Below the pieces are notes generated by a model. The model was not told the origin of the DNA. It worked only from the letters and a program-made list of their open reading frames with translations, and did not search any database. A stretch of 63,613 nucleotides of DNA, the filler included, from Octopus bimaculoides (Eukaryota), in the NCBI RefSeq assembly GCF_001194135.2. It is 8 parts of 8 records of this genome, joined end to end, with 100 filler letters (N's around TTAATTAATTAA, not from the genome) between each part and the next. Parts side by side here need not be neighbours in the genome. Positions count along the whole stretch, not along the records: positions 23,812 to 47,080 come from NC_068988.1; 7 more parts are not named here. One strand, written 5' to 3'. Positions 1 through 63,613 of the stretch are shown here, piece by piece; positions within the stretch are counted from its first letter, which is position 1; every line of letters starts with the position of its first letter. A program made the translations under genes and the position numbers.

Positions 1-13717: not shown

Positions 13718-14035
13718 TGGTGGCACTCCGTCGCTTACGACGACGAGGGTTCCAGTTGATCCGATCAACGGAACAGCTTGCTCGTGAAATTAGCATTTAA
13801 GTGGCTGAGCACTCCACACACACGTGTACCCTTAATGTAGTTCTCGGGGATATTCAGCATGATACACAGTGTGACAAGGCTGACCCCTTTGAATTACAGG
13901 CACAACAGAAACAGGAAGTAAGAGTGAGGGAAAGTTGTGGTGGAAGAGTACAGCAGGGTTCACCACCATCCCCTGCCGGAGCCTCGTGGAGCTTTAGGTG
14001 TTTTCGCTCAATAAACACTCACAATGCCCGGTTTG
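13718..14035 (-). mobile_element. SINE family E
   Basis: Homologous to 20202-20473, 12870-12980 and 23588-23711; shares its 3' tail with family C. Confidence 0.88.
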
Positions 14036-14518
14036 GAATATTCTGTTGTTGTTTAGCCACAGGTCAGTCCTGATCAAGCAGACCTATGATCAAAGATGTT
14101 CCACCTATGACCCTCCCATCTTTTATTCAGGCATAGTGTATCTAGGACTACATTATCTAATGTATCGTATATTATTTAATATTAGTGGCTACAGTTGTAA
14201 AAGTCCAGGTCAATCTGAACTAACAGAATGATGATTAAAGATTGTTCCAGATGTGACTTGGTTCACCTGCAGATATGTGTGTGTGTGTGTATGAACATAA
14301 ATGTATAAGTAGACATTATAGGTGTATATGCAGATATTACATATGTTTGTGCATGTGTATGTCAAATAAAATACACAACTGAGAGAGATAATAGCAGTTT
14401 CAAGCTATTAAGATATTTGAACAGGCATTTTGTAAAATACACCTTGTATCTGAAACCAATCTTTCACTATCTGTTTATGTGTTGTATAAGTATATATATA
14501 TGTGTGTGTGTGTGTATG

Positions 14519-14561
<43 letters not shown>

Positions 14562-14673
14562 NNNNNNNNNNNNNNNNNNNNNNNNNNNNNNNNNNNNNNN
14601 NNNNNNNNNNNNNNNNNNNNNNNNNNNNNNNNNNNNNNNNNNNNNNNNNNNNNNNNNNNNNNNNNNNNNNNNN

Positions 14674-15011
14674 CGTAGCACCTTGGGCAAGTGTCTTCTA
14701 CTATAGCCTCGAGCCGACCAAAGCCTTGTGAGTGGATTTGGTAGACGGAAACTGAAAGAAGCCTGTCGTATATATATATATATGTATATGTATGTGTGTG
14801 TATGTGTTTGTGTGCCTGTGTGTGTGTCCCCCAACATCGCTTGACAACTGATGCTGGTGTGTTTACGTCCCTATAACTTAGCGGTTCGGCAAAAGAGACC
14901 GATAGAATAAGTACTAGGCTTCCAAAGAATAAGTCCTGGGGTCGATTTGCTCGACTAAATGCGGTGCTCCAGCATGGCCGCAGTCAAAAATGACTGAAAC
15001 AAGTAAAAGAG
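14674..15011 (+). mobile_element. SINE family A (head in gap)
   Basis: Homology to the other A copies. Confidence 0.9.
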
Positions 15012-15850
15012 TAAATATATATTTCAGATAGACAGACGGACAGACTGACAGACATATAGATAGATAGATAGATAGATAGATAAACAGATAGATAGATAAA
15101 CAGATAGATAGACAGATGGATGGATGGTTGGATGGATGGTTGGATGGACGGACAGACAGACAGACAAATGGATTGATAGATAGATAGATAGATAAATAGA
15201 CAGACAGACAAACAGATAGGCAGAAAGGTAGAAAGGCAGCCAGCCAGATGAAGGAACAGAGAGAGAGAGAGAGATAGACAGAAAGATATTACAGAGAGTC
15301 AAACCAGCAGACTTATATTAGACCATTACAGACAAATGGGCGACAGATATACAGATGGACATTATTGCTGGCAGCCGGAGAGAGAGAGAGAGAGAGAGAG
15401 GGTGGCAGACGCACCGACAGGCCATTGCCGGCAGAGTGACAGGCAGGCAGACCGACACACAGCCAGACAGTAGCATTTTGTGTGAGCAAAGTGCAAAGCT
15501 TTGTGCATTCTTGTGCAATAAACTGGGTTAACATTGTTAGATGTGGATGCGTGTGTGTTTGAGGAGTGGGGTGAATCTGAACCTATTTTAACCTGATATG
15601 CTTATTGATTTTTTTGCTGTTTTTTGGCTTCCTCTTGTTATTCTCCTCTGCCACCTTCCCTCATGGACCTTCACTCAACCCGACCACACTCCACTCACCA
15701 ACCCACCACACTCGTTTATCTCTTGTTACACTCGTACATATGCATGAATGCATATGGTACGTGTGTGTGTGTGTTATATCTGTCTGTCTGTCTATTTCTT
15801 AGCTGTTTAATTACATGTAGGTATCTATCTATATGTGTATAATGTATGTA

Positions 15851-15913
<63 letters not shown>

Positions 15914-16563
15914 NNNNNNNNNNNNNNNNNNNNNNNNNNNNNNNNNNNNNNNNNNNNNNNNNNNNNNNNNNNNNNNNNNNNNNNNNNNNNNNNNNNNNNN
16001 NNNNNNNNNNNNNNNNNNNNNNNNNNNNNNNNNNNNNNNNNNNNNNNNNNNNNNNNNNNNNNNNNNNNNNNNNNNNNNNNNNNNNNNNNNNNNNNNNNNN
16101 NNNNNNNNNNNNNNNNNNNNNNNNNNNNNNNNNNNNNNNNNNNNNNNNNNNNNNNNNNNNNNNNNNNNNNNNNNNNNNNNNNNNNNNNNNNNNNNNNNNN
16201 NNNNNNNNNNNNNNNNNNNNNNNNNNNNNNNNNNNNNNNNNNNNNNNNNNNNNNNNNNNNNNNNNNNNNNNNNNNNNNNNNNNNNNNNNNNNNNNNNNNN
16301 NNNNNNNNNNNNNNNNNNNNNNNNNNNNNNNNNNNNNNNNNNNNNNNNNNNNNNNNNNNNNNNNNNNNNNNNNNNNNNNNNNNNNNNNNNNNNNNNNNNN
16401 NNNNNNNNNNNNNNNNNNNNNNNNNNNNNNNNNNNNNNNNNNNNNNNNNNNNNNNNNNNNNNNNNNNNNNNNNNNNNNNNNNNNNNNNNNNNNNNNNNNN
16501 NNNNNNNNNNNNNNNNNNNNNNNNNNNNNNNNNNNNNNNNNNNNNNNNNNNNNNNNNNNNNNN

Positions 16564-16596
<33 letters not shown>

Positions 16597-16663
16597 ATGT
16601 ATATCTATCTACACACACACACACACACACATGCATGTATGTACATACAATGAGTGTATATCA

Positions 16664-16710
<47 letters not shown>

Positions 16711-16940
16711 TGTCTGTCTGTGTGTCTCTGCATTTCGCCATAACAAAAATATCACACCTTTCCCTTTTCTCTGCACCAAACCAGTCTGTCTGTTTGTCTC
16801 CCGTCAATGATTTTTCTTTGTTCCATTTCTCCTGTCTGTTCGTCCTTCTGGATATTTCTCTCAATTTCTCTATCTATCTGCCTCTCTGTCTGTCTGTCTG
16901 TCTCCCTGCCTATCTATCTATCTATCTATCTATCTGTCTA

Positions 16941-16971
<31 letters not shown>

Positions 16972-16992
16972 GTCTGTCTATCTGTCTGTCTA

Positions 16993-17028
<36 letters not shown>

Positions 17029-17932
17029 CTGACATCATCACCCCACCCCACCCCCACCACCAACAAGAGCCCTTAACAGCAGTAATAACAGCAATAACAA
17101 GACATATCCCCAAACAAATCCTTAGTTCCAACAGCCAGTATTTACCATTGTCTGTGTGTCTGAGTGGCTTAACCCCCCATCCCCCACTCTCCCCCAACAG
17201 CTGTGAGTCATCTTCCTCTATTTTGTGCTTGAAATCCCCCTCCTCCTCTCCNNNNNNNNNNNNNNNNNNNNNNNNNNNNNNNNNNNNNNNNNNNNNNNNN
17301 NNNNNNNNNNNNNNNNNNNNNNNNNNNNNNNNNNNNNNNNNNNNNNNNNNNNNNNNNNNNNNNNNNNNNNNNNNNNNNNNNNNNNNNNNNNNNNNNNNNN
17401 NNNNNNNNNNNNNNNNNNNNNNNNNNNNNNNNNNNNNNNNNNNNNNNNNNNNNNNNNNNNNNNNNNNNNNNNNNNNNNNNNNNNNNNNNNNNNNNNNNNN
17501 NNNNNNNNNNNNNNNNNNNNNNNNNNNNNNNNNNNNNNNNNNNNNNNNNNNNNNNNNNNNNNNNNNNNNNNNNNNNNNNNNNNNNNNNNNNNNNNNNNNN
17601 NNNNNNNNNNNNNNNNNNNNNNNNNNNNNNNNNNNNNNNNNNNNNNNNNNNNNNNNNNNNNNNNNNNNNNNNNNNNNNNNNNNNNNNNNNNNNNNNNNNN
17701 NNNNNNNNNNNNNNNNNNNNNNNNNNNNNNNNNNNNNNNNNNNNNNNNNNNNNNNNNNNNNNNNNNNNNNNNNNNNNNNNNNNNNNNNNNNNNNNNNNNN
17801 NNNNNNNNNNNNNNNNNNNNNNNNNNNNNNNNNNNNNNNNNNNNNNNNNNNNNNNNNNNNNNNNNNNNNNNNNNNNNNNNNNNNNNNNNNNNNNNNNNNN
17901 NNNNNNNNNNNNNNNNNNNNNNNNNNNNNNNN

Positions 17933-18254
17933 TTCTTTGTAAGCCTAGTACTTATTCTATCGGTCTCTTTTTGCCGAACCGCTAAGTTACGGTGACGTAA
18001 ACACACCAACATCGGTTGTCAAGCGATGTTGGGGGGGGACAAACACAGACACACAAACACACATACATATATATATATATATACATATATACGACGGGCT
18101 TCTTTCAGTTTCTGTCTACCAAATCCACTCACAAGGCTTTGGTTGCCCCAAGGCTATAGTAGAAGACACTTGCCTAAGGTGCCATGCAGTGGGACTGAAC
18201 CCAGAACCATGTGGTTGGTAAGCAAACTATTTACCACACAGCCACTCCTGCGCC
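17933..18254 (-). mobile_element. SINE family A (tail in gap)
   Basis: Homology to the other A copies. Confidence 0.9.
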
Positions 18255-19132
18255 TATGAATGTAAAGCTAAACGTTTACAGGGGCCCTTAAAATAAATAC
18301 TATTGTGGACCCCTAATTTACTATTGTGTTGTGTGGGTCCCAGAAATCCTATATGGACAGTCAGGGGTCATATAGACTCATATAGACCCTGTTTGAAAAC
18401 AACTGATCTAATGAATTCACTTGTAAGTTATTGACAGACATTGGGGTACAGTTTCTACTGTACCACATATTCAGGGTACCACACAGTGAGACTGAACCTG
18501 AAATCAGTGAGTCAGAAAACAAATCGAACCATGCAGCCATACCTATCTGCCTATATCTATCAAGGATACAGTTTATTTTAGGAGCAATCTTTGATTACGA
18601 TATCTGGCTGGCTTGTTTTTATCTCGTTGTTTGTCTAGACAGGTTTGTCCGAGATAAACTTAGGTCCATGCACTTATATTAATCACGTCCTCTCAGTTTG
18701 CTGTGTCAAAGAGGTGAACCATTAGGTTCCGAGTTCAAATCTTGCTGAGGTCCATTTTTGCTTTTTTTTCCTTTACTGAGGGGATAAAAAAAAGAGCATT
18801 GGTCAAACAGTGGGGGCAATTTCATCAACTCCCCTCCCCTCAAATTCTGTTCCTTGACAAGCCGTTTGTGGTTTCTGGGTGGGGGGGGGGAGAAAATCTG
18901 TGACTCCATGTTGTTATCAAATCTAGATGCAGTTCGTTTTCAGATGTTGCTAACATAGATACAAAATAAGTAGCCTGAATGACTTATTAAATGTGACACT
19001 ATTGCTACTATAAGTATGTGTCAAGGACATGGTAGTGTTTGTTGGTGGAGCGATGACGGCGTTTAAAACTAACTACACTTTCCACTGTCAAAACATGTGT
19101 TACATTTAGCCTGTTAGGTATAGTGGTAATAG

Positions 19133-19474
19133 GCCCGTAGCAAACAAGCTGATGTCGACCAGAAACGCACGCATCAGTGGTTACGAAGCTCAGGGCTGAA
19201 AGCAGAGAGTGAAGGTTTCATATTGGCTGCTCAAGACCAAAGCTTATTTAACCCGGAACTACCAAGCCAATGTGATAAAAAATGGAGCTGACCCAAAATG
19301 CCGATTCTGTAACGATGCGATCGAAACTATAGACCACCTAATCTCAGGGTGTAGAGTCTTAGCACCTGTAGAATATAAAGCAAGACATGACAGAGTCGAC
19401 CAGTATTTACACTGGACAATATGTCGGCATTATAAAATCAAAAGCGCTGACAAATGGTATAAACACCATCCTGA
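19133..19474 (+). mobile_element. R4/Dong-clade non-LTR retrotransposon fragment (CCHC zinc-knuckle region)
   Basis: HQWLRSSGLKAESEGFILAAQDQSL/LTRNYQANVIKNGADPKCRFCNDAIETIDHLISGCRVLAPVEYKARHDRVDQYLHWTICRHY, with one frameshift; runs into a gap. Confidence 0.9.
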
Positions 19475-20201
19475 NNNNNNNNNNNNNNNNNNNNNNNNNN
19501 NNNNNNNNNNNNNNNNNNNNNNNNNNNNNNNNNNNNNNNNNNNNNNNNNNNNNNNNNNNNNNNNNNNNNNNNNNNNNNNNNNNNNNNNNNNNNNNNNNNN
19601 NNNNNNNNNNNNNNNNNNNNNNNNNNNNNNNNNNNNNNNNNNNNNNNNNNNNNNNNNNNNNNNNNNNNNNNNNNNNNNNNNNNNNNNNNNNNNNNNNNNN
19701 NNNNNNNNNNNNNNNNNNNNNNNNNNNNNNNNNNNNNNNNNNNNNNNNNNNNNNNNNNNNNNNNNNNNNNNNNNNNNNNNNNNNNNNNNNNNNNNNNNNN
19801 NNNNNNNNNNNNNNNNNNNNNNNNNNNNNNNNNNNNNNNNNNNNNNNNNNNNNNNNNNNNNNNNNNNNNNNNNNNNNNNNNNNNNNNNNNNNNNNNNNNN
19901 NNNNNNNNNNNNNNNNNNNNNNNNNNNNNNNNNNNNNNNNNNNNNNNNNNNNNNNNNNNNNNNNNNNNNNNNNNNNNNNNNNNNNNNNNNNNNNNNNNNN
20001 NNNNNNNNNNNNNNNNNNNNNNNNNNNNNNNNNNNNNNNNNNNNNNNNNNNNNNNNNNNNNNNNNNNNNNNNNNNNNNNNNNNNNNNNNNNNNNNNNNNN
20101 NNNNNNNNNNNNNNNNNNNNNNNNNNNNNNNNNNNNNNNNNNNNNNNNNNNNNNNNNNNNNNNNNNNNNNNNNNNNNNNNNNNNNNNNNNNNNNNNNNNN
20201 N

Positions 20202-20473
20202 ACCCTTAACGTAGTTCTCGGGGATATTCAGCGTGACACAGTGTGACAAGGCTGACCCTTTGAATTACAGGCACAACAGAAACAGGAAGTAAGAATGAGA
20301 GAAAGTTGTGGTGGAAGAGTACAGCAGGGTTTGCCACCATCCCCCTGCCGGAGCCTCGTGGAGCTTTAGGTGTTTTCGTTCAATAAGCACTCACAACGCC
20401 CGGTCTGGGAATCGAAACTGCGATCCTATGACCGCGAGTCCGCTGTCCTAACCACTGGGCCATTGTGCCTCCA
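20202..20473 (-). mobile_element. SINE family E, 5' part with tRNA head
   Basis: Minus strand ggaggcacaatggcccagtggttagg...gtttcgattcccagaccgggcg (A and B boxes). Confidence 0.88.
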
Positions 20474-20494
20474 CAATAATAATAATAATAATAA

Positions 20495-20668
20495 TCCTTT
20501 CTACTAAAGGCACAAGGCCTGAAATGTGAGGGAAAGAAACTAGTTGATTACATCGACCCCAGTGCGTAACTGGTACTTAATTTATCGACCCTAAAAGGAT
20601 GACAGGCAAAGTTGACCTCGGCGGGATTTCAACTCAGAACATTGCGACGGGTGAATTAACACTAAGAG
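20495..20668 (-). mobile_element. SINE family B
   Basis: Homology to 13089-13275. Confidence 0.85.
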
Positions 20669-20729
20669 TTAAAAGAATTAAATGAAATTAAACACAAGTA
20701 GCTGTACTTTTGTACAAATGTTACCATTA

Positions 20730-20856
20730 TCATCGTTTAACGTCTGCTTTCCATGCTGGCATGGGTTGGACAGTTTGACTGAGGACTGGTGAAACCAGAT
20801 GGCTGCACCAGGCTCCAATCTGGATGCCCTTCCTAACGCCAACCACTCCGAGAGTG

Positions 20857-20889
<33 letters not shown>

Positions 20890-21210
20890 ACATCATCATC
20901 GTTTAACGTCTGCTTTCCATGCTGGCATGGGTTNNNNNNNNNNTACTTTTGTACAAATGTTACCATTATCATCGTTTAACGTCTGCTTTCCATGCTGGCA
21001 TGGGTTGGACGATTTGATTGAGGACTGGCAAGCCAGGAGGCGACACCAGGCTCCAATCTGATCTGGCAGAGTTTCTACAGCTGGATGCCCTCCCTAACAC
21101 CAACCACTCCGAGAGTGTAGTGGGTGCTTTTTACGTGCCACCGGCTCAGGGGCCAGAGGAGCTGGCATCAACCATGATCGGATGGTGCTTTTTACGTGCC
21201 ACCGGCATGG
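20730..21210 (-). mobile_element. Family D copies (two or three, partly duplicated around a 10-N gap)
   Basis: catcgtttaacgtctgctttccatgctggcatggg occurs at about 20730, 20897 and 20969. Confidence 0.85.
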
Positions 21211-21769
21211 GAGCCAGTCCTTGTGGTCGGGGAAGCAAGTTTCAACCATGCATTTTAATTCCTGTGTTTTCTGTTCTTCTCTTTATCAGTTTTTGTGAAA
21301 TACACCTCATCGTTTTATTATTGATCAATGCTTATACGTCATCACCAATGGGAAAAGTCCATCACCGTATTGTTTAGTTTAGTTATCTTGTGGTACAGAA
21401 ATATCAAAGTGTTTGATTCGATAAAAATTAGTTCGTTAAAAAAAGGTGTGGAGTCTGACGTAATATCCTTGTCATCATTATCTTTTGTCACCATCATCGT
21501 TATCATTGTTTTAATGTTTGCTTTTTCCGTGTTTGCATCGGGTCGAACGAAATTCGTTGAGGCAGATTTTCAGTGGTCAGTTATTATTCCTCTTCTTGTC
21601 ATTGACCGGAAAGATTGAAGCAGAAGCTTGGCTGTATTTGGTCAGCCCGGGGCTATACGTAGAAGACACTTGCCTCCTGGCTTACTGGTCCCCAGTCAAA
21701 CTGTCCAACCCATGCCAGCATGGATAACGGACATTAAACTATGATGATGATGATGATGATACATATATA

Positions 21770-21911
21770 GGTGCAGCGCAGCTGTGTGGTAAGAAGCTTG
21801 CATCCCAACCACATGGTTCTGGGTTCAGTCCCACTGCGTGGCACCTTGGGCAGGTGTCTTCTACTATAGCCTCGGGCTGACCAAAGCCTTGAGAGTGAAT
21901 TTGGTAGACGG
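21770..21911 (+). mobile_element. SINE family A, 5' part
   Basis: Homology to the other A copies; an opposite-strand fragment lies at about 21620-21670. Confidence 0.85.
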
Positions 21912-22504
21912 TGTTTGGAATATGTCTTCTTCCTCAGAGACTGGCTTGAATCCTCTAAGGACATTAGAGAACACACACATACATACACACACACACTCGC
22001 ACACACAAACACTCACACTGACATGCCCACTCATACACACACACACACACACACACTCTCTCTCACACGCACACACTCTCTCTTAGACATGCACTGACAC
22101 ACACACACTCTCACACGCACACACTCTCTCTTAGACATGCACAGACACACACACACACAAACACCTGTTCGTCTGTGTCAGCATGGCTCATCTTTATCCT
22201 CATTGATCTGTAATCAATACACAGGTGGTTAATCGTGATTAACCAGCGAGAGCCAGGGCATGATTCAGATCTAAAGATAGCCAGGGAAATCCAGTTGGGA
22301 TTAGGATTAGGATTAAAGATGTTTTCTCGTTGTGAGATAATTCCTGTTGACCAGATTGCTGTTGTTGATTCTAGCTGAGTTGGTCTAATCTGGTACTGAC
22401 CTGTCAATGTGGTGGCGGTGGTGGTTGGGGTGGTGGTGGTGGTGGCGCTGTGGGTTTGTTTGGCCTTAGAGCATTACAGTCTGCAGGTAAGAAGCTTGCT
22501 TCCC

Positions 22505-22801
22505 AACCACCACCACCACCACCACAACCATCATCATCACCACAACCACCGTCACCACCACCACCGCCACCACCACCACTACTGCTACCGTCACCACTAC
22601 CACCACTATCATCACCACCACCATCACCATCATCACCACCACCACTACCACCACTACTGCTACTGTCACCACCACCACCACCACTACCACCACTACTGCT
22701 ACTGTCACCACCACCACCACTACCACCACTACTGCTACCGTCACCACCACCATCATCACCACTACCACAACCACCAGCACAACTACCACCACAGCCACAA
22801 C
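22505..22801. repeat. Degenerate (CAC/CAT/TAC)n trinucleotide tract
   Basis: Source of the spurious poly-His and poly-Pro ORFs. Confidence 0.9.
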
Positions 22802-23587
22802 NNNNNNNNNNNNNNNNNNNNNNNNNNNNNNNNNNNNNNNNNNNNNNNNNNNNNNNNNNNNNNNNNNNNNNNNNNNNNNNNNNNNNNNNNNNNNNNNNNN
22901 NNNNNNNNNNNNNNNNNNNNNNNNNNNNNNNNNNNNNNNNNNNNNNNNNNNNNNNNNNNNNNNNNNNNNNNNNNNNNNNNNNNNNNNNNNNNNNNNNNNN
23001 NNNNNNNNNNNNNNNNNNNNNNNNNNNNNNNNNNNNNNNNNNNNNNNNNNNNNNNNNNNNNNNNNNNNNNNNNNNNNNNNNNNNNNNNNNNNNNNNNNNN
23101 NNNNNNNNNNNNNNNNNNNNNNNNNNNNNNNNNNNNNNNNNNNNNNNNNNNNNNNNNNNNNNNNNNNNNNNNNNNNNNNNNNNNNNNNNNNNNNNNNNNN
23201 NNNNNNNNNNNNNNNNNNNNNNNNNNNNNNNNNNNNNNNNNNNNNNNNNNNNNNNNNNNNNNNNNNNNNNNNNNNNNNNNNNNNNNNNNNNNNNNNNNNN
23301 NNNNNNNNNNNNNNNNNNNNNNNNNNNNNNNNNNNNNNNNNNNNNNNNNNNNNNNNNNNNNNNNNNNNNNNNNNNNNNNNNNNNNNNNNNNNNNNNNNNN
23401 NNNNNNNNNNNNNNNNNNNNNNNNNNNNNNATTTTCCTTCATCAGCTACCCCCGTTTTAACACCGGCGTTTCGAAGAGTTGGGCAGGACGCATCGTTAAA
23501 ACGGCTCTTCCCATACAAATTAAATTTGTATACACAAATTAAACCTGTGCCATGGAGGAATGTAGTGGCGGACAAAAAACAAGACAG

Positions 23588-23711
23588 AGGCACTCCGTCG
23601 CTTACGACGTCGGGGGGTTCCAGTTCACCCGATCAACGGAACAGCCTGCTCGTGAAATTAACGTGCAAGTGGCTGAGCACTCCACAGACACGTGTACCCT
23701 TAACATAGTTC
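23588..23711 (-). mobile_element. SINE family C/E shared tail
   Basis: cactccgtcgcttacgacg...gaacagcctgctcgtgaaattaacgtgcaagtggctgagcactccacagacacgtg; plus-strand tails are also at 5636-5820 and 33415-33512. Confidence 0.88.
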
Positions 23712-23811
23712 NNNNNNNNNNNNNNNNNNNNNNNNNNNNNNNNNNNNNNNNNNNNTTAATTAATTAANNNNNNNNNNNNNNNNNNNNNNNNNNNNNNNNN
23801 NNNNNNNNNNN
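23712..23811. other. Synthetic 100-bp gap cassette N44-TTAATTAATTAA-N44 (one of seven)
   Basis: The same cassette is at 47081-47180, 48923-49022, 50973-51072, 53224-53323, 58888-58987 and 62379-62478. Confidence 0.95.
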
Positions 23812-24000
23812 GTTCTGTTATCACACACACACTCGCAGACTTCCGCACACGCACAGATATTCATCTCCCTTTTTCACTCTCCTGTCTTAGAAAGAACTTT
23901 TCCCCCACCACCTCCTCTTCCGGTCTTTTCATAATGTAACCTCGTGGGCATCGGTACCATTTTCCTCTTTCTCGGTTCTTCCATTCTCCGAACTTTCCAT

Positions 24001-24037
24001 CTTTCTGACGAAGGGCTACGCCCGAAACGTCATATAC
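24001..24037 (+). ncRNA. Minimal hammerhead ribozyme motif in a Penelope-type terminal repeat
   Basis: CTGACGA-A-GGGC-TAC-GCCC-GAAA-C-GTC: intact core, 4-bp stem II, palindromic ACGT helix III, GUC cleavage triplet. Stem I is degenerate in this copy. Confidence 0.6.
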
Positions 24038-24302
24038 TCTCTCTTTCCTTTCCTGAGCGTCCAATAATACTATCCATATCACGTCCTCACTTTGTTGTTT
24101 TTTTGTTATTGTTTTTTTGAACTATATATATATATATATATATATATACATACATAAATGTATAAATATATGTGTGTGTATGCATGTATATTTGTGTCTG
24201 TGTTTGTTCTCCCAGGCCAGCATGACCACAGTCCACTGAATGAAACAAAATAAAAAGTAGGGCAAATGTAGAGAGATAGAGAGTAACTTATACATTAGTA
24301 AT

Positions 24303-24512
24303 CTTTTCTACTCTAGGCACAAGGCCCGAAATTTTTGGGGAAGGGGCCAGTTGATTAGATCGACCCCAGTACGCAACTGGTACTTTATTTATCGACCCAG
24401 AAAGAATGAAAGGCAAAGTTGACCTTGGTGGAATTTGAACTCAGAACGTAAAGACAGACAAAATACCACTAAGCATTTCGCCCAGCATGCTAACGTTTCT
24501 GCCAGCTTGCTG
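24303..24512 (-). mobile_element. SINE family B
   Basis: Homology to 13089-13275. Confidence 0.88.
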
Positions 24513-25609
24513 CTACTTATACACTAGATTTTTATCTTGACATTGTTTATTAAACAATACTATAAAACAAACAGCAAATTGTAATCATGTTTCCACTCCC
24601 CTTCCAACTCCTCACCTCACTTCCTTTACTTTATGATGTCAACACAAAAATAATCTCTAAACAAAGTCTCTAGAATATTTGCAAATAAATTGAATGTTGA
24701 AATTTTAATTAGATGAGTTCAGAGAAAAGACGAAATAAAAAAAGAAAAAACCTCTCCTAATTAAGTTTGCTGGTATTCGATAAAAGTTAATTGAGTTGAA
24801 AAGCAGTGTATGTCAACAACAAGACCTTGTTATCTCTTGCTGTCTGACTAGATAAGAACATGTTGGGGAAAATAGCTGCAGTTAACTGTAAACCATAATC
24901 CCCCGCCTTCTTTCTCATGATATCAGTGAAGAAGAAACTAAGATGGGATGTGGCCTAGTGGTTAGGATGCTGCACTCACTATTGTAAGATTGTGGTTTCA
25001 ATTCCTGAACCATGTGGTGCATTGTGATCTTGAGTAAAACCATTTCATTTCACATTGCTCCAGTTCACTCATCCGAAAATGAGTGACCCTGTAACAGACT
25101 GGCATCCTGTTCAGAGGGGTCGTTGCGACCTTGATCATTCATACACCACGGAACACAGGGAAGTGGCCCTATGAGTCCTAGGACTTGTGACGGTACTTTT
25201 ACAGAAGAACTTAATCTAAACTAATCTACAAAAGCAATTATCAAAGCAATAAGTTACTTTTCCTCCTGCTCAATCAAAAGGGTTTTCCATTTTCTTTTTT
25301 GTACTATGATTTACATGACAACCTCACTAATGCTGGTGCCATGTAAAAAGCACCCAGTACACACTGTAAAGTGGTTGGCATAAGAAAGGGCATTCAGCCA
25401 CAAAAAACTATGCAAAAGCTGACATTCAAGATTAATCCAGCCCTGCAGCTCACCAGATCCTGTTGAACTGTTCACCCTAAACCAGCTTGGAAAATGGATG
25501 CATAAAAAGCTTAGCTAAGTGTGGTAACATTTAAATATGAAACAACCAAGTTATTAATTTGCATATCTGATTCTAAGAGACAACCCTATTACTCTTTTGA
25601 CTCTTTTTA

Positions 25610-25847
25610 CTCTTTTACTTGTTTCAGTCATTCGATTGTGGCCATGCTGGAGCACCACCTTTTAGTTGAACAAATCGACCGCAGGATTTATTCTTTGTAA
25701 GCCTAGTACTTATTCTTTTGGTCTCCTTTGCTGAACCACTAAGTTACAGGGACATAAATATAGCAACATTGGTTGTCAACCGACAGTGGTGGGGACAAAC
25801 ACAGACACACAACCATATACTTACATATGTATGTATGTATTTATATA

Positions 25848-25879
<32 letters not shown>

Positions 25880-26038
25880 AGACAGGCTTCTTTCAGTTTC
25901 TACCAAATCCACTCACCAGGCTTTGGTTGGCGTGAGGCTATAGTAGAAGACATTTGCCTAAGGTGCCATGCAGTGGGACTGAACACAGAATCATGTGATT
26001 GGGAAGCAAGCTTCTTACCACACATCCAAGCCTGTGCC
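25610..26038 (-). mobile_element. SINE family A, diverged full length
   Basis: Homology to the other A copies. Confidence 0.88.
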
Positions 26039-26344
26039 TATTATGTGATTTAATCACATTTTCTTTCTTATGGGACATATTTCTTCACTGTTATATATTT
26101 CTTTATCACAGCTTTATAACCATTTCATTATGGTTGTATTAAGGCTTTATTGCTTTTTTATATCCTCTTCTATCACAGTTTTATTATCAATTTTATCACT
26201 GATTTATATCTGTTATAAAACTGTCATATATCTCTTTCATTAGCACTACCTTATATCCCTGGATCATTGTTATATGTAGCTATTTTATTATAGTTTTATA
26301 TCCATGTCATCACTGCTGTGCATCCACGTTATCACAGTCTTATA

Positions 26345-26593
26345 TCAACGTTTTTTCACCAGTAATTGTCTTTCTGGTAACCACCACCAGATCCTAACAG
26401 ACATACAGAAACTGAAAGGACAAGGGCCAATAAAACAACATGTAAAGCTACCATGCTGCAAACATAGTTTAATCCACATATAATCTCTATAGGTCATAGT
26501 TGCTGAAACGACTACATAATTGCCAGGGGTGCCTTGCTGAACAGCAACAGAACAAAAACAATTGATCAACACTGTTACAATTACTTCTTCTGT
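26345..26593 (-). CDS. Candidate orphan Cys-rich terminal exon (82 codons), product unknown
   Basis: Acceptor tattcttttaatccag|; frame TEEVIVTVLINCFCSVAVQQGTPGNYVVVSATMTYRDYMWIKLCLQHGSFTCCFIGPCPFSFCMSVRIWWWLPERQLLVKKR*; AATAAA at 26284-26289 (minus). A chance ORF cannot be excluded. Confidence 0.3.
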   Translation of the reverse strand, partial: TEEVIVTVLINCFCSVAVQQGTPGNYVVVSATMTYRDYMWIKLCLQHGSFTCCFIGPCPFSFCMSVRIWWWLPERQLLVKKR

Positions 26594-27599
26594 CTGGATT
26601 AAAAGAATAGCCTTTTGTTTATTTACAATTACTCTCTAGCTTCATTAGTGATTATTTTCCTGATGACAGAAATAAAACTAATAAAACTAATTAAACTAAT
26701 TAAACCTTCACCTTTACATATCATGACAACACCTTTCAACTCTCAGTGGATTAAAAGTTCAGTTCTAATGGTATCACAGGTATAGAAGTGTGAAAAAGAA
26801 ATTTGCTTTGCAGTCACATATCACAAGGACTTAGGTTCAATCTCATTGCATGGTACCTTGGGCAAGTATCATCACTATTGCCACAGGTTGACCAATACCT
26901 TGTGAGTGGAATTTATAGACAGAAACTATAGGAAGCCCATCGTGTATGTGTGTGTAGTCAGCCCTTGTCCTGCAATAAAGACCTGATATTTTTTCCCGTA
27001 AGCATGTAAATTAACCCCAATTCATTATACTTAATTTATTAAAATTATCTCCTTTTCCTTATGAGATTTGCTAATAATTGCCATTTGGATTTTTCATTTT
27101 TGTTTTCCACTCAAAAGGAAAAAAAAAAAAATTAGGAATCTATTGTATACAGAATCGAATATCCCACCTGTTAACTGGATGTGTATGCCAGTGCATGTGA
27201 TTGCCTTTTGTCTCTGTATATTGGCCTAAGGTGTAAAGATCAGGTGATAAACTATAAAACAAGTACCCTTCAAATGGAAAACTTATGTTCATATTGACTC
27301 ATTACTCATTTACATAGAAACTCCTTAGGTCCACTCAACATGGTCATTGGAAATGTAGCAAACCAGTGGCTGGCCAGTTAGATAGCTATAACCAATCACA
27401 CTACTGTTCACTAAATTTTGATATGGGAAAAAAAAAAATGAATAAAATAGACTCTCTCTCTCTCTCTCTCTCTCCCTCTCTCTGTGATGTAACTATGTAT
27501 CTTCTCTACAGCAAAACACCTTTTTATCTCTATCATAGTTTAACCTCTCATCACCTGGTACATAGCTGCATCCCTCAATACCATTTCTATTCTCAGCTG

Positions 27600-27815
27600 A
27601 GGGTTCTTTGCAAGTTACTTGGTAACATTGCTGGTGCTGGCACCATGTATAAAAGCACTCAGTACACCTTGTAAAGTGGTTGGCATTAGAAAGGGCATCC
27701 AGCCATAGAGACCATGCAAAAGGGGACAGTAGAGAATGGTGCAGTCTTTTGGCTTGCTCATTCCGGTCAAATCGTCCAACCCATGCAAGCATAGAAAATG
27801 ATGATGATGATGATG
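27600..27815 (+). mobile_element. Family D, diverged
   Basis: gtggttggcattagaaagggcatccagcc...ccaacccatgcaagcatagaaaatgatgatg; other old copies at 25320-25500 and 48140-48320. Confidence 0.75.
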
Positions 27816-28399
27816 ACAATGAAGGTCATTTTGAAATTCAGAGCTCTGGATAACAACGACAACTTAGACACAAATAAATAATATTTATGACAAGATGTCA
27901 AATATGCAAGAAATCTACAAAGAAGTTTTATGTCAACATTGAATTTGACAATCAATTATAACTGCTATTAGGTTGTTGTTAAAGGTTGGCTCTAGTCTCC
28001 AGATGAAAGGAATGCCCCACAAATCAATGCCTTCTAAGTGAATTTGGTTGACAGAAACTAGCATATATATATATATATATATATANNNNNNNNNNNNNNN
28101 NNNNNNNNNNNNNNNNNNNNNNNNNNNNNNNNNNNNNNNNNNNNNNNNNNNNNNNNNNNNNNNNNNNNNNNNNNNNNNNNNNNNNNNNNNNNNNNNNNNN
28201 NNNNNNNNNNNNNNNNNNNNNNNNNNNNNNNNNNNNNNNNNNNNNNNNNNNNNNNNNNNNNNNNNNNNNNNNNNNNNNNNNNNNNNNNNNNNNNNNNNNN
28301 NNNNNNNNNNNNNNNNNNNNNNNNNNNNNNNNNNNNNNNNNNNNNNNNNNNNNNNNNNNNNNNNNNNNNNNNNNNNTATATATATATATATATGTATAT

Positions 28400-28445
<46 letters not shown>

Positions 28446-28913
28446 ATACATATGTATATATGTATATAACAATCTCTCTCTCTGTATATATAATAAACCA
28501 ACACCTGTTGTTATCAAGCAGTTGGGGAGGACAACGCACACACACACACATAATGGAGTGGCTTGTTTGTGTTCACGTAACTTAGTAGTTCGGCAAAGGC
28601 TACGGATAGATTAAGTACCAGATGCAAAAAAATAAGTAATGGCGTTGAGCTTTTTTCTTTTCTTCGTTTTACTAAAACCTTTCTGTATTTCTCAAGCGTT
28701 TGGGAAATACAGAATAAATTAAAATATTTCACGAACGAACGGGGAGAAGTAACTACACAATACGAAAGTAAATGTTTAAATGTCAGAAATAGGAGAAATA
28801 CAGAAGAAACAATGAACTATCTTACTGAAACATGAGAAACGATGAAAGTTTACGTAAGATGGGAGTTTACAGAAAACTCCATATTAATCTATAAGTTAAT
28901 ATAATAACACAAA

Positions 28914-29850
28914 AGGGCAGCGAGCTGGCAGAGTGGTTAGCACGCCGAGCGAAATGCTTAGCGGTATTTCGTCAGCCGTTACGTTCTGAGTTCAAATTTC
29001 GCTGAGGTCAACTTTGCCTTTCATCCTTTCGGGATCTATTAGATAAGTATCAGTTACGCACTGGGATCGATGTAATCGACTTAATCCCGCTGTCTGTCCT
29101 TGTTTATCCCCTGTACGTTTAACCCTCTGTGGGCAATAAATAAATATAACACAGATATCATTAATCGATGGATTGGCAAAATCGTTAGAGTAGCGGATAA
29201 AATTACTTTTGATATTTAATGACGTCAGTTTTCATACCTGTCTTCATAAACTGTCAAAATCGATTTTCTCTTTTGGATATTTTGAGTAGATAAAATAAGC
29301 AGCAGTCACATAGCAGGGATCGATATAATCGATTATACTTCACCTCAGTCCACAGGATTTGTGTTGTGCCTATGTTAGAAACTCGCCAAGCTTAACTTTG
29401 CCTTTTATTCCTTCATGGATCGATGAAAAAAAGTACCAGTTAAATATTGAGGAGGATGGTATCGACTCTTTCCCTCCTCTTAAAATTGCTGGCCTTTTTT
29501 CCTAAATAAGAAATCATTATTTGGGTGGCAGCAGAATCGTTAAGTTTTGCAATATTTCTTCCGGCTTATTATTTTTATATCTTTTATTTGTTTCAGCCAT
29601 GCTGGGGCACTGCCTTTGAATCAACCATTAAAAAATTATATTAAACAACCTCTATGGCTGAGTCAGAAGAAGAAAGGCAGCAAGTAGGTAGAATCGTTAG
29701 AACGTCGGACAACTTGCCTAGTGGCATTTCTTCTGGATCTGTACGTTCTGAGTTCGAATACCGCCAAAGTGAACTTTGCCTTTCATTCCTTCGAAAGAAT
29801 ATAGTAAAAGTCAGGTAGTGGAGTCGACTTGTAATCTACCCTCACAACTG
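28914..29850 (+). mobile_element. Cluster of SINE family B copies (one young, several old)
   Basis: Copies at about 28914-29140, 29165-29520 and 29673-29850. Confidence 0.8.
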
Positions 29851-29927
29851 CTGGTCTTGAATCCTGTCACGGACTGGTGCTACGATCAGGGGCAATGTTG
29901 TGATCTCAGTTACTTATATTCGCCACC

Positions 29928-30234
29928 ACGCGCCTTCACACAAAGGCGCGTGGCATAGTGGTTAGGGTATTCGTCTCACGATGGTAAGGTCGTGAGTTCA
30001 ATTCGCGATGACGCGTTGTGTCTTTGAGTAAGACCCTTTATTTCATGGTGCTCCAGTTCACTCAGCTGGCAAAAATGAGTAGTACCTGTATTTCAAACGG
30101 CTGGCTTTGTCACATTCTGTGTCACGCTGAATCTCCTCGAGAACTACGTTAAGAGTCGCGTGTCTGTGGTGTACTCAGTCACTTGCACATTAATTTTATG
30201 AGCGTTGTAACCGACGGAGTGCCAGTAGTTTTAG
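29928..30234 (+). mobile_element. SINE family C (tRNA head) with 12-bp TSD
   Basis: A box TGGCATAGTGG, B box GAGTTCAATTC; ATATTCGCCACC at 29916-29927 and 30235-30246. Confidence 0.88.
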
Positions 30235-31302
30235 ATATTCGCCACCGTGGAAACCAGTTAACAGATCTCATGAGTCTCTGGGCTCGAGGGAAAAAGCTAG
30301 TGGACGAAGGCACGTTTGTTTTTTGAATTTCATAGCCTTCGAGACTGGTGGGAGGAAAAGAAAGGAGATATGCATAAACAGGGGACTTGGACTGAATGCT
30401 TACAACAGAGGAAATTCAGATAAGGATATACAAAGTAAGAGACGGAGGTGTTAACTATGGTGACAGATTAAGGATTAATAATATAATTGTTTAAATTAAA
30501 ATATTTCGTTTTTGTGTATGGTTTGCAAGATTCTTCATGTGAACTCCTGAGTAGAAAAATTTTACCTATACTAAACACATGCACTGGTTCTATTTCACTT
30601 CTTTATGATTCATTTGCTAATTGGTTAACTATTTAGCCAATTAACAAATCGATTGTTTGATTAATCATTCTGTCAATCAATCGTTTAGAGTGGCTTGTCA
30701 AAGTTCTTTCATGGGCATTTGAGACCATTTTGTAACTGATTAGATTTTAGAGCATTTTATCATTCACATTTCTGTCTGTTGCAATGTGAAAGAAGCACAA
30801 TTTAAGCAAACCAAAGGAAGAGCAAACATTAAGAAAAAAAAATCGAAGCTTTTTATCTCAGAAGGGCGGTCCAACCAAAGGTTAAGATTAATTTATAAAT
30901 AAATAAATAAATATAAATACGTGACAAAATAGAGTCCAGATATTGATCTTTCGTGATCACAAATATTCTTTAAAGGAAAATCAGCATTATTAATCTCACA
31001 TGGTGTGGGATGGGCAGTTTTGAGGCTCATGTCTTTTCAAAGGTTAATTACTCATAAAACAACCAAACAAATAAAAATCGAACCCAAGATCAATAAGTAG
31101 TTTGCTGTGATTTTAATATCTATTCTATAATGTTTCCTAAAGTATTTTACCGACAATTAACATAAAATAATTGGATACAGTAAACATCAATACTATACTA
31201 CATGTCTTAAACACATTTGTACACTCATAAACGCACACATAAGTACATACAAACATACATATTACATGCATACATAATACATACATGTGTATGTGCATAC
31301 AT

Positions 31303-31380
31303 ATTGGTGGAACATTTCCATAAAAAAACCTTACAAAGTGCAAGTATAATAGGCCGGATATAGTTGTTTGGGACAGACAA
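31303..31380 (+). mobile_element. Short R4/Dong endonuclease remnant
   Basis: YWWNISI...KCKYNRPDIVVWDR. Confidence 0.5.
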
Positions 31381-32077
31381 AGTTATTATCGCCAAAGACT
31401 CTGGGGAAAGCTATGGAGTTCATAGAAAATACCAAAGTAATAGGAGAAAAAAATAATAGAAAATTGCATGAACAAAATTTGGAAGAAGTTCTGAACAGAT
31501 CATGAAGGGATTTCCCTGACTTCGTCAAAGTGATAGAACCAGAAGCTATCAAATAACATAGTTGAGAAGAAGGAAAACAAAACTACAATTTGTGTGGAAG
31601 TTGTGGTTAATAAAAGAATCTCTCAGCTGAAGAAGTGCTGGAGTTAATATTGTAATTTTTGGAAAATAATCATGATTAAAGACGGTTTAGCCATGACGAT
31701 CTCGCCATGACTATCCAAGACACTGTGTTGTCTGTTGTACTGTACGTAATTTGAAATAGATTTAGCTATTATTTCTAGCTTGTCGAATAACTACATAGTG
31801 ACCCCTTTATTGGCTTCTGTCGAAATACTTAAATTTCTATGTCGTGTAATATCTCTAAAACAGGTAATATTTTCTATTTTCTTTCTATTTATGCTTTTTC
31901 TCAAATAATTATATTTTTTTATGATTATCTCCTCTCAATACTATCACAATAGAATTTCTCTAGAGATTTGTTGATCTTATAATTTCATTGTTATCTGACA
32001 AACACTAACTGTGGAAGTTCAGCAGTTTTGCTCTTGCAGTAACGCCTTAATAGGAGACGACTATTATTGTTCACTAT

Positions 32078-32210
32078 CCGGAAAGCTTATCCACGCATGC
32101 GCAGGGACTAGTTCCGGAAGGAACACAGGAAGAGTCTCATGCGCATGCGTGGTCATCAATATTCAAGTTTCGCGCCCTTATTCACTCTCTTTCTCGGCCG
32201 GCCGGCCATG
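32078..32210. promoter_or_regulatory. CpG-rich promoter-like island with two inverted NRF1-type sites and ETS/GABP-type sites
   Basis: CACGCATGCGCA (32092-32103) and TGCGCATGCGTG (32140-32151) are exact reverse complements. CCGGAA at 32078, palindromic TTCCGGAA at 32112-32119, CAGGAAG at 32126. GGCCGGCCGGCCATG (ATG at 32208) follows. Confidence 0.55.
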
Positions 32211-32904
32211 AGCTCAGACGTACAAGCAGCCTGTCTCCAACATTCCAACTCTGGAGACAGCTCTTTCCAACATTCCAACTCTGGAGCTAGACAAATAACC
32301 ACTCAACATCATTGACAGCGTCTCAGCAACCAAAGGGCGAAGTGCTGCCTATTTCCTCTGTAAATAAATATTGTTGTGTTGATGGTTCAGAATCTGCGTT
32401 CCGTTGTTTCTTCTAGAAATTTAATGTACGGAAGCGGTGTACACCTAATGGTGTATAACCACTTTCCTATACTCTAATAAACTGTTTCTACTCTCTCATT
32501 ACGACTAGACTCTGTGGTGTTGATTTCTTTTTGTTCACACAACAAGTCTTATAATATTTTGTGTCTACTCCATTGACAAAGACCAACCGTTGAAGGTCAA
32601 CAGTGTCGCTATAATAAACTATTTCCACTCTCTCATAACGACCTGATTCTGTGACACTGGCTTTGTTTTTGTGCACACGGCAAATCTTATAAATGTACGA
32701 CGATGTAGATCAGCGATTTCCATGGGATATAATCGGAACTGATGACGAAGACAAAATGTTATAGTTTTGAAAGAATTAATAAAATATAAAACATTCATAA
32801 GTATTCCACCGTTTCTTAACTTAATACGCAAATGTTTACACATTCATAAATATGGTATAAAATTAGAAACAGCATAACGGTTTGAACAGATCATTTGTTA
32901 TGTT

Positions 32905-33400
32905 AATTCCTTTGACTCCACGCAGAGAACCCGGCACCAACAAACGCTCTCCATCTGTTTTGCTCTTTGCAATAGATTGCAGTTGTCAGCAGGCATAGCC
33001 GCCAACCATTGTGCTTCAGCTTCTGTGGTCCTCCTCCATGCTAATTTTGGTTAGCCATGCTTTCGTCTCCCCTGGGGTATCCATCGGAGGGATTGCTTTC
33101 AAATACTGAACACAGGTTTCTGTACAATGTGTCCCAATCTCAACCCCATTTCATCCGCTTGGTCTGAGTTCCAATAGGTTGCTGGTTAGTCTGTTTCTAC
33201 AGGATTTTGTTGGTGAATCTGCTTTGCTATCTCACCCGCGGGGTGTTCAAATGACATTCATTCGCAAACGTTCGACGCTTGTTGATGGAGAACTAAGTAA
33301 TTCGCTGTTTCACACGTGCACAACAAAACCGTCTTCACGACCTTGTTAAAGATCCTGTGTTTTGTGATTGTTGACAAGGTCTGTAATCTCCAAATGAGTT
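32905..33400 (-). mobile_element. RTE-clade LINE 3' fragment, decayed
   Basis: TKHRIFNKVVKTVLLCTCET...FTNKIL*KQTNQQPIGTQTKRMKW/LGHIVQKPVFSI*KQSLRWIPQGRRKHG*PKLAWRRTTEAE. Confidence 0.85.
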
Positions 33401-34758
33401 AAAAGTACTCCTGTTTTTGGAGTGCTCAGTCACTTGCATATTAATTTCATGAGCAGGCTGTTCTGTTGATCGGATCAATGGGAACCCTTGTCGTCGTAAC
33501 CAACGGATTGACTGCTTTCATATGCTTAGTTTTCTATCAGTAGAAAGTGGTTGGACGTTTGTGAGTTTGCTTATTTTATATTACAAGTACTCTTTTGGCG
33601 TGTGATTTACAAGGGAGATTACTTTGGGTTACTTTTTAGTTCACTTTTCAATTTTGCGTTTTTTACAATAAACCAGGAGGCAGTTGCATTTTTACAAGGA
33701 ACTTGCATTAAATTCACATCATTTCCAAAGAAAAAGAAAGGTGTCACTTTGCCGTGTGATCTACGATTTAAAGGAAAATTACTTTAGGTTACTTGTGTTG
33801 GTGCTACATTCCGTGTGATCTACATGAGCAAATTTACTTTGGTGGGTGATCTATGTGCTGATTTTTAATTATTATATGGTTTTCTTGTTATTAGAATAGT
33901 AAGAATTTCGAAAAAATACATTTACAATGCTAAGTATGTACAAAATAATTGATAACGACCTTGCTAAGAAACGTGGAAGAGTCGACATTTCGAGCCTACG
34001 CTCTTCTAAAGAAAAGAAGGAAAGAAACAAATGGAGAGAGGGGCAAAAGTGGAGAGGAGAATAAATCTGACTGGATTAACGGTTCCACATGTGCAACCAT
34101 CCTTGCCAACGACCAACAACGCAACGATAGTCTTCAGCAAACACACAGATATGCAAACTCACGATTTAAAAATATGTCGTTGATATTTATTGATTTAAGA
34201 AAATTGGTTACGGTAGTAAAAGAGAGTAAACCAACGACGTAAATATACAAATAATCGTTTCTAATATAAATGCAAGGCCACAAATGTCAGAGCCAGGTTT
34301 ATGTGATTATATCGATCCAGTACTTTATTTTATCGATCCCACTGCAGAATGATAAAGAGCAACATTAACCGCGGTGGGAGAAGTTTGAACTCAGAACGTA
34401 ATGAAGAGGAATGAACAAAGACTGTTAAGCGTTTTGCGTGACGCTTTAACGTTTGTGAACATTTTGTAATCCGGACAGACGATTCTTTCTGAAGATGTTT
34501 GTGGTGTTTATACGTTTTCTTTTATTTGTTTCATGTGGGAGCCATGTGGGAGCACCGCCTTTAGTCGAACAGGACTTATTCTTTGTAACCCTAGTACTTA
34601 ATGCTCGCTGTTAATGCCTGAGCACATTACATAAAATTGCTATTGGGTTATGTGACGTGGCGTGACCGTTGTTATAACTGGGATGTTGCTAATTGTTCTG
34701 TAAGGCGGCAAGCTGGCGGAATCATTAGCACATTGAACACAATGACTAGCGGCATTTC

Positions 34759-34834
<76 letters not shown>

Positions 34835-35799
34835 TGATAGGGATGATGATGTTGTGGGTGTTATCCAGATACTTCATCGTCAGCAATCGCCATGAGGCGA
34901 CTATAACAACACGAAGGTTAAAGAGAGGTGTAACACTCTTTATACAAGGCGCAATCAGCTGCGATTAAATCTCTTTCATTTCTTTCCTCCCATCGTTTAG
35001 AATGGAAATGACTATTTAGATTAGACCAAACAAGAGTAATGAAAGTTAATTATGAATCAAAAGAGAGAAAGAAGCAGAAGCAAATACGAAGTTTGTACTC
35101 TTGCGATTGCTGTCGAGTTCGCAAACAGAATCTGAAGTGCAAGGAATATGTGACACATTTAAACGAGTTTCATTAAAACGTACACAAGAAGTATTGAGAA
35201 TAATAGAAACTTTGTTAGTTACGAAGCAGGAATTAAAAAAACAAAACAAAAACAAAAGCTTTCTCTCAGTTGATGTGTGTCGAATGAGAACGTAATTTAT
35301 TCGTTTACAAAACTATCAAATGAAATAAGTTATCAATGCATTTTAAAATATTGCGTGATTGTAAAGATTTTAGATAGCGTGAAAATCAAACATGGTGAAG
35401 TATCAGAAATATTTACGAATTAGAATAAGAACTCGCTGTTTCTTTAGATAAGGCATGCCTAATGAATGTACCAGTGAGTCTTTATATGTTTATGCGTGCG
35501 TGTGTGTCTTGTGTGTGTATTAATGTTTGTTTTTATGGTCAGTTATAACAAAAACAATTTTACAATAAATTGAAGAATGAGTCAATACTTTTTGTAGAGT
35601 ACATATTTATCGTTCTTTTACAAGAATTATGCTGACAGTGACTTCGAAGTTTCAACCTGTTTAGCCTTCATTGGATTGTCCGATGAAAGATAAGCAGGCC
35701 GAAACTTCGAACAGTATTCTTATAGAGAATAATACGGATATGTGTGTCAGTGTGCGTGTGCGTGTATATATATATACAAATCATTTGTCTTAACATCCC

Positions 35800-36115
35800 T
35801 ATTGTATTCCTGTGAAACTTAGACCTGTTATGAAAGGCATTTTAAAATGTTAGAAAAATTCCACCAAAAATGCCTTCGTCATATTTTAAGAATTAAATGG
35901 AATTCTTTTACTCCAAACACAGATATCCTTGCATCTGCAGGCATCCCCTCAATTAAAGCCATGATTTTGAGGAACCAATTGAGATGGTGTGGCCATATTG
36001 TTCGAATGGCAGATGAACTCATGCCGAAACAGCTGTTTTATGGTGAGCTTGCAGAGGGGAAACGTTATCGGCATAAACCTAAAAAAAGGTTTAAGGATGG
36101 CATAAGGACTGCTAT
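35800..36115 (+). mobile_element. RTE (BovB-like) LINE 3' coding fragment
   Basis: LYSCET*TCYERHFKMLEKFHQKCLRHILRIKWNSFTPNTDILASAGIPSIKAMILRNQLRWCGHIVRMADELMPKQLFYGELAEGKRYRHKPKKRFKD; runs into a gap. Confidence 0.9.
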
Positions 36116-36789
36116 NNNNNNNNNNNNNNNNNNNNNNNNNNNNNNNNNNNNNNNNNNNNNNNNNNNNNNNNNNNNNNNNNNNNNNNNNNNNNNNNNNNNN
36201 NNNNNNNNNNNNNNNNNNNNNNNNNNNNNNNNNNNNNNNNNNNNNNNNNNNNNNNNNNNNNNNNNNNNNNNNNNNNNNNNNNNNNNNNNNNNNNNNNNNN
36301 NNNNNNNNNNNNNNNNNNNNNNNNNNNNNNNNNNNNNNNNNNNNNNNNNNNNNNNNNNNNNNNNNNNNNNNNNNNNNNNNNNNNNNNNNNNNNNNNNNNN
36401 NNNNNNNNNNNNNNNNNNNNNNNNNNNNNNNNNNNNNNNNNNNNNNNNNNNNNNNNNNNNNNNNNNNNNNNNNNNNNNNNNNNNNNNNNNNNNNNNNNNN
36501 NNNNNNNNNNNNNNNNNNNNNNNNNNNNNNNNNNNNNNNNNNNNNNNNNNNNNNNNNNNNNNNNNNNNNNNNNNNNNNNNNNNNNNNNNNNNNNNNNNNN
36601 NNNNNNNNNNNNNNNNNNNNNNNNNNNNNNNNNNNNNNNNNNNNNNNNNNNNNNNNNNNNNNNNNNNNNNNNNNNNNNNNNNNNNNNNNNNNNNNNNNNN
36701 NNNNNNNNNNNNNNNNNNNNNNNNNNNNNNNNNNNNNNNNNNNNNNNNNNNNNNNNNNNNNNNNNNNNNNNNNNTATATATATATATAT

Positions 36790-37230
36790 GTTGGGTTGAG
36801 TCCCACCGTGTGGCACCTCAGGCAGGTGCCTTCTGCTATAGCTTCGGGCCGACCAAAGCCTTGTGAGTAGGTTTGGTAAATGAAAACTGAAAGAAGCCCG
36901 ACGTGTAGCCGAAATTGCAAAGATAATCTGAAACTCGACTGAGGAAAAAAAACTCCAAATGACACATCCTTGTTTTCTTTGTATCGTCTGTCTAGATGTT
37001 TTGCGTTCTTGTCCCAGTTTTGTATTTTCTATATATACATATATACATATATGTTCGTGTGTTTGTCCCCACCATCACCGACGCTGGTGTGTTTATGTCC
37101 ATGTTCAAACAAAGAGACCGATAGAATAAGTTCAAGGTTTACAAAGAATAAGTTCTGGGGTTGATTTGTTCGACTAAAAGCGGTGCTCCAGCATGGGCGC
37201 GGTCAAATGACTGAAACAAATAAAGGAGTA
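36790..37230 (+). mobile_element. SINE family A with internal insertion
   Basis: Head and tail homology, with an extra segment at about 36905-37020. Confidence 0.8.
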
Positions 37231-37416
37231 AAAGAGTATATATATATATAATTCCGCCTAATGACGTAATGTGGTAGGTGCGTCCGATAAGTGCTTGATT
37301 TTGTTTATCACTAAAAAGTCCGTCTAGAATTGCAACGAAAACAAAAACAAAAGTGGTGTTGTAGTTGTCGAGCAATGAATGGCTATAAGTGGTTCATCAT
37401 TGAGCAGGTAGATATA

Positions 37417-37632
37417 CGAAGGGATGCTGAAAAGTTCCTGGCTTTGGGTAGAAGAAAATACAGGAAGATCAGTTAATTATGATTTTATACAAAATATTCC
37501 CTCTCAAATTCACACTCTCATTGCAGCAGTCCTTCAGTTTTTCTAAGCCCTGTAAAAGGATCTGAAAGGCTGGGCTTCAGAGCAGGTCTTTTGCGATACC
37601 CGTAAGGCCAGGAACTTTGTAACACACTCTCG
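37417..37632. mobile_element. Mariner-type MITE with TA target duplication
   Basis: TA|CGAAGGGATGCTGAAAAGTTCCTGGC ... GCCAGGAACTTTGTAACACACTCTCG|TA. Confidence 0.8.
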
Positions 37633-37746
37633 TATATTAGAAAGAAAGAATAAACAAGTATATGGTACCACTTTAGAGCGTGTAATTAATACAAACATAA
37701 TCGCAAGGTTGTTAGAGTAAATAAGGAGTTGAGAAATAATGCATAT

Positions 37747-38190
37747 ACAAGGTGCAATGGGTCTACTGTCGCCATTTTATATTTTTAATTTCGTGCATGC
37801 ACGTTTGTTTTTGATTTTGTTGACTACATAGTATGGTAGGGTCAGTTGTGCACCGTCTGTGAGAAAATAGCACCATGATACAATTCACTCTGCCAGAAAT
37901 TTGGAAGCGACATGCTGTACTACTTGCCATTCGCGCCGGAAGTTCCAATACAAACAGATGGTGAGCACACAGAACAACCGTTTGCTTGTCCTGATTCCAA
38001 AACATGTACCGAGAGTGATAAAATCAATTATCCAGTCAACATCATGGTGTTTGGAGTGATCACTAATGATGGCGACGTTATGCGTTCATTTATCTTCCCA
38101 CACGGGCTAAGACTCAACACGGAGACCTACATCAAATGCCTGGAGGAGGTAGTGCTGCCTTAGGTCAAGGGAGTGGCTGCTGGAAGACAT
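37747..38190 (+). mobile_element. Internally deleted IS630-Tc1-mariner DD37D (maT-like) transposon
   Basis: N-terminus MIQFTLPEIWKRHAVLLAIRAGSSN is joined to the catalytic segment NTQNNRLLV...PVNIMVFGVITNDGDVMRSFIFPHGLRLNTETYIKCLEEVVLP*VKGVAAGR; a SINE-A copy truncates it. Confidence 0.75.
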
Positions 38191-38194
38191 TGTG

Positions 38195-38277
38195 CACTTA
38201 TTCTATCGGTATCTTTTGGCGAACCGCTATATTATGGGGACGTAAACACACTAAGATAGGTTCTCAAGCGATAGTGG

Positions 38278-38312
<35 letters not shown>

Positions 38313-38485
38313 CATACGATGGGCCTCTTTCAGCTTCCGTCTACCAAATCCACTCAGAAGGCTTTGGTCAGCCCGAGGCTATAGTGGAAGATACTTGCCC
38401 AAAGTGCAACGCAGGAGCACTGAACCCGGAACCATGCCATGTGGCTGGGAAGCAAACTTCTTACCACACAGCCACTTTCTGCACC
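38195..38485 (-). mobile_element. SINE family A
   Basis: Homology to the other A copies. Confidence 0.85.
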
Positions 38486-38760
38486 TGACATTTTTCAAAT
38501 ACAATTCTTCATAAAATTTAATCATGAAAATATACTGAGATTTTTTAAAAAACTGAACGAAAGGGTTCTACAGGAAAAAAAAAAAAAAGAAAATTTGGTT
38601 GAGATCCACTGATCTACAGCATACACAGAGTATCGAGATCAATATCGAGCCCCTCTATCCATGCCCACCCCGACAACTACCCAGTGTGCCCATTCTTTAA
38701 GACGGCATCCATAAAATATTAGAATGAGTACTGCGACTTTTTGGAAATCGTATAAAAGGT

Positions 38761-39026
38761 TAGATGGAGGGGCGTGGCTTAGTGGTTAGGGTGTCAGCAT
38801 CATGATCGTAAGAGTGTGGTTTCGATTCCTGGACCGAGCGACGCGTTGTGTTCTTGAGTAATACACTTCATTTCACGTTGCTCCAGTCCACTCAGCTGGC
38901 AAAAAATGAGTAACGCTGCGATGGACTGGCATCCCATCTAGCTGGGGAACATATACGCCATTGAAACCGGGAAACCGGGCCCATGAGCCTGGCTAGGGTT
39001 TAAAAGGGCGCATTTATTTTATTTTT
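38761..39026 (+). mobile_element. SINE family C with 10-bp TSD
   Basis: A box TGGCTTAGTGG, B box GGTTTCGATTCC; TATAAAAGGT at 38751-38760 and 39027-39036. An older copy lies at 24945-25190. Confidence 0.88.
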
Positions 39027-39166
39027 TATAAAAGGTAAGGCGACGAAAAGAATTTAGAATCCACATTTACAACTGGTCTTCTTAGCTGTGTATACAGGCA
39101 TAAGCAACAGTTAGCTGTCTGCAGTCTCATATCAACAGAAACAACAGCCTTCTACACTCACTTTTC

Positions 39167-39277
39167 GGATCTTTTTTAAAACGGGGGCCACATTTTTCAA
39201 GTTTGAAACTCTTTCGGTACCAAAAACACTACGTAAAACATTAATGAAAAATGTGGCCCCCGTTTTAAGAAAGATCC
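39167..39277. mobile_element. 111-bp MITE with 33-bp TIRs and near-perfect 8-bp TSD
   Basis: Arms 39167-39199 and 39245-39277 match at 32/33; flanks are CACTTTTC and CAGTTTTC. Confidence 0.75.
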
Positions 39278-41414
39278 CAGTTTTCTAATACATGATCATG
39301 GTATATTTTTATGGATATCATTTAAGAAGGTTGGTGTGTGTGTGTGTGTGGAGGGGAACTTTGCCATCTTGGTTATGCATACCAGTAGCCCCCTTTGAGT
39401 TTCTCTCTCTATTTTTTTTTTGTGTGTGATGAGAAAACGTGTCGGGATGGCCAAAGCTGAAACGCCTTTGATTATACGTCTGTTTGCTTGAATTGGATTC
39501 CCTTGTGGGAAAATGTGGGAGTGCCAAAGAACTATTAATTCCACAACCACCACCACTCCTCCTCCTCCTCCTACTACTACTACTTCCGTAACTACACGTG
39601 CCAACGTGAGAATTAAGCCGTTTGACCTGCTTTATTTGACAGTAATTAAATCTACATTAAATAATCTTCTACCGTGTTACGAAGAGGATATTGAATAACT
39701 TAGTCTTAGATGTACTATGTAAAAAACATTTAAAAAAAACGTGATGGTCACGGCTGGAATGCTTTAGCTCACAGGTCTGTTACTGAGGACCAGTTTCCTG
39801 AACGCACTTTTGCTTAAAAGTGACAAGTTTCTTTGACTACAAACTTAGAAATATAACAGACCGAAAGACAGGCAAAAAGATAGATAGATAGATAGATAGA
39901 TGGGTGTCTAGACAGATACATAAAAGAGAAAGATAGAGAGAAAGAGAAAGAGAAGAGAGAGAAATTAGAAGAGATACATATATATATATATTTATGTGCA
40001 TGTACGCGCGCGCGTATATAAAATTTGCAAACTCACCTAAATTGAAGATCCAAAACTCATCTTTCAGTTTTTAATACCAATTAATATTTGTAAACAACCG
40101 ATAAATTAAATCTTTTCCAAAATAATTCTTCCCCTTAGTGTTGGTTAGTTTATGAGATATTTATGTAAACACGAGATAAAAATCACAATTGTTTAGAAGC
40201 GATATAAATAAAACACATAAAGACGGCGCTAATTATGGTAAATTCCTTGCTTCCACGTACAACACACAGAACAGCGATTAAAGAATTATAAGATTTGAGA
40301 AATTCGTCTCTATCTTTCTTTATCTTTTCTTTCTTTTTCAACTGTCCCCTTCGAGTTGATTCGTTTATCTTATTACTGGGGTACTTGTTTTTAACCGCTA
40401 GAGACTTCTTATAATAGTAGTAATAGCATTTAATATGGTCAGAGTCGGAAGTGGTAGTAATAGCAGCAGTAGTAGTAGTAGTAATAGCAGCAGTAGTAGT
40501 AGTAGTGTTTGTTTTTGTTGTTACTGTATATGTTAGTTTTTAAAGTTTGGTGCAATTATTCCTTTTGTGTTCGGCTATATGTCATATCTTTCTTTACTTC
40601 CTTCTTTTAGTTTGGAGTGATAAGTAATATCATAATTAGAAATGTTACATAATTTAAATACAAATCAACTATAAGCACTCACACTGTAAACACTTCCCAA
40701 CTACAGAAAGCTTTTCTTATTTAAATCTGAAGTGCAGAAGTTGAAGTATCAGCGATGAGGCATACACTTCTATATACTTTAGATATATATACAAGTCTAT
40801 TCATATATACGTATTTGTGACTAAAATAAATTTCTAAAAATCAATATTGATGACGAAATCGTGTACGGAATGTAACATTGAGATACAGATTAAATATGCG
40901 ACGGCAAAAGTTTGCATACTAAAACAACGTTTGTCGATATATTGCCGCTAATAAATTTGTAAATTGTTGTTTAATTATTCGGGATATGAATACCGGTAAA
41001 AGTTTTGTTGTTTCTCGTTAGCAACAGGAAAGCTGATTATAGTTGCAAACGAATGGATACGTGGCAAATGTTAGAGATATAAAAAAACAAACAAAAAGCG
41101 AAAGTATTGTCCTGTGCAGTCGCTTTGACTGCTAGCAGTAATAAGTAGGCAGGGGATAGCTAGTGTATGGAGGCCTGAACGAATCATAATACGTGAGTTT
41201 TAGATGCAGGTTTACAAGGGTCCCTTTGTGAAAGTTCTGATATTCCTCGCATACTTTTATGTAATACCATTTCGTATGGAGTCTCGTACGAAAGATAAAC
41301 AGCAACGTTTTATAAACTACGCTTATGTATTTCATTTGCAAGATTCTTGATGTGAAATCATGCGTTGAAACAGATATCGTTATGCTTCGAGATTTTTCTT
41401 TTTTCTTTCCTTCT

Positions 41415-41580
41415 TTTTTATTTGCTTCAGCCACTTGACTGCGGCCATACTGGAGCACCGCCTTTAGTCGAACAGGACTTATTCTTTGTAAGCCTAGTAC
41501 TTATTCTATCGGTCTCTTAAGCCGAAAACACACCAACATCAGTCGTCAAGCGATAGTGGGAGAGAAACACAGACAAACAT
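41415..41580 (-). mobile_element. SINE family A, 3' part
   Basis: Homology to the other A copies; a similar tail fragment is at 34520-34600. Confidence 0.8.
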
Positions 41581-42188
41581 ATACATACATGTATACATAC
41601 TTGTAATTCAACATTGCCATCTGCCGGGGCTGAAGAAATCCCAACTGACATAATTAGTGCTTTTTTAGCCATCTACACGAGTTAATTTATCAGGACATAT
41701 AACGCAGTCCTAGGCGTCATAAACACATCCAAGTTAGGTTGAATGTGCTTATATATATATATATAAATGTGTGTGTGTGTGTGTGTGTGTGAGAATGGAC
41801 TTAGAATCATATGGTTGGGAAACAAGCTTCTTACCATACAGTCACTCCAGCACCTTCAAGACATTTTCTAAGCATTACCCACTATTCTTGTCTCCAAGGT
41901 TGTATTTTGTTCGACTATTCGTCCTCCTCCACCGTCCTCCTCCACCGTCCTAAATCATACGGTGTGTTGTTTCGCTTGTTTTGTTTTGTTTGCTCTTGTC
42001 CCTAATTCTCCGCGACGAAAAATTTTTTTTAGCAGGCACCGCCAATTGGAAAGTACTCAATCTTATCGTTAAAGGTGTGAAACTGAATATCATCAATTGG
42101 TCGATAACTGATGAAAAATTACGGATCTTCTGTTTGTCACCCCTTCGTTTTTACATCCAGTATACATTACATCGTTTGTTTATACATT

Positions 42189-42235
<47 letters not shown>

Positions 42236-43245
42236 NNNNNNNNNNNNNNNNNNNNNNNNNNNNNNNNNNNNNNNNNNNNNNNNNNNNNNNNNNNNNNNNN
42301 NNNNNNNNNNNNNNNNNNNNNNNNNNNNNNNNNNNNNNNNNNNNNNNNNNNNNNNNNNNNNNNNNNNNNNNNNNNNNNNNNNNNNNNNNNNNNNNNNNNN
42401 NNNNNNNNNNNNNNNNNNNNNNNNNNNNNNNNNNNNNNNNNNNNNNNNNNNNNNNNNNNNNNNNNNNNNNNNNNNNNNNNNNNNNNNNNNNNNNNNNNNN
42501 NNNNNNNNNNNNNNNNNNNNNNNNNNNNNNNNNNNNNNNNNNNNNNNNNNNNNNNNNNNNNNNNNNNNNNNNNNNNNNNNNNNNNNNNNNNNNNNNNNNN
42601 NNNNNNNNNNNNNNNNNNNNNNNNNNNNNNNNNNNNNNNNNNNNNNNNNNNNNNNNNNNNNNNNNNNNNNNNNNNNNNNNNNNNNNNNNNNNNNNNNNNN
42701 NNNNNNNNNNNNNNNNNNNNNNNNNNNNNNNNNNNNNNNNNNNNNNNNNNNNNNNNNNNNNNNNNNNNNNNNNNNNNNNNNNNNNNNNNNNNNNNNNNNN
42801 NNNNNNNNNNNNNNNNNNNNNNNNNNNNNNNNNNNNNNNNNNNNNNNNNNNNNNNNNNNNNNNNNNNNNNNNNNNNNNNNNNNNNNNNNNNNNNNNNNNN
42901 NNNNNNNNNNNNNNNNNNNNNNNNNNNNNNNNNNNNNNNNNNNNNNNNNNNNNNNNNNNNNNNNNNNNNNNNNNNNNNNNNNNNNNNNNNNNNNNNNNNN
43001 NNNNNNNNNNNNNNNNNNNNNNNNNNNNNNNNNNNNNNNNNNNNNNNNNNNNNNNNNNNNNNNNNNNNNNNNNNNNNNNNNNNNNNNNNNNNNNNNNNNN
43101 NNNNNNNNNNNNNNNNNNNNNNNNNNNNNNNNNNACAATCTGATTAATTAGATATCCTAGAAGAGAATATGACCTGAACAACAAAATTTGAATAAATAAA
43201 AAAGAACAACAGTGCTGCTCTATTTAAACAATATTCTATCTGAAG

Positions 43246-43390
43246 AAGATGGTGAGCTGGTAGAGATCGTTAGCGCGCAGGGCGAAATGCTCAGTGGTAT
43301 TTCGTCTGTGTTTACGTTCTGAGTTCAAATTCCGCCGAGGTCGGCTTTGCCTTTCATCCTTTCGGAGACGATAAATTAAGTACCAGTGAG
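43246..43390 (+). mobile_element. SINE family B
   Basis: Homology to 13089-13275. Confidence 0.88.
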
Positions 43391-43843
43391 ACAAACGTAA
43401 GCTTATTCTTCCTCATAAAAAAGAAAAAAAAAAAAAAATCTACCACTTATTCCCGACTCACAATATCCTAATAAAAGCAATAAAAAAAATCGACCTTAAT
43501 ACATAAATATAGATACGCTGATATTTTTTTCATATTAAGGAATATGCTATTCCTTCTTATTATGAAATAATCTCCACTTTACATATTTATATAGTTAATA
43601 ATTAATGATTACAAACCTATTATACTACTTCATACCATATAACCAAATACATGCTCCCACATATTCTACTACTTTTAGTTCATTATATTATAGTTTATTT
43701 TGTCCTCTTCTCACTCTCGTTCAGCTTTCCTTTTCTCACATCTTAACCAAACAATCCTAAGTATTAAACTCCCATAACATAACCTTAAGACATTAACTTT
43801 GCTGATAATAAATATTTAATAAAAATATGTATGTTTGACAAAG

Positions 43844-43894
<51 letters not shown>

Positions 43895-43908
43895 NNNNNN
43901 NNNNNNNN

Positions 43909-43965
<57 letters not shown>

Positions 43966-44731
43966 TATATATATATATATATATATATAAGTATAGCTAT
44001 GTAATATGTGTTGATATACGCTTGTATGTGCGGGTATATATGTATATATTTGTACATGTGTTTGTATATGTACATATATATGTATATATAGGTATTTTTA
44101 TATGTGTATGTGCATGTAAGTATATATATGTATGCATGTGCCAATGTGTAAACACATTAATTTGAATATATACATTTCATATATTCATAACTGACTCACT
44201 GTTGATAAGAAAGGCTTAAATGATATACACCTTAACGGTCAATTTTTTCAGACCTTTATCTATACTTGGTTATAAATGTGACACATAATAATGTGAACGC
44301 TACTGATCTATAATTTTCCTGAATTGTATCTTTTACCAAAGCAATGGAGATAATTCTTCTATAGCGGTTGACTAATAATTTTTACGATCTAACTTATCCT
44401 TCATTTATTTTATTGTCGAATTCCTCTCTTGTATATTTAAGTATTCCTTTCTTTTATTTACATTTTATCAGTACAAATTGTAAAGCTGAGTTTGTGTGTG
44501 TGTGTGTGTGTGTTGCATCTATAGAAATCCACACCTTACAAGATAGCAATCTGGGAGTCGCACCAATGGATTCCTCATGGTGGAAAATGCCCGAAATCGA
44601 CCATTTATTATTATTCTTTTCTTCCTAAGACGTGAAGTTTTGCATTAAAAATAATTTTAAACAATAACTTCTAACAATTTTCAAGTCGGAGCATTTGCAA
44701 ACATGAATTAAGTCCCCTTCTATTGACGGCA

Positions 44732-45030
44732 TACTATAGCCTCAGGCTGACCAAAATCTTGTGAGTGGATTTCGTATTCGGAAACAGAAAGAAGACTGTC
44801 GTATATATGTGTATATTTGTGTATGTGTGTGCTTGTGTCTTGTGTTTGTACCCCCACCATTGCTTGACAACTGATGTTGCTGTGTTTACATTCCTGTAAC
44901 TTAGCTGTTTGGTAAAAGATACTGACAGAATGAATACTAGGCTAACAAAGAATAAATCCTGTGGTTGATTTCTCCGACCAACGGCGGTGCTCCACCATGG
45001 CCGCAGTCACATGACTGAAACAACTAAAGC
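44732..45030 (+). mobile_element. SINE family A, diverged
   Basis: Homology to the other A copies. Confidence 0.8.
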
Positions 45031-45053
45031 AATAAAAATCTATGCCATTTCAA

Positions 45054-45083
45054 TCCCGAGCAAGGCCGGGTATCTCTGCTAGT
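45054..45083 (+). mobile_element. Helitron-like 3' terminus
   Basis: CCCG...CGGG hairpin followed 8 nt later by CTAG|T. Confidence 0.4.
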
Positions 45084-45627
45084 ACTATATATGTTTTACA
45101 TACATTTATATTTTTCTTTAATTTCTTTTTATTATTGATTAAAAAAAATCTTTCTTACCTTCTTTATTTACCCTTATGTTTGTATTGTTTTTATTTATTT
45201 TGTTTACTTTATTGCATCTTGACTAATAGCTCACTAGCTAGACACATTGACATTATATATAGGATCTAACTTTTTTTAATTTATTACTATTTTGTATGCA
45301 TCCTTTCTAGAAATATGTTAACCTTTGTTCTATAAGCTCTTAAAACACCGAAGAGGTTCTGTCCCACAAAGCAGAAGATGATACCAATTCTTAGCATAAA
45401 ACCAGAGGTTTAGAATTAAGTCTCACATAGGGATATGAACCGAAACATATATGTAGGTTTTTCGCATCTGCCATTTCTCTTTGGGCTTTACAGCTTATAA
45501 TTTATTTGTATTGTTATTATATAAAAAGATATTCAACATCTTTATGTCATACAAATACATTATTCACACTTCCATTTTTCTCCATTTTCTTTTTTTCAAC
45601 ACACATACACACACTCACACACACACG

Positions 45628-45705
<78 letters not shown>

Positions 45706-46250
45706 TGCGTACATATATACATACACATTCATATTATATTATTATATACTTTGCAAATATATCAAAGTTTTGATGAATTTAGGAACGTGAAACAAGCCTT
45801 TCAAGGATAAGGTGATGTGAAAATACGTTTTGATTGCAATACAAATAAATTATCAGCCCTTGTATTCAATTAGACATTTTCTTATAACAGAAAAAGAGAA
45901 AAAGAAGAACACACAAAATTTTCTTCCAGCCATTATATTCATTTATTAAATTTTCTGTGCGATGACACTTTAAAAAATTAAACAGATTTATGATTTACGA
46001 AAGGAAGTTAACTAAAAATTTACATGAAGAAAAGGAAGTGTTTAATAACATTTTATGTAATTAAATCATTAATAAGGCTATCAAACACTGCGTCAGTGGT
46101 ATATATATAAACTATATTAACAACAGAATTATTTATTACAAGGTAAAATTAGTAATCCATATAAGTGATTGAATTATTCAGACAGGATCGAGCTATTTGT
46201 TGCATTACATTCTTGGACAATTACAGAATGAGAATGAATTCGGATTTATC

Positions 46251-46486
46251 TCAGCACACTAAGTGTTCGTGAGGCCACCACCAATGGCGAATACAGCACT
46301 CGCTTTTCCACCAAGGGATGAGTTGTCCTGCACAACATGCTTTATACCAAGCGTTGTATGGTGCATTATTACAACAGGCATTGTCACTATTAGTTTTTTG
46401 GTGAACTATATTGTTGCAACAGAATTGCGTATGTGGATCATAGATTTGATTACCACAAATGTACCATGGAGCGAAAGACTGTACTG
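46251..46486 (-). CDS. Terminal coding exon of a galaxin-like (double-Cys repeat), Cys/Trp-rich small protein; upstream exon(s) not found
   Basis: Manual translation after a polypyrimidine acceptor (ttcttcttttacag|), phase 1: VQSFAPWYICGNQIYDPHTQFCCNNIVHQKTNSDNACCNNAPYNAWYKACCAGQLIPWWKSECCIRHWWWPHEHLVC*. Cys spacing is C-x11-CC-x13-CC-x11-CC-x11-CC-x12-C, with CG..xYDPxxQxCC and CC..xYNxxxxxCC motifs typical of galaxin repeats. AATAAA lies at 46132-46137 on the minus strand. Confidence 0.8.
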
Positions 46487-47481
46487 CTGTAAAAGAAGAA
46501 AATAATCGAAATGAGCACAGCTAAGTGTATTATACACAAATACATATACATTTAGAAAATAAAATCCATTCAATTAACAAGTATTTATAACATTAAAAAA
46601 CTATATAACATATATTTAAATCATATGAAAAATTCTCTTAGAACAGTTAATTCACACACACCTGAACGTCCGAAAATGTATGCAGGTCAGATGTAAGCAT
46701 TTTTTGCAATCTTCAGCAATTCATTCGAATATGTTATCAGGTAAACCTTATAGCACATATGTTTAAAAAGGAAAATGCGCTTGGCCAAATATCCACACAT
46801 ACGATCTCTATTAATTCCCATCTTTTTAGAAAAAAAGAAATTTGAAATCTACTCTCATATATTGTGTATATAGAAAGAAAGTAAATTTTTTCTCAAACCT
46901 GTATCCACATATGCACATCCATCCATCCATCCATCCATCCATCCATCCATCCAGCCATTCATCCATCCATCCAGCCATTCATCCATCCATCCATTCATTC
47001 ATCCATCCATCCATCCATCCATATGTACACACATTCATACATGCATACGTATGTATGGATATGCACATATATATATGTATNNNNNNNNNNNNNNNNNNNN
47101 NNNNNNNNNNNNNNNNNNNNNNNNTTAATTAATTAANNNNNNNNNNNNNNNNNNNNNNNNNNNNNNNNNNNNNNNNNNNNCCCTAATAATTTCATGGTCC
47201 TATTTTTGACATTCTCACAACTGGTCCTACTTAAAATGTCAAATTGCATTGTTACATTGTCATAAATGTCACATTGTATAATACATTAGAGTACTCTACA
47301 TATATACAGACATACATACATTTATGGGTATGTATATATGCATACATACAGGTATATATATACATACATGTACAGATATAAGCATACACACGTGCAGACA
47401 CATATGTGCATACATGTATATGCAAATACACATGCAAACACAGGTATGTTTGTATGTAAATGCATATACATATCTATCTTT

Positions 47482-47909
47482 CATTCTTTTATCTGTTTCA
47501 GCCATTTGACTGCGGCCATGCTGGAGCACTGCCTTTAGTCAAGCAAATCAACCCCAGGACTTATTCTTTGTAAGCCTAGTACTTATTCTATCGGTCTCTT
47601 TTGCCGAACCGCTAAGTGACGGGGACATAAACACACCAGTATCAGTTGTCAAGCGATGTTGGGGGAACAAGCACAGACACACAAACATATGCACACACAT
47701 ACATATAAATATATACATATATACGACGGGCTTCTTTCAGTTTCCGTCTACTAAATCCACTCACAAAGTTTTGGTTGGCCCAAGGCTATAGTAGAAGACA
47801 CTTTCCCAATGTGCCATGCAGTGGGACTGAACCCAGAACCATGTGGTTGGTAAGCAAGCTACTTACCACACAGCCACTCCTGCACCTATGCACACAGCCA
47901 CTCCTGCGC
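47482..47909 (-). mobile_element. SINE family A, full length, with duplicated 5' end
   Basis: Homology; cacagccactcctgc occurs twice at 47868-47909. A head-to-head older copy lies at 47978-48130 (+). Confidence 0.9.
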
Positions 47910-48355
47910 CTATATATATATATACACATACATACATACACATATATGTGTATGTGTGTGTGTGTAATGTATATACAGCAGGCATGGTGATGTGGTTAAG
48001 AAGCTTGCTTCCCAATCATGTGGTTTCATGTTCAGTTTCACTCTACAGTACCTTGGTCAAGTGCCTTCTATTATGGTCTTAAGATAATCAAAGCCTTGTA
48101 AGTGGATTTGGATGATAGAAAATGAAAGAAGGCTGTCATATCATCATCATCGTTTAACGTCTGCTTTCCGGCAACGGCCATGCTCAAAATGGTGTATTTT
48201 ATGTGCCACCCACACAGGAGCCAGTCGCTCGAAAATCCCTACACATGTCATGAGCACAAGTGCCAGAAAGGTGACGCTGGGCACAGGGGCCATCCCGATT
48301 TCGCTTTCGCTTGCCCCAATANNNNNNNNNNATATATATATATATATATATATAA

Positions 48356-48497
48356 GAGAAGTATATTGCCACTTAAATGTGGCTGACCCCTAGGGGTGGA
48401 TGTTACTGTTGCTTTTAGCCCCAGGAGGACATCTCCTCCAGCTGGCTTATCGACACACTTCTGTGTCCAGCCACATTTAAGTGACAATATACTTCCC
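48356..48497. mobile_element. 142-bp MITE-like element with 30-bp inverted termini
   Basis: GAGAAGTATATTGCCACTTAAATGTGGCTG ... CAGCCACATTTAAGTGACAATATACTTCCC (28/30 match). Confidence 0.65.
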
Positions 48498-48544
48498 TTT
48501 ATCGTGCAGTTACTGTTAATACCTCATTTAGAGAATTAACATTG

Positions 48545-48577
<33 letters not shown>

Positions 48578-49022
48578 TTTAACTTTGTTTACGAGCAATG
48601 TTTTGAATATGTGTATAAAAGCTCCAATTCTATTATGCCAGCTACAGACTAATGATACCAACTGGAGATACTAACTTTTTGGGGTTACACCAAATTGTGC
48701 CGATATAATGTATGATAAATATAGTAATAATAATAATAATAATAATAATCCTTGGATTGAATTTATAAAAATTTTAATGCCGCACATAGTGATGCATTAA
48801 AATATTTAAAAATTCCATCTAAGGATTATTATTATTATTACTATATATATGTGTGTGTGTGCATACATATATATATGTGTATATAATTATGTGTATTTCT
48901 TCTATCTTAATGAATAAAAATTNNNNNNNNNNNNNNNNNNNNNNNNNNNNNNNNNNNNNNNNNNNNTTAATTAATTAANNNNNNNNNNNNNNNNNNNNNN
49001 NNNNNNNNNNNNNNNNNNNNNN

Positions 49023-49058
<36 letters not shown>

Positions 49059-50599
49059 ATGGTGGTGTTGGTAACAATTTAAGTAGTACTTGTAGCAGTA
49101 GTGGTGGTAGTGGTGGTGGTAACAACTAAAGTAGTAACAGTAGGGGCGGTAATATTAGTAGTAGTAGTAATAGCTATAGTGAAGGGTTTCCATGCAGTAC
49201 TGCATATTTCTCATATCAGTTTACTTGCACTCCTCTTGTCATGGCAAAGATAGATGTATTCTAACTAGCAGGAAGGGTTGCTATTTCACGTTCTGGTCCT
49301 GTTCATACAATTTTTGGTAACACCCAAGAAAACGTAGTACAGTGGATTTCAACCGCTGCACTTGCAGAGAGTAGCCAAGAGTGCTGAGGATTTTTCAAGT
49401 GCGTCTTTTATTCCTTCGGGGTCGATAAAATAAAGTACTGGAGTCGATATAATCGACTATTCCCCCAACCCCTCTAAAATTGCTGGCCTTGTGCTAAAAG
49501 TTGAAATGTGCTAAATTTAAAATGTATATACAAGTATAAGGGTTGTAGGATGGCTGAATCGTTAGAGTGGTGATGATGGTGGGGAATACTTTGTGCTGTT
49601 TGTTTCGCTCTTAAGATTCTGAGTTCAAAAACCCAACGAGATAATCCTCACCTTCTCCCCACACACACACACCACCACCACCACCACCACCACCACCACC
49701 ACCAAGGGCAACAATATAAAATATCAGTCAATTGCTTGGTCGAGCTATCGACTAATTCCCGTCCTGCAAATTTTCTGGCTTTGTACTTAAATGAAAAAAC
49801 CACATACATACATACATACATACATNNNNNNNNNNNNNNNNNNNNNNNNNNNNNNNNNNNNNNNNNNNNNNNNNNNNNNNNNNNNNNNNNNNNNNNNNNN
49901 NNNNNNNNNNNNNNNNNNNNNNNNNNNNNNNNNNNNNNNNNNNNNNNNNNNNNNNNNNNNNNNNNNNNNNNNNNNNNNNNNNNNNNNNNNNNNNNNNNNN
50001 NNNNNNNNNNNNNNNNNNNNNNNNNNNNNNNNNNNNNNNNNNNNNNNNNNNNNNNNNNNNNNNNNNNNNNNNNNNNNNNNNNNNNNNNNNNNNNNNNNNN
50101 NNNNNNNNNNNNNNNNNNNNNNNNNNNNNNNNNNNNNNNNNNNNNNNNNNNNNNNNNNNNNNNNNNNNNNNNNNNNNNNNNNNNNNNNNNNNNNNNNNNN
50201 NNNNNNNNNNNNNNNNNNNNNNNNNNNNNNNNNNNNNNNNNNNNNNNNNNNNNNNNNNNNNNNNNNNNNNNNNNNNNNNNNNNNNNNNNNNNNNNNNNNN
50301 NNNNNNNNNNNNNNNNNNNNNNNNNNNNNNNNNNNNNNNNNNNNNNNNNNNNNNNNNNNNNNNNNNNNNNNNNNNNNNNNNNNNNNNNNNNNNNNNNNNN
50401 NNNNNNNNNNNNNNNNNNNNNNNNAGTCATTTTAAGTAAAAACCGTTAATCGATGGATCGGAAATAGGTAAATAAGGAATATTTGTTGCAAAGGTTTATA
50501 ACTATCAAGTCGTTTATATCAACGCAGATTGAACTCTCTATATATAATAGAAAACAGAGCGATTTTCTCATTTTCCCTTTCTTTTCCATTTCTTTTTAG

Positions 50600-50945
50600 T
50601 CTAGTTGTTCGCAGGAGATATAATGACCGTATAGTTCGGGAGTGGGACCAGTGAATTGTGAGAATATTTGGGCCTCAATGTAGCCAACGAACAGGTTCGC
50701 ATAGTTGGGGCCCATTCTCGTTCCCACGGCCAATCCCGAAACTGTTGGTAAAAATCCCCGCGAACGAGAAGCAGTTGAGGGAGAGAACAAGTTCGGCCAG
50801 ACGATGAAGTGTAGAGGTGTCAGGTTGGGGGTTAGGTCGAAGATCTAGAAAGTGTTTCAGCGCAAAAAAATCCTTTGTTGTGTGAGATCACCGTATATAA
50901 ACTCTTGGTATCAAGAGTGAATAGAAGTTTAGAGGGGCCAGAAGG
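50600..50945 (-). mobile_element. Penelope-like element reverse transcriptase fragment
   Basis: LLFTLDTKSLYTVISHNKGFFALKHFLDLRP...LHRLAELVLSLNCFSF...SGLAVGTRMGPNYANLFVGYIEAQIFSQFTGPTPELYGHY. Confidence 0.9.
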
Positions 50946-51072
50946 GAAGGAGAAAGAGTTAAAGAGACGGAGNNNNNNNNNNNNNNNNNNNNNNNNNNNN
51001 NNNNNNNNNNNNNNNNTTAATTAATTAANNNNNNNNNNNNNNNNNNNNNNNNNNNNNNNNNNNNNNNNNNNN

Positions 51073-51127
<55 letters not shown>

Positions 51128-51728
51128 GAGAAAGAGAAAGAGAAAGAGAGAGAGAGACAGACAGACAAAGACAGAGATTGCTATTCAAGGGTGGAACAGT
51201 GGTTACGATAGGAGCATACCAAGACATTTAAAACCAAAAGAAAAACATAGACAGGTCGACCATTCCTGTCACCCTTGTAAGAAGCGTTACTGTTGGCACC
51301 TCACCACCTGCCACCCCCACCACCTGCCACCCCCACCACCTGCCAAAAGATGGCATCATTATAAAGTAAATGAGCAAATTGCTATGACATCCACATTTGC
51401 ATACACACGTACATATATATGTTTGTGTGTGTGTATTTGTCTATGTTGTTTAAATACATGCTACTGACCAATTTTGAGTTATTTCTCTTATATCATTTTT
51501 GTTTACATACAGACCTGCATATACACCCACATATATGTGTGTGGTTTGCGTATTTATGTGTGTGTGTGTGCGTGTGTGACCTCATGTGTGTATGTGTATA
51601 TGTGTCAATGTGCGCGTGTCTGATATTACTTGTTATATAAAACCCTTAAGTTAAATCAACATATGTCACGCTAATCATCGCTGTCTCCCCGTCGATGTCC
51701 TCCTAATTATCATCATTGTTATCACTGT

Positions 51729-51770
<42 letters not shown>

Positions 51771-51774
51771 TATT

Positions 51775-52640
<866 letters not shown>

Positions 52641-53140
52641 TAATAATAACAATAATAATAATAATAANNNNNNNNNNCATACACACACATATGTATGCAT
52701 ATATAGGTATGCATGTATGTATATGTATGTATATATGCGCATTATATACATATACTACACATACATACATATATAGATAGATGTGTACAAACGTATGCGC
52801 ACGCATACATTCACATGCAATCACATACACACACACACACATATATAGATATACATGTTTATATATACACGCACAAATACACACATGTCTATGTAAGTGA
52901 ACATATATACAGATACACGCACGTATACTTAAATATACGTATATGCATGCACACATACACACTCGTATACATTTGAAACGAGAGATCATGTGATAAACTT
53001 TTATTTCAATAAGCTTCAACTTTACCAACGAAAGTATAAATAAAACTGACCTCAGGCAAACCGATTCTGTCTAATGAAATAGAAAGGAAAAACTAATAAA
53101 CATACATTTGTATACACTTGTATGTATGTATGCATGTATG

Positions 53141-53171
<31 letters not shown>

Positions 53172-53323
53172 GCATAAACACACATGTATTCATACATGTT
53201 TGGACGTGTCTAAATATATATGTNNNNNNNNNNNNNNNNNNNNNNNNNNNNNNNNNNNNNNNNNNNNTTAATTAATTAANNNNNNNNNNNNNNNNNNNNN
53301 NNNNNNNNNNNNNNNNNNNNNNN

Positions 53324-53395
<72 letters not shown>

Positions 53396-53396
<1 letters not shown>

Positions 53397-53659
53397 TAGT
53401 TTTATTTTTATAATGTGCTTCCACTTCAGTACCAAGCGCAGCTCTGTGTTCCTTGGGTATGTGCCGTGGTTTGCTGTGATGCTCTTATGGTTACTGTATT
53501 GAAAGTGTTTTGCGTAGGATGTGTGCAGTGCCCAGTAGTGCAATTTTCTGTATGTTATATATATTTGTAAGTTCTGGTGCTTTTGTTATGTATTTGTCTG
53601 AATATTATTTTTATTATACCTAAGGCACCTACTATGATAGGAATTGTTTCTGTTTTTAG

Positions 53660-53660
<1 letters not shown>
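53396..53660 (-). mobile_element. R4/Dong 3' end with (TAA)n tail
   Basis: LKTETIPIIVGALGII...NIQKIALLGTAHILRKTLSIQ*, then a 3' UTR and a (TAA)n run at 53324-53395. Confidence 0.85.
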
Positions 53661-53718
<58 letters not shown>

Positions 53719-53725
53719 CGTTATT

Positions 53726-53945
53726 AGTATCTCTTACATACTCAGCTTGTTGCTGGAGGTGTCATTAATGTAACAGCTGTTCCCATCCCGAAAAGTAAGG
53801 TCATATGTTCGTTTTCATGTCTCGAGGGCTTTGCAGAGGTTCCTTGCACTACCAAATAATGCCGTTTTCTGAATGTCCTCTATTTTCATTTTTTTTTTTG
53901 ATTTCCAATCACTTTTCAGTTTCTTTGCTCACAATATCGAAGACA
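53726..53945 (-). mobile_element. Second, more diverged R4/Dong 3' end with (TAA)n tail
   Basis: KIEDIQKTALFGSARNLCKALET*, then a (TAA)n run at 53661-53725. Confidence 0.65.
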
Positions 53946-53999
53946 CACAAATAGTTATTGCATTGTTCTACGTTGTAACTGTTATTTAATACTCTCAAT

Positions 54000-55164
54000 T
54001 TCGAAGATGGTTCATTGGTGGAAGCATTAGAGTACCGGAATCAATACGTTGTGGTATTTAGTCATGTTTATTTACATTCTATCGTACGTTCAAATCTCGT
54101 CGACGTCGCCTTTTATCCTTCGAGGATCGACCAAATAAAGTAGCAATCACATATTAGAGTCAGTACAATCAAATCTTCCCTTATCCACAAATTTTTGGCC
54201 TAGTGCTTATGTTAAAAACACTTATTACTTATTTATGGGTAGCTGTACGGAGGCGCGTGGTTTAGTGGTTAGAGTGTTGGACTCATGATCATAAGATTGT
54301 CGTTTCGATTCCTGGACCGAGTGACGTGCTGTTTTCTTGAGCAAAACACTTCATTTCACACTGTTTCATTCCCCTCAGCTGGCAAAAATGAGCAATTTTG
54401 CGACGGATCGACGTCTTGTCCTGGCGGGGTATGTACACACGGCATAGAAACCGAGAAACTGGCTCCGTGAGTCTATATGACCCGGGACGGATCTTCATCT
54501 TTTTTTTTATTATATAGATAACAGTGGATTGGCAGAAAATGTCTTGCGGTATTTGATTGCACTCTTCCCGTTCTGGGTTCAAATCTCGCCGAGGTCAACT
54601 TTGCCTTTCATTCTTTCGGGCTCAATTAAATAAGGTACCTGCCAAGCACTGGGGCCACTGAAATCCACAAACTCTTTTCCAGCAAAGATGGTGGCTTCGG
54701 ACCTGAATTAGAAATAGCTATTGTTGTCGTTGTTGTAAATGCAGAAGTTTGACAGAATCGGTAGAGATGCCTGTTGGAATTTGTTCCGGACTTTAACGCT
54801 CAGAGTTCAAATCCCGTCTAAGTTAACTTTACCTTTCATCTTTATTTAAAATTTTTTCTGAGCCCTAGGACTCAAAAGGCCAGTGACATGTCCGAGACCA
54901 CAACATTATTTCTAAATGGGACCCAAGTCTGTTGCAGGGTCTAAGGCCAGCAATTTTGAGGGGAGCAACAAGTCGATTACATAGAACTCCAATACTTGGC
55001 TGGTACTTTATTTTATTGACCCTGAAGTGATGAAAGGTAAAGTTGACCTTGGTGGCATTTGAACTCAGAACGTCCAATTACTTTGATTTCAGATAAATAT
55101 CGTACAGTCCTAGAAACTGGTGTGGCATACACACACACACACACACACACTCACACACCCACAC

Positions 55165-55196
<32 letters not shown>

Positions 55197-57330
55197 GGAA
55201 TGGAATTTATAAATATTATAATGCATCGGTACGAGCGTTTCCACAAATCACATGTCCCTTAAGATTATAGTCCGTATTCCTCGGTGCAACCCCAAAGACT
55301 GGTATTGCCAGTTGACATCATTAGGTTGTAACCGGCATAATAAAAAAGGGGCTTTTATATGCATATTCAAAACATTTATATATATATATATATAATTTAG
55401 CGACATTGGACGGATGAATGAGAAAGTATATGACTTTGGCAGGAACGGAACTTTGAAATGAAAAGGGTGTAAGTAAATACCATAAGGCCTTTAATCTGTC
55501 GTTTTACCTGTCATATCAGCTATTCTCTAAATATTAGTTTCTTTTACAAGCACAAAACCTCAGACTTGGGGGAGGGATATAGTCGATTATATTGACTGTA
55601 GTACCAAACTGGTATTTTGTCTTATTGGTTCTGCAAGGATGAACAGCAAAAGTAGATCTCGGCAGAATTCGAACCTAGAACGTAGAATTTGAACTCAGGG
55701 CTCGCAGCTGAATACCACATTCTGATATTCATTGGCTTCTCTGAGTAAGCATTGATGTTTAACATTGGCAAAAAGCCATAAATTTTGGAAGAGGGATTAG
55801 CTGATTAGAGGGACCTGCTTATTTGACAGTTACTTATTTTTATCGATCTCAGATGGATGAAGAGCAAAGTTAACCTCGATGGAAAATAAACTCAGAACTT
55901 AAAAATCTGTATCTAAATAGAGTAAAACGTTTTGTCGTTGCTCTGTCGATTCTGATATCCACGGTTCTCTTGACAAACAAAAGCTCCAAGATAAACAAAG
56001 ACAAATCTCCAAGACAGACAAGCCAAATTACAAAATATACAGAACATAAAGAAAACAGTACTACGAGACACGGCACATAAATCTGACTAAACTTTATCCA
56101 CCCATCCGTTGGAAAATTTCAGAATTTCGGAGAGAAATTTAAGGATTCCAGCGAGTAACTTTTTAGATTGAATAAAAATTCGTTATTACTCGCAATGTTA
56201 GCAAGATTTATTTTCTTTAATGTTGATTTTAATCGTGTTAACTTTAAATCAATGTAAGGTGATAATGATGCGTAATAAATTATTTTCCATGAAAGATTGT
56301 TTTATGTCTGTGTAGGGGAATATCAGGATGATAAAATTCTGTCCTTGGGGATGGGTTTGCATAGGGGTTTATTAAATACCGCTCGGCGTTTCATCCGTTG
56401 CTCAACTATTTCTACTAATGATCGCCCATTATTTGTTATAGTTGCATTATTGGTTATAGTTGTCTGATTGTGCAGACCTAGAGTGAACGGAGCTTCAATC
56501 GTGGCCATCCTATCATTTTTTTATGTCAATGACTTCAGTGTTTAATGTGCCGGTTCGCTTTTTATGCAGTAGAGTTTTATAAGAGATAGATTTAGCTGCT
56601 TTGTAGATTGTGCTGTAAATTTATTCTTAAATCTAAATGTCTGTTCTAAGCGTTTAGGAAGTTTTTGAGGGTCAGTAATTAGGTCTGGTTTTAAGATGTG
56701 AAGTAGACGAGAGAGAATTTCCCTCCGCTTTGAGACAGGAAGCTAGGTACTTGAATGATACTTTATCTTATCACCCCCGGAAGGGTGAAAGGCAAAGTCG
56801 ACCTTAGCAGAAGTTGAGCTCAGAACATAAAGTGTCAGATCAAATACCACAAGGCATTTTTATCTGACAACAATAATAACAATGGTTTCGAAATTTGGCA
56901 CAAGGCCAGCAATTTGGTGCGGTGGGGGATGGGTTAATCGATTACATCGATCTCAAAGCTCAGCTAATACTTATTTTATCGACCCTGAAAGGATGAAACA
57001 TGAAGTCAACTTCGGTGGAAATTGAACTTAGAACGTAAAGAGTAAGATGAAATGCCGTTAAGTATTTTGTCCGACGCGCAAACTATTCTGCCAGATCACC
57101 GCTTTGAAACAATAGCAACAACAACAACAACAACAGTAAATAATGATTATAATAGTCTCAAATTTTAGTACAAGGCCAATAATTTTTTTTAGGAGGGGAG
57201 AAGTTTATTACACCGACCACAGTGCTCAATTGGTACTTATTTTATCAACCCCGAGAGGATGAAAAGCAATGTGGACCTCGGCGGAATTTGAACTCTGAGC
57301 GAAATGTCGGATGAAAAGGTACTAAGCAGT
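54000..57330. mobile_element. Dense pile-up of about 10 SINE family B copies (+ strand to about 54845, - strand from about 54925), plus one family C copy
   Basis: Repeated gagttcaaat...ttgcctttcat and atgaaaggcaaag...gaactcagaac motifs; family C copy at 54248-54490. Confidence 0.8.
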
Positions 57331-57359
57331 TTGTCTGGTAATAACAACAACAACAACAC

Positions 57360-57412
<53 letters not shown>

Positions 57413-57514
57413 TAGTTTTTGATTTAGGCACAAGATCAGTGATTTTTGAGCGATATCTGCTCCAGTACTTGACTGATATTTTCTTTTAAAAATTCCGAAA
57501 GGAAAAAAGGAAAC

Positions 57515-57740
57515 CATTCTCTAGGATATGCCAATCTACATGATAGGGACATTAAAATTAATCGTCCGGATATTATTGTCAAGGACCACCGAGATAGGAA
57601 ATAAATACCTCCCGATCGAATTACCAGCCTAAATATATCACACAAACAATTGGAGAAGTTGTTCAAATATAAATAAATCGACATATATATGGCGAATTGT
57701 GTGATTCAAAACTATGACTTTCATATTCATTTTTAATTCC
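57515..57740 (+). mobile_element. R4/Dong restriction-like endonuclease remnant
   Basis: TIL*DMPIY/DRDIKINRPDIIVKDHRDRK...EKLFKYK (PD motif region), with stops and frameshifts. Confidence 0.7.
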
Positions 57741-58114
57741 TTCCGGCAGATACGAACATGTTATATGATAGTTGCTGTTGTGTTCGTCACAAGAAAACAC
57801 TGTCTCCTTTACGATGACAATGTGTTTACAGTACACTCAACTTATTGGTGCAAGGGATTCAGAGATAGCGGTATTTTAACATTTGTTTCGTCAGCGAGAA
57901 GCAATATCGGACCTTTGAAATAACATGAAATAATAACCTGTGTCCCAGAATACCCTGCACCGATGCGTCTAGTATGTTAATAACACTTTATCGTCGTAAA
58001 GGACACTTTGAAATCCTATGAAGAAAAGAATAGGGATTAGCATACTCACGCTCGAATCTGCAGAAACGAATAAATAATAAAATATACAAGACATCGTATT
58101 CAAATAAAAGCATA

Positions 58115-58300
58115 TCTGGATATAGAGACAACAAGATTATTGGTATCTGCAAAACAGAAACAATCTTTATAATATTATGTTCCTTTGGAAATGGTAACAA
58201 AATTCTGCAGACAAATACATAACCAAAACAGCATGACTTATAAAGTAAATACAAATATACGTACAGAAAATAGCACTGCTAAGCACTGCATATATATATT
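58115..58300 (+). mobile_element. Old R4/Dong 3' remnant
   Basis: DNA similarity to 53396-53660 (aaaacagaaacaat..., cagacaaatacataac..., cagaaaatagcactgctaagcactgca). A similar short remnant is at 55985-56080. Confidence 0.6.
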
Positions 58301-58430
58301 ATATAGATTATTTTCAAAGCGGCGGAAATATATGGGACCAAGAAACAAACCACTAGAATTAGCCAAGGCACATAAAGTTGCACTCATTTGTGCAGCAGAG
58401 AAATCATGCATCAAAAAGTAAAACTATTGT

Positions 58431-58438
58431 ATGATGAT

Positions 58439-58502
<64 letters not shown>

Positions 58503-58523
58503 GTGATGATAATAATAATAATA

Positions 58524-58555
<32 letters not shown>

Positions 58556-58679
58556 AATAATAATAATAATAATAATAGTAATAATAATAATAATGGTTGC
58601 AAAAGTTTGACCCCAGTGTCCAACTGGTATCTATTTTATCGACCACGAAAGGATGAAAGGCAAAATTGACCGCGGAGGA

Positions 58680-58714
<35 letters not shown>

Positions 58715-58737
58715 TGATGATGATGATGATGATGATG

Positions 58738-58798
<61 letters not shown>

Positions 58799-58887
58799 CA
58801 ATAATAATAATGTACACTACCGCAACTGTGATGAGATAAAGGTGGCGATGATGATGATGAAGGTAGTGGTGATATTCCTGACGATGA
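58431..58887. repeat. Compound (GCC)(GAC)(GAT)(AAT) trinucleotide tracts interrupted by a SINE-B fragment
   Basis: Seen directly; SINE-B piece at about 58590-58680. Confidence 0.9.
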
Positions 58888-58987
58888 NNNNNNNNNNNNN
58901 NNNNNNNNNNNNNNNNNNNNNNNNNNNNNNNTTAATTAATTAANNNNNNNNNNNNNNNNNNNNNNNNNNNNNNNNNNNNNNNNNNNN

Positions 58988-59332
58988 CCTCGCCCTCTGC
59001 ACGACGCAGCGAGTCACGAAAGCGACACGGCCGCTCGCCATTCACGCAAACGCGCGCGACGAGCGGGAACGCCCGAAAAGCCGCCCACTGCCGCCAGTCA
59101 GTGACGAGCATCGGCAACCTACCCAACATGGAAGCCGCGGACGCGAGCCTGGGTGAAGCCGACCGCGAGTGCAGATCTCGGTGGTAATAGCAAATATTCG
59201 AATGAGACCTTCGAAGACCGAAGTGGAGAAGGGTATCGTGCCAACAGCGGTCGAGCACGGGTCAGTTGGTCCTAAGAAGCGGGCGAAAGCTTCCACGAAA
59301 GGCGCCGGATCCGTCGCGAAACGAAACGAAAC
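58988..59332 (+). rRNA. 28S rRNA: Dispersed, diverged 28S rRNA fragment (core around D6-D7a); probably a pseudogene
   Basis: Contains LSU core motifs GCAGATCTCGGTGGTAATAGCAAATATTCGAATGAGACCTTCGAAGACCGAAGTGGAGAAGGGT and GGGTCAGTTGGTCCTAAG. It is a GC-rich island starting at a gap and ending in (CGAAA)3. Confidence 0.9.
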
Positions 59333-59471
59333 GAACATACTTAAGTACCTGAATGAATTTTCTTTAGAAATACCTGTAGAAGATTAATAACTTTTCTTGT
59401 CTCACAGTCAATCCCTTCCTTTTGATAATGTTTCTCACAAGTGTGTGTGTCTGAGACTGAATATATATATA

Positions 59472-59660
59472 CAGGAGTTGGACAAAATAATGGAGACACC
59501 TTAAAATTTCAAACAGATTAATTTTAATATGGGGTAGGATTGCCTTTGGCAGTAATTTCAGCTTGAATTCTGCGAGGTATAGATTTGTACAAAGTTTCAA
59601 TTGTTTCCAAAGGAATTTTTGTCCATTCTTCAGCTAAAACAGTCTCCAGTTCTTGTAGGA
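59472..59660 (-). mobile_element. Tc1-family transposon 3' end (transposase C-terminus plus TIR)
   Basis: LQELETVLAEEWTKIPLETIETLYKSIPRRIQAEITAKGNPTPY*; terminal TA|CAGGAGTTGGACAAAATAATGG. Confidence 0.85.
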
Positions 59661-59799
59661 ATTTAATAAAAATGATGAAAAAATTTATATAAAGAAAATA
59701 TTACTGGTTTCAATGATGAATCTCATCTTATCAAATGTTAGTAAAAATTTATAAAAATTTGAAGTAAAAACAGTTTATCTTCTGTCTATGGGTCAAAAG

Positions 59800-60120
59800 C
59801 ATGTCTGGAAGTCTTCTTTAAATATAGTTTGGTATGGAGTTCCAAGTGTTTGAGAGTAAGAGAAGGCTGTAGTTGTCTATTGCCTAAAAGAAAACTGTGG
59901 GTTCTTGCCAGGGGAGTGGCTGAAAAAGCATTTATCCAATAGATTTTATGTCCGCGTGTATATGAGTGTGTCTGTGTTTGTGTGTATTGTGTTGAATGTC
60001 CTTCAATATGTTTGGAATGTAGCCAGTTGTGTGTTGATGGGTGTGTACGTTGTGATAAATGTCTTGTTGAAGAAAGAATTAGGATTTTCCTTTGGTTTAG
60101 AGGTATTCTTTTGAGTGTCT
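59800..60120 (-). mobile_element. Possible second Penelope linker-region remnant
   Basis: KTFITTYTP and GNRQ...SL...LHTKL resemble the FITTYHP and RQPPNL...LVHTKL motifs of the PLE RT-endonuclease linker; heavily decayed. Confidence 0.4.
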
Positions 60121-60124
60121 CCAC

Positions 60125-60551
60125 CTGTGTATATGTGTGTGGTCACTAGCTGTGTGTATGTGTGTGTGTCTATGTGTGCGTGTGTATGTGTGTGTGTATG
60201 AATGTGCGTTTTGCGATGTTTTCTTTTGTGTGTATGTGTGTCTGTGTGTGTGTGCAGAGATGTGATTGTGTGTGCATTTTCTGTGTGTGTGCAGAGATGT
60301 GTGTATATGTGCAGAGGTGTCGCTGTGTGTGTGCAGAGGTGTCTGTGTGTGTATGTGTGCAGCGGTTTGTGTGTATTTTGGGATATTTTCTTTTGTGTGT
60401 ATACGCGCGTGTGTGTATGTATGTGTTTTTGTGTGTATGTTTTTTTGTAATGTCTCTTTTGTGTGCATGTGTGTGTATATGTGTGCATGTGTTTTGTGAT
60501 GTTTTCTTTTTTGTGTATGTGTGTGTGTGTATGTCTGTGTGTGTGTATGTC

Positions 60552-60590
<39 letters not shown>
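60125..60590. repeat. TG-rich degenerate minisatellite
   Basis: Recurring tgtgtgtgcagag(a/g)tgt and ttttcttttgtgtgt units. Confidence 0.85.
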
Positions 60591-60592
<2 letters not shown>

Positions 60593-60654
60593 GCATGTAT
60601 ATATTGGAAAACGATTTACGAAAAAATTTTTAGCTATTGGTTTTGTTGTTGTTG

Positions 60655-61420
60655 TTGGTATAATTTTGCATTTGTCAGTATTCTTTTTAGTGATTTGGCT
60701 TGCTTTTCACATTTGATGAATTTGTGTGTTTGTAGAATGTGGTTCATTTTTGGATCCCTAGTGAGCATTGGTAGATTTTGAATAATGGTGTTTTATGCCT
60801 CATTGTTTCTTGGGTTGTGTGTCGATATATAGGGTAATATTTGTAGATGAAGTGTGAGATTTTATTTTGTTTCCTTTAGTGTTTTGATATCTATTTTCTT
60901 GGTATGTTTAATCCCATCATCTATAAGTGAGGGTGGATAGTGTCTCTTGGCTAGTGTGGTTCTGAGGTCTGAAGTCAAAGGTCCTGAGTATTTGTATCAG
61001 AGACTATTGTGCAAATCCTTTTTGCTAAATTAAAAGGAATATTTCTTTTGATTTGTTTTGGGTAGCATGAGCTAAACAGAAGATATTGATTTGAGTCTGT
61101 TGGTCTATAATAGACATTAGTTTCAATTTGATTGTTGACTTTTTTCATCAAACATATCAAGGAATAGGAGTTGTTCTTTACTGTACTCCATTGTAAACTG
61201 AATATTTGGATTTATACTATTTTGTAGTGATTTAGATTCAAAAAATTTATCAATGGTCTCATTGCAAATGAAAAAACAGTCATCCAGATATCTTTTCCAC
61301 TTCTCTTTTATATAGTGGTAGAATGGGTATCCATATTTTTGTTGTGATACTTCCTATATGGTTAATTCTAAATATCCCATTATTAGGCTTGCAAGAACTG
61401 GGGCTGCTTTTGTTCCCATC
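60655..61420 (-). mobile_element. Penelope-like element RT/thumb region, decayed
   Basis: MGTKAAPVLASLIMGYLE...WKRYLDDCFFI...INPNIQFTMEYSKEQL...YYRPTDSNQYLLFSSCYPKQIKRNIPFNLAKRICTIVSD...RHYPPSLIDDGI...ILPYISTHNPRN...KSLKRILTNAKL. Confidence 0.88.
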
Positions 61421-61592
61421 AAAACACTATTTCATGTTGTTCTGTAGTCAGTTTGATACATGACATGTGGTACACTGTGTATCTGTCCATACATCCATAC
61501 ACACACGCACACAATATCACAGCCAACCCCTTGAAGAGAAGCTTTATTCAGTGCATGCATTTCTTCAAGGTCTGTGAACAGAGAAAATTCCA

Positions 61593-61798
61593 TCATCTTG
61601 AATATGAATCCGGTGGGATTTCTGAGGGCAGAATCTTGTTTGCAACCTTCTGAATCATCTTTAGAATTCTCTGCCAATAACCAGCAAAACTGAATTTTGG
61701 TCTGAATGATGCTGAGAAGAATATGACAACAGAGTTGGATGAGTTCACACTATAAACCTTTTGATACCAATCTATCTGAGCTGAGAGTATTCCTGGTC
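61593..61798 (-). CDS. Candidate orphan terminal exon (67 codons), product unknown
   Basis: Acceptor tttatttcatag|G; phase-1 frame GPGILSAQIDWYQKVYSVNSSNSVVIFFSASFRPKFSFAGYWQRILKMIQKVANKILPSEIPPDSYSR*; AATAAA about 45 nt after the stop; non-repetitive sequence. I recognise no homology. Confidence 0.4.
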
Positions 61799-62119
61799 CT
61801 ATGAAATAAATCCCCTGTTTTAAAAGTAATCTGAAGCAAAATCTTCTATCAAAAATTTCATCTTAACTTATGTTCCAAACACCAGTTTAATAACGACAAA
61901 GTTGTTTTAATAAATTCTTCATGAATTTTAAAATTAATTGAAAATTAATTAATGTTAACAGATATATAGTAAACAAAGGCATTTAACAGTATAAATCTCA
62001 TTTTGTGACAGGCTTTTGTAATGTCATGGAACACAAGAAAAAGATGAATTCAAGATAAACTCAGTTTTATTCTAGGAAATCATTGCCTTATTAAGACATT
62101 AGTCAAATAAATCAAGTGA

Positions 62120-62149
<30 letters not shown>

Positions 62150-62151
<2 letters not shown>

Positions 62152-62378
62152 ATCATCATCATCATCGTTTAACGTCCGCTTTCCATGCTAGCATGGGTTG
62201 GACGATTTGACTGAGGACTGGTGAAACCAGATGGCAACACCAGGCTCCAATCTAATTTGGCAGAGTTTCTACAGCTGGATGCTCTTCCTAACGCCAACCA
62301 CTCAGAGAGTGTAGTGGGTGCTTTTACGTGTCACCCGCACGAAAACGGCCACGCTCGAAATGGTGTCTTTTATGTGCC
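62150..62378 (-). mobile_element. SINE-like family D
   Basis: Near-identical reverse complement of 1707-1935. Confidence 0.9.
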
Positions 62379-63129
62379 NNNNNNNNNNNNNNNNNNNNNN
62401 NNNNNNNNNNNNNNNNNNNNNNTTAATTAATTAANNNNNNNNNNNNNNNNNNNNNNNNNNNNNNNNNNNNNNNNNNNNCCGCAGTCAAATGACTGAAACA
62501 AGTAAAAGAGTAAAAAAGAGTATATACATATATATATACACACACATACATATATAAATATATATATATATGTACATATCTACACATACATGTACATTTC
62601 TGTGTATATATGTGTGTGAGTGCGCGCGCGTGTATACGTGTGTGTTTGTGTGTCTGCATGTGTGAAGATAACACGACAGTGTTCCATTGAAAGGAGCAAA
62701 TATTTCTATTAAGTGTCCGCCATCAAATTTCCTTATCGTCCCTTATATTTATTTTTAGGACGTTAAACCAATCACATTCACCAAAGTTTTCGCGACCATC
62801 CTGGTCTTATCGTTTGCGGAAGAACTAATTTTAATCGCTGGTCGTTTCCAATTGCTGTTGAGAACGTCATTTGCAGACGAGATGCTTGGAAGTGATGTTA
62901 CTTTTGTTTACAGTTCTTTATCGCCGGACTTCAAATTCTTTCAACAGTCGCCGTCAGGTTTTCCTCAACTAACAGTATATCCCTTGGCTAAGATGTCTGA
63001 AATTGCTGTTTGTTCTTAGGTTGTACTATCTATACGTTGGCATTTGCGATATGATTTGCTATTTATGTAGTTTAAACCTGGGCATGCAATTTTAAAAATC
63101 AAAACCATAGACTTCATGTAGGATATATA

Positions 63130-63315
63130 TATATATATATATAGTTGAAATTTACAGAAAAACAAAAGACGAAGACAGGTGTATGAACAACAAAGCAGGC
63201 GTATTAGTTTGACGCTCAGGAAAGTGAGAAAGATTTCTACGTTTCGAGCCTACGTTCTTTAACAGAAAGGAACACAAAGAAATATACAAAGAGAATAAAA
63301 AAACTTGTAAATTTA
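63130..63315 (-). mobile_element. Penelope-type terminal repeat or non-autonomous element with degenerate hammerhead motif
   Basis: Minus strand ctttctgttaaagaacgtaggctcgaaacgtagaaatctttctcactttcctgagcgtc aligns with 24001-24062; a related copy is at 33984-34011 (-). Confidence 0.55.
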
Positions 63316-63384
63316 GCGATATATATGTATGTATATATGTATGTATATATGTATGTATATTTATGTATGTGTGTACTTGTGTAT

Positions 63385-63570
63385 GCCCTCACACCATCGG
63401 TTGACAACCGATGATGGGGTGTTTACGTCCCCGTAACTTAACGGTTCGGCAAAAGGAACCGATAGAATAAGTACTAGACTCACAAAGAATAAGTCCTGGG
63501 ATCGATTTGCTCGACTGAAGGTGATGCCCCAACATGGCCGCAGTCAAATGACAAACAAATAAAAGAATAA
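63385..63570 (+). mobile_element. SINE family A, 3' half
   Basis: Homology to the other A copies; a tail fragment is also at 62479-62520. Confidence 0.85.
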
Positions 63571-63581
63571 AAAATATGTGC

Positions 63582-63613
<32 letters not shown>

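Follow-up and report, generated by a model that had tools for sequence, protein, structure and literature searches.

Positions 46254-46486 (minus strand) of the Octopus bimaculoides DNA analysed here encode the mature part of a short protein of the galaxin-like repeat family. The gene, whose product is catalogued as UniProt A0A0L8FU16, very probably has two exons, of which the coding stretch is the second and final one. On the evidence of the translated exon, the identity of the gene and of the family can be taken as almost certain. Pfam criterion, repeat architecture and predicted signal peptide all place the protein in this family. The exon had been described, in a sequence-only reading of the same DNA, as hidden; gene model and galaxin-like label were in fact already public, as is the sequence, and the finding itself is therefore already known. 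The analysis adds the location of exon 1, an intact and mis-annotated ortholog in O. vulgaris, an exon of O. sinensis that is not called in the record examined, and evidence of accelerated evolution of the peptide on a fixed Cys scaffold. The whole stretch analysed, hereafter the window, is 63,613 nt long; the exon lies in the piece spanning positions 23812-47080, derived from NC_068988.1. The features of the locus are as follows.

46511..47080, minus strand: distal part of the single intron, exon 1 not included; positions 46916-47022 are occupied by a (CATC)n microsatellite.
46487..46510, minus strand: 3' end of the intron, with the polypyrimidine tract ttcgattattttcttctttt and an acAG acceptor, the AG being at 46488-46487.
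46254..46486, minus strand: coding part of the terminal exon, CA plus 77 codons, corresponding to the mature galaxin-repeat peptide VQSFAPWYIC...HEHLVC.
46251..46253, minus strand: TGA stop codon, present also at the homologous O. vulgaris position.
46138..46250, minus strand: putative 3' untranslated region, from the stop to the polyadenylation signal.
46132..46137, minus strand: candidate AATAAA polyadenylation signal, found in a conserved context (GTAATAAATA) in O. vulgaris.

Read on the minus strand, the acceptor region is ...ttcttcttttacag/CA GTA CAG..., with the AG at 46488-46487 and 46486 as first exon base; the intron/exon junction corresponds to ...ttcgattattttcttcttttacag/CAGTACAGTCTTTCGCTCCATGG.... 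Translation from 46484 to 46251 yields VQSFAPWYICGNQIYDPHTQFCCNNIVHQKTNSDNACCNNAPYNAWYKACCAGQLIPWWKSECCIRHWWWPHEHLVC, that is 77 codons followed by the TGA at 46253-46251. The dinucleotide CA precedes the first full codon, GTA, and the junction is consequently in phase 1. Upstream of the acceptor, stops are encountered in the same frame at most 12 codons away, and the frame thus opens essentially at the splice site. A second in-frame CAG, at 46486-46484, makes the site a NAGNAG acceptor. Splicing to 46483 would remove one Ala, and use of a third acceptor, at 46478, would shift the frame; among the three candidates, the one used in the catalogued protein is 46486. The peptide carries 10 Cys (positions 10, 22-23, 37-38, 50-51, 63-64 and 77), arranged in the pattern C/CC/CC/CC/CC/C with a spacing of 12-15 residues, and 7 Trp (positions 7, 46, 58, 59, 68, 69 and 70). 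The earlier description of a strong acceptor, 77 codons, a stop and a downstream AATAAA is borne out by this reading, as are the number and spacing of the Cys residues; the six Trp originally reported become seven on recount.

The AATAAA hexamer at 46137-46132 (minus strand) is located 114 nt past the stop. The DNA is AT-rich and the same hexamer occurs 74 times in the window, so that the signal says little on its own; it is kept at the same place in O. vulgaris. Stop-free stretches of at least 60 amino acids are similarly frequent, 87 having been counted in the piece. The one corresponding to the exon is the sole stretch among them to feature four CC pairs together with 11 Cys and 7 Trp. This unique composition, and a score exceeding the curated Pfam threshold, place the exon far beyond what chance would produce.

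A search of 5.8 billion proteins matched the peptide, with 100% identity over 100% of the query, to residues 18-94 of A0A0L8FU16 (UniRef100_A0A0L8FU16), a 94 aa O. bimaculoides product denominated 'Galaxin-like repeats domain-containing protein' (MMQRTLIIFTFLLFVAAVQSFAPWYIC...). The translated exon and the entry do not differ, and plainly represent the same gene. The protein starts with MMQRTLIIFTFLLFVAA/VQS. Its Ala17 results from the split codon, in which a G contributed by exon 1 is joined to CA, and the junction ...FVA-A-VQS fits the boundary 46487/46486. The entry also supplies the putative signal peptide, MMQRTLIIFTFLLFVA, which was judged by inspection on the basis of a charged n-region, 12 hydrophobic residues and small residues before the cut. 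The catalogued 94 aa protein thus agrees with the proposal of a very short secreted galaxin. What speaks for expression of the gene is the set of public gene models. The A0A0L8FU16 entry is an uncharacterised, automatically named prediction. Besides this entry, the word-indexed protein search returned only one paralog, found with a small alignment as query. An exact-sequence look-up of the 94 aa protein in the assembly index gave no record, and its genomic context was approached via relatives.

The assignment to the family was checked against the Pfam profile PF24748 (Galaxin_repeat), as had been suggested when the exon was first noticed. A galaxin-repeat match is present, with a score of 50.1 bits (E 3.4e-13) and a gathering cut-off of 28, and the galaxin-type nature surmised at that time is upheld. 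Residues 9-77 align to positions 59-129 of the 131 of the profile. In the peptide, units of the form C-G-x-x-x-Y-(D/N)-P-x4-CC alternate with units of the form CC-x13-CC, giving two repeats and a further half. A repeat spans about 27 aa and contains two Cys-Cys motifs, the tandem organization that characterizes galaxins. The copy number is low beside that of the long, multi-repeat relatives. The family came into view only with an exhaustive phmmer search of 1.84 billion representatives, which retrieved 408 relatives at E<=1e-3, mostly long galaxin-type proteins with 5-18 matched repeat stretches, and a few proteins of about 100 aa. The mature protein (77 aa, about 9.1 kDa) has a computed pI of 7.04. 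Aromatic residues make up 23-36% of the sequence across the family, and Trp, Tyr and His are conserved. A sequence search of solved structures gave nothing meaningful, the top match being a hydrophobin at E 1.3. AlphaFold2, run on a two-sequence alignment, gave a mean pLDDT of 47.6 and was confident only in the signal-peptide helix; the poor prediction is due to the small depth of the alignment. A literature search found no paper citing the galaxin-like accessions.

The signal peptide MMQRTLIIFTFLLFVA is absent from the piece 23812-47080, as assessed by six-frame word search and tblastn, and tblastn searches for paralogous exons in the same piece, extended to E 100, gave noise only. The missing exon could be positioned by comparison with O. 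vulgaris. A segment of OX597821.1 (L002), reached through the relatives of the 94 aa protein, is collinear in reverse orientation with the entire piece, positions 24123 to 46932 of the window corresponding to 75776 to 13771 of L002. Exon 1 is found at L002 10001-10049; it starts with ATG ATG CAA AGA, reads ATGATGCAAAGA...GTAACAG/GTAAG, and comprises the 16 codons of the signal peptide and one further base. It ends therefore in phase 1, and a split codon is completed by the CA of exon 2, as anticipated for a junction to a separate signal-peptide exon. The orthologous exon 2 follows TTCTATTACAG/CAGTACAG and starts at L002 14229; the coding sequence extends to 14464 and the TGA ends at 14467. The acceptor ...TTTTCTTCTATTACAG/CAGTACAG is conserved, and the exon opens with TTACAG/CAGTACAG. 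The O. vulgaris intron measures about 4.2 kb, exon 1 being that far upstream of the acceptor, and positions 46487-46932 of the window align to it. Only 594 bp of intron are included in the piece, and collinearity consequently shows exon 1 of O. bimaculoides to lie beyond the piece edge at 47080, and not in an assembly gap. The suggestion that it might be lost in an upstream gap is hence set aside, as the edge precedes the expected position. In both O. vulgaris and O. sinensis the same signal-peptide exon occurs, bearing its ATG and a GTAAG donor.

Related genes were identified in O. sinensis. XP_036361356.1, annotated as galaxin-like, is 96 aa long and has the signal peptide MMQRTLTIFALLLFVT, which equals that of O. 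vulgaris and matches that of O. bimaculoides at 13 of 16 residues. The protein shares with the O. bimaculoides product the C/CC/CC/CC/CC/C framework, a Tyr/Trp/His-rich tail and the two-exon plan. Some 9.5 kb upstream of exon 1 of this gene, at positions 393-562 of the O. sinensis segment (L001), a further exon preceded by a similar acceptor context encodes VQSCYWNYCGGHWYNPYTQRCCGTTIIPWWRAHCCRGWLHGWPWWNRHWHWYLVC, a peptide of 55 aa ending at a stop codon, with 7 Cys and 10 Trp and one repeat fewer than the O. bimaculoides exon. No gene has been called there in the record examined. The identity of these two mature products to the O. bimaculoides peptide is 36-48%. PF24748 scores are 37.5 bits for the O. 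vulgaris ortholog, 37.4 bits for the O. sinensis paralog and 15.8 bits, below the cut-off, for the 55 aa exon. A third galaxin-like protein of O. sinensis, XP_036361078.1, is 168 aa long and is encoded by a signal exon, a long intron and a single repeat exon. L001 was considered as the orthologous locus and rejected, since outside repeats it is collinear neither with L002 nor with the window; the O. sinensis genes are accordingly paralogs. A tight tandem cluster including the 168 aa gene was also rejected, the genes being 36 Mb apart on the same chromosome. The Trp/His-rich tail noted at the outset in the O. bimaculoides peptide is real; it can no longer be called unusual, because aromatic tails are found in the O. 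sinensis paralogs too, and it is better described as a trait of a small octopus subfamily than as the oddity of one gene.

The functional data closest to this protein concern the galaxins of the squid Euprymna scolopes. EsGal1-EsGal10 are likewise secreted cephalopod proteins with di-Cys tandem repeats, and belong to the same repeat family (PMC12773714). The ten E. scolopes galaxins count among the genes with the strongest differential expression in the epithelia of the light organ and of the accessory nidamental gland, and repeat peptides derived from them inhibit bacteria (PMC12773714). EsGal proteins have up to 7 repeats and charges ranging from +5 to +21.5 (PMC12773714), whereas the O. bimaculoides protein has about 2.5 repeats and a charge near 0. 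The net charge of the mature peptide at pH 7.4 is -0.55, so that it is not cationic in the manner of EsGal proteins; values of +0.4 were obtained for the O. vulgaris ortholog, and of +2.4 and +3.5 for the paralogs. Octopods are not known to possess either of the two symbiotic organs that express EsGal genes. Two O. bimaculoides galaxins only are discussed in the literature searched (PMC12773714).

Coral galaxin, known from Galaxea fascicularis and Acropora millepora, also combines a signal peptide with tandem repeats that measure about 30 aa and bear two di-Cys motifs apiece (PMC2726143). Mature coral galaxins are about 290-300 aa long, have an acidic pI of about 4.5 and a dibasic processing site, and are found in the skeleton matrix; clear galaxin orthologs have been reported from scleractinians only (PMC2726143). 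The O. bimaculoides peptide is 77 aa long, has a pI of 7.04, and contains no KR, RR, KK or RK pair after the signal peptide. These properties exclude it from the coral galaxins sensu stricto. A resemblance was also noted to the vertebrate IGFL (insulin growth factor-like) family, which comprises secreted proteins of small size, about 100 aa, that carry CC motifs. The score against PF14653 (17.9 bits, E 0.0033) is below the cut-off of 25, and a similarly weak match was obtained with the 55 aa O. sinensis exon; the likeness concerns the Cys pattern and does not imply membership.

The O. vulgaris ortholog is open throughout. It retains 10 of 10 Cys, the acceptor, the stop and the AATAAA, as well as the IPWWK and RH-WW motifs of the tail, and differs in length by one in-frame 3-bp indel, which results in one extra residue. 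Amino acid identity is 64%, and the coding exons are 78.8% identical at the nucleotide level. The dN/dS analysis that had been called for gave dN 0.267 and dS 0.203, with a ratio of 1.32 on this single pair, and no frame-disrupting change was found in the ortholog. Taken alone, the excess over 1 is not significant, the data being those of a single pair of species with some 41 synonymous sites. The first and second codon positions differ more (0.26 and 0.25) than the third (0.14). The adjoining intron is 88.9% identical over 446 nt, the 300 nt after the stop are 87.9% identical when gaps are ignored, and the collinear non-coding blocks along the piece range from 87.5 to 93%. Divergence of the exon relative to its flanks corresponds to a Fisher odds ratio of 2.1 (p = 3e-4), and this comparison of exon and flanking DNA is firmer than the dN/dS value. 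Fixed between the species are the 10 Cys, most of the signal peptide (13/16 residues) and the aromatic sites PWY, Y-(D/N)-P, PYNA, IPWWK and RH-WW. The alignment of the two species thus shows the Cys framework and several aromatic positions to be under constraint, and other residues to outpace the adjacent non-coding DNA. A fixed scaffold with fast residues is the pattern expected from diversifying selection. Since the exon diverges about twice as much as its own intron and 3' flank, with every Cys kept, short octopus galaxins become candidates for this type of selection.

These data bear on two readings which deny that the exon is a functional terminal exon. According to the O. vulgaris model CAI9727408.1 (350 aa), the sequence would encode the N-terminus of a membrane protein of far greater size. 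In that annotation, exon 1 is followed by the first 40 codons of the orthologous exon, which is then left through an internal G/GT, and by small exons 22-92 kb downstream; those located 69-92 kb on belong to a transmembrane protein, described as having a 'seven cysteines N-terminal domain'. The internal GT is missing in O. bimaculoides, which has AAT AAT GCA at the homologous site, and nothing in the O. bimaculoides piece corresponds to the bridging exon at L002 36699-36821. The rest of the frame, with the remaining Cys, the stop and the AATAAA, is conserved, which would be unexpected for intron sequence, and both the O. bimaculoides and the O. sinensis models terminate at the stop. CAI9727408.1 looks therefore chimeric, and a larger gene is very improbable. 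Public annotation would benefit from correction at two points, because the O. vulgaris ortholog is buried in this seemingly chimeric model and the Trp-rich O. sinensis exon is uncalled in the record examined. Harder still to credit is the idea that the frame is open by chance, or that it belongs to a pseudo-exon in decay and no longer expressed. The piece is rich in open frames of such length, and a pseudogene would likewise give a dN/dS close to 1; yet the Pfam cut-off is exceeded by a wide margin, and divergence exceeds that of the neutral flanks, instead of equalling it. Moreover, open frame, 10/10 Cys, acceptor and stop have been retained at 21% divergence. In simulations of neutral substitution, the probability that the frame and the 10 Cys survive is 5e-5 at the divergence of the exon, and 0.0085 at the rate of the flanks.

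With the exon taken as the terminal exon of a short galaxin gene, a function can be tentatively outlined. The signal peptide would direct secretion of the mature protein. Five disulfides would staple a compact repeat stack, and the conserved Trp and Tyr residues, if exposed, would form a binding face for a membrane or a glycan. The protein would bind a changing extracellular partner, the likeliest site being an epithelial or mucosal surface, where it could act against microbes or manage them, a role proposed also for EsGal1-EsGal10. By analogy with the squid proteins, an extracellular role in defence or binding at an epithelial surface is the reading preferred here, with a confidence somewhat short of even. 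Positive charge is lacking, so that an action like that of EsGal1 is not expected; a classical cationic, membrane-active mode is unlikely with a net charge near zero, and Trp-mediated binding to membrane or glycan seems more plausible. A broader and more speculative proposal is that octopods possess their own Trp/Tyr-rich 'mini-galaxins', in which a near-invariant signal exon and a fixed Cys-Cys framework would support a diversifying surface; these proteins might be uncharged, aromatic-faced binders of microbes or prey, unlike the cationic squid galaxins. A near-invariant leader, a fixed Cys framework and a diversifying mature surface are the architecture of toxin and immune-effector superfamilies.

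Other roles must be weighed against the one preferred. A conserved leader combined with a fixed Cys scaffold and a fast surface is typical of immune effectors, toxins and reproductive proteins alike. The product might thus be a toxin-like or reproductive peptide secreted by a gland, with a hypervariable mature part as in cone-snail toxin superfamilies. In line with this, the signal peptide is almost identical in O. bimaculoides, O. vulgaris and the O. sinensis paralog, the mature parts are 36-64% identical with fixed Cys, and evolution is faster in the coding exon than in the flanking DNA; immune effectors, however, fit the same evolutionary pattern equally well, and a literature search on cephalopod salivary glands found no galaxin-like protein. 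This alternative is judged improbable. Trp, Tyr and His richness is compatible with carbohydrate binding, and the aromatic content of the family (see above) would suit a protein that binds chitin in a structural or biomineral matrix, such as that of statolith, stylet, beak or sucker lining. The exon peptide has its repeat family in common with coral skeletal galaxin (PMC2726143), and galaxin-like proteins of molluscs, shell proteins of bivalves included, have been linked to shell formation (PMC12773714; see also PMC10045328). Against such a role, the O. bimaculoides peptide departs from coral galaxins in all the features compared above, namely size, pI and dibasic site, and evolution faster than that of adjacent non-coding DNA is not what one normally expects of the framework proteins of a matrix. 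A matrix function is likewise given little weight. The gene offers a practical advantage. The mature protein, of about 9 kDa, derives from a single exon, should be easy to synthesize and fold, and is a convenient start for tests of binding by galaxin repeats.

The NC_068988.1 piece has assembly gaps at window positions:

28086-28376, N run
36116-36774, N run
42236-43134, N run
43895-43908, small N run

None of these separates the galaxin exon (46251-46486, minus strand) from the edge of the piece. The signal-peptide exon, which the sequence-only reading had placed tentatively in an upstream gap, is therefore hidden in none of them, and that suggestion is not borne out. The acceptor of the galaxin exon is a tandem NAGNAG (acAG/CAG/TA, 46484-46488, minus strand) that O. 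vulgaris also has. Splicing at the second AG would preserve the frame and take one Ala off the end of the signal peptide.

Part of the orthologous exon is included in an annotated O. vulgaris gene model, located in the OX597821.1 segment collinear with the piece (L002):

L002:10001-105956, CAI9727408.1, 350 aa

CAI9727408.1 looks like a chimeric model. It exits the galaxin exon via an internal GT, near L002:14350, and passes through a bridging exon (36699-36821) to which nothing in O. bimaculoides corresponds; its 3' part, 69-92 kb downstream, is a transmembrane protein with a 'seven cysteines N-terminal domain'.

Paralogous sequences are found at two loci of O. sinensis CM016866.1:

L001:393-562, mini-galaxin exon
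L003:10001-25719, XP_036361078.1, galaxin-like, 168 aa (at 38.5 Mb)

The former, which has no gene call in the CM016866.1 record, encodes 55 aa featuring 7 Cys and 10 Trp (VQSCYWNYCGG...WHWYLVC, then a stop), and is located 9.5 kb upstream of exon 1 of the paralog XP_036361356.1; its own exon 1 must lie still further upstream. The XP_036361078.1 gene is made of a 15-codon signal exon, an intron of about 15 kb and a single repeat exon, the same two-exon plan as the O. bimaculoides gene, and its product ends in an aromatic tail (...CCLWPNFWRCRV).

An open frame at window 35847-36115 (plus strand; MLEKFHQKCLRHILRIKWNSF...NQLRWCGHIVRMADE...), interrupted by the gap starting at 36116, looks like the C-terminal end of an ORF2 from a non-LTR retrotransposon. 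Searched against Pfam, it gave no match. Short interspersed repeats of two families, together with microsatellites, also occur in the piece:

24349-24513, 28916-29146, 43251-43387, first family
25600-26040, 38196-38476, 41403-41600, 44732-45038, second family
46916-47022, (CATC)n, within the intron of the galaxin-like gene
45631-45701, (AT)n, roughly 550 nt beyond its stop
43846-43894, (TC)n, adjoining the small gap 43895-43908
43909-44133, degenerate (ATATGT)n, adjoining the same gap

Dozens of copies of each family, 72-88% identical, are scattered across the O. vulgaris segment, and both families are present at the O. sinensis L001 locus too.
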